In this document: positions 1 through 64,000 of the stretch, piece after piece
How positions within the stretch are numbered: the stretch's first letter is position 1
Layout: each line of letters starts with the position of its first letter
Assembly: GCA_965248435.1 (NCBI GenBank)
Contig: OZ252100.1
Location: 1,856,001 to 1,920,000 of the forward strand
DNA: 64,000 bases
Origin: Candidatus Latescibacterota bacterium
GTDB lineage: Bacteria > Latescibacterota > UBA2968 > GCA-2709665
Reading direction: 5' to 3'
Program-made: the position numbers and the translations under genes
Notes under the pieces: model-generated
Told to the model about the DNA's origin: nothing
The model's database searches: none
What the model saw: only the letters and a program-made list of their open reading frames with translations

Positions 1-1
1 G

Positions 2-1705
2 ATAGATTCAACATCTGCTACTCTCTACAAGTCGCTTTGCCGAAACCTGATCTCCCTGAATCGACACGCCGAAGCCGTGGGACCCTCCCGCAGGGCCGTC
101 TTCCTGAATCCAAAAGACCTACAGAGCAGATGGATTCATCAAACAGCTCTGCTCAATGGTGCTAAGGATACCGTCTCCGCATTGCAGCAACTTCGAACCA
201 TTTCTCGGCTCGATCCCAATCCGTTGCCAGCCTACAGTGCGCTTTTACAGATCTACTCAGCACAAAGCCAGAGCGCGGACGTCCTTGAAGTTCTAGAAAG
301 GATGGAAACGCTTCCAAATCTAGACGCCCAGACAAAACTCGTCATTGCGGATCAATATGCACGCAACGAAAGGCCTGACCTTGCGCGATCGATCTACGAG
401 AAAATGCTGTCCAAAAATCCTCACCAACCGGCAGTCTGGGGCAGCTATGGCAACCTTATCCTGGCCTCGGGCGACACGCTTCGTGCCGCGAAAACGCTCA
501 GGGGAGGTCTGGCTCAAGCCCAGAATCGTGTCGACCATCGCACTGGCCCGCTCTGGAGGCAACTTCTGACTATATACGCTTCCGATTCTGTTTTCAGCGA
601 GCTTCTTTCTGAAAGCGGGCCGAACACCCTCTTTTTGGAGACCTTGGCGACGGTCTACATAGCAGCCGCCACTCAATCGACGTCCAACCCACAACTTTCA
701 AGGCAACAGGTTGAACGAGCAGAGGCCCTTCTTGATAAGCTGATTGGCGCAGACTCAGGCCGGCACGACCTTTTGGCTAGAAGAGCCGAGCTCCTTCTGA
801 TCACAAATCAGCCGCAGGCGGCAAGGTCCTCTTTTCAACAGGCCTTCGCGGCCAAGAAAAGCGCAAACTATTGGTTTGGGATCGGTCGCACATACCTTGC
901 AGAACGACTATGGGACCAGGCGATCCAGGCATTGCTTCCCCTATTCAACGAGGCCCCGAATCGATCCAAGCTCTACCCCGAAATCGTGAATGCGCTCGGC
1001 CGTGCCTATGCGGCGAGCGGTCGGGTTTCCGATGCCCGTGGGGTTTATCGGAAGGCAGTCGAAGCCTTCCCTCAACAGCCGAGGTTTCGGCTTGAACTGG
1101 GACGCACATTCGGCTTCGAAAAGTCCTGGGATGACGCGATCCCGATTTTCGAGGAACTGGTTCGGACTTCGGAAGATGACCCCGAACTCTTCCTTCAGGT
1201 CCTTTTCGAATTGAGTCGAAGTTACGAGCGCGCCGGACACCTTGAGAGGTCTATTCGGGCCTTTCAGCGCCTTCTGACCCTCAGCCCGGAAAATCATCTC
1301 GCCTTGAACTACCTTGGATACATGCTTGCCGAAAAAGGCATTCGCCTGAAAGAGGCCGAACGCCTGATCGAGCGGGCATTGAGAGCCGACCCGAACAACG
1401 GTGCCTACCTGGACAGCATGGGATGGGTCTCCTATCGCCAGGGACAGCACAGAAAGGCAATCGAATTCTTACAACGCGCACTCGACATCGAAGAGAAAAG
1501 TCTTCAAGACCAAGGCGATGGAGGATTGCGAGAGGACTTGGCGGTTATTCACGACCACACAGGAGATGTCGCCCGTGCCTTGGGGGACCACGATAAAGCG
1601 CTGAGGCACTGGTCGCGCGCGCTCAAGTTTGATCCTGAGAACGATAGTATCCGCAAGAAGCTGCAGCGCGCAACCGATGGGATCGGCGGTGCACCAGCCG
1701 AATGA
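2..1705 (+). CDS. TPR-repeat protein (5' truncated; frame is open to the window start)
   Basis: Multiple TPR-like repeats and a C-terminal 'ALNYLGYMLAE...YLDSMGWVSYRQG' block typical of envelope TPR proteins; no stop codon upstream of 77 in this frame. Confidence 0.85.
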   Translation: MDSTSATLYKSLCRNLISLNRHAEAVGPSRRAVFLNPKDLQSRWIHQTALLNGAKDTVSALQQLRTISRLDPNPLPAYSALLQIYSAQSQSADVLEVLERMETLPNLDAQTKLVIADQYARNERPDLARSIYEKMLSKNPHQPAVWGSYGNLILASGDTLRAAKTLRGGLAQAQNRVDHRTGPLWRQLLTIYASDSVFSELLSESGPNTLFLETLATVYIAAATQSTSNPQLSRQQVERAEALLDKLIGADSGRHDLLARRAELLLITNQPQAARSSFQQAFAAKKSANYWFGIGRTYLAERLWDQAIQALLPLFNEAPNRSKLYPEIVNALGRAYAASGRVSDARGVYRKAVEAFPQQPRFRLELGRTFGFEKSWDDAIPIFEELVRTSEDDPELFLQVLFELSRSYERAGHLERSIRAFQRLLTLSPENHLALNYLGYMLAEKGIRLKEAERLIERALRADPNNGAYLDSMGWVSYRQGQHRKAIEFLQRALDIEEKSLQDQGDGGLREDLAVIHDHTGDVARALGDHDKALRHWSRALKFDPENDSIRKKLQRATDGIGGAPAE

Positions 1706-2508
1706 AATCACTCTTCATCATCCTACCCCTGATGGGCCTGCAATCGTTAGTCTTCAGTGCCTGCTCCACACGTCGCACCCGCCCCCCTGATGTCGGCCCA
1801 ATCCACAATTCCTTCGATCTTCTCAGAATCATTTCCTCCCACACCGACAGCCTCCGCGATTTAGAGGCCCGGGCCAAGATCTTCATCCGTATCGACGGTG
1901 TGCAGCAGAACACTTCCGCAGTCGTTAGGTACAAATCCCCTGATGCGCTTAAACTCGACGTAACCGGTGCCCTCGGAATAGGCCTGCTCCACGCCCTTGC
2001 CGAGAACGACTCTCTCGCTGTTTACTTGCCTCGAGACAACCACTACCTGCGAGGCCTTCCAGAGGAAGTCCTTTATCGAGTGACCGGCGTAGACCTCCAG
2101 TTCTATGATGCACAGCGTGCTATCCTCGGCCTTCCCAGTACCTCCATGCTCGATCTCCCGCGGGTGAGCTCGTTCGAAACCCAGGGGAATAGCATCTATA
2201 TTGAAATTGAGGAGCCGCTCTGGGACCGCAGGATATGCGTGGACCGGCGTACTGCAACCATCCTCCGGGAAGAGATTTACGACCATCACCAGGGCCGCCT
2301 CATTTCTCAAAGGCTGATGACGGACTATCGAGAGGAGCGTGGCGTAATCCTTCCTCGGAGAGTCGAAATCAGGCAGGGAACGGATCAAATCCGAATCGAC
2401 TTCGGTTGGCGAAATGTGAACTCGGGGATCAACGAACGCGTTTTCAGAATGAAGGTCCCGTCCGATGTCATCCGGGTAGAAAGCGAGGTCAGCAAGGAAG
2501 GAAAATAG
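1702..2508 (+). CDS. DUF4292/LolA-like lipoprotein
   Basis: Lipobox-like FSAC after a hydrophobic stretch; beta-rich body; ATGA overlap with the TPR gene. Confidence 0.6.
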   Translation: MKSLFIILPLMGLQSLVFSACSTRRTRPPDVGPIHNSFDLLRIISSHTDSLRDLEARAKIFIRIDGVQQNTSAVVRYKSPDALKLDVTGALGIGLLHALAENDSLAVYLPRDNHYLRGLPEEVLYRVTGVDLQFYDAQRAILGLPSTSMLDLPRVSSFETQGNSIYIEIEEPLWDRRICVDRRTATILREEIYDHHQGRLISQRLMTDYREERGVILPRRVEIRQGTDQIRIDFGWRNVNSGINERVFRMKVPSDVIRVESEVSKEGK

Positions 2509-2553
2509 TAGAAATAATGCCTTTTGCTGAAGCGAATCGTCTGAGCGAGAACA

Positions 2554-3390
2554 CTATTTTGTCCAACCCCACCAACTGGCTAAGTACGCCACCGTTCGCC
2601 TCGCTACGTGTTCGGAGATAGCCCTTATTGACTGTCCGGGTGCGGGTTCCTCGGGTCCCGTCCACTTGCTACGCAGCTCGACGACCGTCAGCATGGTCAG
2701 CTCTCCGCTTGGATTGATACTGCAAGAGGCTTGAAACTTTTTCAATGCTTCTCTAGTCAGGGCGCCGATTGTCCCGTCTATACCACCCACATCATATCCC
2801 AAATTGTTCAGGATCATCTGAGCTTCGTAGATGTGCTCTTTCCCGGCAGGAATGTCCGGCTCCTGATCCTGGTGATCAGCTGCCGGGAAGGCCGTATGTT
2901 CCGAAATCAAGACCCACCTGACCAGTCGCACCTCAAAGAGCGTAAGTCCCAAACAGGCGATCGAGAGCATAGCCAAAAGCAACGCGATCCCGGGACGAAC
3001 TTCGTAAATCCCCTCCATCTCTCCGATCATCCTCAGACTGTAGAACACCTCGAACGAGGCCAGATAGCGAGTCCATATCCAGACACCAAGGTGTAGAAGA
3101 AGAAGTATCACAGGTGTCCTTACCGGAACCCGAAGGGGGCTGTGAGTCGGTCTTCTGAAGCAGGCAATCCCAAGAGTCCAAAGGTCCACCAAAACGACCG
3201 TGAGAGGGATTTCGGAGACGGTTCGGCTCAGTCGGTCTACCGGGTTCGCTGCGTGCACCCATCCCAACCACAACGATAGACATAGTCCCAACACAACTAC
3301 AACCCAGGTCCCTCCAAGGAGAAAGGGTATGACTCGAGGGGGTTGGTGGCTAAGAGCAAGTTGGCTGGAAACAGGGTCCAGTCTGTTCAT
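2554..3390 (-). CDS. Membrane protein with C-terminal peptidoglycan-binding (PG_binding_1) domain
   Basis: About 4 hydrophobic segments, then 'AQMILNNLGYDVGGIDGTIGALTREALKKFQ...SGEL'. Confidence 0.75.
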   Translation of the reverse strand: MNRLDPVSSQLALSHQPPRVIPFLLGGTWVVVVLGLCLSLWLGWVHAANPVDRLSRTVSEIPLTVVLVDLWTLGIACFRRPTHSPLRVPVRTPVILLLLHLGVWIWTRYLASFEVFYSLRMIGEMEGIYEVRPGIALLLAMLSIACLGLTLFEVRLVRWVLISEHTAFPAADHQDQEPDIPAGKEHIYEAQMILNNLGYDVGGIDGTIGALTREALKKFQASCSINPSGELTMLTVVELRSKWTGPEEPAPGQSIRAISEHVARRTVAYLASWWGWTK

Positions 3391-3492
3391 ATTCGGCTAC
3401 TGACCTCTCGCGCCGCTATAATGCGCCTGGGTAGAAACAGTATTTTGCCCATTTTTTGACCAATATAGGATCATCCAAGACGTCCCGCAACG

Positions 3493-4761
3493 CTAGGCAG
3501 GTGTTCCCATATCCTGTTCACTGGGAAGACCGGCGTTCTTCCTCCGCAGTTCCTTCCAGACAAGCCCCCACAAAATCACCGCGAAGAGGCTGGCCGTTAC
3601 CGAAGGTGCGAGGGCCGTCCCCAGAGCACCCCAAGAAGGACTCATCCCTGCCCCGAGCAGCGCCCCGGTACACACGAGAGAGGTAAGCACAAGAGCACCA
3701 CGCCCTTCTCGCTTCATCGCCAGCAGGGCTGAGTGTGCGAGTCCGCACAACAAAAAAGGCGGAAGCGTCCAGACCAAAAGACGTATGACAACTATGGCGG
3801 ATTCATACTCCCCACCGAAAATCCATAGGGTGACAGGACGTACAGCCACGTATACAATGGCCACGACGGCAAAGCCGATTCCAAGGAGAGAGAAAAACGC
3901 ACGGGTCAGAAAAGGTTTGATGTCGGAAGCCGCCGCAAAGCGAGCCGTTATCCCCGAGAATATCGCCTCGAGGCTCCCGCTGGCCAGTACGAACAGGGCA
4001 GCCGCAAACCGGTAGGCGATAAAAAATGGTCCGGAATTCGCCTCACCAATAGCGAGGTCAGTCGTCAGGAAGTTGATGTGCAGAAGGTTTCCCAGAAAAT
4101 AGGCAGAAGGCAGAAACTGAACTCCAGTCTTGACGACACTTGCACGGATGGGATCTACACGCAGACTGGGGCGGAGCCCGCGAGAAACGCTTGAGACCAA
4201 CGCCATGCCTGAGTAAAAGTAACCCGCCCGGCAGACCAGGTAACACACGCCGATGCCGCTCAGACCCCACCCGATGTATATGGCCCCCAGGCAAGTCAAG
4301 ATCAACAGTAGATTGAGGCCACCAACCAGCAGGGCGCTGTATGCAGCACGTTGCAAACCCTTGAAAATGGCATTCACCGAATCGCCCAACGCCATGGCCA
4401 CAGTAGACCCACCCACAAGCCCGACAGCGACCAAGGTCACTGGCGACTTGCCCCAAATCCACGCACCCCCCACGACCAGGACAAGCACCACCGGCGCCAG
4501 CCTTAGCTTGAACCCAATCGCGTCCGAAACGGCCTCGGCGGCCTCCAGCCCTCCTGAGGCAACCGTTCTGATCACACGATTGGTCAATCCGAGATCCAGA
4601 ATGGGAGCAAAAAATGCCGTAAGCGAAATCACAAACCCATAGGCAGCCAGCCCCTCTGCCCCCATCACACGTGCGACCACAACCATAATGAATAGGCCGC
4701 CTAAAAGATGCGCGCCCTTCTCTATAGTCAGGTAGATAGAGTTCGTACTGACTCGCCCCAT
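3493..4761 (-). CDS. Polysaccharide flippase (Wzx/MOP superfamily)
   Basis: ~12 TM segments; N-terminal 'VARVMGAEGLAAYGF...DLGL' pattern. Confidence 0.75.
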   Translation of the reverse strand: MGRVSTNSIYLTIEKGAHLLGGLFIMVVVARVMGAEGLAAYGFVISLTAFFAPILDLGLTNRVIRTVASGGLEAAEAVSDAIGFKLRLAPVVLVLVVGGAWIWGKSPVTLVAVGLVGGSTVAMALGDSVNAIFKGLQRAAYSALLVGGLNLLLILTCLGAIYIGWGLSGIGVCYLVCRAGYFYSGMALVSSVSRGLRPSLRVDPIRASVVKTGVQFLPSAYFLGNLLHINFLTTDLAIGEANSGPFFIAYRFAAALFVLASGSLEAIFSGITARFAAASDIKPFLTRAFFSLLGIGFAVVAIVYVAVRPVTLWIFGGEYESAIVVIRLLVWTLPPFLLCGLAHSALLAMKREGRGALVLTSLVCTGALLGAGMSPSWGALGTALAPSVTASLFAVILWGLVWKELRRKNAGLPSEQDMGTPA

Positions 4762-4791
4762 CGGAAACTCCAGACAGCTCTACGGTCAAGC

Positions 4792-4827
4792 AAATAAGAC
4801 CTGGAGCAGGTTCGCCTGCTCCAGGTC
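4792..4827 (-). terminator. Probable intrinsic terminator
   Basis: Perfect 13-bp stem GACCTGGAGCAGG/CCTGCTCCAGGTC (4798-4827) with a 4-nt loop, followed by TTATTT on the minus strand, downstream of the 4872 gene. Confidence 0.65.
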
Positions 4828-4871
4828 ATCATCTTCAAGTCAACAAAGGCTTCTCAGTTCGTCATCTCCAT

Positions 4872-5696
4872 TCAGCCTCCTCGCCCTCCCCTGTCAGTAA
4901 CGCGTATCGTTACCACATCAGTATCGCTGGTCAATGCTCCGGTCGTGTCCGCAACATCGTCCCTCACACTAAGCAAGAATACGTAGTCGCCAGGGGCCGA
5001 GGCACGGAAAGTAGGCGCTTCCCCTTCGCTCGGCTGTAATGCCACACGTGGTCCGCTAATCTGATCCCACCGAAAGCGCAACAAATCTTCATCAGGATCA
5101 AAGCTGCCGGTACCATCCAGAACGATCTCCAGTGTGTCGTTATAGGCCACGAGTCGGCTCATTCCCGCGTCCGCGGTCGGGGCTGCTTGCGTCACCAGGA
5201 TGCGCAGGGCAGAAGTGGCCACGGTTCCCGACCTCCCGTCCCCCACCTCGACGGTGAGATCGTAGCTGCCGACCTCACTGGGAGCGACCCACACGACGGA
5301 GACCGAATCTTGAAAAAGGTCAATCAGCGTATCCTGTCCACTCTTCTCAAATTGACCCCCAGTTGCAATCCAGCGAAAGTCCAGCTCATCGTTGTCCGGG
5401 TCATCAGAAACCAGTGTAATCCGAACCTTCTGGCGGCGGCCGACTTCAGGTTCCCGGTCCGTCTTCAAATCGAGAATCTGCGGATCTCCCTGCCTGTCCA
5501 GAACGCTGCAACCGATCAGGCAGACCATAAGGAAAACGAGGATCTTGCCAAACTGATCGACGCCTCTTCTCCCAGGCCCTGAAACCCGCGATGAAATTCC
5601 TTGACAAGCCCCGGCAAATAACTTTCTTGTTAGTGTTGTATAACAAGAGGTTATATCCATAGAACCCGGGGTCTCCGTGAAAAACAAAGTTCTCAT
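4872..5696 (-). CDS. PKD/Ig-like domain lipoprotein (true start probably ~5530-5560)
   Basis: LIGC lipobox; 'APTADAG...LDGTGSFDPDEDLLRFRWDQISGP' PKD/K319L-like motif; the computed 5' part overlaps a divergent promoter region. Confidence 0.65.
   Translation of the reverse strand: MRTLFFTETPGSMDITSCYTTLTRKLFAGACQGISSRVSGPGRRGVDQFGKILVFLMVCLIGCSVLDRQGDPQILDLKTDREPEVGRRQKVRITLVSDDPDNDELDFRWIATGGQFEKSGQDTLIDLFQDSVSVVWVAPSEVGSYDLTVEVGDGRSGTVATSALRILVTQAAPTADAGMSRLVAYNDTLEIVLDGTGSFDPDEDLLRFRWDQISGPRVALQPSEGEAPTFRASAPGDYVFLLSVRDDVADTTGALTSDTDVVTIRVTDRGGRGG
5625..5648. promoter_or_regulatory. Possible operator: 8-bp inverted repeat between divergent genes
   Basis: TCTTGTTA-N8-TAACAAGA, near a TTGACA at 5601. 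Confidence 0.3.
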
Positions 5697-7056
5697 TGTG
5701 GACGACGATCAGAGCTTTCGCACGATGCTGGATAAGGTCCTTTCAGCGGAAGGGTATACACTCCTCTCCGCGATGAGTGGCGAAGAGGCAGTGCAACTCG
5801 TGGAACAAGAGAGTCCGGACCTCGTCCTCCTGGACCTCGGCCTTCCGGGAATCGACGGAATCGAAGCCCTCACCCGAATCAAGAAGATCGATGAGCAAAT
5901 TGAGGCCATCATGATTACCGCGCAAGGCAGTATCGAGAGCGCGGTGGCCGCGATGAAGGCCGGTGCGCGAAACTACATTACGAAATCATCTGAATTCAAC
6001 ACTGATGAGCTGCGCTTGCTCGTCGCAGAAACACTGGAAACAGCGCGATTGAAGCGAGAAGTTCAGTTTCTGAGGGCCGCCCAGCGTGAAAGGATCGACT
6101 TCGACGGGATCGTGTCAGAGAGCCAGGCCTTCAAGAAAATCATCCGTTTATCGGAACGCATCGCAAGAAGTGAAACCACTACGGTGTTGATCGAAGGTGA
6201 AAGCGGCACGGGCAAGGAAATCATCTCGCACCTCATCCATTACAAAGGCGCACGCGCTGAGGGTCCGTTTATCCCGATCAACTGTGGGGCAATCCCCAGG
6301 GATCTAGTCGAGAGTGAGCTTTTCGGATATGAAAAAGGTGCATTCACTGGAGCGTCTCAGTCCAGGCCCGGAAAATTCGAATCCGCCGACGGCGGTACAC
6401 TCTTCTTGGATGAGGTCGGAGAATTAAGCCAGGACAACCAGATAAAGCTCCTCAGGGTGCTCGAGGAAAAGTCCTTCTACAGGGTCGGCGGAAGCAAGAA
6501 CATCCACGTTGACGTCCGCATTGTTGCAGCGACAAACAAGGACCTTCGCAAGACCGTAGAATCCGGAAGGTTCCGAGAGGATCTATTTTATCGCCTCAAC
6601 GTCGCACCGATCCTGATCCCTCCACTAAGGGAGCGGAGCGATGACTTGATTCCGCTTACGGAGTACTTCCTTCAGAAGTTTTGTGGAACATTCGGCAAAC
6701 CTATGTCCAGGATTCATCCGGAGGCCGCAGAGTTAATTCTCGCATATGAGTGGAAAGGTAACGTGCGTGAGCTTCGAAATGCGATCGAGCGCATCGTGCT
6801 GCTTGAAGAGGGCGATACGTTGAAGCCGGAGCATCTCGACTTCCTCCTGCCACAAGAAAGGCCCGAAACAAACGAGGGTGCTTTCAGGCTTCCACCCGAT
6901 GGGGTGGTGCTCGACGAACTCAACCGGGACTTGATCGAACAGGCGCTCGCACTCTCGGGGGGAAACCAGGTACGGGCAGCAAAACTCCTCGGGCTCACTC
7001 GCGGCACGCTTCGTTATCGTCTCGACAAGTACGGCATCCGCCAGCCCGGCGGCTGA
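5677..7056 (+). CDS. Sigma-54-dependent response regulator (NtrC/AtoC family)
   Basis: REC domain (IVDDD, LLD), [25 protein letters not shown] and a Fis-type HTH. Confidence 0.95.
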
Positions 7057-7677
7057 TCATTCTTCCCTCAGAAGAGCCCCCACATCCGGCAGAACCTTCT
7101 CAGCTATATTTGGATCCGTTCCATCGTAATAGGCGCGCACGGTGCCGCTTTGGTCAACCAGGGCAAATCGAAGGCTGTGCATAATCTGGTCGGAATCCTC
7201 ATCCTCGCTCACTGGTATCTGAAACCCCTCTCTCACGAGGTCGTAGACTGCTTCCTTCTCTCCAGTTAAAAAAAGCCAGCGATCTTTATCAGCCTTGAAC
7301 CGCAGTGCGTAGTCCGTGAGCAGCTCAGGTGTGTCCCTTTCCGGATCCACCGTGACGGACACAAGACGGACACTCGGTGAGTCCCACAGCTTCTTCTGAA
7401 GGGAAGCCATTTGTGCTGAAAGAAGAGGACAGGGACCGACGCAATGGGTAAAGATAAAGTCGGCGATCCAGATCTCGCCGGCGAGATCGTCCAGGGAAAT
7501 CTCTGCTCCGCTTCGCTCTACAAGTGAAAAATCTGGGACCTTGCCCAGCACAGGAAGCGAGTCCCCCTTCCGGGCTCGAATCTCTTCGACCTCTTTCAGC
7601 ATGAGCAGACCGCCCACAGCAAACATCAACATTAGGGAAATCCCCAACGCAAATAGAATTCGGGTCTTCGGGTTCAA
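7057..7677 (-). CDS. SCO1/SenC copper chaperone
   Basis: FTHCVGPCP (CxxxC), VDPERDT, conserved His; one N-terminal TM; TTG start overlapping the upstream stop. Confidence 0.92.
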   Translation of the reverse strand: MNPKTRILFALGISLMLMFAVGGLLMLKEVEEIRARKGDSLPVLGKVPDFSLVERSGAEISLDDLAGEIWIADFIFTHCVGPCPLLSAQMASLQKKLWDSPSVRLVSVTVDPERDTPELLTDYALRFKADKDRWLFLTGEKEAVYDLVREGFQIPVSEDEDSDQIMHSLRFALVDQSGTVRAYYDGTDPNIAEKVLPDVGALLREE

Positions 7678-8501
7678 CGCAGGCCCCCCTCTCCTCTGCG
7701 CATAACCTGATAAACCGAAATTCCAAACGTGCAAACTACAAAGAGTGATGTGATCAGAATACAAACTTTCAGCGAGGGAAGCGCGCTAAATTCGAACGGG
7801 GCTCCAAGGTAGAGGACTCTGCGCAGGCCGGCCATGCTGTAGGTCAATGGGTTGATCCAAATAATCCACTCCAACCAACTCGGAACTCCTGAGGGGGGAA
7901 AGAAGGCCCCTGAAAGTAGCCACATAGGAAGCAAAAATACGTTCATGATGGCATGAAATCCTGCCGTCGACTCCATTCGCCACGCGATGGCAAAGCCGAG
8001 CCCGGTTAATCCCAGCGCGGAAAGGAAGAGAAATCCCGCTGTGTACGCAAGAACCTCGAGGGTTAATGGAATATTCAAATGAAGAGCGAATACGAGAAAG
8101 ACCAGACCTTCCAGCATGCCCAGTGTCGTTCCACCGAAAAGCTTACCTAAAACCAAACTTGCGCGCGGGACAGGGGCCGCGAGGACCGATTGCATAAATC
8201 CCTCTCGCCGATCTTCCACCACCGTAATCGTCGAAAAGATGGCGGTAAAAAGGACGATGAGCAAAAGCGTCCCTGGGTAGATATACTCCAGATAGCTCAT
8301 TCCTAGCGGTTGGCCCGCGGGCAGGAATGATGCATCGAGTCCATACCCCACGAGCAGCCAAAAAAGCAGCGGCTGCCCGATGGCACCGAGCAACCGGTGG
8401 CGATCTCTGACGAATCGAACGATCTCTCTCTCCCAGAGTGTCGCCACTGGAAGGACGCTTAGCCACATCCTCTGGTTCCGGTCGCTCCTATCCACAGCCA
8501 A
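7674..8501 (-). CDS. ABC-2 type transporter permease
   Basis: 6 TM segments; 'EDRREGFMQSVLAAP...LVLGK'; 'LSGAFFP...INPLTY'. Confidence 0.9.
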   Translation of the reverse strand: MAVDRSDRNQRMWLSVLPVATLWEREIVRFVRDRHRLLGAIGQPLLFWLLVGYGLDASFLPAGQPLGMSYLEYIYPGTLLLIVLFTAIFSTITVVEDRREGFMQSVLAAPVPRASLVLGKLFGGTTLGMLEGLVFLVFALHLNIPLTLEVLAYTAGFLFLSALGLTGLGFAIAWRMESTAGFHAIMNVFLLPMWLLSGAFFPPSGVPSWLEWIIWINPLTYSMAGLRRVLYLGAPFEFSALPSLKVCILITSLFVVCTFGISVYQVMRRGEGGLR

Positions 8502-8504
8502 TGC

Positions 8505-9440
8505 TCAACTCCCCTCCGCTCGAAAGGCACGGCCCGTCTCTTGCACAAACACATCCTCCAATGTCGGCCTACCCACGGTGACCGAAGTGATCTGCTCTCG
8601 GAAGGAGGAATAAATCTGGGCCATCATATCGTGGCCCTCGCCGCATTCAATTCTCAATCGATCTTCGATGAGGGTTGATGGCTGGCTGAACCGTTCCAGG
8701 ATATCCTCACCCAACCTCTCCGGGCAAGGACTCTCGATCACGATCACATCTTTTCCCACGCCGTTTATGAGCTCTCCAGGTGAGCCTATCGCCACCAACC
8801 TCCCTCGGTCCAGAATACCTACCCTGTCACATCGCCCGGCCTCTTCCAGAAAGTGTGTCGTGAGCACGATCGTCACGCCCTCTCTGTCCCGCAGCCTCTC
8901 CAAATCGCCCCAATATGCCATTCTGGCCGCCGGATCCAGACCCGTCGAGGGTTCGTCAAAAATCAGAAGCTGAGGTCTATGAAGAAGCCCTTTCGCCAGA
9001 TCAACCCGCCGCCGAAGTCCGCCGGAAAGCACCTCAACCCGATCTTTTCGGCGTTCACCCAGTTGAAACAGCTCGAGCACCCTATCAATCTGGCGTGCAA
9101 GGTGACTTCCTCGTAAACCGTAGAGGTGTCCCTGATGCCTCAGATTTTCCAGGACGGTCAATTTTGGGTCCAAACTGGGGTTCTGAAACACAACCCCTAT
9201 CTTCGACCGGAGCAGGGCCGAATCTTCGACAGGGTCCAAACCCAAAACGCGAACCCGCCCCCCGCCGGGACGCCGAAGGGTAGAAAGAATCTGGAATAGC
9301 GTCGTTTTTCCTCCGCCATTGGGTCCCAGTAGTCCAAAAATATCACCCACATCGATCTGCAGATCAATCCCATCCAGGGCACGACGGCCGTCATAGTCGT
9401 GATAGAGCCCGTTTACTTCAACCGCTAAGGCCTTGCCCAT
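8505..9440 (-). CDS. ABC transporter ATP-binding protein (DrrA-like)
   Basis: GPNGGGKT, LSGG, FDEPSTGLD, TTH. Confidence 0.93.
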   Translation of the reverse strand: MGKALAVEVNGLYHDYDGRRALDGIDLQIDVGDIFGLLGPNGGGKTTLFQILSTLRRPGGGRVRVLGLDPVEDSALLRSKIGVVFQNPSLDPKLTVLENLRHQGHLYGLRGSHLARQIDRVLELFQLGERRKDRVEVLSGGLRRRVDLAKGLLHRPQLLIFDEPSTGLDPAARMAYWGDLERLRDREGVTIVLTTHFLEEAGRCDRVGILDRGRLVAIGSPGELINGVGKDVIVIESPCPERLGEDILERFSQPSTLIEDRLRIECGEGHDMMAQIYSSFREQITSVTVGRPTLEDVFVQETGRAFRAEGS

Positions 9441-9523
9441 GCAGACCAACCTTGCTAAAAAGAAAGAAAGGTGATAGGACAATCACCTATCACCCGAGTT
9501 CGAATCTAACTGAATCTTGATAC

Positions 9524-10429
9524 CTACATTACAAGCCTGTCCACAATTATGGCACACCATAGCGCGGGGAGATATACAAGCGTCGCTCGCATCAGGTACC
9601 TGGCACGTCGATCCGTCCGCTCCTTGAAGAAGTTGAAGCCAACGTAGAATAGGCCCAGGCCAAGCAAAATAGAGACAATTCCGTAGATCCACCCGCTTAT
9701 GCCGAGAAAAACAGGCACAACGCCGAGCGGTAGAAGCAGCAGGCTGTAGAACAGTATCCGTGCCGACGTCCGACTTCCCTCAAGATCTTCTACAGGCAGC
9801 ATTCTATGCCCACCTCGCGCATAATCCTCACGGTAGATCCAGGCAATGGACAGAAAATGGGGGAACTGCCACGTAAACATGATGGCAAACAGGACCCAGG
9901 CAGCCAGAGGAATCTCCCCTTGTGCGGCGGCCCATCCCCCGACCGGCGGGAGCGCCCCCGCGACGGCCCCGACAGCCGTATTCTGGACTGTCTTGGTCTT
10001 GAGTGGCGTGTAAACGAAGAGGTAGATCCCCCACGTCAACGCGGCCAGAAAACTGGCCAGCCAGTTGACCACGAGTCCCATATAGAGGATGCCGCAGGCG
10101 GAGACGAACAGGCCGAACAGATTGGCCTCCGTGGCCTTCAGCCGACCCGTGGGCAAAGGCCGGTTCTCGGTTCGTTTCATCCGGGCATCGAGGTCTCGTT
10201 CGAGGGATTGGTTCAGGGCCCCAGACCCGCCGGCAACCAGCAACGTGGCCAAGAGCACGTGAAGCATCGTGACCATCTGGGTTTCCGGCCAAGACCCCAG
10301 AACGAAACCCACGCAGGTGCTCAATGCAACAAACAGCGAGATCCTGGGCTTGGTTAGAATCGCGTAATCCCAGACTTTCGCCCAGTTGATCGAAGGGTAA
10401 TTTTTTTCAACGCCAACGCCGGGTTTCAT
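9524..10429 (-). CDS. ctaB: Protoheme IX farnesyltransferase (heme O synthase)
   Basis: LTKPR, ERDLDARMKRTENRPLP, YTPLK, WQFPHF...YREDY. Confidence 0.95.
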   Translation of the reverse strand: MKPGVGVEKNYPSINWAKVWDYAILTKPRISLFVALSTCVGFVLGSWPETQMVTMLHVLLATLLVAGGSGALNQSLERDLDARMKRTENRPLPTGRLKATEANLFGLFVSACGILYMGLVVNWLASFLAALTWGIYLFVYTPLKTKTVQNTAVGAVAGALPPVGGWAAAQGEIPLAAWVLFAIMFTWQFPHFLSIAWIYREDYARGGHRMLPVEDLEGSRTSARILFYSLLLLPLGVVPVFLGISGWIYGIVSILLGLGLFYVGFNFFKERTDRRARYLMRATLVYLPALWCAIIVDRLVM

Positions 10430-11433
10430 GGGCCCTCCGTGACCAGGCCAACGCCTTCCTGCAGCCCGGCGGCCTTTTCAAACACAGAGACTCGCCAGCT
10501 CCACAGCGTCAGAACCAGACTGGATGCCAGCACGGCAGCACCGATCACGACGTGGAGCGTAGAAACGACGATCCCTTTTTCTGTCCAAATGACCATCGCA
10601 CCCATCACGATCTGAAGAGGAATTAACCCAAGCATAACGACGGCCGGGTAGACCAACTCCTTCCTATTTGCGTGCATCCTTAAAACTCGGACGACCGCCC
10701 ACACGACCGACGCCGAGACGACGAGCGCCCAGACTCTGTGAGCGAAGTGGATCCCAACGCGCAAGCGTAGGGTCTCGGAAGAAATCGGAAAAGGGGCACC
10801 GGCATCTGCTTCCAAGTCCATAATAGGCGGTACCAGTTGGCCGAAGGCGAGTGGAAAGTCGGGAATTGCCAGGCCTGCTTCGGTGTGGCGCATCCATGAA
10901 CCCAGGAAGAGCTGAAGGTAGACGGCCAGCGTCGCAAATAGAGCGATGTGCCGGAAGGGAACCCTTCGGGAATCTTCCAGGGGGCTGGCCGACGCTCGCC
11001 ATACCGGAGAAGTGAAAAGCGCCATCCCGACAACGAGACAGAAAAAGGTCTGAGCCAGAAGCGCGTGCCCGATCGACAAAGCGGTAGGCAAGAGGTAGAG
11101 TACAGTCAGCCCGCCCAGCAGCCCTTGCAACACGACCGCGCCCAGCGCCGCTAAGCTGACATAACGGACCCAGCTTCTCCCGTCCCGCCTGCATACCCAA
11201 ACCGCCAGAACGATCGTCAATAAACCCACGAACGTGGCCACCATACGGTGTCCGTGCTCGTAGAAGATTCCGCCGACCATCGGCGGGAAGATCATGCCGT
11301 ATGAGAGCGGCCAGTCGGGTACGGCCAACCCTGAACCCGTGCTGGTGACAAGCCCTCCCGAAAAAATCAAAAACAGCGTCGCTCCTGCGGTAAACACCGA
11401 AAATCGATGCAGCCAGGGATCGCCGCGTGACAT
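10426..11433 (-). CDS. ctaA: Heme A synthase (COX15/CtaA family)
   Basis: GGLVTSTGSGL, EHGHR, QGLLGG, FAHR and His ligands in 8 TM segments. Confidence 0.88.
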   Translation of the reverse strand: MSRGDPWLHRFSVFTAGATLFLIFSGGLVTSTGSGLAVPDWPLSYGMIFPPMVGGIFYEHGHRMVATFVGLLTIVLAVWVCRRDGRSWVRYVSLAALGAVVLQGLLGGLTVLYLLPTALSIGHALLAQTFFCLVVGMALFTSPVWRASASPLEDSRRVPFRHIALFATLAVYLQLFLGSWMRHTEAGLAIPDFPLAFGQLVPPIMDLEADAGAPFPISSETLRLRVGIHFAHRVWALVVSASVVWAVVRVLRMHANRKELVYPAVVMLGLIPLQIVMGAMVIWTEKGIVVSTLHVVIGAAVLASSLVLTLWSWRVSVFEKAAGLQEGVGLVTEGP

Positions 11434-11473
11434 CGGATTGTCCCTTCCAGAACGTCCCTCCACCACACCCGCG

Positions 11474-11794
11474 CTAAGCCTCCGAACCCGCGGTGACGAA
11501 ACTCCCATTGACTGCAGGCAATTCAGCCCGAACGGGGCCGTCCAGGGCCTGCCTGGCGAGCAAGCCTCGGTTGTAGAGGCGCGCCCTTCGCATCCAGAAC
11601 AACATCACAGATACAATCCCTCCAAGAACGCTGACGATGATCCCTAGAAGAATGAGAATGCCCGCGTTGGCACCCTTGACCATATCTGAATTGGGATCGC
11701 CGAAGCAGACGGCACACGCCAGAAGGCATTCCGGGCGAACCAGGATCATAGCAAGGGCCAGGGAGACAAGCGCGAAACGGCGCAGCCGACTCAT
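11474..11794 (-). CDS. Small membrane protein with CxxC (ACAVCFG)
   Basis: ATGA-coupled to the upstream gene; signal-like N-terminus, CAVC and one TM segment. Confidence 0.7.
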   Translation of the reverse strand: MSRLRRFALVSLALAMILVRPECLLACAVCFGDPNSDMVKGANAGILILLGIIVSVLGGIVSVMLFWMRRARLYNRGLLARQALDGPVRAELPAVNGSFVTAGSEA

Positions 11795-11997
11795 AGATAG
11801 CTTAACCTTTTGAGCTTTTTTAAGAACCAGATACCGTAACATACCAGCACAATGCATCCCGCAAACGCCGCCACCCCCATTGCCAGATTCATCCCATCTC
11901 CCGATACAGAATAGGCCTGAACCGCCCAGATCCCGAAGCCGAGACAACACAGGATGGAGACCGCGATGAAGAAGACGTGGAAAGCTTTGAGAGACAT
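11791..11997 (-). CDS. Small 2-TM hypothetical protein (MSLKAFHVFFI)
   Basis: Two hydrophobic helices with a basic tail; located within the operon. Confidence 0.7.
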   Translation of the reverse strand: MSLKAFHVFFIAVSILCCLGFGIWAVQAYSVSGDGMNLAMGVAAFAGCIVLVCYGIWFLKKLKRLSYL

Positions 11998-12012
11998 CAC
12001 GAATTCCGATCC

Positions 12013-12312
12013 TTAAAAGACCGACTCCGTAACCGTAAGCACCGGAAGCAACATCAGCACGATAAAAAAGACCACCGTAAGCGCTAGCACCCAGAAGATG
12101 ATCTGCTTCTCAGACACCAGGTGCATAAAGTAGCCGGCCACGAGAGAGCCCTTGATGGTAGCGATAAACAGGGCGATCAGAATGGTCATTGCTACGGATC
12201 GAATGTGGAGGTAGGAAACCCCAACGGTCACGACAGTCAGCACAGACAGCGCGGCAAAGACAATCAAGTAGACCTTTACGTGCTTTCTGACCTCTTCGGC
12301 GCTATGAGCCAT
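12013..12312 (-). CDS. ctaF: Cytochrome c oxidase subunit IV family protein
   Basis: 3 TM segments; 'KGSLVAGYFMHL'; AGGAG RBS before MAHSAEE. Confidence 0.85.
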   Translation of the reverse strand: MAHSAEEVRKHVKVYLIVFAALSVLTVVTVGVSYLHIRSVAMTILIALFIATIKGSLVAGYFMHLVSEKQIIFWVLALTVVFFIVLMLLPVLTVTESVF

Positions 12313-12322
12313 TGCAAACTCC

Positions 12323-12919
12323 TTACAGGAGATAGAGGATCGGGAAGAGAAATATCCATACCAGATCCACAAAGTGCCAGTAGAGTCCGGCGCACTCGAT
12401 CCGGTTCGTAAACCCTTCGGAATCCGTCTTCCACATCGCACTTCCGGGGAAGAGCAGGTAGAGATTCACGACAATCCCACCAATCACGTGCAGCCCGTGA
12501 AGCCCGGTCATCGTAAAGTAGGTCGCATAAAAATTGCTGGTAGATGGAGAGATGCCCAGATGGAATTTGTGTGTGTACTCGAAATATTTTATGACCAGAA
12601 AGACGAACGCCAGAAGGATCGTCAATCCGAGATACAGCTGGAACTTGCCGAAATTATCCATCTTCAGCGAGGCCCACGCCATCACCATCGTCACGCTCGA
12701 GGCAATGAGAACGAACGTATTGAGCGTCGCCAGCGGTACATTCAGCAGCTCCCAACCGTGCGGCCACGTTTGGGCCCCCACACGGAGCAGCACCAGCGTT
12801 GAAAAAAGCGCCCCGAACAGCATGACTTCCGATGCCAGGAAGAGCCAGATCCCCAGCTTCCCGTTGTAGACTCCGGTGATGGGATGAGGCTCTACTCGAT
12901 ATGGAATCTCAACTGACAC
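12323..12919 (-). CDS. ctaE: Heme-copper oxidase subunit III (short form)
   Basis: FLASEVMLF, TGLHGLHV, YWHFVDLVW; GTG start with a GGAGG RBS. Confidence 0.93.
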   Translation of the reverse strand: MSVEIPYRVEPHPITGVYNGKLGIWLFLASEVMLFGALFSTLVLLRVGAQTWPHGWELLNVPLATLNTFVLIASSVTMVMAWASLKMDNFGKFQLYLGLTILLAFVFLVIKYFEYTHKFHLGISPSTSNFYATYFTMTGLHGLHVIGGIVVNLYLLFPGSAMWKTDSEGFTNRIECAGLYWHFVDLVWIFLFPILYLL

Positions 12920-12947
12920 GATCGAAACCTCCCAGCTGATTGCGCGA

Positions 12948-14741
12948 CTAGTCGCCTGGTGTCGGTTGCGGTTGAGGCCGTGCTGCGCCGGCAGCACCAT
13001 CCTCGGGAGCGTGCTGCGGCCAGTAATCCTCAGACCGTCCCGGTACGCTGTATTCGTATGGGCCACGATAGACCGAAGGGATTTCGAGGAAGTTGCCGTG
13101 AGGCGGCGGTGTGGGCGTCGCCCACTCCAGCGTAGTCGCCTCCCACGGATTATCCGACGTCACCTTCTCACCCTTCTTCATGCTCCAGATAAAGTTCACG
13201 ATAAAGAAAATCTGTGCAAGCGCCAGCAGCCACGCCGACCAGGAGCTCATTACCGTAAGACCTTGAACCTGCTCACCATAGGCGTACTGAGTCTGGTCGT
13301 AAAGCCGCCTGGAGACACCGGCCATCCCCACGAAAAGCATCGGGAAAAAGACACCGTTCATAAAAACCAGGGAGAACCAGAAGTGGAGCTTGCCCAGCGT
13401 CGTATTCATCATCCGCCCTGTAGCCTTCGGGAACCAGAAATAGATCCCCGCGAACATGGCAAAGATCGTACCGGGCGCCACTACGTAGTGGAAATGACTG
13501 ATCACATAGTAGGTGTCGTGCAGGTGGAGATCCGCAGTTGTGAGCCCCAGCGGAAGTCCGGTCAGCCCGCCGATGGCGAACATCGGAATAAACGCCAGTG
13601 CGAACAGCATCGGGACCGTAAACCGGATCGACGCTCCGTGCAGGCTCAGCGCCAGCGCGGTGAGGATGACAACCGAAGGAATCGAGATGATCATCGTCGT
13701 AGTCTGGAAGAAATTGCTCATCACCGTACCCATCCCCGTCATAAACATATGATGGGCCCACACGACGAAAGACATAAATCCGAGGAAGATCAAAGAATAG
13801 ACCATCGTGCGATAGCCCCAGAGTGGCCTGCGGGTGTTGTTGACCAGGACCTCGGACACGATGCCCATCGCGGGGAGAATCAGAACGTAGACCTCGGGGT
13901 GGGCCAGAAACCAGAAGAGATGCTGCCAGAGCAACGGGCTGCCTCCGCCGCTCACTTCGAGGACCTGTCCGGTGACCACGAGTCCACTGGGCAGGAAAAA
14001 GCTCGTACCGGCCAAACGGTCCATCAGCTGCAGGACGCCGGCCGCCTCAAGTGGTGGGAACGCCAGCAGGAGCAGGAATGAAGTCACGAACTGGGCCCAC
14101 ACGAAAAACGGCAGCCTGAAAAAAGACAGCCCCTCTGCCCTCATCTGGATCGTCGTCACGATAAAGTTGAGCGAACCTAGAAGCGAAGAGGTGATCAGAA
14201 AGATCATTCCCCAGAGCCACATCGTCTGCCCCATCGGCGCGATAACAGCAAGCGGCGCGTAGGACGTCCACCCGGATTGGGCCGCCCCCCCGGGCACGAA
14301 AAAACTGACGAGCATAACTACGCCACCAACAACGAAAGCCCAGTAACTCGCCATGTTGATCTTGGGAAACGCCATGTCCGGGGCCCCGATCTGGAGCGGC
14401 AGGACATAGTTTCCGAAACCACCCACTGCCAGCGGAACGACCCCCATGAAGACCATAATCGTCCCGTGCATCGCCCCGAGCTGGTTGTAGAACTCCGGCA
14501 CCATCACCCCTTCCGGCATGTTGGCCTCACCAAGCCACGCACCGATCAACGGAAGCGCCTCGCCAGGATAGGCCAGCTGCCAGCGCATCATCATCATCAG
14601 ACAGAACCCGAAAAAGAGAAAGATCAGCGCAGTCAGGGCGTACTGGATCCCGATCGTCTTATGATCGGTGGAAAAGATGTATTTCTGCCAGACCCCCAGC
14701 TCCACGTGAGCGTGTTCTCCGTGCTCTGCGTGCTCACTCAT
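12948..14741 (-). CDS. ctaD: Cytochrome c oxidase subunit I (A-family)
   Basis: STDHK, MHGT, HPEVY, WAHH, HDTYYVISHFH, RR. Confidence 0.97.
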   Translation of the reverse strand: MSEHAEHGEHAHVELGVWQKYIFSTDHKTIGIQYALTALIFLFFGFCLMMMMRWQLAYPGEALPLIGAWLGEANMPEGVMVPEFYNQLGAMHGTIMVFMGVVPLAVGGFGNYVLPLQIGAPDMAFPKINMASYWAFVVGGVVMLVSFFVPGGAAQSGWTSYAPLAVIAPMGQTMWLWGMIFLITSSLLGSLNFIVTTIQMRAEGLSFFRLPFFVWAQFVTSFLLLLAFPPLEAAGVLQLMDRLAGTSFFLPSGLVVTGQVLEVSGGGSPLLWQHLFWFLAHPEVYVLILPAMGIVSEVLVNNTRRPLWGYRTMVYSLIFLGFMSFVVWAHHMFMTGMGTVMSNFFQTTTMIISIPSVVILTALALSLHGASIRFTVPMLFALAFIPMFAIGGLTGLPLGLTTADLHLHDTYYVISHFHYVVAPGTIFAMFAGIYFWFPKATGRMMNTTLGKLHFWFSLVFMNGVFFPMLFVGMAGVSRRLYDQTQYAYGEQVQGLTVMSSWSAWLLALAQIFFIVNFIWSMKKGEKVTSDNPWEATTLEWATPTPPPHGNFLEIPSVYRGPYEYSVPGRSEDYWPQHAPEDGAAGAARPQPQPTPGD

Positions 14742-14751
14742 ACGAATCCCC

Positions 14752-15525
14752 TTAGAATGAAAATTCGTCCTCTTCCTCTGCCTCAGCCTGCTGGGCTTCC
14801 AGCCAGGCTTCGAACGCCTCTGGCGTTTCGATCGTCAACTGGCCGCGCATTCGAAAATGACCGAGCCCGCAGAGTTGGGCGCACGCGATATCGAACTTGC
14901 CCGTCCGCGTCGCCTCGAACCAGATCTTGATCTCCTGCCCCGGAATGACATCCTGCGTCAACCGCATCACCGGAATCTTGAAACTGTGGATCACATCCTT
15001 GCTAGAGAGACGAACAACAACCGGTTTGTTGGGTACGATATGCAGGTTGTTGATCGAATTAAAATCGTCCTGCCCGTTCGGGTCGTCCGGGTCCAGCCCC
15101 AACAGATTGTCGCTGGTCACAAGCTCCGGGGCCGTTCTGCCGAAGATTCCATCCCTACCCGCGTAATGGACGTTCCATGCAAACTGCTCGCTCACGACCC
15201 GAACGACCTGAGCCTCCGACTGGGACGGGAAATGGTGCTTGAAAGCCGACCACGCGGGGATCGAAATCCCGATCAGGAGGACCGCCTCCACAACCACGAC
15301 GGCGATCTCCACATACTTGGACGTCTTTCCCTTGACTGGATCATAGGTCGCTCGGGGGTTGGCACCCTCCCGAAAGCGGACTAAGCAATAGAAAAAATAG
15401 ATCCCCCAACCGACGAACAGCGCGATCATGAACCAGTGTATCCAGTTGATCAGGAAGTCGACGACGTGCCCGTGGGTCGAGACATCGATTGGGAGCCAGT
15501 ATCCATATACCTTTTCTTCCATCAA
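14752..15525 (-). CDS. ctaC: Cytochrome c oxidase subunit II
   Basis: 2 TM segments; DVIHSF; CuA motif CAQLCGLGHFRM. Confidence 0.95.
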   Translation of the reverse strand: MMEEKVYGYWLPIDVSTHGHVVDFLINWIHWFMIALFVGWGIYFFYCLVRFREGANPRATYDPVKGKTSKYVEIAVVVVEAVLLIGISIPAWSAFKHHFPSQSEAQVVRVVSEQFAWNVHYAGRDGIFGRTAPELVTSDNLLGLDPDDPNGQDDFNSINNLHIVPNKPVVVRLSSKDVIHSFKIPVMRLTQDVIPGQEIKIWFEATRTGKFDIACAQLCGLGHFRMRGQLTIETPEAFEAWLEAQQAEAEEEDEFSF

Positions 15526-15576
15526 GATTCCTCCCGGCGTCGGTGATTATCCAACGCTATCGCGACGGAGTTTAAG

Positions 15577-16320
15577 CTACGATTTCTTTTTCTTGGGTAT
15601 TTTGAACGTAAAATCGACGGCTGCAGCCTCTCCGTCCTTTATGGACACTTCCTGGGTCTGGGAACCCAGTCTCTCGTGCCAGGCCTCCACGGTGTAGGTC
15701 CCCGCGGGCAGTCCCTTCAATTCAAACGCCCCTCCGTCTCCAGTCACGGCAAAGAAGGGGTGATCCATCACGCCGACGTAGCTCTGCATCCAGGGATGAA
15801 CGTCGCATTTGACGGGAATCATCACCTCGGCCTTGTCAAAGGTCTTGGTCTTCACCTTCAAGAATTTCGGCATGGCCATATTGAACTCGGTATTGACCTT
15901 CGGTTTGGGATGGATGTTGTGAAGCGTCCCGTCATTGTTCAGAATCTTGATCGGCTGGCCCGCCCTGACGCCAAGTACGTGGGGCTTATACATGCACCCG
16001 TTCTGATCCAGAACCACCGGTTCGGCTGGAACGTCGAATTTCTTGCCCTCTAACCCCGCCTTGACATACACAAATACATTTCTCAACGTCCCGTCGTCGT
16101 TTACGACAACCACCTCACTGCGGGCCGGCGCATCGGCGGAATGCTTGCCCGCGCACACGGGGTCCGCAGCCATCTGTAGTTTCTTACGTCCGGGCTTCTT
16201 ACCCCCCGGCAGATCCAGACTCACTTTTCCCGTTACAGCAGCACTCCCCGCGAATGCCCTTCCCGAAGACAGGCAAACCAAAGTGAACGCGACAAACAAG
16301 ACATAACTCAAGAACCTCAT
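15577..16320 (-). CDS. Exported cupredoxin-like protein with a carboxypeptidase-regulatory-like domain
   Basis: Signal peptide; HNIH ... CDVHPWM type-1 Cu-like ligand set. Confidence 0.7.
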   Translation of the reverse strand: MRFLSYVLFVAFTLVCLSSGRAFAGSAAVTGKVSLDLPGGKKPGRKKLQMAADPVCAGKHSADAPARSEVVVVNDDGTLRNVFVYVKAGLEGKKFDVPAEPVVLDQNGCMYKPHVLGVRAGQPIKILNNDGTLHNIHPKPKVNTEFNMAMPKFLKVKTKTFDKAEVMIPVKCDVHPWMQSYVGVMDHPFFAVTGDGGAFELKGLPAGTYTVEAWHERLGSQTQEVSIKDGEAAAVDFTFKIPKKKKS

Positions 16321-16359
16321 GTTATCCTCCTTTTAAGGGCCGTACCCCTATCCACCACC

Positions 16360-19300
16360 TTATCGTTGACTCAGCCTTCTGTCCTGATGCAGACCGAAGA
16401 AAATATAGTCTGTCAGGGTCTGAATGACGCTCTTACTGGGTAGGATCATGATCCCGTCTTCCGGCACCGTCCCCTCAGGAAGGGTCAGATAGCGGGTCAG
16501 ATTGATCCCGTCTGCCCGTTCGGGTAGATACGTCATCTCGTCCCCGAAGAACGTAGGCATCTTGGTTCCGGGCTGGATCTTCTGAGGATCCCAGAGCCAG
16601 GACCTGATCCAATCCGGTTTCAGACGTTCTTTTGCCATCGTCAGGTCTGGCGCCCAACTGGCCGGATCCCCCTTGGGTTTGATTTCTCCCTGCTGATGGC
16701 ACGTCCAGCAGTTGTAGATCTCTTCGCTGAACAGCGCCTTTGCCGCTCGTAGATCCCTTCGCGTCAGGCGCGTTTCCACGAGCGAATGATACGGGAATTG
16801 CTGCTTGTCGAGTCGCGAAAAATAGGTGACGAGGTCGATGGCTTCCTGATCATCAAACCCGAACGTCGGCATGCGGACGTCCAGCCACGGCCTGATCGGA
16901 ATCGGTTCCTTCAGAAATTCGAAGAACCAGTCGGGTTGGACCTTCTGGCCCTCCCCATTGAGCACCGGCGGTGTGAATCCTACCGCCTCTGACTCAGAAA
17001 CGCCATCCTCCACATAGGCGCCAACCAGAACATCGCCGATCGCCCTCCCCTCATCCTCTATAATGTGGCATCCCTTGCAGTTGCGCTCGTAAACCAGACG
17101 GCGTCCCTTTTCGATTTCAATTTCGGAGGGCGCGAGGTCTTTCTTCGCGGTTGGCGAAACGTAGGACCTGCTGAAGCTCAACAGCGCTGTCGTGACGGCC
17201 CGTGCATCGCTATCGCTCAGACCAAAGTGAGGCATACGAAGCTTCTCGTCAAACCGCTTCACCTTGCCTTCATCAAACACCCTAGGTTGTTTCAGCTTCG
17301 TAAATAACCAGTCGTGACGGGTGTGCGGAATGTTCAGCGGGTTTAGAGCAAAGTCGAGCTTGTCTACGTCTTTGCTCCCTTCCTCCGTTAGCTCCGTCCC
17401 GATACGCTGAATATCTTCGAAACCCGAGATCATATGGCAGCCAAAGCACCCCTGTCGGGCGATCATCTTTTCGCCCAACCAGACGTCCCGCTCGAGATCG
17501 GACATCGCATCCAACTTCGCTGCCGCTTGAGCGATGGGAAACCTGCTCTCGAGACCCTCCAGGACGACCTTGTCTCTCAGGTCGAGATCCACCTCAGCTG
17601 GCCGGCGCATTTCGAAGTCGCGGTTACGGAGGGTCATCAGGTAAGCCGTGATGTCGGAGGCCTCCTGGTCGGTTAGACGGAGATCAGGCATCAGCGTTTC
17701 TGGAAAGTATGCCTCCGGATCCTTCAGCCACGCATACAGCCATCCTGCGGATACTTTGCCTCCGACGCCACTCAGATTTGGGCCAAAGTTTCGCAGGCCA
17801 TACGTCTGTTCCAGGTCATCTCCCCTCCCAAGAACGTGACATCCTCTGCACCCGACCCGGGCAGCCAGAGCCTCTCCCCGATTCGCATCTCCTTTCACAG
17901 GTGGATCGGGGTAGTCTTGTTCCCCAGAGTTTTCAAACAGATAGGTCACGATCCCGTTGATCACGGCAGTATTTCGAGCGATATCCTCGGCGGAACTGAC
18001 ATTCGGCAAATCGAACAGCTTGGGCATCTTTGTCGATGGGCGGAACCCCTTGGGATCCCGAACCCAGTTCAGGGTCCACTCCCTTTGCAGCTTGGCGGCG
18101 GCCTTTCTCAGGTCCGGACCCACTTTCCGAAGATCCTCGTAACCGGCGATTTTGTGACATCCGTGGCACCCGAGTGTCTTGATCAGGTGTAGACCCCGGT
18201 TGAGCCTCTCGGCCTTTGGGACCTCCACCACACCGGAATGGCACTGAGCACAAGTAGATTCGACGTAGTGACTGGGCAGCATCGGATAGTCCCAGTAGTG
18301 CTTCTCGTGCCAGCCGTAGAGCTCGCGCCATCGCTCGGCCTCCGATTCATCCGAGGGGGTATGAGCCGCGTTGACAAAAGTAATCCCCCGATCTCGCCCC
18401 AAGTGGCAGGTCGTACAACCCACCTTATCGATCGGATGGGGTGACGCGCTCCCCAGATACAGGTCCATTTGAGGGTGCGTGGCCAAGACCTGCGCGCGCC
18501 CATTTCGCTCCGCCTCCGGATAAACATCCTCCACATATTTTCTGAGGACTTCATCTTGGAACAATCCCGTCTCCGGATCGACCTCATAACCTGCCCGATC
18601 GATGTTCACGTGACAGGTATTGCACCGGTCAACCTTAGGTACCTGGACGAAATTGATATCGTTCTTCAGCTCACCCAACACGATCTGCCGAACCTTGATC
18701 GATGGATCGATGAAATCGACCATCGGCATGTTTCTGAACATGTTGGGAAAACTGGGAACAATGTCCGAAAGATTCCGGCGCAGGAGCTCAGCGCTTCGAA
18801 ACAGGGCTGTGTTCTGTTTCTCAAGCTCATCTTTTCGGCCGGCCACCTCGTCGACGATCTGCTGCTCCGCCGCCTGCCTGGCCTCAACCGCTTCCTTGAC
18901 CCTTCGGAATGAGCCCATCCGGTCTTCCATTTCAGCTAGTTTTGTTTCCTTCTCCTTGGCCTCGTGTTCTTTTCCTTTGCGCGCACTTTCCTCGTACTCG
19001 TACTTTACCACGTCGTAGTGCGCCTTTTCAAACCTGAGATCCTGATCCGCTTTATACCACACTCCCTCGAGGTCTCCCAACGCAGCGAGGGCGGCTTCGT
19101 AACGGTCCTTCTGTGTCTCGATGGAGGCCTCTACTTCGACGATTTCAGCGGCTATCCTTTTCAATTGATCTGCATCCACATCGCGTTGCGCAGATGCCAG
19201 TTCTGTTTCGACTTTGTGTTGCTCGAGTGCCATCGCTTCTCGCTGGATCCCCTTCCACTCCCGATCATAATCGTCCCAGATCATCCACACCATGCAAACA

Positions 19301-19398
19301 GCGAGCGCGACACTGGACAGGGCAAAGATGGCGTTAAGCGTGTTCAGATTGTAGACAAAATCTAAAAACCCTTGTGGTTTCTGCTCGTTCATCAACAC
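16360..19398 (-). CDS. Membrane-anchored octaheme cytochrome c
   Basis: 8 CxxCH motifs (CNTCH, CTTCH, CAQCH, CHGCH, CRGCH, CFGCH, CKGCH, CWTCH); N-terminal TM followed by a coiled coil. Confidence 0.9.
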   Translation of the reverse strand: MLMNEQKPQGFLDFVYNLNTLNAIFALSSVALAVCMVWMIWDDYDREWKGIQREAMALEQHKVETELASAQRDVDADQLKRIAAEIVEVEASIETQKDRYEAALAALGDLEGVWYKADQDLRFEKAHYDVVKYEYEESARKGKEHEAKEKETKLAEMEDRMGSFRRVKEAVEARQAAEQQIVDEVAGRKDELEKQNTALFRSAELLRRNLSDIVPSFPNMFRNMPMVDFIDPSIKVRQIVLGELKNDINFVQVPKVDRCNTCHVNIDRAGYEVDPETGLFQDEVLRKYVEDVYPEAERNGRAQVLATHPQMDLYLGSASPHPIDKVGCTTCHLGRDRGITFVNAAHTPSDESEAERWRELYGWHEKHYWDYPMLPSHYVESTCAQCHSGVVEVPKAERLNRGLHLIKTLGCHGCHKIAGYEDLRKVGPDLRKAAAKLQREWTLNWVRDPKGFRPSTKMPKLFDLPNVSSAEDIARNTAVINGIVTYLFENSGEQDYPDPPVKGDANRGEALAARVGCRGCHVLGRGDDLEQTYGLRNFGPNLSGVGGKVSAGWLYAWLKDPEAYFPETLMPDLRLTDQEASDITAYLMTLRNRDFEMRRPAEVDLDLRDKVVLEGLESRFPIAQAAAKLDAMSDLERDVWLGEKMIARQGCFGCHMISGFEDIQRIGTELTEEGSKDVDKLDFALNPLNIPHTRHDWLFTKLKQPRVFDEGKVKRFDEKLRMPHFGLSDSDARAVTTALLSFSRSYVSPTAKKDLAPSEIEIEKGRRLVYERNCKGCHIIEDEGRAIGDVLVGAYVEDGVSESEAVGFTPPVLNGEGQKVQPDWFFEFLKEPIPIRPWLDVRMPTFGFDDQEAIDLVTYFSRLDKQQFPYHSLVETRLTRRDLRAAKALFSEEIYNCWTCHQQGEIKPKGDPASWAPDLTMAKERLKPDWIRSWLWDPQKIQPGTKMPTFFGDEMTYLPERADGINLTRYLTLPEGTVPEDGIMILPSKSVIQTLTDYIFFGLHQDRRLSQR

Positions 19399-19434
19399 GC
19401 CTTTCCAGTTTTCGACGAACCTGGAATCCTGGGT

Positions 19435-20511
19435 TCAGATGTTGAAGAAGTATTCCGGGATAGCGACAATATACTTGAGGTTGAAAAGCCAGCGCAGCAG
19501 CATCTTTACAGGTAGGGCAACAAACATTAAGAGGAGAAAGATCATTACACTGTAGCGGGCGAACCCCATTCTTTTATAAAAGTCCTTGAACACCGTCTGG
19601 GCCAGAACCGGTGGAGGGATCAAGAAGTAGAGGGCCACGACCACGAACCCCCAGATCTCACGAGTCAACCAGAAACTCGGCAACCCGACCCCCAAAAGAC
19701 TCACGTAGATATATTCGGAGAGGTTTATGTTGACCAGCGCCTCCAGCTTGTGCAGGTCCCAGTATTCATACGGACCGAAAAAGTTCCAGTTAGGCCCCCT
19801 CAGGAAGGTACCGATGGTGATCATGACGACCCAGAGCACCACAAACCCGAAAAGGAACACCGTGATCGCGAAGGACCTTTGCTTGAAGGTGTAGTAGCCG
19901 GATCCTCTCGGATTTCGATCCATGTAGGGAATGGCCATCAGTCCAACGACAATCAGGGTGGGCAGGACCACCCCGGCAATCCACGGATCATAGTAAACCA
20001 GCATCTCCTGCAACCCAAGAAAGTACCAAGGTGCCTTAGAGGGATTCGGAGTCTTTGCGGGGTTGGCTGGCTCTTCCAGCGGAGCCTCGATGAGGATGGA
20101 CCAGAGGATCAGCGCCACGCTGGCCAGGGTCAAACAGATAAGCTCCGTATATACCAGATGCGGCCACGTGAGCACTTTCTGACTGAATTCCTGTTTCTCT
20201 CTGGGTTCCTCGCCCCTTGAAATCCGATCGTCGTTCTCGCAGGCCTGCTTCATGCTGAACCACACAAAAAACCCAACAAAAAAAAGCAGCATGACGATCG
20301 GAATATTGTCCCCTTTGGTCACAATAATCCGAAAATCAGGATCCTGAAAACTCGCAACAAAGAATACGATAGAGAGGAGCAGAACAGGCAGGCCTACCCG
20401 GTTGGTCCAGACACCCCGAGTACGCAGGGCAAGGAAAAAGATGACTGCAAAAAGCGGCAGGAATATTTCAGGAGCAGTAATCCAGTTGATTAAGTCTTTC
20501 AGTGCCTCCAT
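19435..20511 (-). CDS. Cytochrome b C-terminal / subunit IV-like protein with extra TM helices
   Basis: 'WPHLVYTE...APLEEPANPAKTPNPSKAPWYFLGLQE...PYMD'; GAGGAG RBS before MEALKD. Confidence 0.85.
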   Translation of the reverse strand: MEALKDLINWITAPEIFLPLFAVIFFLALRTRGVWTNRVGLPVLLLSIVFFVASFQDPDFRIIVTKGDNIPIVMLLFFVGFFVWFSMKQACENDDRISRGEEPREKQEFSQKVLTWPHLVYTELICLTLASVALILWSILIEAPLEEPANPAKTPNPSKAPWYFLGLQEMLVYYDPWIAGVVLPTLIVVGLMAIPYMDRNPRGSGYYTFKQRSFAITVFLFGFVVLWVVMITIGTFLRGPNWNFFGPYEYWDLHKLEALVNINLSEYIYVSLLGVGLPSFWLTREIWGFVVVALYFLIPPPVLAQTVFKDFYKRMGFARYSVMIFLLLMFVALPVKMLLRWLFNLKYIVAIPEYFFNI

Positions 20512-20573
20512 AATCTCCTCTGTAAACCGACTTCGAAATCCTTCTGGGGCCCGGTTCAAGTCTCAACACCGGG

Positions 20574-21359
20574 CTACATCGGCCCGGAAATCCCCCCATC
20601 CTTTCTCACCCGCCAGAAATGGACGCCCATCAACGCAGCCGCTATGAAAGGAATGGCGAGACAGTGGAGGACATAGAAACGCAACAGGGCCCCCTCGCCC
20701 ACAAACCTTCCTCCCAAAAGCGCAAACCGGGCATCGTCACCCGCGTGAACCAGCCCGATGTCCCCGATCATCAGAAAGGCGGCCCCCGGACCCTCGTGGC
20801 CCAGGAAGGGGGTCGCCCGAGCCATGTTCGAACCGACCGTTATGGCCCATATGGCCAGCTGGTCCCACGGCAGGAGATACCCTGTAAAGCTGAGCATCAG
20901 TGTCAGCAACAAAAGGATCACGCCGATGGCCCAGTTGAATTCACGCGGCGGCTTGTAAGACCCGGTCATAAATACACGCAGCATGTGGAGCCAAACCGTG
21001 ATGACCATCAAGTGAGCGCCCCATCGGTGGATCTCTCGCATGATCCCGAGCGGCACCTGCTCACCCAGATCGATCATGTCGGTATAGGCATACTCCAGCG
21101 TCGGGCGGTAGTAGAACATCAACAGGATACCCGTGATGGTCTCCACAAGAAACACGAAGAACGTGAGTCCACCCATGCACCAGGTGTAGCGGACGCGTAT
21201 GCCGGACTTCGGTGTCCGGACCGGATGGAGATGTAGAACAATGTTCGTCAGTACGACCTGGGCTCGGCCTCGCTCCTCCCTCGGAATATCGTGACGGAAG
21301 ATCGACTTCCAGATCTGTGAGCGTTTCACGCTGTCTAAGAGGCCAGAAACCTTTGGCAT
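20574..21359 (-). CDS. petB: Cytochrome b6-like (N-terminal cytochrome b)
   Basis: [32 protein letters not shown]...HF, DGGISGP. Confidence 0.92.
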
Positions 21360-21394
21360 AAATTACTCTCCCTCAACTCGAGGCGATTCGGTCA

Positions 21395-22186
21395 TCAAAT
21401 CCTGAGAAACGACTCCGGATTATCCCATTGTCCCTTTTCGTACTGAAACTTCACTGTCTTATCCACTAAGATTTGCCCGTCCTCCGACAACACGATACGC
21501 GCCCGCTCCAGGGGTCTTGGGGCAGGTCCCTCGAAGTTGATCCCCGTGGAATAGAACCCGCTTCCGTGACACGGGCACTTGAATTTCTGTTCGTTGACAA
21601 GCCAGTTCGGCGTACACCCCAGGTGTGTGCAGACTGAAATGAGGGCGAACATCCCATCTGTATTCCGGACAATCCAGATGGCGAACTTGTCTTTCCATCG
21701 CTCGTCTACTGCCCCCATCGCATACTCATCGGGAAAACCGATCTTGAAAAATTGGGGAGGCTCGAACAACACGTTCGGAAACATGAAACGAGCAGTCGCC
21801 AGAAGACCCGCGGTACTCGCCGAAGCGAACGCGACCCAGGCAAGAGCCAGCCAGGAGAAGAATCCCCTGCGAGTCGTAATCCCCCCTTCTAAGACCGACT
21901 GCATTCGGGGCGGTCCCGGCCTGACAGACCTGGGCGCCGGAGAGGTCTGAATCACCACCTCGCGCTCCTTGGAACCCTCCTCTTTCTTCGCGGTCAAACT
22001 CCGCGCAGCCGAGGCCCGATCGGCAGCCCCTTCAGCCTTCTTTGCCGGTGCCTTCGCCGCCGGCTGCGAGGGAGCATCGGTCCCGCCCCCGCGCGCCTTG
22101 CGCATGGCTTCCGCCTTTGCCTTCGCCCTTGCTACGCGGTCCGGGATATCATCGAATGAAGAAAGATCTACATCTTCCTCAGCCAT
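21395..22186 (-). CDS. petC: Rieske [2Fe-2S] subunit with a long N-terminal extension
   Basis: Tat motif TRRGFF plus TM; CTHLGC...CPCHGS; GPAPRPL. Confidence 0.93.
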   Translation of the reverse strand: MAEEDVDLSSFDDIPDRVARAKAKAEAMRKARGGGTDAPSQPAAKAPAKKAEGAADRASAARSLTAKKEEGSKEREVVIQTSPAPRSVRPGPPRMQSVLEGGITTRRGFFSWLALAWVAFASASTAGLLATARFMFPNVLFEPPQFFKIGFPDEYAMGAVDERWKDKFAIWIVRNTDGMFALISVCTHLGCTPNWLVNEQKFKCPCHGSGFYSTGINFEGPAPRPLERARIVLSEDGQILVDKTVKFQYEKGQWDNPESFLRI

Positions 22187-22260
22187 ATAAGCTCCGTTTG
22201 ATGCGAGTCTCGGGAAGCCGGATCTCGCCTGAGCTGCCGAAACAACCTGAATCGCCGGCC

Positions 22261-22289
22261 AATATATTCAAGCTAAAATGGGTTGTCAA
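22261..22289 (-). promoter_or_regulatory. Sigma70-like promoter of the respiratory operon
   Basis: TTGACA-N17-TATATT on the minus strand. Confidence 0.65.
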
Positions 22290-22350
22290 GGTCAAGATTC
22301 GTTGTGTCTGGGGCCGGTTTTAGGCACTCTGGATTATGTTGCTTTCCGCC

Positions 22351-23295
22351 CTACATCTCCTTCAGAACCTCTATGGCAGCCTGACGAACCTTCATATCAG
22401 GGTCTTTTTTGCGCAATCTCTCGAGGGTTTGAATCATCGAACCTGCCCGCACCTTCCCGATCGCGTAGATCGCCTTTACCATCGCATCCCGCTTTTGCAA
22501 TTCACTCATCCGTGGAAACGAGTTGAGGTAGGCGCGGTTCAGCATTTCAGCCAACACATCCACCCCTGCGTCATCCTTCATTCCCGCCAATTGTAATGCC
22601 GCATTCCAACGGACATCCGATTCCCGATCCCTCAAAGCCACGACAAGGGCTGGTCTTGCCCGTGCATCCTTCAGCTGCCCCAGGGCTCCGATGGCCGCTT
22701 TTTGGATTCCTGAGTCTTCGTTAGAAACCATATCCAAAAGGGGAAGCACGGCGCTCGTGTCGCCCTGCCTGCCAAGCGAGGCCATCGCGTATATTCGAGT
22801 CTCATCATCAGGATCGTTAAGCGTCTCGATCAGAACCTGTACGATCGAAGGGTCGCGCACAAGTCCCATCGCCAGGGCAAGATAGCGCCGCACTCTGGGG
22901 TCGTCCGAGCTTGAGGACTCAAAGATGTCGATCAACTCCCTTGCAAACCTTGAGTCTATCCTTCCCTGGCGCTGCTGATCGGCAAGGACCCTTGACAACT
23001 CGTATGCCGCCTGCCACCGACTGTTGATCCCCCCAACCTTCACTCTGTTCAAATAGTCGTTCGGCGTCTGATCCTCTCCTGTTAAGAGCGTCAAGAACAG
23101 GTAGATCATCACGCCCACAACGACAATCGCTAGCGGAAAGAAAGCGAACTGCGCGATCTGACGCGATCTCGGCACATCCTGATCTGACATCGGGGCCGTT
23201 GCCTGCTTGACAATCTGCCGAAGATCTTCAGACTGCGAATCTTCGCCGTTCGTCGGTGCCTTGTCAGACTCGTGCACGAGCGCTCTCTCATCCAT
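22351..23295 (-). CDS. Membrane-anchored HEAT-repeat protein
   Basis: One TM segment, then repeats 'DPRVRRYLALAMG', 'SDVRWNAALQLA', 'MKVRQAAIEVL'; start moved downstream of the predicted promoter. Confidence 0.85.
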   Translation of the reverse strand: MDERALVHESDKAPTNGEDSQSEDLRQIVKQATAPMSDQDVPRSRQIAQFAFFPLAIVVVGVMIYLFLTLLTGEDQTPNDYLNRVKVGGINSRWQAAYELSRVLADQQRQGRIDSRFARELIDIFESSSSDDPRVRRYLALAMGLVRDPSIVQVLIETLNDPDDETRIYAMASLGRQGDTSAVLPLLDMVSNEDSGIQKAAIGALGQLKDARARPALVVALRDRESDVRWNAALQLAGMKDDAGVDVLAEMLNRAYLNSFPRMSELQKRDAMVKAIYAIGKVRAGSMIQTLERLRKKDPDMKVRQAAIEVLKEM

Positions 23296-23358
23296 CCAAA
23301 ACTTGGTAAATACTTCGATTTCGAGCCGAATGCTCAATCCACCGAAACCCACGCTCCC

Positions 23359-23387
23359 AATATAGTTATGTCCATAAGCCAAGTCAA
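23359..23387 (-). promoter_or_regulatory. Sigma70-like promoter (HEAT gene)
   Basis: TTGACT-N17-TATATT on the minus strand. Confidence 0.5.
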
Positions 23388-23462
23388 GATATTGGTATTT
23401 GAAGAATAAGAGGAATTAATCTTTAGCCAAGGCTAGTGGGCTGAACTTGGCTTTGTTCCACC

Positions 23463-23490
23463 TTGACAAGGCAGAACAAAGCGCTATATT
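23463..23490 (+). promoter_or_regulatory. Sigma70-like promoter (ferredoxin-domain gene)
   Basis: TTGACA-N16-TATATT. Confidence 0.55.
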
Positions 23491-23549
23491 CCCCCCTCGA
23501 CGGACGAATGCAGAGCCTGGTGCCACCTACTTCAAATAAGGAAAACTAT

Positions 23550-24299
23550 TTGGTTGACGTCGATCTGTCTCAATTCGATGATATCGCCGATCGAGTGGCC
23601 AGAGCCAAAGCGAAATCCGAAGCTCTACGAAAGGCGAAAAGCGGCGAAGACAGTGGGGATTCGTCCCCCGGTCTGTCCGCACAACCGACTGCGGAAGAAC
23701 CAGTTAGCAAGGCTGTCGAGGCAACCGCCGGAAAGACAGCTGTGACTGGACTTCAAATCCTGGAATTTGCCCTTGGGACGCATTTCAAATTGAAAGGTCG
23801 AGCGGGCAGGGTCATCGGCACGCGGTATGACCTCGTCAGTTTTGTGTATGACGATGATCCCGGGCAGACGGTGACGGCGGATCGATATCGATTGAGCAAC
23901 GCCTATGCCGAAGGAGCCCTCGAGTTTGCGCCCAAATCTGAGGCCTATCGCCCCGATCGGGTCAACAAGACGGATCGAATTGACTACCACGAATATGTCT
24001 GGCTCGACACCAGGAAGGGGATGACGGCAAAGAAGAAACGACCGCGCTCGATTGCCATCATCAACCCCGATTATTGCACGGGGTGCGACGCCTGTATCGA
24101 AGTATGTCCAACCGATTGCATTGAAGAAGTGGACGTGGCGGACGCAGGTCTGGATGGGATCGGAAGCTTTTGCGAAGTTCGGCTCAGTGACTGCATCGGG
24201 TGCGTCCAATGCGTACACATCTGCCCGTGGGAAGCCATCGACATGGTCGATACTGATAAAGTAGAGGACGCGTACGGACTCCCCACAGGCAGCCTATAG
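23550..24299 (+). CDS. 2x[4Fe-4S] ferredoxin-domain protein with an N-terminal tag and an unknown middle domain
   Basis: CTGCDACIEVCP and CIGCVQCVHICP; TTG start after an AAGGA RBS. Confidence 0.88.
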   Translation: MVDVDLSQFDDIADRVARAKAKSEALRKAKSGEDSGDSSPGLSAQPTAEEPVSKAVEATAGKTAVTGLQILEFALGTHFKLKGRAGRVIGTRYDLVSFVYDDDPGQTVTADRYRLSNAYAEGALEFAPKSEAYRPDRVNKTDRIDYHEYVWLDTRKGMTAKKKRPRSIAIINPDYCTGCDACIEVCPTDCIEEVDVADAGLDGIGSFCEVRLSDCIGCVQCVHICPWEAIDMVDTDKVEDAYGLPTGSL

Positions 24300-24320
24300 G
24301 CATTCCGTCAATTCGTTCTA

Positions 24321-24354
24321 CGGAGACCGGGAGTGACTCGGCCTCCGTTTTTTT
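24321..24354 (+). terminator. Intrinsic terminator
   Basis: CGGAGACCGGG...CTCGGCCTCCG hairpin followed by T7. Confidence 0.75.
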
Positions 24355-24391
24355 ATGACCACAAACCGCCAAACAGCAGTTAAAATAAGGC

Positions 24392-24421
24392 TTGACTTCG
24401 CTGACATAATGTCTATATATT
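24392..24421 (+). promoter_or_regulatory. Sigma70-like promoter of the mamA-like operon
   Basis: TTGACT-N18-TATATT; palindrome GACATAATGTC in the spacer. Confidence 0.45.
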
Positions 24422-24649
24422 GTGACAAATTAACGAGTAAGCATAACATCTTGGTGGCATCGGTTCTCCCCCCGCTCAAGTGACCGCTTTTTTTCTCCAC
24501 GGAGATCTAGCCTCAGGTCCGGTTCCTAGTAGACCTAATCAGTCAGGCATCTCTTCTCACCAAAACCGTCCAGGCTCTCATTCTGAGCACTGGACGACTC
24601 CCAGTCTCCTTTGAGCTGTATCGTCAGATTCGCCTGAGGAGGAATCCCA

Positions 24650-25570
24650 TTGCAATCAGGGGAATCCATTAGCCGTCAGAAGAAGCAAGATAAGTCAGCT
24701 TCTTCATCTGCCTCTGCAAGTCAGTCACGCCCTAACCCCGAAAACCGAACCCTTGAGACATTGACCGAATACATGGGCTCCGACGCAGGCCTCAAAAGGA
24801 CCGCCATCTCGACATCTGGTGGAGACGAACGTCTGGATAGAGACCCGGATAGGTCCCCTGGTTCAAAGGAAAGGCTCCTCCAGGAGTGGGAGATCGAAGA
24901 CTCGGCCGAAGCAGGCCCTCCTTCCGAAGAGGATCTGCTCAAGCGGATGGAGATTCTGGAAACACGGCTTGACGCCTTCGAAACCACCTGCTACACCTTC
25001 CTTCTCTATGCCAAACAGCTTACCGATAGAACCGTTTCGTTTTTCGAAGACATTTTTGGTCTTGGCCAGGATGACCTTGCGCAGATTCACGACCGACTTG
25101 GTGTAAACTACAACAACAAGGGTGACTACGAAAAAGCCGTAGAGGCATTCAAGAAGCTCGTGGAAATAAACCGCACCCCAGCTTCCTGCTTTAAGCTGGG
25201 CGTCGCCTCGGACAACAATGGAGACTTTCAGGGAGCCATCGAAGCACTCCGGACAGCAATCTCCATGGACAAGGAATACCTCAAGGCCTACTACAAACTG
25301 GCGGAAGTCTACGCCAGAGTCGAAAACTTTGGAGAAGCCATCAGATTTCTCACACAGGCAACAGAGATCGATCCGAAAAATGACGAGACACAATACAGAC
25401 TGGGCAATGTGCACAGTGCACGGGGGAGTTACGACCAGGCGATTGCCGCGTTCAACAAAGTACTGAAATCGAATCCGAGCTTCCCGGGCATTTATCAGAG
25501 CCTTGGAATCGCCTATGAGCAAAAGGGCGATCAACCCAAAGCCCTGGAGTTCTTTAAAAAATCAATCTAA
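24650..25570 (+). CDS. MamA-like TPR protein with a ~100-aa N-terminal extension
   Basis: 5 TPRs preceded by a MamA-like P0 region (LDAFE...YAKQL...FFEDIFGLGQDD); FKLGVASDN and YEQKG...ALEFFKK resemble MamA; GAGGAGG RBS; upstream of mamK. Confidence 0.65.
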   Translation: MQSGESISRQKKQDKSASSSASASQSRPNPENRTLETLTEYMGSDAGLKRTAISTSGGDERLDRDPDRSPGSKERLLQEWEIEDSAEAGPPSEEDLLKRMEILETRLDAFETTCYTFLLYAKQLTDRTVSFFEDIFGLGQDDLAQIHDRLGVNYNNKGDYEKAVEAFKKLVEINRTPASCFKLGVASDNNGDFQGAIEALRTAISMDKEYLKAYYKLAEVYARVENFGEAIRFLTQATEIDPKNDETQYRLGNVHSARGSYDQAIAAFNKVLKSNPSFPGIYQSLGIAYEQKGDQPKALEFFKKSI

Positions 25571-25580
25571 TGCGGTTACC

Positions 25581-26012
25581 TTGAGCATACGAGCCCTGAC
25601 AAACCGCCTGCGAGAAGAGCAGATAGAAGCCCTGAGGCAGAGAAAGTATGCGCCTTTGACGGCCGGGCCTCCGAGCGAGCCTGCCGTGCCGGCGCGGGCC
25701 GAGCCCGAGGTTAGAGAAAATAATGAATCGTCCTCTCTGGCCGAAGCCGGGTTTTCTGCCGATCCATCCGGACAGAACGACATTCCCAAGGTCGGGTTGC
25801 GCTTTCAGAATCGCGATGCGCGTTGGCAGGTGCCGTGCGGCATCGTCGAGCGTTTCGGTCTTTCTGCCTTTAACGAAACTTTTCCAGAAACAGCGACGAT
25901 TCCCGCCAACTCCAATTCAGACGTTCAGGACGAGCCCGGGGAGGAAGTGGAACCGGCATACTCCACTGTAGACCCTGAGCCGATAACGATCGAACTGCAA
26001 TCACACAAGTAG
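25581..26012 (+). CDS. Acidic Pro/Glu-rich hypothetical protein (start uncertain)
   Basis: Fills the gap between the mamA-like and mamK-like genes on the same strand; no clear RBS. Confidence 0.5.
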   Translation: MSIRALTNRLREEQIEALRQRKYAPLTAGPPSEPAVPARAEPEVRENNESSSLAEAGFSADPSGQNDIPKVGLRFQNRDARWQVPCGIVERFGLSAFNETFPETATIPANSNSDVQDEPGEEVEPAYSTVDPEPITIELQSHK

Positions 26013-26090
26013 ACATCCAGAAACGGGTTGTTTCTCGTCCCGTAGCTCGGGAAAGCGTGTCCAGAGGTCAAGAAGAAGGGGAAGGGAAAA

Positions 26091-27174
26091 ATGGCTGAAG
26101 AAACCAGATCGGACGCCACCGGCGGGTTCGCCACGCAGCAGGGCAACGGGAAGCCGCTTTCTTTGGGCATCGACCTGGGCACGGCAAACAGTGCGGTTGC
26201 GACCAGCACCGACATCACGCGAACCGTACCGAGCGTGGTGGGGTGGCCGAAGGATCTGGTTGCCTTTAAATTCCTGCAAAAGCCCATTGTATTTGGTGAA
26301 GAGTGTATCAGAAACCGCATGTCGCTCGACATCTTCTACCCGCTCGATAAAGGGGTCCTTAAGTATAGACCCGATTCCTCGAGGTATGACGACGTGCCGG
26401 GTGACAACCGTGAGGTGGCCGCAGTCGAAGAACTCGTAAGACACGTCGTGGATTTGGCAGAAATTCGATCCGGAGACGCTGTCCGTGCTGTGGTCGGATC
26501 ACCAGCGCTCGCAAGCGCCAGTGATAAACAGGCATTGGTTGAAGTAATGCGGAATCTGGTCGACTCCGTGATGGTCGTGTCAGAGCCCTTCCTGGTCGCA
26601 TACGGCCTTGGCCTTTACAACAACGCCCTCGTAGTGGATATCGGAGCAGGGACGCTTGACCTCTGCAGGATGCACGGCACTATCCCGGACGAGTCCGACC
26701 AAAGAACGTTGTACCATGCCGGAAACTCCATCGACGAAAACTTTCATTCGCTCCTGCAGGAAAAGGTGAAAGACTCGCCCATTTCCCTCCATTTCGCGAG
26801 GAGCATCAAGGAACGCTATGCCTTCGTTTCGCCAATAACAGAAGGCATCAGCGTTGAGTTTCAAGTTGAGGGGAAACCGGTTCTCTATAATATCGCAGAT
26901 GAACTCAAGGAGGCCTGCGAGGGTATCCTGCCGGATATGCTCGAGGCGATTCGGGAGTTGTTTACGACCTTCGAGCCGGAATTTCAAGATGAGCTTCGAA
27001 ACAACATCATCTTGGCCGGCGGAGGAAGTCAAATCAGAGGTCTACCAGAAGTCATCGAGGCCAACCTCGCCGAATTCGGACCAGCACGGCGTCGATGATC
27101 CCATCTACGCGGGCGCACTTGGTGCGCTCAAGCTTGCCCAGGATATGCCCCCCAGCGAGTGGGAAAACGTCTAG
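26091..27174 (+). pseudogene. mamK: MamK-like bacterial actin, frameshifted at ~27090 (real lesion or sequence error)
   Basis: LGIDLGT, SVVGWPKD, VVSEPFLVAYGL, VDIGAGT, FEPEFQ, NIILAGGGSQIRGL; the conserved tail VDDPIYAGALGALKLAQDMPPSEW lies in the +1 frame ending at 27174. Confidence 0.85.
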
Positions 27175-27215
27175 AAAACTCACCCTTGCTTTAACCCTCA
27201 TCCACTAATATTTCC

Positions 27216-27830
27216 GTGTCCGACACTCTCCTGAATCTCCAACTCGATCAGATCGACCAGCGAAGTTTGCCGCTTCGTCAACGATTGGGTAGCAGCGAAC
27301 TCGAAGAGCTGAAACGATCCATCCAACGATATGGCGTCATCGAACCCGTTGTCGTTGCCCAGTCAGAGTCAGGCTACAAGCTCGTTGTCGGCAGAAGAAG
27401 ATTTGAGGCGTGCCGACTTCTCGGGCTGGAGACCATTCCCGCGATCGTACGAAAGATGTCCGACGAGCGGGGCCGCGAACTCTCTTATCAGTCAAACCTT
27501 CAGAGTGAGATGCTCAATCTGGCCGACGAGGTCGAATTCCTTCGTAGCATCGACATATTCCACCTACCCGATGAAGAAATCGCCAGTCGATTTGGCATGT
27601 CCCCCGAGGAAGTCTCCGTGGCGAAACGGTTTAATCGTCTACCGCCCCCGCTTCGGGAGGCCGTGCGCACTGGAGAAATCGATGAACGTCGCGCACTGGC
27701 CTTGACTCGACTCTCAGGTGAGGTCGAGCAGACGCGGTTTTTTCGCTACATCCAGCAAAACGATCCACCTCTGGAAATCTTGGAAAAGAGGATAGACGAA
27801 GCCCGAGACGGGACCGCGGCACATATCTAA
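27216..27830 (+). CDS. ParB/Spo0J-like protein (short)
   Basis: LKRSIQRYGVIEPVVV, GRRRFEA, IPAIVR, SNLQSEMLN and an HTH-like segment. Confidence 0.85.
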   Translation: MSDTLLNLQLDQIDQRSLPLRQRLGSSELEELKRSIQRYGVIEPVVVAQSESGYKLVVGRRRFEACRLLGLETIPAIVRKMSDERGRELSYQSNLQSEMLNLADEVEFLRSIDIFHLPDEEIASRFGMSPEEVSVAKRFNRLPPPLREAVRTGEIDERRALALTRLSGEVEQTRFFRYIQQNDPPLEILEKRIDEARDGTAAHI

Positions 27831-27853
27831 CGTTCAGACAGACTTGCAAGTGT

Positions 27854-27895
27854 AAAGGCCCCGCCGGACTGATCCGGTGGGGCCTTTGCGCTTTT
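27854..27895 (+). terminator. Intrinsic terminator
   Basis: 15-bp stem AAAGGCCCCGCCGGA/TCCGGTGGGGCCTTT followed by a T-rich tail. Confidence 0.8.
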
Positions 27896-27917
27896 CGCAT
27901 CATCAAACAATCAAACC

Positions 27918-28972
27918 CCCGAGTTCAATAAGGAAGTGCAACACTTAGGGTAGCAACTGTCCTATCCTAAGTGTATGGGAAACAATTACAAGCATCTTAC
28001 GATAGACGAACGCGAGCAGATTGCGCTTTGTCGAGCCACTGGTGCAAGCCTTAGAGATATTGCCAAGGCCCTTGACCGGAGCGCCAGCACGATTTCAAGA
28101 GAGTTGAAACGTAATCCGTCCCCGATAGCTGAGAGTTACTCGGGCCTCCAGGCTCACAGAAGGGCTGAGAAACGTAAGCGGGAGGCCGGCAAGCGGAAAC
28201 GGCTGAAGAATCCGGTTATCCGGCGATATGTCGAGACCAAACTCAAGCAAGGATGGTCTCCCGAGTTGATCGCTGGGAGGCTTCCCGAGGAGCGTCCGAG
28301 CGCGGGTATCAGCCACGAAGCCATCTACCAGTATATCTACGATCCAAAGGTGCACAAGCAGCGGGATCTGGTTGCTTGCTTATCCCGAGCTCACAAAAAA
28401 CGAAAGCCGCGGTGGCATACCCGAAAACACCGGGAAAGCCACATTCCAGGCCGTATTTCGATCGATCGACGTCCCCGTTACATCGAAAAACGGAAACAAC
28501 CTGGCCACTGGGAATCCGACACCATCATCTCTCGTGAGAGCAAACAGGCCGTTGGCGCTTGTCTTGAGCGATCGTCGAGATACCTACACCTGGCTAAGCT
28601 GGCAAAGAACGGACCCTCGGAGGTCGCCGAAGCGATTAATCGACGCCTTGGGCGACATCCTCCCCACATGAGGAAGAGCATCACATATGACAACGGATCC
28701 GAAAACGGCCAACATCAACGGGTCAACGAGGTGCTTGGCACCAAATCCTATTTCTGCAAACCGTTCCACAGCTGGGAGCGAGGCGCTGTGGAAAACGCTA
28801 TCGGTCTGGTCCGCAGATACCTCCCCAAGAAGACAGACTTCTCAAAGGTCAGCAAACACGAGTTAAAGAAAATTCAGAACCGGATCAACAACCGACCAAG
28901 AAAATGTCTTAACTTCAAAACACCAGCTGAAGTCTTCAAGTCCAAGTGTTGCACTTAGTCATTGAATCCAGC
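27918..28972 (+). mobile_element. IS30-family insertion sequence (ends approximate)
   Basis: Imperfect terminal IRs 27921-27946 / 28944-28969 (21/26 match, core AAGTGCAACACTT) flanking a transposase. Confidence 0.9.
27975..28958 (+). CDS. IS30-family transposase
   Basis: HTH (IAKALDRSASTISRELKRN), WSPELI, GHWESDT, ITYDNGSE, WERGAVEN, NNRPRKCL. Confidence 0.95.
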   Translation: MGNNYKHLTIDEREQIALCRATGASLRDIAKALDRSASTISRELKRNPSPIAESYSGLQAHRRAEKRKREAGKRKRLKNPVIRRYVETKLKQGWSPELIAGRLPEERPSAGISHEAIYQYIYDPKVHKQRDLVACLSRAHKKRKPRWHTRKHRESHIPGRISIDRRPRYIEKRKQPGHWESDTIISRESKQAVGACLERSSRYLHLAKLAKNGPSEVAEAINRRLGRHPPHMRKSITYDNGSENGQHQRVNEVLGTKSYFCKPFHSWERGAVENAIGLVRRYLPKKTDFSKVSKHELKKIQNRINNRPRKCLNFKTPAEVFKSKCCT

Positions 28973-28979
28973 ACCCTGA

Positions 28980-29930
28980 TTAACCGGCCTCCAATCTGCT
29001 CAGCACTTCACTCATGTCGTCAGGAGTCTCCGCGCGAAATTCGAGATGCTTCTCAGAAATCGGGTGAACAAAACCAAGGGTTTCCGCGTGCAGCATCGTC
29101 CGACCGGCTGCCATCAACAGCTGCCTGGCATCGATCCGAAATCGGGGATCGATTCCCTTGACCCGGACGACCCCGCCCCCATAGACCGTGTCCGAAAAGA
29201 CGGGGTGCCCCAGGTGTGCCAGATGCACACGAATCTGGTGCGTCCTACCGGTCTCGAGTCGCACTTTTAAAAACGAGAGAAAATCGTAACGCCTGGCCAC
29301 TTTGAAACGGGTGGCTGCATGTCGACCTGATTCCCGGACCGAGAGACGCTTTCGGTTTGCAGGGTCACGCCCTATAGGGGCTTCGATTCTTCCCACGTCC
29401 TCCGGAAGATGACCCCAGACGAGCACGCGATACCGTCGAACGACCGTCCGGGCTTCAAGCTGTTTGGAAAGCCCTCGATGGGCTGCATCATCTTTGGCCA
29501 CCACCAAAAGGCCAGACGTCTCTTTGTCCAGACGATGCACAATTCCGGGGCGCAGGACGCCGTTAATACCAGAAAGCTCACGGCAGTGGCCGAGTAGGGC
29601 ATTGACGAGCGTTCCAGAGCGGAGTTTCCCCGCTGGGTGTACGACCATACCGGCGGGTTTGTTGACGACCAGAATGTGTTCATCCTCAAAAAAAATATCC
29701 AGAGGGATTTCCTCTGGATCTGCGGATGCCTTCTCCACGGGGGGAAGTCGGACCTCTATGTGCTCACCGGGTGAAACTCGATAACTCGGCCGAACGGCCC
29801 TCCCATCTACATCTACCTGTCCGCTTTCGATAAGCGCCTGGACACGAGACCGGGAATGGTCCTCACAGACCGAGGCCAGCAGCCTGTCAAGTCGTTCCCC
29901 GCTATCCTCGAGGCGGACCTCCACCTTCAC
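28980..29930 (-). CDS. rluD: RluA-family pseudouridine synthase (RluD)
   Basis: S4 domain, NKPAGMVVHP, HRLDKETSG, TGRTHQIRVH. Confidence 0.93.
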   Translation of the reverse strand: MKVEVRLEDSGERLDRLLASVCEDHSRSRVQALIESGQVDVDGRAVRPSYRVSPGEHIEVRLPPVEKASADPEEIPLDIFFEDEHILVVNKPAGMVVHPAGKLRSGTLVNALLGHCRELSGINGVLRPGIVHRLDKETSGLLVVAKDDAAHRGLSKQLEARTVVRRYRVLVWGHLPEDVGRIEAPIGRDPANRKRLSVRESGRHAATRFKVARRYDFLSFLKVRLETGRTHQIRVHLAHLGHPVFSDTVYGGGVVRVKGIDPRFRIDARQLLMAAGRTMLHAETLGFVHPISEKHLEFRAETPDDMSEVLSRLEAG

Positions 29931-30387
29931 GTTCAGCCTCCTTCTCGCGCCGAAAGAAGCTGAACGCGATCAGCGTGATAACACCTGTTGTAACTGAGAA
30001 ATCGGCCAAGTTGAAAACCCACCACCGGAGACCCCCAAACCCGAAGTCGAGGAAATCGATCACTACGCCGAACCTGACCCGATCCGCGAGATTCCCAATC
30101 GCACCGCCCAGAACGAGGGACAGGCCTGCTACGGACCACCGCTCATCCCCAGGAATCCTCCAGAGCATCACGCCAACCAGGATCAGCGCAGTTCCGGCCA
30201 AAAGCAGATGGAGAAGCTTCCCGCCCAGCGTGAGCCCAAACACCGCGCCCGCATTCTGGACGTAGGTCAGCCGAAAAAAAGAGCCGAGGACAGTTATGGA
30301 CTCCCCTACCGCCATCGACTCTGTGATCAACCATTTGGAGATCTGATCCAGCAATACAACAACGCCTACGATGCAGACTGTCCTCAC
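29902..30387 (-). CDS. lspA: Lipoprotein signal peptidase II
   Basis: DQISK, NAGAVFG, GAIGNLADR, VIDF, FNLAD. Confidence 0.95.
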   Translation of the reverse strand: MRTVCIVGVVVLLDQISKWLITESMAVGESITVLGSFFRLTYVQNAGAVFGLTLGGKLLHLLLAGTALILVGVMLWRIPGDERWSVAGLSLVLGGAIGNLADRVRFGVVIDFLDFGFGGLRWWVFNLADFSVTTGVITLIAFSFFRREKEAEREGGGPPRG

Positions 30388-30440
30388 CCGGCGCTCCTAA
30401 TTCGCAGAATCTTCATGCCTTGCGGGTCGCCCAAAAATGC

Positions 30441-30806
30441 TCAATCCTCATCTGCCTCCTTGCACGGGACGCAGATAGTCGTCGTGGGAACAGCCTCCAA
30501 CCTCTCCTTTGGAATCTTCTGCTCACAGACACGACAAATCCCAAAAGTGCCTTCCTGGACCCTTTTCAAAGCCTCTTCAATCTGCGACAGGTACGCACCA
30601 TCCCGGGATGCGAAGAGAAAGGCTTTTTCCCGCTCAATGGCATCACTACCCAACTCGGGCATGTGGTCTGAATAGATCAAATCCCCGGAAGAATCCGCGG
30701 AGGTCGAATTCATGGATCGCTCTTCTAGCAATCCCAAATCGCGCATAATAGAATGCCGTTTTCCCTCGAGAAGTTTCTTGAATTTCTTCAGATTATACTC
30801 CGTCAT
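30441..30806 (-). CDS. TraR/DksA C4-type zinc finger protein
   Basis: Coiled coil plus GTFGICRVC...IPKERLEAVP...CVPC. Confidence 0.9.
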   Translation of the reverse strand: MTEYNLKKFKKLLEGKRHSIMRDLGLLEERSMNSTSADSSGDLIYSDHMPELGSDAIEREKAFLFASRDGAYLSQIEEALKRVQEGTFGICRVCEQKIPKERLEAVPTTTICVPCKEADED

Positions 30807-33800
30807 TCAGCCTCTCCAAATCCAGATCAACCGGGCTCAGAGAAACCTTTACAGGCTCTCCATTGATCTTGTGCTCCTCTCCCGTTTCCACCTCTCGAGA
30901 GTGCATGGCCAGACAAAGCGTTTCATTCTGAATGTAGTCTGAGTGTCTTCGAATCGCCTGCGATAATCGCTCCGGCGCATCGTACGTGAGCTCGATGCGA
31001 TCCGAAACTTCAAGTCCCGAGTCCTTTCGGAGATTCTGAACGTAATGCACGAACTCCCGTGCGAATCCTTCGTCCCTGAGATCATCGTCCAGTCGAGTGT
31101 CCAGGGCCACCAGCACTTCCTCCCCCCCAGCCACGGACAGACCGTCGCGTGCTCGGACCTCCACGGAGACGTCGTCGGGACCCAGCGTGACCTGCTGACC
31201 GTTCAGTTCGACGGCAACTGAGCCCTCCTGCTCCAAACGCTCCGCTGCGCCCTTTGCGTCCATTTCGCCGAGTGCCGACTTGATCTGCGGAATAAGCTTC
31301 CCATATTTCTGACCGAGGTTTCGAAAACTTGGTTTCAGCGAATAATCTATCAGTAGGTCAGGATCGTCCACGAACGAGAGCGTTTTCACGTTCAATTCCT
31401 GAAGGATTAAATCCTCCAAACGTTTCAAGGCCGCTTTACCTTCTTTTCCAACCCAAACCTCTACGGCTGGAAGGGGCTGTCGCACCTTGAGTCCGGAATC
31501 TGTACGTGCCGAACGTCCCAGGCTGACGACTTTCTTCACAAGTGACATGTCGGCCATAAGCGCCGGGTCAATCAGTTCCTCCGCAGGGTGTGGGAAATCA
31601 CAAAGATGAATGCTTGTGGGTGCATCGGCATCGAAGGAGCGACCGAGGTTCTGGTAGATCTCTTCCGAAAGAAAGGGCAGAAAAGGAGCGAGAATCTTCG
31701 ATACACTGCAGAGAACTTCGTACAATGTCAGATAGGCAGCCTGCTTATCGCTGTCGTTGTCGCTCTTCCAAAACCGCCGACGGTTGAGCCGGACGTACCA
31801 GTTGGAAAGATCATCGAAAAACGTCTCCACCGCCCTCACACCGGGGGGCAGGTTGAACTCCTCAAGACACTTTTCCACGTCCCGAATCGTGACCTGTAAC
31901 CTGGACAATATCCAACGATCCATAACAGCTCTCTGGACGGCCGGATCCGAGGCCGTTGGATCGACGCCGTCCAGCTTTGCGTACTGCACGAAAAAACGGT
32001 ACGTATTCCAGAGTGTCAGGAAACGGCGCTTGACTTCCGAGGCAGGACCAAAACCGAAGTTGAGGTTGAGAGATAGGTTCTGATCGGCGAAGAGCCACCG
32101 CATCGGCTCCGCACCCATCTCCTCGACGGCCTCGTCGAACCAGATCGCGTTCCCGAGACTCTTGTGCATCGGTTTGCCGCTCTCATCGAGCATCTTTTCG
32201 TAAGACATCACCGCCCGGTAGGGAGACCGTCCCTCGATCGTCACGCTCATAAAGAGCGTAGAATAGAACCAGAGCCGGATCTGTTCCCTCATCTCTGTTA
32301 TAAAATCGGCCGGAAACCACTTCTCCCAATCTCTGCGATCCTCCCCAAGGTATCCCAGCGTCGAAAAAGGGACGATGCCTGCATCAAGCCAGCAGTCCCC
32401 AACCTCCGGCACTCTGCGACCCGTTTTTCCAGACGAAGTCGCGATCTCCACACGGTCGATCCACGGTCTGTGAAGTTCCGGAAGTTCGTCTATGATCGAT
32501 GGGTCTAAGGCCAGCTCCTTGAGTTCCTTGCGGGATCCGACGACGGTCAATTCTCCATCGTCGGTTTCGTAGAACGGCAGGGGCAATCCCCAGTACCGTT
32601 TTCGGGAAATGCACCAGTCCCCCATGTTGTTCAGCCAGTCTTCCATACGCTTTCCGGAATGGTCAGGGATCCAGCGAACTGTTCGAGCGGCCTCAAGCAT
32701 CTGAGGTCTGATCTTGTCGCAGGAGATGAACCACTCATCCACCAGGCGGAAAACCAGTTCCTCCTTGCATCGCCAGCATTTGGGGTAGCGGTGAGGGTAG
32801 TCCTCTAGTTTATACACGTAGCCTTTCCGCTTGAGGCTCTCGAACACGAGCGGCGCTACGTCGGAGACGCTTTTGAACTCAAATTCACCAAACCCCTCGA
32901 TGTAAACACCATCTTCGTCCAGTGGAGCGATGACCGACAGATCGTGCTTTCCTGCGAGTTCGTAATCCTCCGCCCCGCAACCTGGAGCGACGTGGACGAC
33001 CCCGGTACCTTCCTCTTCGTCCACTTGGTCCCATCCAATCACCTTGTGAATCACCCCTTGCTGCGCAGGAAGCTCATCGAAGGGGCCGAGGTATGAGAGC
33101 CCGATCAATTCCTTGCCCTTCACCGTGCCGAGAATCTCATACTCCCCCTCCAAACGATCGAGGACGCCCCGCGAAACGTAGAACACCTCATCGCCCTGCC
33201 TTACCCGGGTATAACACAGATCAGGATGCACCGCCAGCGCCGTATTCGAGGTCAGCGTCCAGGGTGTGGTCGTCCAGACCATAATCGACTCTCCCTTTCG
33301 CTCTTGGATCGGCAGCTTGAGCGTTACGGCCTTATGTGTGACCTCCTCGTAGTGATCTGCCAGCTCGTGTTGAGAGAGAGAGGTGCCACATCGTGCACAC
33401 CAGGGCATCACGCGATGACCCTTGTAGAGCCACCCCTTCTCGTGACACTTCTTCAGGAAGGTCCAGATGCTCTCGATGTTGTCGTCCGAATACGTGTAGT
33501 AAGATCTTTCCCAGTCCATCCATTGCCCCAGCCGCTTGCTCGTCTTGATAATGGCCTCTGCGGCTAAGTCCACCCGCTCTCTGCACTTGCGTGAGAAATG
33601 CTCCAGCCCATATTCCAGAATGTCTTGCTTGGCGTTCAGTCCCAAGTCCTTCTCTACCTCGACTTCCACCCAGAGTCCCTGGCAATCGAATCCGTTCTGG
33701 TAGCGTTGATCGTAGCCCCGCATTGCCTTGTAGCGTTGAAATATATCCTTGTATGTTCGCCCCCACGCGTGGTGCACGCCAATGCCACGCTGGTTGTTCG

Positions 33801-33945
33801 CGGTGATCGGCCCATCGATGAAAGAAAAGGGCTCCCTTCCGGCATTCTTCTTTCGGAGTTTGCCAAAAGCGTCCACTTCCTCCCAGAAGGTCAGAATCCT
33901 TCTTTCAAGCTCGGGAAAATCCAGACTTGGAACGTCCTTAAACAT
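30793..33945 (-). CDS. ileS: Isoleucine--tRNA ligase (type 2)
   Basis: DGPITAN, GVHH, WTTTPWT, GTGVVHVAP, DWCISR, MHKSLGN and an IleRS2 C-terminus; upstream of lspA. Confidence 0.95.
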   Translation of the reverse strand: MFKDVPSLDFPELERRILTFWEEVDAFGKLRKKNAGREPFSFIDGPITANNQRGIGVHHAWGRTYKDIFQRYKAMRGYDQRYQNGFDCQGLWVEVEVEKDLGLNAKQDILEYGLEHFSRKCRERVDLAAEAIIKTSKRLGQWMDWERSYYTYSDDNIESIWTFLKKCHEKGWLYKGHRVMPWCARCGTSLSQHELADHYEEVTHKAVTLKLPIQERKGESIMVWTTTPWTLTSNTALAVHPDLCYTRVRQGDEVFYVSRGVLDRLEGEYEILGTVKGKELIGLSYLGPFDELPAQQGVIHKVIGWDQVDEEEGTGVVHVAPGCGAEDYELAGKHDLSVIAPLDEDGVYIEGFGEFEFKSVSDVAPLVFESLKRKGYVYKLEDYPHRYPKCWRCKEELVFRLVDEWFISCDKIRPQMLEAARTVRWIPDHSGKRMEDWLNNMGDWCISRKRYWGLPLPFYETDDGELTVVGSRKELKELALDPSIIDELPELHRPWIDRVEIATSSGKTGRRVPEVGDCWLDAGIVPFSTLGYLGEDRRDWEKWFPADFITEMREQIRLWFYSTLFMSVTIEGRSPYRAVMSYEKMLDESGKPMHKSLGNAIWFDEAVEEMGAEPMRWLFADQNLSLNLNFGFGPASEVKRRFLTLWNTYRFFVQYAKLDGVDPTASDPAVQRAVMDRWILSRLQVTIRDVEKCLEEFNLPPGVRAVETFFDDLSNWYVRLNRRRFWKSDNDSDKQAAYLTLYEVLCSVSKILAPFLPFLSEEIYQNLGRSFDADAPTSIHLCDFPHPAEELIDPALMADMSLVKKVVSLGRSARTDSGLKVRQPLPAVEVWVGKEGKAALKRLEDLILQELNVKTLSFVDDPDLLIDYSLKPSFRNLGQKYGKLIPQIKSALGEMDAKGAAERLEQEGSVAVELNGQQVTLGPDDVSVEVRARDGLSVAGGEEVLVALDTRLDDDLRDEGFAREFVHYVQNLRKDSGLEVSDRIELTYDAPERLSQAIRRHSDYIQNETLCLAMHSREVETGEEHKINGEPVKVSLSPVDLDLERLNDGV

Positions 33946-33965
33946 CGCCCGCGATGCTCTCCGTG

Positions 33966-34451
33966 TTATGGGCTCGTTTGCCTTGGTCGCTTGGCCCAGG
34001 CATTTGCAAGATCGAAGATCCTGGTCCGCTTTTCAACAAGCAGCGACACCTGCTCGGGCCAAAAAAGAGGTGGCAGCCGATCCATCCGAAACCATTTGTG
34101 GCTTCCTGGCCTATTAGAAGCGTAGTGATCCTTATCCGCGGCAAACAGAAAATAAGTCGTCTTCTTCCACTCTGTTTTGTCGTAGTTGAACCGCTCCTTC
34201 ACGTCCAGCAACCCAAGGAAATCGAGGTCAGTGATTCCGGCCTCCTCTTCGATCTCTCTGCGAGCCGCCTGCTCGAGCGTCTCACCACGCTCCACGTGGC
34301 CCTTTGGCAAAACAAAGTCCTCGAAATCCGCCTCCTGGACCAGCCCCACCAACAAATCCTCACCTCTCCATCGAACAACCACACCGCCAGCAGTCTCCTT
34401 CTCGGGAACCCCTTCAAGCCGGCGGTACCAACTCTCGTTGACCTTGGTCAG
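33966..34451 (-). CDS. NUDIX hydrolase (start uncertain, possibly CTG)
   Basis: Nudix box GHVERGETLEQAARREIEEEAGI; the frame extends upstream through AGGVVVR. Confidence 0.85.
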   Translation of the reverse strand: MTKVNESWYRRLEGVPEKETAGGVVVRWRGEDLLVGLVQEADFEDFVLPKGHVERGETLEQAARREIEEEAGITDLDFLGLLDVKERFNYDKTEWKKTTYFLFAADKDHYASNRPGSHKWFRMDRLPPLFWPEQVSLLVEKRTRIFDLANAWAKRPRQTSP

Positions 34452-34471
34452 TCCCCATCCCCCTGAACGCT

Positions 34472-35359
34472 TTAGTTTCGAAGATAATGACCATAAAGCA
34501 CGTTGAGTCTTTCCTTAACATCCTCACTGATCATCGCCGGATCCGTAATGATCGCGTTCCTGGCAGCGTGCAGGCACTCGCAATCGGACACCTCTGGCAG
34601 CAGTCCCGCCAGTTCCTTGATGATCGAGTTAGCCGCTTCTGCATTCGTTTTCAATACGGCGAGGACAGCTTCAATTTCAACATCGTCCTCCTCCTCGTGC
34701 CAGCAATCGTAGTCTGTTCCCATCGCGAGCATCGCATAGCACAGTTCAGCCTCCCGCGCGAGTTTCGCCTCCGGGATTCCCGTCATTCCGATGACCGCGG
34801 GATTTAGCGTCCGGCGGTAAAAGTGCGATTCAGCTCGGGTGGAGAACTGAGGTCCCTCCATACAAACGTAAGTCCCGCCTCGATGCACAGTCGTGCCACA
34901 CTTCTCCGCGGCATTGATCAAAACCTGTCGCAATTCCTCACAAAAGGGATCGGCAAACACCACGTGACCCACGATGCCGTCGCCGAAAAAAGTGGACGCC
35001 CGGATGCCCTTCGTACGGTCGAAGATCTGGTCGGGAACGACCATCTCTCCAGGCCGAATCTCCTCAGCCATGATGCCCGCGGCATTTACGGACAAAACGT
35101 GCGTGACGCCGGTCTCTTTAAGCGCGTGTATGTTCGCCCGGTAGTTTACTTCTGAGGGAAGAATCCGATGCCCGCGCCCGTGCCGGGGCAAAAAGGCGAC
35201 GGTTCGATCGCCGATTCTAGACTCTATGACCTTGTCAGAAGGTTTCCCGAATGGCGTTTCCATGCTGTGCTCAGCGACCACCTCAACGCCCTTCATCTCA
35301 TACACACCCGAGCCGCCGATGACACCCAGGCGAACCGGCAGGGGGCTTCTCTCTCCCAT
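34472..35359 (-). CDS. mtnP: S-methyl-5'-thioadenosine phosphorylase
   Basis: IGGSG, PRHG, EGPQFSTRAES, GMT, TDYDCW. Confidence 0.93.
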   Translation of the reverse strand: MGERSPLPVRLGVIGGSGVYEMKGVEVVAEHSMETPFGKPSDKVIESRIGDRTVAFLPRHGRGHRILPSEVNYRANIHALKETGVTHVLSVNAAGIMAEEIRPGEMVVPDQIFDRTKGIRASTFFGDGIVGHVVFADPFCEELRQVLINAAEKCGTTVHRGGTYVCMEGPQFSTRAESHFYRRTLNPAVIGMTGIPEAKLAREAELCYAMLAMGTDYDCWHEEEDDVEIEAVLAVLKTNAEAANSIIKELAGLLPEVSDCECLHAARNAIITDPAMISEDVKERLNVLYGHYLRN

Positions 35360-35385
35360 TCGATCAAACCTCTAATCCGCTTCTC

Positions 35386-35679
35386 TTATTTTTCCGGTCC
35401 CGCTCCCCTCAGCTTCTCTGTAACGGCCTGCAGGGAGGACGCGCCCTCGACTTCCACGACCTTGTTTTTAGACCTTAAACCTGAAACAACCCTGATCTTC
35501 GACTTGCCGAGCCGCAGCCTTCGGGAAAATAGCTCGACCAGACTGCGATTGGCTGCACCCTCTACAGGCGCGCTCGTCACACGGACTCGAATCGGCTCCT
35601 CTTCATCGCAGAAAACGATTTCGTCTCGAGAGGCCCGAGGAATAACCTGAACACGGATCCGTACGCCTTCCGCGCTCAC
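35386..35679 (-). CDS. yggU: DUF167/YggU family protein
   Basis: VIPRAS, VTSAPVEGAAN, SGLRSKNK. Confidence 0.88.
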   Translation of the reverse strand: MSAEGVRIRVQVIPRASRDEIVFCDEEEPIRVRVTSAPVEGAANRSLVELFSRRLRLGKSKIRVVSGLRSKNKVVEVEGASSLQAVTEKLRGAGPEK

Positions 35680-36245
35680 TCATTTACCCCAGGTTGCTTA
35701 CGCAAAGCTTCCTGCTCATCCTCATCCTCCATCTGACCGTTTCCACCCTCTGCTGCATCCGCCTCCTCATCCCCGGATTCTTTCGCACCGTCCCTCTCTC
35801 GGAATGACAGCTGGGAAATAAAATCCGAGTGGGCTTGCACAAGGGCCTTTAGTTTTGCCACAAAGAGATCTCGACGATTTTCCAGGTCCACCATCTCCGT
35901 GCGGATAAGATGCACCTGCGCTCTGGCCTTCTCGATCGCCCGGTTGCCCAGGATCTCAGCTTCCTTGACGATCAGTCGGCCCTCTTTCCTCGCGTTCTCT
36001 CTTACGTCTTCAGCTGTCTGCTGTGCGGTATGGAGGGTCTCCTGGAGCGTCCGCTCAATCGTTCGGAACCGATCCACCTCGGCCTGAAGTCCAGCCTCGC
36101 GTTCTCGGAGTTCAATGTTTTCGCGATTAAGTCGTTCGTACTCCTCTGCAATCATCTCCAGGAAGGCCTGCACCTCCTCCGGGTCACACCCACGAAACAC
36201 CTTACCGAATGTCTGCTTACGAATATCTAATGGAGTCAGCTTCAA
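35676..36245 (-). CDS. divIVA: DivIVA domain protein
   Basis: LTPLDIRKQTF..FRG.D.EEV..FL plus a coiled coil; TTG start after GGAGGTGA. Confidence 0.88.
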   Translation of the reverse strand: MKLTPLDIRKQTFGKVFRGCDPEEVQAFLEMIAEEYERLNRENIELREREAGLQAEVDRFRTIERTLQETLHTAQQTAEDVRENARKEGRLIVKEAEILGNRAIEKARAQVHLIRTEMVDLENRRDLFVAKLKALVQAHSDFISQLSFRERDGAKESGDEEADAAEGGNGQMEDEDEQEALRKQPGVNE

Positions 36246-36316
36246 TGAAATCACCTCCCATGTATGAAGACTGGCCATCGGGAAGAGAATGGCGTCTCCG
36301 GATCAACGGGGAGCAT

Positions 36317-36910
36317 TCAGCGAATCAGGATGCCGTAGATAGCGCCCTGAACGAAGTGAAGAAGGAAGATCAGGATAATCGGAGACAGGTCGAACATACC
36401 CAGCGGCGGGATGATCTGTCGGAAAGGGGACATGATGGGCTCCGTCACCTTGTAGAAGAACCAGGCGATCTTGCCTTCGCGCGCGAATGGCAGCCACGAA
36501 ACTACGATTCGAGCCACAATCAGAGCCAGAATTACCGATACAGTGCCGTAGAGGATCCAGCCCAAGCTTTCCACAAAGGCTCCGGAGGACAGCCCGCCGA
36601 GCATGCCGAGAAGCGCCCGGAGCACATCTTCTACAACCCACTTGAGGAAGTAGGCTGAAAGGACAGCCACAAGGATCAGAAGCAGCGAAGCCATCCCCGT
36701 ACTGCCCGGGACAGGAAGAAGCTGTGCGAACGGCCAGAGAAGCGGATCCGTAACCTGCCGGATACGGTAAGCGGCCCATCCAAAGGGACTCCACTTAAGC
36801 AAGACCCATCGAAGCGCGATCAGGACGACGATGAAGACGATGAATGCCTTGATCAGCACATCCAGGGCGGCAAGCGTGATGAGGACGAACCCGCGGAATA
36901 GGTCTACCAC
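36317..36910 (-). CDS. yggT: YggT family membrane protein
   Basis: Two repeats (VTDPLLWP; VTEPIMSPFRQIIPPLGMFDLSP). Confidence 0.88.
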   Translation of the reverse strand: MVDLFRGFVLITLAALDVLIKAFIVFIVVLIALRWVLLKWSPFGWAAYRIRQVTDPLLWPFAQLLPVPGSTGMASLLLILVAVLSAYFLKWVVEDVLRALLGMLGGLSSGAFVESLGWILYGTVSVILALIVARIVVSWLPFAREGKIAWFFYKVTEPIMSPFRQIIPPLGMFDLSPIILIFLLHFVQGAIYGILIR

Positions 36911-36922
36911 AACGTCTTCGCC

Positions 36923-37615
36923 TCAGTTAGACCTTGGTCCAAAAATCGCGGTACCGATACGAATCATGGTGGACCCTTCCTCTATGGCGACCTCAAAATC
37001 GTTCGTCATGCCCATTGAAAGATGCCCCATGGAGACTCCGCGAAACCCCGCCTGCGCGATCCGATTCCGAGCTTTGCGCAGGCTGGCAAAAGACGGCCGA
37101 ACGTCCTCAGGATCGGAGGTGAACGCTCCCATCGTCATCAGGCCGCACACATCCAGCCCCTGAATCTCAGAAATCTGTTCTACCAGATCCATCACGCGAT
37201 CGGGCGTGACCCCGAACTTTGAAACTTCACCACTCGTATTGACCTGTACCAGGACGTTTGCCCGATGTCCAACTTGCGAAGCCTGTGTTCCAATCTCCTT
37301 CGCAAGCCTGACGCTATCCACAGAGTGGATCATGCCGAACAGCGAAACCGCTGTCTTGACTTTGTTTCGCTGCAAATGCCCGACCAGGTGCCAGGAGACA
37401 GGTGCCTGTATGAGGGCTGCCTTCTCGTTTGCTTCTTGAACTCGATTCTCACCCAGGATCCGGACTCCGAAGCTCAGGGCTTCTTGTATCTCTTGGGGCG
37501 TCCTCGTCTTCGAAACCGCCACCAGGGTGATCTCCTCCGAATCTCGCCCGGCGCGTGCCGAGGCCCGCTCGATCCGCTCCCTCACCCACTGCAAATTCTC
37601 AGAAATAGAGGACAT
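36923..37615 (-). CDS. yggS: PLP homeostasis protein YggS
   Basis: LVAVSKT, GENRVQE, WHLVGHLQRNK, LSMGMTND, IRIGTAIFG. Confidence 0.95.
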   Translation of the reverse strand: MSSISENLQWVRERIERASARAGRDSEEITLVAVSKTRTPQEIQEALSFGVRILGENRVQEANEKAALIQAPVSWHLVGHLQRNKVKTAVSLFGMIHSVDSVRLAKEIGTQASQVGHRANVLVQVNTSGEVSKFGVTPDRVMDLVEQISEIQGLDVCGLMTMGAFTSDPEDVRPSFASLRKARNRIAQAGFRGVSMGHLSMGMTNDFEVAIEEGSTMIRIGTAIFGPRSN

Positions 37616-37661
37616 CAGCACGAGGTCCCCGGCCTTTCCCGAAATCGGATCAAGATTTATA

Positions 37662-37690
37662 AATATATAAAAAAATAGATAGTTTGACAA
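37662..37690 (-). promoter_or_regulatory. Sigma70-like promoter of the yggS operon
   Basis: TTGTCA-N17-TATATT in an AT-rich patch. Confidence 0.5.
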
Positions 37691-37724
37691 CATCAAACAG
37701 GTTGAAACGGACCCTTCACCACCC

Positions 37725-40700
37725 CTACCGGTAGACGATCAACCGCTCCTTGACGCGTACTGCATCCGAGCCCTCCTCCGCCATAACGGTGTAGAGGTAG
37801 ACTCCGTTCGCGAGCCTGTTTCCTTCCCCGTCCCTGCCGTTCCAGTGGACCTGATTGAAGCCGACCGCACCCCTAAGGTTATCCAGAACGCGGATCAGCC
37901 TTCCGGAAACCGTATAGATTCGGATCGTTACCTCGGAATCTCTGGACAGCAGATAAGTAAATTCCGTATCCTCGACCACCGGGTTGGGCACGTTCAGTAC
38001 GCGTTCGATTCGGAGTTCGGAGGAAACCCGAAAGAGGAGCGTTTTGCTCACTGGACCGTTCCCCAATCTGTCCGTTGCCGAGACCTCCAGCCTATATCGG
38101 TCATCTTCCAAACTTGGACTATAAACGAAACGAAGCGAAGACCTCTGCTCAACCAGGTCGCGCACCGCGACCGAAGAAAGTCCATCCGATACCTCTACGG
38201 TTTCTCCTCCCTTCAGGATGATCTCCACCGTTTCGGCGTCGATTCCGCTCGAATCTGTTATTGAAATCTGGAACCGGGGCTGCTGCGGGAGGAAATCTTC
38301 CGGTCGCACCTCTCCTCGTGCATCCAGGGCACTGATCTCAACCTCCGGGGCCTCCTGATCCCCGCTCGGAAGGACTTCGACTTCCTCCGTCGCACGAACG
38401 TCTTGTGCGTAGAAACTGGGCCTACCCAGTAGATCCTCGACCCGGGCGTGCACGATCTGTCGCCCGCCAAAGGTCGCCGTCTGCCAGATCACCGAAACAC
38501 GTTTCGACTCGCCGAGAGGGGTCTCCTCAGGCACCGCCACGCGGCCGATCAGTCGACCCTGGTCAGGAGGCCCACTGTAGAATGCCACGGCCCCCCCCAC
38601 GACCCGGTTCAAGGGACCTCTGTTCAGAACCTCTATGCTTAGCGTGATCGGACGGAGCTCCTCCACGGACTGAGGCACTATGTTGAGGTCGGAGAGATGT
38701 AGATTGGGAAGCGGTTGGAATCTTACGGACCACTCTGTCAACCCCGGCGAAGGTCCGATCCCCTCCGCAGACACCTCCAGCTGAAGACGAATGCGGCGGA
38801 AGGAAGGGTCCAGCCCTCCCAAGTCGATCGCGGAACCTGGCTGTATACCGGACCAACCCGGGATCGAAACGAACCGGCCGGCGGTGTCTTCACCCAGAAT
38901 GTCTACCTCGGCCAGGGCCCCGGTCGACGATGCCCCTTGGATGGAAAAGCTGAGGCTCCCCCACGACCCTGCCGGGCCGATCGGGTCTGACGTGAGCTTG
39001 CCGACATCAGGAGGCATCAGCCCCCCGTAGCGATAAATCGTCGGGCCGTTCAACTGTCCCAGCCAGACCTGGTTGTTTACCCAATCATACTGACCCCCGA
39101 GGATATCCGTCTCGGCCTGATCGCTATCGTACTCGGTCACAAACGCGCCATTCATCGCGTCCACGACCCTCACACGATGCGTCAATCCGGTTCCGAACTC
39201 GATCAGATAGAGAAATCGTCCATCGGCCAGGATTCCATCCGTGAAAAGGTAGGTAAATCCGGTGGATGTGGGCGCGACGACAAATTCCCTGACCAGGCGC
39301 CACGCTTCATCCGGATCGAACACCCGCACTTTCCATCCTGCCCGGGGAATCCCGTCCACGCCCCAAGAGACGTTAAACACAAGATTGCCATCCGACGTAA
39401 TGAGTGAATGTCCTCGAAATACAAGGCCGTTATCCTCTTTGAGCAATCCGTCGGGCACTTGCACTCTGTCCATCGCCCCCGTTTCCGGCGATATTCGGAC
39501 CAGTTCATCGCTTTCACCATCATCGGCGTATATAAACCCGTCACTGTGGTACGTCGCAGAAATACCCACAACAGGTTCCTCTGAAAGCCTGCCGTAGTTC
39601 TGGCCGGCGACCGTGCCCCCGAACCCCGTTCCGATTCGCTCGAATATGTCACTTCCCGGGTAGAGGGCTTGGGAGGCATTAAACCGTTTCAAGTAGAGGA
39701 ACCTCCCGTCCGTACAGAGTACGGCGGTGCTGCTAACACCGTCCCCAGGGAAAAAAACCTCCCGACTCTGCGCTTCTACGCGCATTGGCGGGGGCTGCAG
39801 GACACGGCCCACCGATCCATCTGAATAAAGCTCCACATCCTCCGGTAATCCCAAAACGAGCGCCTCAGGCCCTCGTTGTCGCCATACAAGCTCCCTCTGC
39901 AGGGGATCCCCCGCCATCACCGAGAAAGCCTGGGGGTCTGTCCACGCCCCCCGGTCTTGTCCGTCCGTCAACCGCGCCCGCCAGTAGTAGACGCCCTCAT
40001 GAAGTCCGACGGGCCGCCAGATCACCAGCGCACCTTCACCCTCTGACGCGACGAGCCCGGAACGGACCACGCCCGCATCATCGAACGTCGCTGTTGGGCT
40101 CACCTCGAACTCTCCAAGGACGTCACCTGATCCTGCTTCACCCTCCAGGCTTACAACAAGCTGGACGTTGGAGGCCGGAACTGTCTGATTCTCCAGAGGC
40201 GTGGAAGGCGTCCCCACGAGTCCGCCCAGGACCTCCAGATCGACTTCCAGACGGTTGTTCGTCTCGTCCAGCTCCTCGATTCGATCGCCCGGGTCCAGCT
40301 GCACCTCCAGCCGATGCGCGCCTGCCAGACCTCTGAGCCTCCAGATCGTTGTTACGCTGTCTTTCTGGCCGAACGGGGGGAGGGTTGCAGCGAACAAGGT
40401 GTCCGATTCCCCCCGTCCGAGATGTCGGTCCAGTATAAGCAGGTCCAGCCCCTCCTGCGAAGGGATGCCCCAATTTTCGATCCGCAGAGTAACGCGTGTT
40501 GAATCCCCGTCGATCAGCTCCTCTTCCCGCTCCACATTCACGGCCAGATCTGGAAACGTGTAGTCCGCCTTTGAGAGGAGGGCCAGACCCTGAGCAGGGT
40601 CCCCCATCAACTGCATTCCCTGTGCGGAGCTGACGAGCCCAGGAAAAGCAGTGAGCATATCGATCTTTGCGAGGGCCAGGCTCTGTCCGAACTGCGGGAT

Positions 40701-43508
40701 GTCCTCCTGAAAGATGTGTCTAAACATGGCCTGATTGAAAAATCGATTCGTGAAGAGAAAGGCGAGGGTCGAGGCCGACACGTAGGCGATCGCCCCTCCG
40801 TCTGCTTTGTTTACCATCTCCTCTGACAGGGATACGCGCCGCGGGTTTGCAAAGAGGCCATTCAGGCACGACATGGCGACGACCAGAGGCAGGCGCTCCT
40901 CGTTTCTGATCTGAATCATATAACTGTAGTTTCCCTGCTGGAAGGTACCTCTCAAGAAGAAAGCCATGATGGCGAAGCTTCCGTGTCCTGCGAAATTCAC
41001 GACCAGCCGCCCCTCGTTGAATTGCTCTATGACCCTCCTGGTGTCTTCATTTGGTTCAGGCGTTTCGTCTTTGTTATAGACCTTGAACGTCTCCAGGCCG
41101 AACGGCTCGGTAAAGTTTCTGGCCAGGGAGTCACTGGGACCGGTCGAAAAAATATCAGAGTTCGCCATGTAGAGAACGCGATCCCGCCACCGGGCCGCTA
41201 AGGTCTCGTCATACGCAGTCACCTTCCTCACGACGGTCTCCATATCGCGCTCATTGGATATCGAGAACCGGCCTACAAAGACATCCTGAAACTGATCTTC
41301 ACCGGCAACGGCGCCGTAGAAATGATCCGTGTATGCCACACCCCGTGTGGCGGTCTGGAACGGCAGCGCCGGTACATAATTTACGCGTCCAGATTCCGAC
41401 TCTCCAAACAGGTCCCGAAAATCGTAACTCGCTCTGCCAAGCAGGACCAGATAGACCGGACGCCTCGCCCAGGTATCGAACGCGTGTGCCACAAACAGGA
41501 GAATCGCTTCGGGGTCTATCTGTCCAAATGAGAACTCATCATAGATGTCCTCAACGTCCACGACCATCACCTCGAGTCCGTCCGTCTGTCGGTGGGCCGC
41601 CAGGGCCTCCGCACCCTCCTGGAAAAGGCTGTGAGTGACGACCACATAATCTGCACCTGACCCTTCTCCAAGAAGGTCTGAGGGGACGTCGAATCGAGCA
41701 GGATCCGGACGAAGGATGGCCGCCGAGTCTGCTGCGATGAACCGCCCACTCCTCTCACTGAGGTCGAAACGCACACGAAATCCCACACCATCCGGCTCCA
41801 CCTCTACCCCCTCCAGGACCCTGCCTCTATCCAGATCGTAAACAGACACCGAAGGTGCCCGAAAGCCTTCGATTGACAGCCCGATACCGGTCGATTCCTG
41901 CCCCAGGCTGAAAAGGAGCAAACCCCCGTCCGCCTGGAACTTTCTGGGATAGGAGATTTGGATCCAGTTCAGGAGCACATGATCCACATAGGTGTCAGGG
42001 AAGTCCGGGCTGCCCGGACCGGACAAGGTCACAAGGGTAGTCTCGGACAAGGCGATGGCCGGAATCTCTCCCGTTGCGATGAATTCCGTCTGGCCGTCCC
42101 AACGATCATCGGCGAGAACCAGACCTTCATTCACGTCGACAACGGTCCGGTGGTCAAAATCGAGCCCCTTTATCGACGTCAATCCGTGCATGCCCACCCG
42201 GACCTGACCGACAGCCCCCGCCTCCGAATTTAGCCCAGGAAGGAAAACAGGGACCGTCGTCGGAAACGCCTCAACATTTAACCCGGTAGAAGCCGACGCG
42301 GTCCGTCGCCAGTACCAGTGGTCTCGTTCCGCATCCGCGGCCAGCCCCAGAGGTTCGTAGATCGAATCGACCTCAGCGTGCTGGAGGGAGATAAACCAGG
42401 GCGATACTGTGAAACCATTTGCCGGGCTCGCGTCCATCGATTCCATTCGCCTTCCGGGCGCGCCGTCAAAGGTCAGCCAGTAAACATTTTCCCTTCCAAA
42501 ATCACTCTCGAAGTCCCGGTCGACCCTCCGTCTGAATTCTCCGTAAAAGAAAATTCCATCTCCCTCGTCCAGACCTCCGTCCTCGCCGCCCCTGACTTCC
42601 AGCGGGATCTCCTCACCGTTCAAATAGATCCGGAGCGTAGTCAGGTCGACAGCGGCAAGATCGATCTCCGAATCGGAGAACCAGTCGGCGTCCAGTCGAT
42701 AGATTCCGTCCTGTGTCACACTCAGCTTGTAATAGGCGGCCGCCGGGTCATACCAGCCGGTCTGTAGCTTGCGAAGCCCGACGGCCGAATCTGTTCGACT
42801 TCGCCAGTCCCTGGCCTCATTCGCATTCAGCAGTGCCTTCCGATAAATCGATTCGAAGGCGTCTTCGGCAACCCGAGCTCCAGGCCTGGATACCCCGAAT
42901 CTCCGCTCGGCCGAAAATCCGACCCGCACTCGAAGACGCTTCGCAACCCTCAGGATCCTACGCACAGGGTTGTAGTGCAGCGGTCGAAGGGATACCGCCG
43001 CCACACGCTGATCGCGGATGACGCCGGTCAAACCCATCTCCGCATCATCACCGGGATAGAATCGATCTTCGGCATAGAAGCGATCATCGGGCGCGTAGCG
43101 TTCCTGTATGCGCTGAAAATCCTCTCGTCCGACGAGCTGTGTTTCTGGTACCGGCATCAGGTTTACGTCAGGGACCTCCTCGTATTCCACATCAAGCACC
43201 TCCAGGGACAACTCGGTCCCGAAGGGCACACCGATCAGGACACCCCTAGCAGGGACAGCAGGACGCCCCGGCTCCGCCAACCAGACCGCCCCGGGCAGGT
43301 CGATCCGGTCAAATTCCTCTCCATCCACAACAAGGCGACTCGTCTGGTAGCCGGACCCACTGATCTCTATCACGACACCCCTCGCGTCGGAGGATAGGAC
43401 AACCGGCTCGCCACTTCCTGGACGAGCAACTGCCGCACGTGAAGATACGCCCAAGAAGAAAACAGCGAGTGATACGACCACCGGCGTGGTGCTGGAAGAG
43501 AATGTCAT
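37725..43508 (-). CDS. C25 (gingipain/PorU-like) cysteine peptidase with CARDB-like and FlgD-Ig/T9SS-like C-terminal domains
   Basis: Signal peptide and propeptide; DIYDEFSFG; FAGHGS and MSCLNG catalytic motifs; LMGDP; 'IRIYTVSGRLIR...WNGRD...ANGVYLY'. Confidence 0.85.
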   Translation of the reverse strand: MTFSSSTTPVVVSLAVFFLGVSSRAAVARPGSGEPVVLSSDARGVVIEISGSGYQTSRLVVDGEEFDRIDLPGAVWLAEPGRPAVPARGVLIGVPFGTELSLEVLDVEYEEVPDVNLMPVPETQLVGREDFQRIQERYAPDDRFYAEDRFYPGDDAEMGLTGVIRDQRVAAVSLRPLHYNPVRRILRVAKRLRVRVGFSAERRFGVSRPGARVAEDAFESIYRKALLNANEARDWRSRTDSAVGLRKLQTGWYDPAAAYYKLSVTQDGIYRLDADWFSDSEIDLAAVDLTTLRIYLNGEEIPLEVRGGEDGGLDEGDGIFFYGEFRRRVDRDFESDFGRENVYWLTFDGAPGRRMESMDASPANGFTVSPWFISLQHAEVDSIYEPLGLAADAERDHWYWRRTASASTGLNVEAFPTTVPVFLPGLNSEAGAVGQVRVGMHGLTSIKGLDFDHRTVVDVNEGLVLADDRWDGQTEFIATGEIPAIALSETTLVTLSGPGSPDFPDTYVDHVLLNWIQISYPRKFQADGGLLLFSLGQESTGIGLSIEGFRAPSVSVYDLDRGRVLEGVEVEPDGVGFRVRFDLSERSGRFIAADSAAILRPDPARFDVPSDLLGEGSGADYVVVTHSLFQEGAEALAAHRQTDGLEVMVVDVEDIYDEFSFGQIDPEAILLFVAHAFDTWARRPVYLVLLGRASYDFRDLFGESESGRVNYVPALPFQTATRGVAYTDHFYGAVAGEDQFQDVFVGRFSISNERDMETVVRKVTAYDETLAARWRDRVLYMANSDIFSTGPSDSLARNFTEPFGLETFKVYNKDETPEPNEDTRRVIEQFNEGRLVVNFAGHGSFAIMAFFLRGTFQQGNYSYMIQIRNEERLPLVVAMSCLNGLFANPRRVSLSEEMVNKADGGAIAYVSASTLAFLFTNRFFNQAMFRHIFQEDIPQFGQSLALAKIDMLTAFPGLVSSAQGMQLMGDPAQGLALLSKADYTFPDLAVNVEREEELIDGDSTRVTLRIENWGIPSQEGLDLLILDRHLGRGESDTLFAATLPPFGQKDSVTTIWRLRGLAGAHRLEVQLDPGDRIEELDETNNRLEVDLEVLGGLVGTPSTPLENQTVPASNVQLVVSLEGEAGSGDVLGEFEVSPTATFDDAGVVRSGLVASEGEGALVIWRPVGLHEGVYYWRARLTDGQDRGAWTDPQAFSVMAGDPLQRELVWRQRGPEALVLGLPEDVELYSDGSVGRVLQPPPMRVEAQSREVFFPGDGVSSTAVLCTDGRFLYLKRFNASQALYPGSDIFERIGTGFGGTVAGQNYGRLSEEPVVGISATYHSDGFIYADDGESDELVRISPETGAMDRVQVPDGLLKEDNGLVFRGHSLITSDGNLVFNVSWGVDGIPRAGWKVRVFDPDEAWRLVREFVVAPTSTGFTYLFTDGILADGRFLYLIEFGTGLTHRVRVVDAMNGAFVTEYDSDQAETDILGGQYDWVNNQVWLGQLNGPTIYRYGGLMPPDVGKLTSDPIGPAGSWGSLSFSIQGASSTGALAEVDILGEDTAGRFVSIPGWSGIQPGSAIDLGGLDPSFRRIRLQLEVSAEGIGPSPGLTEWSVRFQPLPNLHLSDLNIVPQSVEELRPITLSIEVLNRGPLNRVVGGAVAFYSGPPDQGRLIGRVAVPEETPLGESKRVSVIWQTATFGGRQIVHARVEDLLGRPSFYAQDVRATEEVEVLPSGDQEAPEVEISALDARGEVRPEDFLPQQPRFQISITDSSGIDAETVEIILKGGETVEVSDGLSSVAVRDLVEQRSSLRFVYSPSLEDDRYRLEVSATDRLGNGPVSKTLLFRVSSELRIERVLNVPNPVVEDTEFTYLLSRDSEVTIRIYTVSGRLIRVLDNLRGAVGFNQVHWNGRDGEGNRLANGVYLYTVMAEEGSDAVRVKERLIVYR

Positions 43509-43669
43509 TCTTGACCTGATCGGCCTTAAGGTGTGGGCGAAGGACCTCCTTCTCTCAAGAAGGAGACCTCGGATTCACGAGGGTCTGGAGCGAGGAGAAA
43601 AGAAAAGAGACAAACAAAAAACTGGCGAACAGCCATCCATCGACAGCGCGCCAGTCAGATTTCATCAAA

Positions 43670-43723
43670 CAGTCGCAGTTAGAACGAAGTTTCGGGCAGT
43701 CGCAGTTAGAACGAAGTTTCGGG
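43670..43723. repeat. Perfect 27-bp tandem duplication
   Basis: CAGTCGCAGTTAGAACGAAGTTTCGGG x2 (43670-43696, 43697-43723). Confidence 0.95.
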
Positions 43724-43727
43724 ACTT

Positions 43728-44711
43728 TCAATTTACATTCTGTAAGGAATGCGCAATAATTCGCCTTAAGGTGGTATCAAGACTAACCTTCGGATCGTAA
43801 CCGACGGCGGATCGTATCTTTTCCAGATTCGGCACCCGGTAGTTGAGATCTTCATACCATCCTTTGGCGAAGGCTTTTTCATAGGGTACATAATCGATCA
43901 CGGAATCGCTTTCCGTAAGACCTTTGACTTTTTCCGCCAAATCCTTCACGCTGATCTCGTTTCCCTCGTTGTCCGACCCCAGATTGAAAATTTCCCCTGG
44001 TGAATCGGGGTGAGTGGCCAGGGAGATAAGCCCGTCTAACGCATCGTCGATGTCAGTAAAGCATCGCCGTTGCTCCCCATCGCCGTGTACGGAAATTGGA
44101 TGCCCCAAGAGCGACTGCTTGACGAACCGAGGCACCACGCTCCCGAAATGTCCTGTTTGCCTGGGCCCGATCACGTTGAAGAATCGCACGATCACGACCG
44201 GGAGTTTCTTCTCGCGCCAGTAAGCAAGTGCAAAATACTCGTCTACCGCCTTTGAAGTGGAATAACTCCAGCGAATGATCGTCGTTGGCCCCAGAACCCT
44301 GTCATCATCTTCCTTGAAGGGAACTCTCCCGTTCTTCTTCCCGTAAATCTCCGAAGTCGAGGCCAAAATCACCCTCGTCTTCCTCTGGTTCGCGAGCTCG
44401 AGCAAAACTTCGGTTCCTCGAATGTTGTTGATCAACGAATGCAACGGATTTTCGATGATATATTCAACGCCAACGGCAGCCGCCAGATGGTAGATAAGAT
44501 CGCATTTGTCCACGAACGGTTCCACCGTCTCACGGTCGAGCACAGTCCCGATCTTTAGATGAAAGCGCGAGTTGTCTTCCAGGTGCCTTATGTTATCGAG
44601 GCTGCCCGTCGAGAGATCGTCAATCGCGTAGATTTCATCACCATTCGCGAGGAGACGCTCGGACAGGTGCGACCCGATAAACCCTGCACCTCCGGTGATC
44701 AAAACGTTCAT
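43728..44711 (-). CDS. NAD-dependent nucleotide-sugar epimerase/dehydratase
   Basis: TGGAGFIG, STSEIYG, YSTSK, RFFNVIGP. Confidence 0.92.
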   Translation of the reverse strand: MNVLITGGAGFIGSHLSERLLANGDEIYAIDDLSTGSLDNIRHLEDNSRFHLKIGTVLDRETVEPFVDKCDLIYHLAAAVGVEYIIENPLHSLINNIRGTEVLLELANQRKTRVILASTSEIYGKKNGRVPFKEDDDRVLGPTTIIRWSYSTSKAVDEYFALAYWREKKLPVVIVRFFNVIGPRQTGHFGSVVPRFVKQSLLGHPISVHGDGEQRRCFTDIDDALDGLISLATHPDSPGEIFNLGSDNEGNEISVKDLAEKVKGLTESDSVIDYVPYEKAFAKGWYEDLNYRVPNLEKIRSAVGYDPKVSLDTTLRRIIAHSLQNVN

Positions 44712-44738
44712 TCTTCCTTTCCCCTCCCTACAAACAGT

Positions 44739-45941
44739 CTAGATAGGTGCTCCGGCCTGTCTGCCTAGCTTGGAATGAAGGAGCTCCCGATACAAGTGAT
44801 CCAGATCGGTGACAAGACGGTTGGCTCCATAATGCTGACCGACCCGTCTGCGAACGGCATCGGGAATACGCCTTTCTTCTTTCAGGGAATCGACAATCGC
44901 CGAGGCCAAGACAACGGCGTCTCCAGGCACCACGATGAGTCCCGTTTCATCAGAATCCACCAGGTCTGTGGCCCCGCCTACGCGGCTTGACACAACATAA
45001 CAGCCCGAGGCAATGCCCTCAATCAGCGCGACAGGAAGCCCTTCGTTAAAAGAGGAAAGCACCAGCAGATCCAGCGCATCATAGATCCGCGGTGTATCCC
45101 GTCGAAATCCAGTAAAGACAACGATCTCTTCAATTCCCAACCGCCGCGCCAGTGTCTCGAGATCTGCCCGGAGCTCTCCATCCCCCACGACCACAAAGCG
45201 GACATCCTCCAGCTCGGTAGACACCCGCTTTGCCGCTTCCAGAAAGACTTCAATACCCTTGATCGGCACGAGGCGCCCGACTAAGCCGACCATTTTGCAC
45301 GATGCGTCGAACCCCAGTTCACCTCGCAGCCCACTGCCCGATCCGGTGCCGGACAGAAAGGGTTCGAGATATAGTCCTAGCGGAACGGCGTGCAGCCGAG
45401 TATGCGGTGCGATGCGATAGGCTAGCAGTTCTCTCCGCTGCTGTCCCGTGACGGTCACGACGGCGTCTGTCAAGTGCGCCAGCAGTCTCTCGACCGTGCG
45501 GATAAGCGCGCTCTTCCAGCTCGAAAAATATCGTTGAAACACGTTCCCGTGGAACGTATGCACCATCACTGGCGCGCCAGCAAGCACAGCCGCCAGTCTG
45601 CCGAGCACACCGGCTTTGGACTTATGAGTATGTACCAGGTGAGGCCGCACCTTACGAATCAGCCGATAGAGACCGACGAATGCCTTAAGATCCGCCAGGG
45701 GAGAGACCGCGCGTCCAAGTCCCGAGATCTCTTCGGCGCAGACGCCAGTCTTGGCGATCACATCCGCCATCTCCGCCTCCCCCGCCGATATGCTCCCCTT
45801 TGCCAGGACCGTCCGGTAACCCCGCTCAGACATCTCCTTGGTCAGAAGCAGTACGTGTTGGGCAGGCCCCCCGATGTTGAGCCGGTCGATCACGCGGACC
45901 ACACGAAGCGGCCCCGATTTACACTTTGGCAACGGATTCAA
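44739..45941 (-). CDS. Glycosyltransferase family 4
   Basis: HTHKSKAG, GRLVPIKG, EGLPVALIEG. Confidence 0.9.
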   Translation of the reverse strand: MNPLPKCKSGPLRVVRVIDRLNIGGPAQHVLLLTKEMSERGYRTVLAKGSISAGEAEMADVIAKTGVCAEEISGLGRAVSPLADLKAFVGLYRLIRKVRPHLVHTHKSKAGVLGRLAAVLAGAPVMVHTFHGNVFQRYFSSWKSALIRTVERLLAHLTDAVVTVTGQQRRELLAYRIAPHTRLHAVPLGLYLEPFLSGTGSGSGLRGELGFDASCKMVGLVGRLVPIKGIEVFLEAAKRVSTELEDVRFVVVGDGELRADLETLARRLGIEEIVVFTGFRRDTPRIYDALDLLVLSSFNEGLPVALIEGIASGCYVVSSRVGGATDLVDSDETGLIVVPGDAVVLASAIVDSLKEERRIPDAVRRRVGQHYGANRLVTDLDHLYRELLHSKLGRQAGAPI

Positions 45942-46998
45942 GGATATGAAAGAACCGCGAGCGACTGGTCTTCAGAGAGTATTCCGCCTCCGTCTTCATA
46001 CGACCCGCATCCCCCATCCGCCTGCGCAGCGCAGAATCGTGGATCAGCCGCTCCAAGTGCTCCACCCACTCCGACGCTGTCGACGCAAGAAACCCGTTTA
46101 CACCCGGCTCTACAATCTCCCGATTGATTCCGACCGGACTCGCCACCACCGGGATGCCCAGGGCTTGGTACTGCAGTATCTTGTAGCCGCCCTTTCCGCG
46201 CGTCCAGGGGTCGTCCGGAAGAGGCATAAGGCCGACATCGAATTTGCTGAGGTCGACACCCTCGGTTTCGAGCGACCAATCGCGCCTGATCACCCGCAGC
46301 TCTTCGACCTCAAAAGCGTTCGCCCCGATGAGAAAAAGCCGGAGCTGCTTGTACCGGCGCCCCAATTCGACGAGAGGGCCCCGGATCAGTTCCAGATACG
46401 GTTCAGTGCTGCGACTCCCGATCCATCCCAATACTACCTCAGAACCGACATCCCGACGCGAGGGAAGATAGCGATCCGTGTCGATCGGGCCTGTGATGAC
46501 CGACACATGCTCGCAGAACTGCTTCGCATAACGCCCGGTGTATCCGTTCTCCACGATCGTGTGCTCGGCCGACCGAAGCATCTGAGACAACCCAAAGTCG
46601 CCTTGGTGGCGCCTGATCCGATCCAACCAGTTTTGTGCAGGAGCTTCGGTCGTAAAGATCGCGTCGTCAAAATCGAAGACGATCTTACCCCTGTGGCGAC
46701 GCAACAGCCACGCCAAGGGAAAAGGGAAGATAACCTTTTGAATAAAAATAACTTGATAATGTTTTGCCGCCGACAGGCATCTTAACCCGACCCGGAGGGC
46801 CCGCCAGAAACAGCATAAGAAATATGCGACGCGGACCCTCGTCACCCTGGAATGACCAAGGATCAAGAGCGCCTCGGGGACAACGACCTCCAGATCACAC
46901 ACAACCCCACGGGTCTCCAGGAACGGCAGAAACTGGAAAACCCGCGTGCGGCTGCTCGGCGCAGAAGGTCCGTAATGGGTGACGAACAGCACCCTCAC
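45919..46998 (-). CDS. Glycosyltransferase family 4
   Basis: FDFDDAI, GWIGS, GKGGYKILQYQALGIPVVAS. Confidence 0.88.
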   Translation of the reverse strand: MRVLFVTHYGPSAPSSRTRVFQFLPFLETRGVVCDLEVVVPEALLILGHSRVTRVRVAYFLCCFWRALRVGLRCLSAAKHYQVIFIQKVIFPFPLAWLLRRHRGKIVFDFDDAIFTTEAPAQNWLDRIRRHQGDFGLSQMLRSAEHTIVENGYTGRYAKQFCEHVSVITGPIDTDRYLPSRRDVGSEVVLGWIGSRSTEPYLELIRGPLVELGRRYKQLRLFLIGANAFEVEELRVIRRDWSLETEGVDLSKFDVGLMPLPDDPWTRGKGGYKILQYQALGIPVVASPVGINREIVEPGVNGFLASTASEWVEHLERLIHDSALRRRMGDAGRMKTEAEYSLKTSRSRFFHILESVAKV

Positions 46999-47114
46999 TT
47001 CAATTCAAACCCCGTGAATATAATGAGTGACTCCTGGGAAATCAACAACAAACCCCAAGACTGTGTTAAGGTTAGGGTTACTCCACATCTTGTGTACCGG
47101 CGAAAATGATCCCG

Positions 47115-48968
47115 CTACTCCTCCGCTTCCCTTGCACAGCGAAACCCTACTGTATAATCTACCTTGGTATCTAACCAGTAGGCCTGTCGGTTAGCGGCCG
47201 TGTAAATCTTGGCCGCCTGGTCTGCCATGGAGCCGCTTCGTAACACCTTCATTCTGTCGGGATGGACTCGCGTGTTCAGGGGATTGACGTCCGGGCTGCT
47301 GCTGTAGTAGCGCCGGTCATACCAGTCTTCGACCCACTCCCACACATTGCCTGACATATCCATGATTCCGTAAGGGCTCGCACCGCTCACCTTGAGTCCA
47401 ACAGGCCACGTACTCTCCCGACCGCAGCCATCCCCGCCATCATCCATCACGATCCGCGAGCAGTCAGGATCTTCTTCTCCCCAGGGATAGCGCCTCCCAT
47501 CCGGACCGCGAGCTGCTTTTTCCCATTCGGCTTCTGTGGGAAGGCGCTTCCCTGCCCACGTGCAGTAATCGTTCGCATCGTTCCAACTCACGCAGTTGAT
47601 CGGATGGTCCCCTCGGTCGGATCGTCCCCAATTACAGTACGTGCCCTCGATGTCGTGCTGAAAGGCCTCAGTACCCTGATAAGCCTCTTCGCAGGCACCC
47701 GCATCCACGCACGCCCTGTATTGGTCGGCAGTCACCTCATACTTGTCCACGTAGAACGCATCCAGATAAACGTTGTGAATGGGGAACTCATCGCTGTCCC
47801 CTTGATTGGAGCCCATAATGAACTCGCCTTCGGGGATCTTGACCATTTCCCTTTCTACCGGGCTCGCTGCAAAGTCAGAATCCCCTTCCGCCGCCAGGGC
47901 TGCTCGGTTTTTGTCCATCCAATCCCTGAGATCACGGGTCCCATCGTCGATACCTGAGGTGCCGTCTAGCGACTCAAGAGGATTGTGACTTGATCTCACA
48001 CACCTGAATCCGATGTACGGATACCAACGTCGCGGTTTGAACCGGTATCGGTTTTTGACCTGTGAGGCAACCTGCGGGAGAGAATAGTACCAAGAATCGC
48101 CTCTAAGAACCTTATACTCTCCCGGAGTCACGTTCACAGGGTTCCGAGATGGGCTGGTGGCATAGTAGGCCCTATCGTGCCAGTCTGCAACCCATTCCCA
48201 GACATTTCCGGCCACATCCATCACGCCGTACGGGCTGGCACCGGGGGCCTTGGATCCCACCGGCCACGTGCCCTGGCGCCCACAGCCCAGGGAACCCCAC
48301 GCGAGTACGCCCACCTCACAATTTGGGCCGGTGTTGCCCCAGGGGTAGACCCTTCCATCCGTCCCTCCTGCGGCCTTTTCCCACTCCGCCTCCGTCGGCA
48401 AACGTTTTCCCCTCCAATCGCAGTACTGAAAGGCATCATCCCAGCTTACACAGTTTATCGGATGATCCCCACGGTCATCTTTGTTCCAGTTGCAGCGCTG
48501 TCCGACGGCCGGCTCCTCGCACGGTCCGGCTTCAACGCACGCCTCATAGTCTTGAACGGTCACCTCGAACTCGTCCACGTAGAATGCGTCCAGGTTGACG
48601 GAGTGTCTGGGCCCAACCTGCTGCTCGCCGTTGTCGGATCCCATCCAAAAACCTCCCTCTGGAATCAGGATCATCCGCTTCGAGATAGACCCCACTTCCG
48701 CGAACAGCCTCGTGAACATCACGAAATCGATGAAGTCCACAAGACCGCTGTTGTCCAAATCGAATCGCGATTCACTCGAACCAAACGCCAGGGCAAACAG
48801 AACGAAGTCATCAAACCCTACTTCCCCGTTGTCATCGAAGTCCACATCGGCCTGAACATTCGCCTTGAGTGCTCCGAAGCCAGACACGGTGATCAAAAGT
48901 AGGACGGCGCCCACGACAGCCGCGGAAACAGATCCCGCTCTGTTATTCCCGCTTGCCCCTCTTTTCAT
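47115..48968 (-). CDS. Exported protein with an EF-hand/dockerin-like module and two SUMF1/FGE-sulfatase domains
   Basis: DFDDNGEVGFDDF; two copies of F.MGS / RLPTEAEWEKAA / GNVWEW / GFRC. Confidence 0.88.
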   Translation of the reverse strand: MKRGASGNNRAGSVSAAVVGAVLLLITVSGFGALKANVQADVDFDDNGEVGFDDFVLFALAFGSSESRFDLDNSGLVDFIDFVMFTRLFAEVGSISKRMILIPEGGFWMGSDNGEQQVGPRHSVNLDAFYVDEFEVTVQDYEACVEAGPCEEPAVGQRCNWNKDDRGDHPINCVSWDDAFQYCDWRGKRLPTEAEWEKAAGGTDGRVYPWGNTGPNCEVGVLAWGSLGCGRQGTWPVGSKAPGASPYGVMDVAGNVWEWVADWHDRAYYATSPSRNPVNVTPGEYKVLRGDSWYYSLPQVASQVKNRYRFKPRRWYPYIGFRCVRSSHNPLESLDGTSGIDDGTRDLRDWMDKNRAALAAEGDSDFAASPVEREMVKIPEGEFIMGSNQGDSDEFPIHNVYLDAFYVDKYEVTADQYRACVDAGACEEAYQGTEAFQHDIEGTYCNWGRSDRGDHPINCVSWNDANDYCTWAGKRLPTEAEWEKAARGPDGRRYPWGEEDPDCSRIVMDDGGDGCGRESTWPVGLKVSGASPYGIMDMSGNVWEWVEDWYDRRYYSSSPDVNPLNTRVHPDRMKVLRSGSMADQAAKIYTAANRQAYWLDTKVDYTVGFRCAREAEE

Positions 48969-48995
48969 CTTGCCCTCTCATCATTCAGCGCCCTT

Positions 48996-50741
48996 TCAAT
49001 TCTGCTGATAGGCGCGGTATCGTCCCTCGAAGACCTGCTGCAGCCAGATTTCGAACGTCAGGTATCGGCAAACAGCATCAGCGTGGTCGGCACCGCTTAG
49101 ATGGCTTTCCCAGTCGGCCTCAACACGCTCCCTTGGAATGTAATCGGGATAGATCGCCTCTGAATTCCGGAGCAGGTTGTTCGAAAAAGATCGGGCGGGA
49201 TCCTGACGAAGCCATATCGGATAGTCTGCAACACCGACACAACCCGGCGAGATGAAACGCGTTTTGACTTTTCTGGATTGAACTGCCGCCCAAGCCAAAC
49301 CACGAGGCCATCCGATCGGTACCCCGGTATCTCTCCACGGTATGGTCTTAAAATAGCTCGGAAACGTGTGCAACAGCATCTCGTTATACAGACAACTGCG
49401 GAACCTGAGAAAGCCAGGAAGGCTGAACAAGAATTCGATCAGTTCGTTATCGAAAAAAGGTTTCCGCTGTTCGATCGAAGTCGCGCACATACGTGTTCCG
49501 CCAGAAATGAATCGACGGCCCCGATTCTGAATCAGGTAGTACTCGGCGCTGTCCAAAGACTTGTAGTCTTCCCAATTCTCGATGTGATCGGGCTCGCAGG
49601 CCATCTGCTTCGCCACCAGTTCGGACGACTGAAGGCCTTCTAGATCCCCCCTCTCTTTCACATAACTCCCGCCCATGACCACATCCCCCAGAAATCCGTG
49701 CAGATTGATCTTGGGACGCTCGACACTGTCCAAAGCCTCGATCCCGTGCATGTGCATCAGATTAAGTTGTCCATCCGTCCACCAGACCCCTTTTGGCCTG
49801 TCCGAGAACCAGTTCTCGGCATCGATTGTCACAACGTGATGGGCTGACCCTTTAGTTTTTGCGGCTAACCGGGCGATTCGAATGTCGTCGCAGCCGGACT
49901 TTCCGAACGTCACCGCCTGGATCGGCTCTGCGCGGGCCGGAATCGCTGCCAGGATCGCCCGCGAGTCCAGGCCGCCGCTCAGCGTCACACCGATGCCTTC
50001 GTTCGAGTCACAGCGCCGTTCGACCGCATTTCGAAACAGCCTCCCCATCTCCTCTGCCGCATCCCGCAACGTCAAATCCTTCCGCTTACGGATCTCATCC
50101 CACCACCAATAACGCCTTGTTTGGAGGGACCCCTCCTTGATGTCCCACGTCAGAACCGTCCCTGATGAAAGCAGCTGTACCCCCTCGAACCAGGTTCGGT
50201 CCTCGAGGAGGTATCCGGGACCGAAGAACTGGTCAACGGCCCTTCGGTCAATCTTTACACGAAAGCCAGGCAGCGCGAGTACAGCTTTGACTTCGGAGGT
50301 CCAGAATAATCCGCCTTCGTGAACCGTCCAGTAGAGGTGCCGCAAGCCGAAACGATCCGTCACAAGATGGACAACATGCCTTCTGGAATCGTAGATGACG
50401 GCGGAAAAAATACCATCGATCCGTTTTAGGGCAGGCAAATCAGCCACCTCTTTGTAGAGCTCAGACAGGACTTGCGGATCTTCCCCCCCTTGTAAGCCCA
50501 GCTCGTCGCGGTTGAAGAATTCTCCATCCAGCCAGACATAAGTACCATCCTGGTGAAAGGGCTGGTGCGCCCGCTGAATCGCGTCAAGGTGAGTTCGGGA
50601 GGCGTAGACAGGTCCCCCGCAAAACAACTCATCCTGCTTATAAGAAGCCCGGTGCGTGATGAGGTCTCGCATCTGCTTCAAGGTCCTCTGACCCATCTCC
50701 CGGTCAATTTCCGGGTGGACAAACCCTACGAGTCCTGGCAC
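48996..50741 (-). CDS. Asparagine synthase-related amidotransferase (polysaccharide modification)
   Basis: TDRFGLR, LSGGLDSR, RKPFFD; N-terminus MPG. Confidence 0.82.
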   Translation of the reverse strand: MPGLVGFVHPEIDREMGQRTLKQMRDLITHRASYKQDELFCGGPVYASRTHLDAIQRAHQPFHQDGTYVWLDGEFFNRDELGLQGGEDPQVLSELYKEVADLPALKRIDGIFSAVIYDSRRHVVHLVTDRFGLRHLYWTVHEGGLFWTSEVKAVLALPGFRVKIDRRAVDQFFGPGYLLEDRTWFEGVQLLSSGTVLTWDIKEGSLQTRRYWWWDEIRKRKDLTLRDAAEEMGRLFRNAVERRCDSNEGIGVTLSGGLDSRAILAAIPARAEPIQAVTFGKSGCDDIRIARLAAKTKGSAHHVVTIDAENWFSDRPKGVWWTDGQLNLMHMHGIEALDSVERPKINLHGFLGDVVMGGSYVKERGDLEGLQSSELVAKQMACEPDHIENWEDYKSLDSAEYYLIQNRGRRFISGGTRMCATSIEQRKPFFDNELIEFLFSLPGFLRFRSCLYNEMLLHTFPSYFKTIPWRDTGVPIGWPRGLAWAAVQSRKVKTRFISPGCVGVADYPIWLRQDPARSFSNNLLRNSEAIYPDYIPRERVEADWESHLSGADHADAVCRYLTFEIWLQQVFEGRYRAYQQN

Positions 50742-52264
50742 GGCTTGACCTCAGGACTCCTGTTCACCACAAGATTCCATAACTCGAGCAGGAAGCGCTT
50801 ATCCATCAAGGCTCCCATCAGGAAATATACAGCTCCCCCCAGTATCCATACGGCCCCAAGCGTAGGGAGGGCACCCGAAAAGAGATCTCTCAAGAATACT
50901 AAAGCCGCAAGAGAAAGGGCCCCCGACCCGGCAGCCATCACACTCGGCCTCAGGAGTGTCTTTACAAACGCAGTCTGCCGGAGGCCAATAAGCGACCGCA
51001 AGATGAATACCCCGATGATGAGATACACGAAAGACAGGACTCCGTAACTTACGGAAATCACCAAAACACCACGCTCCACCAAGAACCAGAAAATGAGCGC
51101 GTTGACCAAAAGCACGAGGATGTTGAGTTTGAACCCGATGTCCACCCTCCCCTTTGCGAGTAAGATGGAGCCGATCGGATTTCCCAGGACCTTGAAGAGC
51201 CCGACGAAAACGAGGACCTGAATCAGGACGACGGTCTGTCCCCAACCTTCCCCGAGGGCAATCGGGACGAACAGTGGGGCCGTAATGCCCATACCGATCA
51301 GAATCGGTAGCAGGAAGACGGCCAGAATCTTGACCATCTCCAGATAGCCCCTCTGCAGTGCGGCATCGTCCCCCTGACGCCGGGTAAAGACCGGGAAGGC
51401 CACGCGCGTGACGATGGGATTCAACCTCTGAAGTGGAATCATCACAAAACGGTAGGCTATCGTATAAACGCCAAGGATCTGGGGTCCGAGAAACCTCCCG
51501 ATCATAACATAGTCCACGTTCGCGGAAAGCGAGTTGATACTCCTTTCTCCCATCTGATAGAGCCCAAACCCCAGGTAGCTCTTCAGATCACGCAGTTGAA
51601 AGCGCTGTACCGGGGGCCATCGCCTCCAGCCGAAACCTGCGTAGCAGAGCGACTTGAGCGCCGCCGACGCCAACTGCCCCCAAACCAGTGAGAAGACACC
51701 TTGACCTCTAAGGGCGGCCAGGACAGAGATCACGGCAGCCAATGTCACGGAAGCGATTTCTATTCCCGCGATCCGGTCAAACTGCAGCTCTCGCTGCATC
51801 AACATCTGAAACTGGTGTCCAATCGGCGTAATCGCAAGAGTCATTGCGACCCAAATCATCACGTCAATCAAACCGGGCTCGCCATACGCGCGGCCTATCA
51901 GCGGAGAGCACGCTACGACAAAGACAAAGACAACCAAGCCAGACGAGATGTTCAACCAGTAGAGGCCCGAAAGTTCACTCGGAGTCGCGTCGAGACGCTG
52001 AACCACCGCATTGCTGACGCCAACATCCGAAAAGGCCTGAGCCACGCCGATGACGACCATGGCCATGCTCATTATTCCGAAGTCCGCCGGGTTCAGCAAG
52101 TGAGCGAGTAGGGAGAGCTGGATCAATTGGAGGCCGCTCGTCACACCAGCGGATCCGCCCGTCCACCTCACACCTGCGACGGCAGAGCGCCTCAGGCCCT
52201 CAGCCTCAAATGTAGGGCCTGATGGGTCTCGATCGGACTCGGTGCCTTGCGAGTCGCCATTCAT
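50726..52264 (-). CDS. Wzx (WzxC-like) polysaccharide flippase
   Basis: LLNPADFG, DVGVSNAVVQ, DYVMIGRFLG..LGVY; multi-TM. Confidence 0.88.
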   Translation of the reverse strand: MNGDSQGTESDRDPSGPTFEAEGLRRSAVAGVRWTGGSAGVTSGLQLIQLSLLAHLLNPADFGIMSMAMVVIGVAQAFSDVGVSNAVVQRLDATPSELSGLYWLNISSGLVVFVFVVACSPLIGRAYGEPGLIDVMIWVAMTLAITPIGHQFQMLMQRELQFDRIAGIEIASVTLAAVISVLAALRGQGVFSLVWGQLASAALKSLCYAGFGWRRWPPVQRFQLRDLKSYLGFGLYQMGERSINSLSANVDYVMIGRFLGPQILGVYTIAYRFVMIPLQRLNPIVTRVAFPVFTRRQGDDAALQRGYLEMVKILAVFLLPILIGMGITAPLFVPIALGEGWGQTVVLIQVLVFVGLFKVLGNPIGSILLAKGRVDIGFKLNILVLLVNALIFWFLVERGVLVISVSYGVLSFVYLIIGVFILRSLIGLRQTAFVKTLLRPSVMAAGSGALSLAALVFLRDLFSGALPTLGAVWILGGAVYFLMGALMDKRFLLELWNLVVNRSPEVKPCQDS

Positions 52265-52808
52265 CAAACAGGAACCTGGTTTCGGCAAATGCCTAGGAGA
52301 AATATTGAAGCGCGTCAGCTCCACCCCAATATAGTGAATCCGCAGGGATGGAGAAATGGTTAGAATGGTTCGCCCTTCGCCTTTTCATGTTGTTTTGTCT
52401 AGCGTTGGGAACATTCTGTTCATGGACAAACCAGCGATCGAGTGTATATTGGGGAACATTGGACCCCTGCGGGTCTTAGACCAAGCACTTTCGATCGATC
52501 CGGCTCGGTTTTGCACAAGGTGCAGAAAATACTGACCCATAGTCAGGAATCCAAGGCAAGAAAACCACGGCTTGACACCCGTCGATCCCCGTCCGGGCAG
52601 ATCGATGAGGGCAATCCGCACGTGGCGATGAGGTGGGTGTCTGATGCACCCCCCTCAGCAAACTGGTTTTGTAGTCGATCTAGGCGAGTCGGTTTTCAGA
52701 ATCTGATCACGTTTTCCAAGCCTGACCTGTGCGCTTTTTTGGACCTCTTGAGACCTGCCCCGGGATGGCATTTGATGAAAGATCGGCTTGAGCAAAGGGA
52801 TGAGGCAG

Positions 52809-54272
52809 ATGGCTGCGCTTGCTGAGAGAAGGTGGATAGAACCCGACAACAGACGGCTGCTCACCGTCGTCTGCGTCGTGCACGCGGCGTTGATCGTGTT
52901 GCCCTTTTTGAAGACCGAGCTTGGGCCGCTCATCGTCATGCTGGTCCTGCTTTCGATCGTCGCACTGCTTGCGTCCCCCACACTCTCCCTGCTCTATCTG
53001 TGCGTGATTTCTGCCGTGGTGCCCTCGCAGTTTTTCGACGACTATCTGTTGCTGCCCTTCAATTTCAAGTTCTATGAAGGGCTATTTGCTGTAGTGCTCT
53101 GTACGGGCCTGATCTCGTGGCTCCAGGAAGGGCAGCTCGCGTGGCGGCATCACAGTCGTCTCGACCGACCCGTCTTGATTTTTCTTTTTCTTTTGGTCTT
53201 CTCTGTGGGTTTAGGACAGTATTATGGCCAATCTACTTCGCAGATGCTCCGAGATGTCCGCTACCCGCTCTACTTTGCACTATTCTTTGTGGTCGCGGGT
53301 TACTTTGATACTCGGAAATGCCGAATCTTCCTCACGTTACTGACGATATCCTCTGCCGTTGTAGGACTTGAGTATCTCGCCGAGTTCTTGGACATCGTAG
53401 ATATTTCGATCTCAGGCTCCTTTTATCGGGTCGCCCGAATGGAGGGTCTGATGATGCCCATCGGCGTGCTCGTGATTGGCGCAACGTTACTGTTCGATCC
53501 TTCACTTCGCCTGCGGGTGTTGGCCACGATCGCGCTGATCCCGATCGGTCTGGCGCTTGTGCTGACCGTAGGCCGAGGGATGTGGATTGCCTTAGCGGCG
53601 GGGCTTTTCCTCCTGGGATTTCTGACCTTCCGCGATCGGCAGACAGCATTTAAGCGGAGTCTGAAGATTCTGATTCTGGTACTTCTGCCCTGCCTGGTTG
53701 TGGGGATGGGCTACCTCTTTCAAACGGTGACCCGCGCAGGTGTGGGAGAGATGGCCTTTGCGCGGCTGGCGCGCGTGGTGGACTACGAGCAGGACCATTC
53801 GATTGTGGGACGGCTGATGTCCTACGGGATTGCAATGGAAGAAATCTGGGAACGACCACTTCTGGGCGGCGGGCACGGGGCGACCGTGACCTATCTGGTG
53901 ACCGACCCTCTTCAGAGTTTTATGCTTACGACCGGTGAAGTGGACAACGTCTACCTGACCATTCTGCTACGCATGGGGGTCTTGGGTCTGTTGGCCTTCC
54001 TGTGGATCTTCCTGAAGGGCCTGCAGATGGCCTACAGGACCTTCCAGCGAACGGCAGACCCCAGCGTGCGTCTGTTCTGCGCCTCGTTTTTTGCAGTATA
54101 CGGAGCAATGCTGGTTTACGGTATGGCCGACAACACGATGATGGGCAACCGGTTGATCTTCTGGCACGCGGCATTTCTGGGCATTTTGGCGAGGCTGGAG
54201 CGAGAAACCGGGAACGACCTGCCCCATATCCGCCCGACCAAGCTCGAAGGGCCTCACGGCCCCGAGGCGTGA
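52809..54272 (+). CDS. O-antigen ligase/polymerase (Wzy_C) family protein
   Basis: Multi-TM; LTVGRG, GR...ERPLLGGG, DNVYL...GVLG. Confidence 0.82.
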   Translation: MAALAERRWIEPDNRRLLTVVCVVHAALIVLPFLKTELGPLIVMLVLLSIVALLASPTLSLLYLCVISAVVPSQFFDDYLLLPFNFKFYEGLFAVVLCTGLISWLQEGQLAWRHHSRLDRPVLIFLFLLVFSVGLGQYYGQSTSQMLRDVRYPLYFALFFVVAGYFDTRKCRIFLTLLTISSAVVGLEYLAEFLDIVDISISGSFYRVARMEGLMMPIGVLVIGATLLFDPSLRLRVLATIALIPIGLALVLTVGRGMWIALAAGLFLLGFLTFRDRQTAFKRSLKILILVLLPCLVVGMGYLFQTVTRAGVGEMAFARLARVVDYEQDHSIVGRLMSYGIAMEEIWERPLLGGGHGATVTYLVTDPLQSFMLTTGEVDNVYLTILLRMGVLGLLAFLWIFLKGLQMAYRTFQRTADPSVRLFCASFFAVYGAMLVYGMADNTMMGNRLIFWHAAFLGILARLERETGNDLPHIRPTKLEGPHGPEA

Positions 54273-54286
54273 GAGCGCCACAAATT

Positions 54287-55954
54287 TTATATCCGCTTGC
54301 GAGCCAACATTAGGTAGTTCCAGGCGTCACTCTCGACCCGGTGAAGGCGATCCAGCAACAGTGCACTCACCTGCACGAGCAGATAACAAACCCGGACGGG
54401 AAGGATAAACGGTCCGCGCTCGAAGTGTTCCAGATAGTAGCAGAAGCGCGATCCCGCGGTCATCCAGTATCCGGCCATGGCGCGCACCTCGATCACGTCA
54501 AGTCCAGCCTTGTTGGCCAGGTATCGCAGGCCGTAACCCGTATAACGATAATAATCGTTCGGTTCTTCGTGAATGCCCCAGATGTGTGGAGCGGTCAGGA
54601 TGAGGAGACCGCCTGGCTTCAAGACTCGTGTGATCTCCGCCATCGCCCGATCGGGCTCGGGCAAATGTTCCAAGACCTGGCTGCAAATGACCGTCTCAAA
54701 GGCCTGCCCTCGAATGGGAAGGGCAAGGGCATCCCCACACGCATCAATCCCTCGCACGGGGGTGCGACTTCGATCCCGGTCCACACCCACGTAGCGGTTG
54801 ACCTTCGAGCCGAAAATCTCCTTGTAGGGCATCCCGCCGCATCCTATGTCCAGCAGCGCCCCAGAGGCCTCGTGCGTCAGTCCCTCCATCGTCCTGCGCA
54901 TCACGCGATGCACGGCCCAATTCTTTGAAAAGATACTCGCATCCACCTGGCTTGCGCTTCGCCTCCTCCCTCCGTCTACCCCCAAGAGATGCGTCCCGGA
55001 AACAACACCCGCAAGGATGGCCGCAAAGAAGATCCCTCCGCTGACCTCGGCCGAACCGAACGCCCCCAGCAGACCCAGCCCCCCAAGGATTCCGCAAGCC
55101 AGATAGATCCTTGTGACCGTTGCCCGGATGGAGCGCCCGGACTTCCTGAGCTGATCGGCGACGTGATCAGGACTTGCGGCAAGGATAGACTTCCCGCGCT
55201 TAAAGCGGGCCAGGGACACGAACCCAGCCTCGAAGCAGGGAATGCCGAGCACGAGGAGTGGGCCGAGCTGCCCCTGGGGCGAGGGGAACACACGTGTCAA
55301 CTCAGCTGCAAGACCCCCAAGGACAAACCCTGAGAAGAGACTCCCGGTATCCCCCATGTAGATCCTGGCCGGCTGATAATTGTAAACCAGAAATCCTGCG
55401 AGCCCTCCGGCCAACGATGCGCCCACCAGGCTCAGCTCCGGCTGGCCTGCAACCAGGGCCAGAACGGCCAGACAAAGCGAGGCAATCACCCCGACGCCGG
55501 CAGCCAGACCGTCCATCATGTCGAGGACGTTGAAGGCATTGCAGATCAACAGGAGCCATACGCCGGTGAGTAACGCGTCGGCCACATCGAACCCAAAGAC
55601 CCTCGCTCGCAATCCGAGGGAGAGTGCGACTGCGATCACTGTAGCCTGCAGGATGAGTTTGCGATAGGGGCTCAGGGCGCGGAGGTCGTCAAGAAAGCCG
55701 ACAAGCGCCATCCCAGCTGCGCCAACGATCAAACCTGTCGGAAGCGAGGAGGGAAAGAACAGAATCGCGGCGGTCAGAATCGCTAGGCCGCCGAAGGAGG
55801 GAATGGATGCGGCTCCAGCAGGGTGAGGCCGAAAGCGTGGGGTCCGAAGGACCAGCGTGCGTAGGATGGGAGTGAGACACAGGGCCACTGCACATGAAGC
55901 AACGAAGACCGGGAAGGGACCCGACCCGACCAGGTCTTCCAGGAGGACCTCCAT
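54287..55954 (-). CDS. WecA/TagO (MraY-family) sugar-phosphate transferase fused to a class I SAM methyltransferase
   Basis: GFLDD, NAFNVLDMMDG, YMGDTG; then LLDIGCG, QVLEH, LKPGG, HEEPNDYYRYT. Confidence 0.8.
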   Translation of the reverse strand: MEVLLEDLVGSGPFPVFVASCAVALCLTPILRTLVLRTPRFRPHPAGAASIPSFGGLAILTAAILFFPSSLPTGLIVGAAGMALVGFLDDLRALSPYRKLILQATVIAVALSLGLRARVFGFDVADALLTGVWLLLICNAFNVLDMMDGLAAGVGVIASLCLAVLALVAGQPELSLVGASLAGGLAGFLVYNYQPARIYMGDTGSLFSGFVLGGLAAELTRVFPSPQGQLGPLLVLGIPCFEAGFVSLARFKRGKSILAASPDHVADQLRKSGRSIRATVTRIYLACGILGGLGLLGAFGSAEVSGGIFFAAILAGVVSGTHLLGVDGGRRRSASQVDASIFSKNWAVHRVMRRTMEGLTHEASGALLDIGCGGMPYKEIFGSKVNRYVGVDRDRSRTPVRGIDACGDALALPIRGQAFETVICSQVLEHLPEPDRAMAEITRVLKPGGLLILTAPHIWGIHEEPNDYYRYTGYGLRYLANKAGLDVIEVRAMAGYWMTAGSRFCYYLEHFERGPFILPVRVCYLLVQVSALLLDRLHRVESDAWNYLMLARKRI

Positions 55955-57093
55955 CAGATCCCCGAAGTCGTGTCTCTGCCGTTCGGGCTGAACCCCTCTA
56001 CCGCCTCTATCACCTGCCCGATTTCACCTTCGGACATGCTCGGAAAAAGAGGCAGTGTGACCAAGTTTGTCCAAACGGACTCTGTAATCGGCAGAGGACG
56101 CCGGAAAGGCGCGTAGATAGAGTAGAAGTGGTTGGGCTTGTAGTAGACGTTGGAAGCGATCCCACGGTCGGCCAGGTGTACGATCAGTCCGTCTCGATCC
56201 TCCGCCTTTCCGACATAGGCGTGGAAAGAACTCTTGACGTGAGGCCGCTCCACCGGTACCTGAAACCACGGAAGGTCAGAAAAGCCCTTCCCATACTGCA
56301 GGGCGATCTCCCGTCTCTGGGCGTTGCCCGATTCCAGCTTCGCAAGCTGCACGAGCCCGATGGCCGCATTTAGATCATTCATCTGGAATTTATAGCCGGC
56401 CTCCGACACGTCATAGTCCCAGGGGCGGCTGCTTCGCTTCCTTTCATACCGTTCCCAGGTATCCTGACCGATTCCCATCCAGCGCAGCTGTCTGAGTCGT
56501 TCCGCCACAGCGGGGTCGTTCGTCGTAAGCATACCGCCATCGCCTGTCGACAGGTTCTTGATCGCGTGGAAACTGAAGCAGCCGATCGTCCCGATACTCC
56601 CTGCCATCCGTCCTTTGTAACTCGCCCCACACGCGTGTGCTGCGTCCTCGATCACCGGGATGCCGTGTTTGCCGGCGGCCCCCAGGATGGTATCCATCTC
56701 ACACGGGTGACCACCGTAATGCATCACGAGAATCGCGGCGGTCTGTTCGGAAATCAGATCCGCCACCGACTCAGCATCGATGTTTAGTGTCTCCGGGTCG
56801 ATGTCGCAGAACACCGGTTTGGCGCCGTTTTGAAGGATCGCATGATTGGTCGAAACGAACGTCAGCGGGGTCGTAACCACTTCCCTGCCGGCTACGTTCA
56901 GGACCTTCAACGCGAGAAAGAGGGCTGCAGAACAGGAGTTCACGGCGATGGCGTGCTTCGTGCCCACGTATTTAGCGAACCGGCGCTCGAATTCTTCCGC
57001 CTTGGGTCCCGGGCCGACCCATCCTGACAGAAGCACCTCCCGGACGGCCTCGACCTCCTCTTCGCCAAACCACGGCCGGAAAATGGGAATCAT
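55954..57093 (-). CDS. DegT/DnrJ/EryC1/StrS sugar aminotransferase
   Basis: EDAAHA, SFHAIKNLSTGDGG, GYKFQM. Confidence 0.93.
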   Translation of the reverse strand: MIPIFRPWFGEEEVEAVREVLLSGWVGPGPKAEEFERRFAKYVGTKHAIAVNSCSAALFLALKVLNVAGREVVTTPLTFVSTNHAILQNGAKPVFCDIDPETLNIDAESVADLISEQTAAILVMHYGGHPCEMDTILGAAGKHGIPVIEDAAHACGASYKGRMAGSIGTIGCFSFHAIKNLSTGDGGMLTTNDPAVAERLRQLRWMGIGQDTWERYERKRSSRPWDYDVSEAGYKFQMNDLNAAIGLVQLAKLESGNAQRREIALQYGKGFSDLPWFQVPVERPHVKSSFHAYVGKAEDRDGLIVHLADRGIASNVYYKPNHFYSIYAPFRRPLPITESVWTNLVTLPLFPSMSEGEIGQVIEAVEGFSPNGRDTTSGI

Positions 57094-58733
57094 CTTACAT
57101 TCTCCACAGCGGACGAAATCCGCCGTCCACCCTGGGCCAGCATCCGGCGATATGCACGCAGCCTTGCTCCGGCCTCATCGCGTCGTTCATCAGACAGGAG
57201 ATAGACCACACTCCAAAGGCCCAACCTGAGCACCATCTCCATCGGCCTCAGTCCGGCAAGTAGAGTTGCCGCTCCGTTGCCCAGATGTTTCTCTACGAAA
57301 TAGTCGTAGCTCGCTTCGCTCGCCATCAGCATCTCTTCAAAGACCTGTCTTGAGCTCCATCCACCTGTGTGTACCCCTGCTGCTTCCGGTTGGTAGAACA
57401 CTCCCCACCCGGCCTCCTTCATCCGAAGACAGAGATCCACGTCCTCATAGTACATGAAGAATCGATCATCCATCCCGTTTACGTTCTCGAGTGCGGTGCG
57501 CCTGGAAACGAAACACGCCCCAGTTACCCATCCAGTTTCGTCTAGGCTTTTGGGGCGCCGGCGCGTGAATTTAAACAAAGGAAAAACAGTATGCAACAAG
57601 AATTTACGGCAAATCTCACCAACAAGATTCGGACGCGATCCGCACGACCTTCTGACTCGGCCACGACCGTCGTAGAGCGTGGGTCCGACCGTCCCAGCCG
57701 TCGCTTCCGACGCCAGAAACCTGACCATCGCATAGAGGGCACCCGGTTTCAAGATCACGTCCGGGTTCAGAACGGCAACAAAGGGTCCCGCTGATGCTTC
57801 AAGGCCCCGGTTGACGCCCGCTCCGAAGCCAAGGTTTTCTCCTGCACGAATCACTTGAACCTCTTTCGGAAGGGGATCCAGCCTCTCCACACTCCCGTCC
57901 TCCGACCCGTTGTCCACGACCACGACGTTCATCTCGAGTTTCCCGCGATCGGCCAAAAGGGCCCGAACACATCTCTGAAGCATCTCACCGGAATTCCAGT
58001 TAACCACGATCGCCGTTACATCGAGCCGGTCGGGTCTATGATCGACTCCTGAATTCCGGCCCCAATCCGCTATCCTGGGCTGCTGGCTCTCAACCTGATA
58101 CATACGATCTTCCTCTAACGCGTAAGCCGTCAATTGCCTGCCATACACGCACCCGGTATCCAGACCGATCAAGTAGGGCCGACCATCGTCGTGTCGTTTG
58201 ATCACAAGGCCGCGAGGGGCATCGTGACCGAAGATCAAGACCTTTTCTCCAGGTCGGTAAGCATCATGCCATCTCGGGCCGGTTATGTCTCCAGTGGGGG
58301 GCCAGGTTCGGATCGCCAGGAATTCCTCTCTTTCAGTTCTCTTGATGCCCTTATCGGGATTCACGCCCGCGTGTACCAGATCAAACGCTCTTCCTTCGAT
58401 CCAGAGGGGGAGGTTTTCAAGCCACGCCAGGACCTCCTCAGCCACCTCACGCAGTTGCGACAGGATCGATTCTTCTCCAGATCCAATGCTTTGAGGCGAT
58501 TGGCTCGAAACCGACGCTCTCAACCGTTCTATCAGCCGAGCGTCGTGGTTGCCCAAAACCATCTCAGCGCCCGTTCGCTTCAGAAGCCTCCAGACACCCA
58601 GAGGATCCGGACCTTTCGTAAAGGCATCACCCGTGAGGAGAAGGCGGTCTCTCCCCTCCGAAAATTCACATTTCGCCAGCAGTGCCTCCATTTCGGCGCA
58701 GCACCCGTGTAGATCTCCGATGAAAATGGTCAA
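57090..58733 (-). CDS. ApaH/PrpE-like metallophosphoesterase fused to a GT2 glycosyltransferase
   Basis: GDLHG, GD..TKG, GNHD, HAG, FGH, LDTGCVYG; then VVNWN, VDNGS.D, NLGFG, LNPD, FMYYEDVDLC. Confidence 0.82.
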   Translation of the reverse strand: MTIFIGDLHGCCAEMEALLAKCEFSEGRDRLLLTGDAFTKGPDPLGVWRLLKRTGAEMVLGNHDARLIERLRASVSSQSPQSIGSGEESILSQLREVAEEVLAWLENLPLWIEGRAFDLVHAGVNPDKGIKRTEREEFLAIRTWPPTGDITGPRWHDAYRPGEKVLIFGHDAPRGLVIKRHDDGRPYLIGLDTGCVYGRQLTAYALEEDRMYQVESQQPRIADWGRNSGVDHRPDRLDVTAIVVNWNSGEMLQRCVRALLADRGKLEMNVVVVDNGSEDGSVERLDPLPKEVQVIRAGENLGFGAGVNRGLEASAGPFVAVLNPDVILKPGALYAMVRFLASEATAGTVGPTLYDGRGRVRRSCGSRPNLVGEICRKFLLHTVFPLFKFTRRRPKSLDETGWVTGACFVSRRTALENVNGMDDRFFMYYEDVDLCLRMKEAGWGVFYQPEAAGVHTGGWSSRQVFEEMLMASEASYDYFVEKHLGNGAATLLAGLRPMEMVLRLGLWSVVYLLSDERRDEAGARLRAYRRMLAQGGRRISSAVENVR

Positions 58734-58744
58734 GGGTCATACCT

Positions 58745-59395
58745 TCAAGCGATCAGGTCGGCAAGTTTCTCGCCCGACTGCTCTGGAGAGAGGTTAAACG
58801 CGTGCAGACGAAACGAGTCTCCTGCGCCCTTGACGATAGATAGATGACCACGACCCATATGGCCGTGCTCGAATGTCGGTCCACGGTTTTCGCAGAACAG
58901 CCAGATCGCAGCCATGAAGAGCATGCAATGTCCAACCACGAGCACGGTCTGTGCCGCTTCTCGCCTTTCGAGCGATTCAAGAAATCCTCGAAGTCGGCCT
59001 TCGATTACCTCCAGCGACTCGCCTTCCGGAAATGAAGCATGATGTTCGCCCTGTTCCCACTTCTGAACAACGCGGTCGTGCCGCGTCCTGAACGTCGATT
59101 CATCCTGGTCCGTCCCTTCCAGAAGGCCCACATCGACCTCTCGCAGGGCCGAATTGAATGCGGGTTCAATACCGATGCGGCCGCTGACCGTCTCGGCCGT
59201 CTCCCTGGCCCTGCGCAGTGGACTCGAAACGATCGTGTCGACCCGAATTCCCTGCAGTGCGCTCGCCTGGAGTCTGGCCTGCTGGATCCCGGCCTCGGTC
59301 AACGGTAGGTCTACTCTGGAGCCCGCGTAGATGCGGCCCACATTCGACTCGCTCTCACCGTGCCTCAGCAGAAGCAGTGTCATCGATCGATCCAA
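58745..59395 (-). CDS. Histidine phosphatase (phosphoglycerate mutase-like) family protein
   Basis: LLRHGES, SSPLRRA.ETA, LRE, GES, VGH. Confidence 0.9.
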   Translation of the reverse strand: MDRSMTLLLLRHGESESNVGRIYAGSRVDLPLTEAGIQQARLQASALQGIRVDTIVSSPLRRARETAETVSGRIGIEPAFNSALREVDVGLLEGTDQDESTFRTRHDRVVQKWEQGEHHASFPEGESLEVIEGRLRGFLESLERREAAQTVLVVGHCMLFMAAIWLFCENRGPTFEHGHMGRGHLSIVKGAGDSFRLHAFNLSPEQSGEKLADLIA

Positions 59396-59408
59396 GAAGT
59401 GTGGCTAT

Positions 59409-59440
59409 AAAAAAAGGGCCGGAAAATTCCGGCACCTTTT
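59409..59440 (-). terminator. Intrinsic terminator after sod
   Basis: Minus strand: GGTGCCGGAA..TTCCGGCCC followed by T7. Confidence 0.7.
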
Positions 59441-59461
59441 CTCATCATCAATGGGAAGATT

Positions 59462-60190
59462 TCAAACCTTGACGGAATGGGCGTGTTCGTACCTCTCGGT
59501 GACATCCTTCCAGTTAACGACGTTCCACCAAGCCTTCACATAATCCCCCCGCCTGTTCTGGTACTGGATGTAATAGGCGTGTTCCCAAACGTCCAACATC
59601 AAGAGAGGAATGACGCCTGTACCGATCAGGTCCTGTTGATTCATCATCGTCACCACAAGAAGCCGACCCAGGTAAGGATTCCAACCCAGCACACCCCATC
59701 CACCCCCTTCCACCTTCGTCGCAGCCATGCTGAAGTGCTTTGCGAACGGTGCGAATCCTCCAAAATCACGCGCAATGGCCTTCGCCAGGTCACCCGACGG
59801 CTTTCCCCCACCCCCGCCTCCAGGGGGCGCCATGTTCTTCCAGAATATGGAATGGTTGATGTAGCCCCCCATATGAAAGGCGAGCGCACGACTCAGCTGC
59901 TGAATGTTACCAAATTCGCCGGACGTTCGGGCGGCGTCTAGCGCGCTGAGGGTTTTATTCAGCCCACGAGTGTACCCCGCGTGATGTTTGTCGTGGTGAA
60001 TCGTCATCGTCTTCTTGTCGATATGCGGTTCAAGCGCATCGTAAGCGTAGGGCAACGGAGGCAACTCGTAGGATGCGGGAGCAGCTTGTTCACCCTCTTT
60101 GGCGGCAGCCATAGGGACAGGTCCAAATCCGCCTGTCACGATGCTGCCCGCCGCCAAAGCACTTGCTGACAGGAAATCCCTTCGGTCCAT
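59462..60190 (-). CDS. Fe/Mn superoxide dismutase with a Tat signal
   Basis: DRRDFL; LPYAYDALEP, HHDKHH, NHSIFW, DVWEHAYY. Confidence 0.95.
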   Translation of the reverse strand: MDRRDFLSASALAAGSIVTGGFGPVPMAAAKEGEQAAPASYELPPLPYAYDALEPHIDKKTMTIHHDKHHAGYTRGLNKTLSALDAARTSGEFGNIQQLSRALAFHMGGYINHSIFWKNMAPPGGGGGGKPSGDLAKAIARDFGGFAPFAKHFSMAATKVEGGGWGVLGWNPYLGRLLVVTMMNQQDLIGTGVIPLLMLDVWEHAYYIQYQNRRGDYVKAWWNVVNWKDVTERYEHAHSVKV

Positions 60191-60346
60191 ACGCCACCTC
60201 CTTAAGCATAAATTGTGATCACGTTCGATCCACTGATCCGGTTCAAGCTAATATATCAGCGCACTTCCAGCAGGCAAGTCATATTTCATGTATGGAAGTT
60301 TTCTTCCTTCAGTCAGGGTCCCTTCATTATCGATTAGAGTCTTCGC

Positions 60347-60880
60347 CTATGGATTTGAATCCCGTTTCAACTTCGACGTATAGGCGGCGGTCGCTTCATC
60401 GGCCAGTTGCTCTGGAGGGAGCGTCGCATCCAGGATGAGGTCGGCAAACGCCTTGTAGACGGGCTCTCGCTTGCCGAGCATCTCGATCACTTCCTCAATC
60501 CCCCCTTGCGAAAGATTTGGACGCGTATCCGAACTCCCGGGGTCGGCCTCTATCCGTCGCCACAATTCCTCTACAGGTGCCCGCAGATACACGATAAGTG
60601 AATCCGTCCACGCGGTCGTCTGATTCTCTTCCCGCATCAGAGAACCCGCTCCAAATGCGATCACGCACTCATCTTCGTTACACATTTCCCGCACGATCTG
60701 ACTCTCTACATCCCTGTAATGAGCGTCCCCCTTCTCCTGGAATAGCTCCGTGATTGTCTTCCCGCTCCTTTTCTCGATTCCACGATCCACATCCAGGTAG
60801 GGCCACCCCAATCGCTGGGACAGAAGCTTGCCCAGGGTCGTCTTTCCGGCCGCTCGGTATCCAATCAATATGATTTTCAT
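60347..60880 (-). CDS. aroK: Shikimate kinase
   Basis: GYRAAGKT, D.D, YRDVE, RPNL, REPVY. Confidence 0.88.
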   Translation of the reverse strand: MKIILIGYRAAGKTTLGKLLSQRLGWPYLDVDRGIEKRSGKTITELFQEKGDAHYRDVESQIVREMCNEDECVIAFGAGSLMREENQTTAWTDSLIVYLRAPVEELWRRIEADPGSSDTRPNLSQGGIEEVIEMLGKREPVYKAFADLILDATLPPEQLADEATAAYTSKLKRDSNP

Positions 60881-60905
60881 GACTCGTTCAGAGAATACCC
60901 ATAGC

Positions 60906-61757
60906 CTACATTTTTTTCACCAACGATCTCAATAGCTTCAAGTTTTCCTGGTCCTCTGCCAGGTCCTCCTCCTTCGGTGTTTCGATGACCATCGGGACGT
61001 TCTTCAGTTTGGAGTCGTTCACTACATTTCTGAACGCCTCGATGCCGATTTCGCCTTTGCCGATATGTTCGTGCCGATCCTTGCGGGACCCGAACGGCCG
61101 TTTGCTGTCATTCAGGTGCATCACCTTGAGCCTGTCCAACCCAACCGTCTGATCGAACTGCTTCATCGTCTTTTTGTAATCCGCCGAATCGGTAATCGGA
61201 TATCCCGCCGCGAAGATATGGCAGGTGTCTATACATACGCCGATCTGTGAATCGTTTTCCACCCGGTCGATCATGTATGCCAACTGTTCGAAGGTATTGC
61301 CCAGCACGCTCCCCTGACCTGCTGTAGCTTCCAGGCAGAGCGTGACAGAGTTGTCCGAAAGTTCCTCGAACATGGCGTTGATGTTCGAGACGATTCGATC
61401 CATCCCGGCTTCCTCCCCTGAGCCGACGTGTGCCCCGGGATGGAACACCAGGTTTGGAATTTTCAGGAGATTGCAGCGCTCCATTTCTTCCTTCAGCGAT
61501 CCGCGGGACTTCTTGTTCAGCGCTTCGTCAGGAGATGCGATGTTGATCAGATAGCTCGCGTGCGAACAGGCAACACCGATTCCGGTCTCTTCAATCGTGG
61601 CGAAAAATCGCTCGACGTCTTCGCTCGCGAGTTTTTTGGCCCGCCACTGGTTGTTCGACTTGTTGAACATCTGAATCATATCGCAGGTGGCAGTCTGCCC
61701 CCGAGTGATGGCGTTGTATACGCCTCCCGCGATCGACTCGTGTGCGCCGAATTTCAT
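60906..61757 (-). CDS. nfo: Endonuclease IV
   Basis: GAHESIAGG, HASYLIN, HPG, DTCH, HLNDSK, DRHEHIG, ETP. Confidence 0.95.
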   Translation of the reverse strand: MKFGAHESIAGGVYNAITRGQTATCDMIQMFNKSNNQWRAKKLASEDVERFFATIEETGIGVACSHASYLINIASPDEALNKKSRGSLKEEMERCNLLKIPNLVFHPGAHVGSGEEAGMDRIVSNINAMFEELSDNSVTLCLEATAGQGSVLGNTFEQLAYMIDRVENDSQIGVCIDTCHIFAAGYPITDSADYKKTMKQFDQTVGLDRLKVMHLNDSKRPFGSRKDRHEHIGKGEIGIEAFRNVVNDSKLKNVPMVIETPKEEDLAEDQENLKLLRSLVKKM

Positions 61758-61810
61758 CTTTCTCCCCTAGTTGTATTGAGACGAATCGATCTCTGAAGCA
61801 GCATCGATTG

Positions 61811-63157
61811 TCAATACCCCAAATCGGCCGAAACTTCTGAAATCGTTTTCTGTAAGATATCGACAACCCTGTCGACTTCGGTCTCGGTAATCGTAAACGG
61901 CGGACTGATCGCGATGTGGTCTCCGCGAACACCATCAACCAGACCCGGGGCACCTGGCATGACCAGAACCCCTTGTTCGAACGCTCGATCCACGACCATC
62001 GAGGTCACGCCTTTAGCAGGATCAAACGGCGTCCTTGTGTCTTTGTCTGCAACGAACTCGATCCCAATGAGTAGCCCCTTTCCGCGAACCTCTCCTACAA
62101 TCGGCAGTGCCTTTAACGGCAGCAATTTTTCGAGCATCAGTTCGCCCACTGCCGCGCACCGAGAAACCAGATCGTGTCTCTCCACATAGTCTTGTACGGC
62201 GAGCGCGATCGCGCACGAAAGGGGGTTCCCACCATACGTATGGCCGTGCGTGAACCCGGTTGGACTCCTAGAAACCGCTTCATAGATCTTCTCGTTCGTG
62301 ATCGTTGCCGCGATCGGCGTATACCCGCTGCTCAGTCCCTTTCCGGTCGCAACGATATCCGGCGCGATGTCCCAATGATCTATCCCGAAGTTCAGGCCGG
62401 TCCTCCCGAAACCGGTCACCACCTCGTCTGCGATCATCAGAACGTTGTACCGATCACAGATCTCTCGAATCTTGGGGTAATAGTCTGGTGGAGGGGTCAC
62501 CCCGGCGGCGGACGTGCCCAGAATCGGCTCGCAGATAAAGGCCGAAACGGTCTCAGGTCCTTCCTGATGGATCACCCGCTCGAGCTCTTCGGCGCAGGCG
62601 AGATGGCAATCGGGATAGTCCTGTCCATACGGACATCGATAACAATAAGGCGCTGGAATATGGGGAAAATCCAACAGGTAGGGGGAATAGTCCTTCCGCC
62701 ACGCCGTGCGACCGGACATGGAGAGCGCACCGATCGTGTTTCCGTGCCAGCCCTGCCAGCGAGAAATCACCCTGTATTTTCCGGGATTACCTGTTTCCAG
62801 ATGATACTTGCGCGCGATCTTCATCGCGGCCTCTGTCGCCTCGGATCCTCCGGAGACGAAGAACGCCCGGGTCAGGCCATCCGGGGCCAGGTCAGACACC
62901 TTCTCTGCCAGGTCGATCTGAGGCTGGTTCAGGAAGCGCGTGTAGGTAAAGCTGACCTTACTGGCCTGGTCTCGCATCACATCTGCAATCTCTTTTACGC
63001 CGTGTCCGATACTCACAACGTGAACGCCCGCACAAGCATCCAGGTAGCGTCTTCCTTCCGTGTCAAACAGATAGACACCTTCCCCGTGAGAAATCTTTCT
63101 CCAGTTCTCCTTAAACGTCCTGTGGAAGATGTGGTCCATTGTCGTACGATCGTTCAT
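61811..63157 (-). CDS. Class III PLP aminotransferase
   Basis: SGGSEA, WHGNT, ADEVVTGFGRTG, GKGLSSGY, HGHTY; GGAGG RBS before 63157. Confidence 0.92.
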   Translation of the reverse strand: MNDRTTMDHIFHRTFKENWRKISHGEGVYLFDTEGRRYLDACAGVHVVSIGHGVKEIADVMRDQASKVSFTYTRFLNQPQIDLAEKVSDLAPDGLTRAFFVSGGSEATEAAMKIARKYHLETGNPGKYRVISRWQGWHGNTIGALSMSGRTAWRKDYSPYLLDFPHIPAPYCYRCPYGQDYPDCHLACAEELERVIHQEGPETVSAFICEPILGTSAAGVTPPPDYYPKIREICDRYNVLMIADEVVTGFGRTGLNFGIDHWDIAPDIVATGKGLSSGYTPIAATITNEKIYEAVSRSPTGFTHGHTYGGNPLSCAIALAVQDYVERHDLVSRCAAVGELMLEKLLPLKALPIVGEVRGKGLLIGIEFVADKDTRTPFDPAKGVTSMVVDRAFEQGVLVMPGAPGLVDGVRGDHIAISPPFTITETEVDRVVDILQKTISEVSADLGY

Positions 63158-63207
63158 CGTTTCCTCCGTGTCGAGGGCAAGACACCTCATTGTCAACGAG
63201 AATCGCT

Positions 63208-63999
63208 TCAGCTGCCACCCTGCCGCGATTCAAGCTCCTCGATCGTTCGCGGCCAATCACCCCTCAGAAGCCGTGAAAGGCGTCGATCCGCCAGGAGCTT
63301 TCCACCCGTCTGACAGTCCGGACAGTAATTCGTTTCGTGCCCCGCGAAGGCAATCCGTTGGATCGACCCCTTGCACGTTGGGCAGGGCTCGCCAAAACGA
63401 CCGTGAGCGGCCATACCTTCTCGAAAAGCCGTCACCTTTTCCGGGAAGGAGGTTTCGCTCTCAGTGCGCAGACGATCGATCCAAAAAAGGAGTGTCGATC
63501 GCGTAGACTCGTAGAGCCTCGTGATCTCATCCTCGCTAAGTCGGCTCGTCCACTTTACGGGCGAGAGTCTGGCTGCGTGCAGGATTTCATCTGAATAGGC
63601 GTTTCCGATCCCACTGAACAGTCGGGGGTCTGTAAGCGCGCGCTTTACGGTGTGATTCTCGCGCAACAATGCCTCCCGAAACGCGGCAAGGTCGCAATCC
63701 AGCACCTCTAATCCCCCAGGATCGTGGACCGCAAGGTCTTCCTCGCCCCGCACCAGGTACAGGGAGGCCCGCTTCTTGGAGCCGGCCTCAGTCAACATCA
63801 GCGTGCCATCCGGGAAGTGGAACGCGCCGAGGTCAGATTTGCTTTTCGGCCGGACCCCGACTTTTCTCCAGTGGAAACGCCCTGCAATCATGAGATGAAA
63901 GATAAAAAAAATGTCATTCTCTATCTGCCATACGATCCGCTTTCCAAACCTCCGGAAACTCAGCACGTTTTTGCCCCGGGCTTCCTCCAATCCAGGGTC
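63208..63999 (-). CDS. Fpg/Nei DNA glycosylase family protein (5' truncated)
   Basis: HLMIAG, SGIGNAYSDEIL, C-terminal CPTC...CPDCQ zinc finger; frame is open to the window end. Confidence 0.9.
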   Translation of the reverse strand, partial: DPGLEEARGKNVLSFRRFGKRIVWQIENDIFFIFHLMIAGRFHWRKVGVRPKSKSDLGAFHFPDGTLMLTEAGSKKRASLYLVRGEEDLAVHDPGGLEVLDCDLAAFREALLRENHTVKRALTDPRLFSGIGNAYSDEILHAARLSPVKWTSRLSEDEITRLYESTRSTLLFWIDRLRTESETSFPEKVTAFREGMAAHGRFGEPCPTCKGSIQRIAFAGHETNYCPDCQTGGKLLADRRLSRLLRGDWPRTIEELESRQGGS

Positions 64000-64000
64000 C

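Follow-up and report, generated by a model that had tools for sequence, protein, structure and literature searches.

MamK and MamA are textbook proteins of the magnetosome, and the mamK gene serves as a marker of magnetotactic bacteria. Solved structures include PDB 5LJW, 5JYG and 5LJV for MamK of Magnetospirillum and 3VTX and 3AS4 for MamA. A MamK-related actin of non-magnetotactic bacteria is represented by BeeR of Verrucomicrobiota (PDB 8R2N), whose identity to MamK is given as 25–30% in PMC11929497. Among DNA-handling systems, ParMRC comprises, in one operon, a gene of an actin-fold ATPase followed by a gene of a DNA-binding protein, and ParB, Noc and KorB represent the CTP-switch clamps. 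The locus described here lies in a 64,000-nucleotide stretch of contig OZ252100.1 of a Candidatus Latescibacterota bacterium (GCA_965248435.1), hereafter the window. Our analysis leads us to describe it, with high confidence, as a conserved four-gene cytoskeletal operon unrelated to magnetosomes, in which two proteins represent the closest relatives that MamK and MamA have outside magnetosomes.

The four genes, all on the + strand, form one promoter-to-terminator unit and encode a MamA-like TPR protein, an acidic protein, a MamK-type actin and a ParB-like protein. The unit is preceded by a sigma-70-like promoter (TTGACT-18-TATATT, positions 24392–24421, + strand) that matches the consensus at 10 of 12 positions. 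Its -35 core, CTTGACTT (reverse-complement 8-mer AAGTCAAG), is common to 7 of 11 upstream regions, i.e., those of the window and of six of the ten relatives compared, two of the ten having truncated upstream regions. A leader of about 230 nt extends downstream of the promoter, and its 5' part is conserved among relatives; no Rfam family was found in the leader and promoter, the sub-threshold match to McaS being located on the terminator of the ferredoxin gene. Behind the last gene, a terminator-like hairpin with an 11-bp G+C-rich stem and a T-rich tail (27857–27895, + strand) was read by eye and is not in the list of the automated promoter/terminator scan. The operon is flanked by a 2x[4Fe-4S] ferredoxin-like gene (23463–24299) and by rluD (28980–29930), with an IS30-type element (27918–28972, + strand) inserted outside the module, between the operon terminator and the rluD stop codon. 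The first-pass annotation, which had recognised four co-oriented genes with their own promoter at 24392 and a terminator at 27854, bounded by a ferredoxin gene and by IS30/rluD, thus agrees with the ORF coordinates, the signals and the flanks found by us.

The actin gene (26091–27098, + strand) is in frame for its first 332 codons, which are followed by RRR and a premature stop. Its translation contains the nucleotide-binding motifs DLGT, SEPF, DIGAGT and GGGS, invariant across 31 aligned family members, and all four motifs mentioned in the first-pass annotation (SVVGWPKD, VVSEPFLVAYGL, FEPEFQ and GALKLAQDMPP..W) are present in the translations. Compared with the NCBIfam MamK model NF040964, which has a curated cut-off of 400 bits, the window actin scores 357.7 bits (profile positions 1–300), to which a second frame adds 25.3 bits. 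The scores of its 11 group-A relatives range from 203 to 414 bits: six exceed the cut-off (402–414), three fall narrowly below it (390–399), so that nine are at 390–414, and the remaining two, one with an internal deletion and one matched partly, score much lower. MamKs encoded in magnetosome clusters score 359–481 bits against the same model. The best solved relative is MamK 5LJW (249 bits, residues 22–332 aligned), while BeeR, which has an N-terminal disordered extension, is more distant (125 bits), and MreB reaches 35 bits. A separate MreB is encoded in the same genome at C1:451368-452309.

In an actin tree of 92 rows, the 11 operon-linked actins form a clade with support of 99, and another clade from Latescibacterota is its sister group. 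Both magnetosome-cluster MamK lineages, together with the Latescibacterota clade, are contained in a 67-row clade with support of 94. Monophyly of the four cluster-encoded MamKs was rejected by the AU test (p 0.002); the tree comes from a quick search, its only anchors are these four from a single other phylum, and the anchor group was named once the tree was known. The anchors were chosen by gene context in that phylum, because there was no cultured magnetotactic organism among the ten representative-protein clusters that were read. Eight representative proteins form a distinct clade beyond the MamK radiation, probably the BeeR-like group. Judged by sequence, the operon actin is a member of the MamK family, as the first-pass annotation had proposed when it called this actin MamK-like and not MreB, and it branches inside the MamK radiation, between the cluster MamKs and apart from MreB and BeeR. 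The MamK radiation is interleaved with non-magnetosome members. As MamK sensu stricto, i.e., the magnetosome chain organiser, is encoded in a magnetosome cluster and the operon actin is not, the latter is not assigned to it here. The supplementary tables of PMC7449369 list 2798 MamK-like metagenome sequences, which may already include members of the operon-actin clade. One peptide-pattern match (locus L022) is in a 624-aa ORF of 25% identity, probably of Hsp70 type by its length and identity.

The TPR protein (306 aa, 24650–25570, + strand, with a TTG start behind AGGAGG) starts with about 90 disordered residues, in which small motifs are conserved, and continues with a single long helix and five TPRs. 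Its best NCBIfam family is MamA (NF040959), which it matches with 146 bits, under the curated cut-off of 200 bits; the MamA of a true magnetosome cluster, with 192 bits, is also under this cut-off, and other TPR genes of the genome score 87 bits at most. All ten scanned orthologs match MamA (best E-value 2e-49 vs. 1.6e-24 for the next family). In a Foldseek search with the AF2 model, MamA was the best natural match (31% identity, TM 0.76–0.85 on target), and superposition on 3VTY and 3VTX gave an rmsd of 1.8–2.7 A over about 164 columns, although designed consensus TPRs match the protein as well as MamA does and a five-TPR fold match is generic for TPR proteins. A tblastn search with the MamA of a true cluster (G486) did not match the TPR gene and matched 24 other TPR stretches of the genome. 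Hence, of the MamA likeness noticed at first reading, the best family and fold match has held, while the score remains below the NCBI cut-off; by HMM and predicted fold the protein may be called MamA-like, the likeness being weak.

In contrast to the MamK/MamA system, the operon resides in a genome, and in a phylum as sampled by its representatives, without a magnetosome cluster. The whole-genome HMM search of the 97.5%-complete, two-contig assembly, which covered MamB/M, MamQ, MamI, MamP, MamE and magnetochrome, gave no matches for CDF_MamB, MamQ, MamI or magnetochrome, only PDZ-level matches for MamP and a generic HtrA for MamE (167 of 800 bits). Nothing was found by tblastn of the genome with MamQ and MamB from true clusters. 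MamB over cut-off was found in 0 of 168 species-representative genomes of the phylum, and the best sub-threshold match sits among hypF, folE and thrC. As a positive control, the same kind of search recognised true magnetosome clusters in another phylum. Therefore, the absence of magnetosome genes near the operon, pointed out in the first-pass annotation for the surroundings of the locus, extends from the window to the whole genome for the families searched.

The operon could be regarded as a remnant of a scattered or decaying magnetosome cluster, since two of its four proteins are best matched by the MamK and MamA families, its actin is broken and adjoined by an IS element, and magnetosome clusters have been reported from Latescibacterota (PMC7449369). 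However, a scattered or decayed island, the second alternative in the first-pass annotation, finds no support in a genome without MamB/M-type CDF, MamQ, MamI, MamP and magnetochrome and in a phylum with 0/168 MamB. Moreover, exactly these four genes are kept at one housekeeping site in 12 species, and like searches did recognise true clusters elsewhere. We consider such an origin extremely improbable. It is the first of the two alternatives, a magnetosome-independent system of filament and scaffold, that gains support from the position of the actin in the MamK radiation, the synteny conserved in 11 other species and the cluster-free genome. The presence of a MamK/MamA-like operon in a cluster-free genome indicates that this cytoskeletal pair also works outside magnetosomes, and matches to mamK or mamA should not be read as magnetotaxis. 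The four-gene system makes it possible to ask what a MamK-type filament does without a magnetosome and where the magnetoskeleton came from.

In 12 species, which belong to three families (f1–f3), the operon occupies one and the same chromosomal position, flanked by the ferredoxin-like gene and rluD. At the loci of related genomes, the TPR and actin genes were found in 10 of 10 and the ParB gene in 9 of 10, the tenth contig ending first, and the housekeeping flanks are the same. The arrangement is kept in 11/11 loci of families f1–f3 vs. 0/18 loci of family f4, where the sister clade of actins has no ParB or TPR neighbour and a 178-residue coiled-coil partner instead. In a genome of another phylum (G388), a MamK-family actin is encoded near a coiled-coil-like protein with a weak, sub-threshold Pfam match. 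The operon, whose synteny in related genomes had been suggested as a check of the initial reading, is chromosomal and vertically inherited in one class of marine Latescibacterota. In the magnetosome clusters examined, the partners found here, i.e., the acidic motif-bearing and ParB-type proteins, were not observed, and in one full cluster (G486) MamK and MamA are not adjacent, MamA being 3.7 kb downstream of the actins.

An actin and a DNA-binding protein encoded in one operon, with IS30 adjoining it, recall the layout of type II plasmid partition and might mean that a plasmid or another mobile element has integrated here and that the operon is its partition module. Against such a source stand the same ferredoxin-like/rluD site in three families with its housekeeping flanks, the lack of an integrase, relaxase or replication gene, and the G+C content of the operon, which resembles that of its surroundings. 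The IS30 element is specific to the window's genome, as it is not at the operon site in relatives L012–L018, and it is one of 29 full-length copies (23 identical) accompanied by five partial or split ones. A mobile origin of the module thus has very little probability in our view. The contig of sequencing run X5 diverges behind 27876, too near its aligned end to judge the presence of IS30 in that strain.

The last gene encodes a short ParB/Noc-type protein of 204 aa (27216–27830, + strand) with a CTP-binding N domain and a ParB HTH domain, both (ParB_N and ParB HTH) above Pfam cut-offs. Over the two domains its profile matches structures of Noc (7OL9, E 2e-31), ParB (7BNR) and Spo0J (1VZ0) with E-values from 2e-31 to 1e-27, and the arginine patch GRRRxEAC (GxRRxxA) is invariant in 10/10 orthologs. 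In the ENLQR motif, the glutamate is replaced by serine in the ParB-like proteins of families f1 and f2. Unlike ParB, Noc and KorB, with which it shares the ParB_N and HTH domains and the GxRRxxA patch, the protein ends directly after the HTH, at residue 204, without a C-terminal dimerisation domain (200–205 aa in 10/10 orthologs), and has no ParA neighbour. The canonical parA-parB of the genome is located at C1:1843004-1844711, and the ParB encoded there is a paralog with 35% identity over 153 residues. Among 19 metagenome loci with a ParB-like protein of at least 44% identity, the actin is directly upstream in 18, the nineteenth being a deletion stump. Within the unit the ParB-type gene is obligate, and it is almost confined to the neighbourhood of the MamK-type actin. 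ParABS chromosome partition was considered and rejected, with no ParA adjacent and no perfect parS. A genome-wide search for the parS consensus gave no perfect matches and four with two mismatches, none of them near the operon. The operon is mid-replichore, away from the origin predicted by GC skew, which provides no argument from origin proximity. A family of roughly 30-bp palindromes was also found genome-wide, with no connection to the operon.

The gene between those of the TPR protein and the actin encodes an acidic, proline-rich protein of 143 aa and pI 4.6 (25581–26012, + strand; frame open from 25503, likely start TTG 25581). It evolves fast but has kept three short motifs, MSIRxLTxRLxEE at the N-terminus, IPGGIAARF in the centre and ITIELQSH at the C-terminus. 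No Pfam or NCBIfam family was found for it, and the ESM Atlas gave no usable match. That the gene of an acidic, disordered and fast-evolving protein directly precedes an actin gene recalls, purely as an analogy, MamJ next to MamK in Magnetospirillum, and we propose that the acidic disordered protein is an adaptor.

The best overall explanation of these data, for and against which we see about equal grounds, is a MamK-type actin operon coupled to DNA via a TPR scaffold, an adaptor and a ParB-like protein. In such a system, the actin, judging from its family, would form filaments of the MamK type driven by ATP, a cargo or anchor would be coupled to them by the TPR protein and the acidic adaptor, and the ParB-like protein would make the partner a DNA site. 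The whole would be an actin-based positioning or segregation machine of type II, ParMRC-like, with a CTP-switch ParB-family protein in place of ParR. Gene order and the proposed logic, by which a filament moves or holds DNA through an adaptor, are similar to those of ParMRC, but in place of ParM there is an actin of MamK type and in place of the ribbon-helix-helix ParR a CTP-binding HTH protein of the ParB/Noc type; no parC-like repeats were found, and the operon is chromosomal, vertically inherited and extended by two components. That DNA is the partner of the filaments is a tentative suggestion, which we doubt somewhat more than we believe. As far as our searches reach, no earlier description of an actin apparently coupled to a ParB-family CTPase was found. 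A four-chain complex prediction for locus L012 (TPR domain, actin and ParB-like protein, partnered by the acidic protein) scored 0.22 vs. the mark of 0.32, in a control-free job unlike those of the calibration, a score that counts neither for nor against a complex.

The same module may instead serve a cargo other than DNA, with filament, scaffold and adaptor positioning a protein body, organelle or polar structure and the ParB-like protein only autoregulating the operon (cf. KorB and plasmid ParB). Without the dimerisation domain of clamp-forming ParBs the usual clamp cannot close, and the protein could be a mere autoregulator, for which the conserved promoter and first part of the leader could hold the operator. 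In the window and four relatives, the sequences ahead of the TPR gene and behind the ParB gene were searched for repeats and words in common, and no arrays, shared palindromes or centromere-like element emerged; the only shared upstream words were the promoter and the conserved leader segment. The sister actin clade of family f4 also works without a ParB or TPR neighbour. However, an autoregulator needs no invariant CTP-binding arginine patch, and no membrane-protein family was found among the four proteins in Pfam and NCBIfam. Genes of bacterial microcompartment (BMC) shells, being nearly universal in the class (126 of 132 genomes, with or without the operon, thus not tracking it), are uninformative as a cargo candidate. 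A non-DNA cargo appears to us rather unlikely, though a serious alternative to DNA.

If DNA is indeed the partner, the operon might represent a fourth, hybrid kind of DNA positioning or segregation machine, in which a MamK-type actin is joined to a CTP-switch ParB-family centromere binder via a TPR scaffold and a disordered adaptor, and magnetosome MamK and MamA might derive from a nucleoid-positioning apparatus of this kind, or the apparatus from them. This is a speculative proposal with a low probability; if it is true, the origin of the magnetoskeleton becomes testable in non-magnetotactic bacteria.

The distribution of the operon indicates that the module is dispensable and is undergoing loss in sister lineages. 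In 5/5 complete sister genomes it is cleanly missing, with the ferredoxin-like gene directly next to rluD, and among the representatives of families f1–f3 it is absent from 44 of 55; an in-frame deletion of 67 residues has occurred in the actin of one relative, and one metagenome contig retains a ParB stump only. These data bear on the possibility of a general shape, division or polarity cytoskeleton, with the MamK-type actin in an MreB- or FtsA-like role, which could be suggested by the housekeeping flanks and by the frequent pairing of MamK-family actins of non-magnetotactic genomes with small coiled-coil proteins (family f4; weakly, G388). As an essential system would not be lost in the way the operon is, and as the genome retains its separate MreB, we regard this role as quite improbable.

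In the window genome the system is newly inactivated, since an 8-bp deletion (27088–27089, + strand; frame shifted +1 relative to sibling strains) removes the last 27 actin residues. The corresponding codons (DDPIYAGALGALKLAQDMPPSEWENV; 27091–27174, + strand), contiguous in frame in relatives, are out of frame here and account for the second-frame match (25 bits, profile positions 303–332). Contigs of run X5 (DNA) and of X14 (RNA library) have eight extra letters behind 27088, and an unbroken actin occurs both in metatranscriptome contigs and in a seawater strain of 98% identity, whose actin differs from that of the window by 12 synonymous and 7 nonsynonymous substitutions. A contig from X1, the source-like run (depth 44.8), matches the window exactly, deletion included. 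The break is thus a true deletion in the window's strain, and the frameshift implied when the first-pass annotation spoke of a "repaired" actin is real. With its several independent stages of decay, the operon illustrates clearly how a cytoskeletal module is discarded in nature. Besides the break in the actin, an expanding IS30 has inserted immediately downstream of the operon, and all four genes are already gone from the nearest genomes.

Results of our analysis indicate that the four co-oriented genes described in the first-pass annotation do form a single plus-strand transcription unit (24392-27895), with a promoter and a terminator of their own. The unit opens with a sigma-70-like promoter (TTGACT-18-TATATT, 24392-24421, +), located downstream of the terminator of a 2x[4Fe-4S] ferredoxin-like gene, and closes with a G+C-rich hairpin followed by a T-rich tail (27857-27895, +), read from the sequence. 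A leader of about 230 nt separates the promoter from the gene of the TPR protein (24650-25570, +), which has a TTG start with AGGAGG ahead of it, a start shared with most of the relatives whose upstream regions were compared. Next come the genes of an acidic protein (+; start probably the TTG at 25581 in a frame that is open from 25503, end at 26012), an actin (26091-27098, +; its final 27 codons, 27091-27174, are in the +1 frame) and a ParB-type protein (27216-27830, +). An IS30-type element (27918-28972) lies beyond the hairpin and stops 8 nt short of the stop codon of the convergent rluD gene. The 5' segment of the leader (24422-24649) is conserved (...CACATCTTGG...TTCTCCCC...) in the same region of four loci of relatives (L012, L013, L015 and L018); the leader matched no Rfam family, and the conserved segment could serve as an operator or as a regulatory RNA.

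The best solved relatives of the actin are MamK (5LJW; 249 bits, E 1e-72), BeeR (8R2N; 125 bits) and MreB (35 bits), which agrees with the closer likeness to MamK than to MreB noted earlier for this protein, as does a quick IQ-TREE phylogeny (LG+G4, 92 rows). It comprised 11 operon-linked actins (group A, families f1-f3 of the phylum), 11 actins of a second Latescibacterota clade (group B), 13 from another phylum, 56 representative proteins of 320-430 residues and MreB of the source genome as the outgroup; representatives that were shorter, longer or fragmentary were excluded, as were duplicate loci. Group A forms one clade (support 99), sister to group B (support 97), and both lie inside a 67-row clade (support 94) together with both lineages of cluster-encoded MamKs, represented by four anchors from a single other phylum that were identified by their gene context. 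Forcing these four MamKs together, a group named after the tree had been obtained, was worse by 99 log-likelihood units (AU p 0.002). The anchor search, which reached the other phylum through locus L022, found the MamK family in 16 of its 401 genomes. A MamB-like CDF gene was present on the contig of the actin in three of the 16, two of which are magnetosome clusters as confirmed by neighbouring genes, and many members of the family in that phylum stand without such a cluster. In two loci of this phylum, L103:7708-10373 (-) and L104:7881-10734 (-), two MamK-family genes are arranged in tandem in genomes without a MamB-like gene (at E 1e-40); in genome G388, a 160-residue ORF with only a weak, sub-threshold match to an intermediate-filament family lies between such genes.

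The possibility that the operon is a fragment of a dispersed or decayed magnetosome cluster, raised earlier in view of its MamK and MamA likeness, is unlikely. Whole-genome HMM searches of the source genome (G000; 5.67 Mb on two contigs, with a completeness of 97.5% that sets the scope of these absences), of which the window is C1:1856001-1920000, gave no match to CDF_MamB or MamQ, nor to MamI or the magnetochrome domain, the latter two models being without a positive control. For MamP, only PDZ-level matches were found (at most 25 bits vs. the cut-off of 300), and for MamE only generic HtrA proteases (at most 167 of 800 bits). The MamB, MamQ and MamA models recognised the true cluster of G486, a genome of another phylum, in which MamK scored 359 and 406 bits, MamA 192, MamQ 119 and MamB 237. 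A tblastn search of the source genome with MamQ and MamB of G486 and MamB of a second cluster returned nothing, and none of the biomineralisation genes searched for is recognisable in the whole genome, as earlier proposed for the window. No MamB exceeded the cut-off in any of the 168 representative genomes of the phylum. As this cut-off is strict (true deep-branching MamBs score about 237 bits), we inspected the best sub-threshold match, which reached 231 bits in genome G007 and lies among hypF, folE and thrC.

Members of the actin family occur in 30 of the 168 genomes: in two of 21 of family f1 in addition to the source genome, 6/31 of f2, 3/3 of f3 and 18/76 of f4, and in none of the 36 genomes of the other ten families. 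Families f1-f3 comprise 12 carriers of the operon and 44 genomes without it. The synteny, whose conservation in relatives had been put forward as a check, was found in all 11 loci of f1-f3, which have the order TPR-actin-ParB, one contig stopping before ParB. The named records of 10 of the 11 species share the neighbourhood Rieske (-), HEAT (-), ferredoxin-like (+), the four genes, and rluD-lspA-dksA-ileS (-). An origin of the four genes in a mobile element is unlikely. Searching metagenome contigs with an alignment of the ParB-like protein yielded 22 loci, 19 of them with at least 44% identity; the actin gene is directly upstream in 18 of the 19, and the remaining one, L122, retains only ParB codons 74-204 between the ferredoxin-like gene and rluD. 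These two flanking genes adjoin with nothing between them in all five complete actin-less f1 genomes, including the one of the same genus, and the actin of genome G037 has lost residues 201-267 in frame. The conserved loci, the ParB-actin linkage, the L122 stump, the clean losses and the G037 deletion show that the module is passed on, and also lost, as a whole. The dispensability of the operon makes a role in cell shape or division less likely.

None of the 18 actin loci of f4 has TPR or ParB neighbours. In this family, which holds the sister clade of the operon-linked actins, a conserved coiled-coil protein of 178 residues is always encoded directly after the actin, between transporter and oxidoreductase genes. 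The pair represents a second type of MamK module outside magnetosomes. The coiled-coil protein is 47-66% identical in four other genomes (L062:8375-10047 (-), L063-L066).

Two adjacent frames of the window's actin match the MamK profile, one over its positions 1-300 and the other over 303-332, hence almost only the reading frame has been lost. Public sequencing runs were aligned over 26000-27900. In the source-like run X1, one contig (4555 nt; word depth 44.8) has the same sequence as the window. Eight extra letters behind 27088 are present in a 52.6-kb contig of X5, a seawater DNA run of another study containing a 98%-identical strain (35 substitutions vs. the window), and in a 566-nt contig of the marine metatranscriptome X14. 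With these letters restored, the frame continues to ...EFGPARVSRVDDPIYAGALGALKLAQDMPPSEWENV, as in all relatives; the break is therefore a true 8-bp deletion in the strain of the window. It was reproduced by an independent assembly of the same sample and is atypical of a consensus error. Between the window and X5, 12 synonymous and 7 nonsynonymous changes separate the two copies of the actin gene, and five of each kind those of the ParB gene; both genes were constrained until recently. The 5.7-Mb source genome contains 29 full-length IS30 copies, 23 of them with an identical transposase, and five partial or split ones, a recent transposition burst. With its 8-bp deletion and IS30 copy, the window represents an early stage of operon loss. 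Contigs from RNA libraries cover 26512-27563 in four pieces, which is only a weak hint of expression, as such libraries can contain DNA.

The TPR protein has MamA as its best NCBIfam family (146 bits vs. the cut-off of 200), a family matched by all 10 orthologs scanned, while other TPR genes of the source genome reach at most 87 bits. Among natural structures, the best match to its AF2 model (pLDDT >90 in the TPR part) is MamA of 'Ca. Magnetobacterium bavaricum'; designed consensus TPRs match equally well, and tblastn of the source genome with MamA of G486 did not pick out the operon gene. The MamA likeness is weak. The acidic protein evolves fast (20-39% identity among orthologs vs. 68-82% for group A actins) and keeps three short motifs, namely an N-terminal helix, IPGGIAARF and, at the C-terminus, ITIELQSH. 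Many public MamK-family proteins (P0130, P0133, P0135, P0137, P0143 and others) carry charged, low-complexity N-terminal extensions of 200-900 residues, which contain no Pfam domain and no motif in common with the acidic protein, and are reminiscent of a fused disordered adaptor.

The ParB-like protein comprises both ParB domains, ends after the HTH and has an invariant GRRRxEAC patch; its profile matches structures of Noc, ParB and Spo0J. The genome's own ParB, encoded beside ParA 37 kb away, is its paralog. The canonical parA-parB pair (G000:C1:1843004-1844711) sits in the middle of a replichore, 12 kb ahead of the start of the window and about 1.1 Mb away from the origin that the skew predicts near 3.0 Mb. 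The source genome contains no perfect match to the parS consensus.

The composition of the operon, its linkage and intact ATP and CTP motifs are established. Tentatively, we propose that the TPR scaffold and the disordered adaptor would link a MamK-type filament to a partner, which the ParB-like protein would make a DNA site. Such a system would be functionally similar to ParMRC, with a ParB-family protein replacing ParR. The main rival, in which the filament serves a non-DNA cargo and the ParB-like protein acts as an autoregulator, is only slightly less probable. No description of a MamK/MamA/ParB unit was found in the literature searched. MamK-like genes outside magnetotactic bacteria are known in passing: one study reports 2798 MamK-like metagenome sequences, 227 with Mam neighbours (PMC7449369), another describes BeeR, a family related to MamK that occurs in non-magnetotactic bacteria (PMC11929497), and mamK homologues are noted in Thiomargarita (preprint 10.1101/2022.04.11.487978). 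As far as our searches reach, the four-gene module has not been described.

Upstream of the operon, the genes of the Rieske protein (21395-22186, -) and the ferredoxin-like protein (23463-24299, +) flank a HEAT-repeat gene. Both proteins have in common an N-terminal stretch of 38 residues (68% identical; DVDLSxFDDIxDRVARAKAKxEAxRKA...), which has only these two copies in the source genome, is conserved in relatives, some with a third short copy, and could be a common docking or targeting helix. About 15 copies of a palindrome of about 30 bp, GACCAATTTTCCA-(CGCGCG or GACGTC)-TGGAAAATTGGTC, are scattered over the chromosome outside the window (G000:C1:927821, 1450547, 2470036, 3442409, 4129389 and others). 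The window also contains an open frame of 1927 residues (37725-43508, -).
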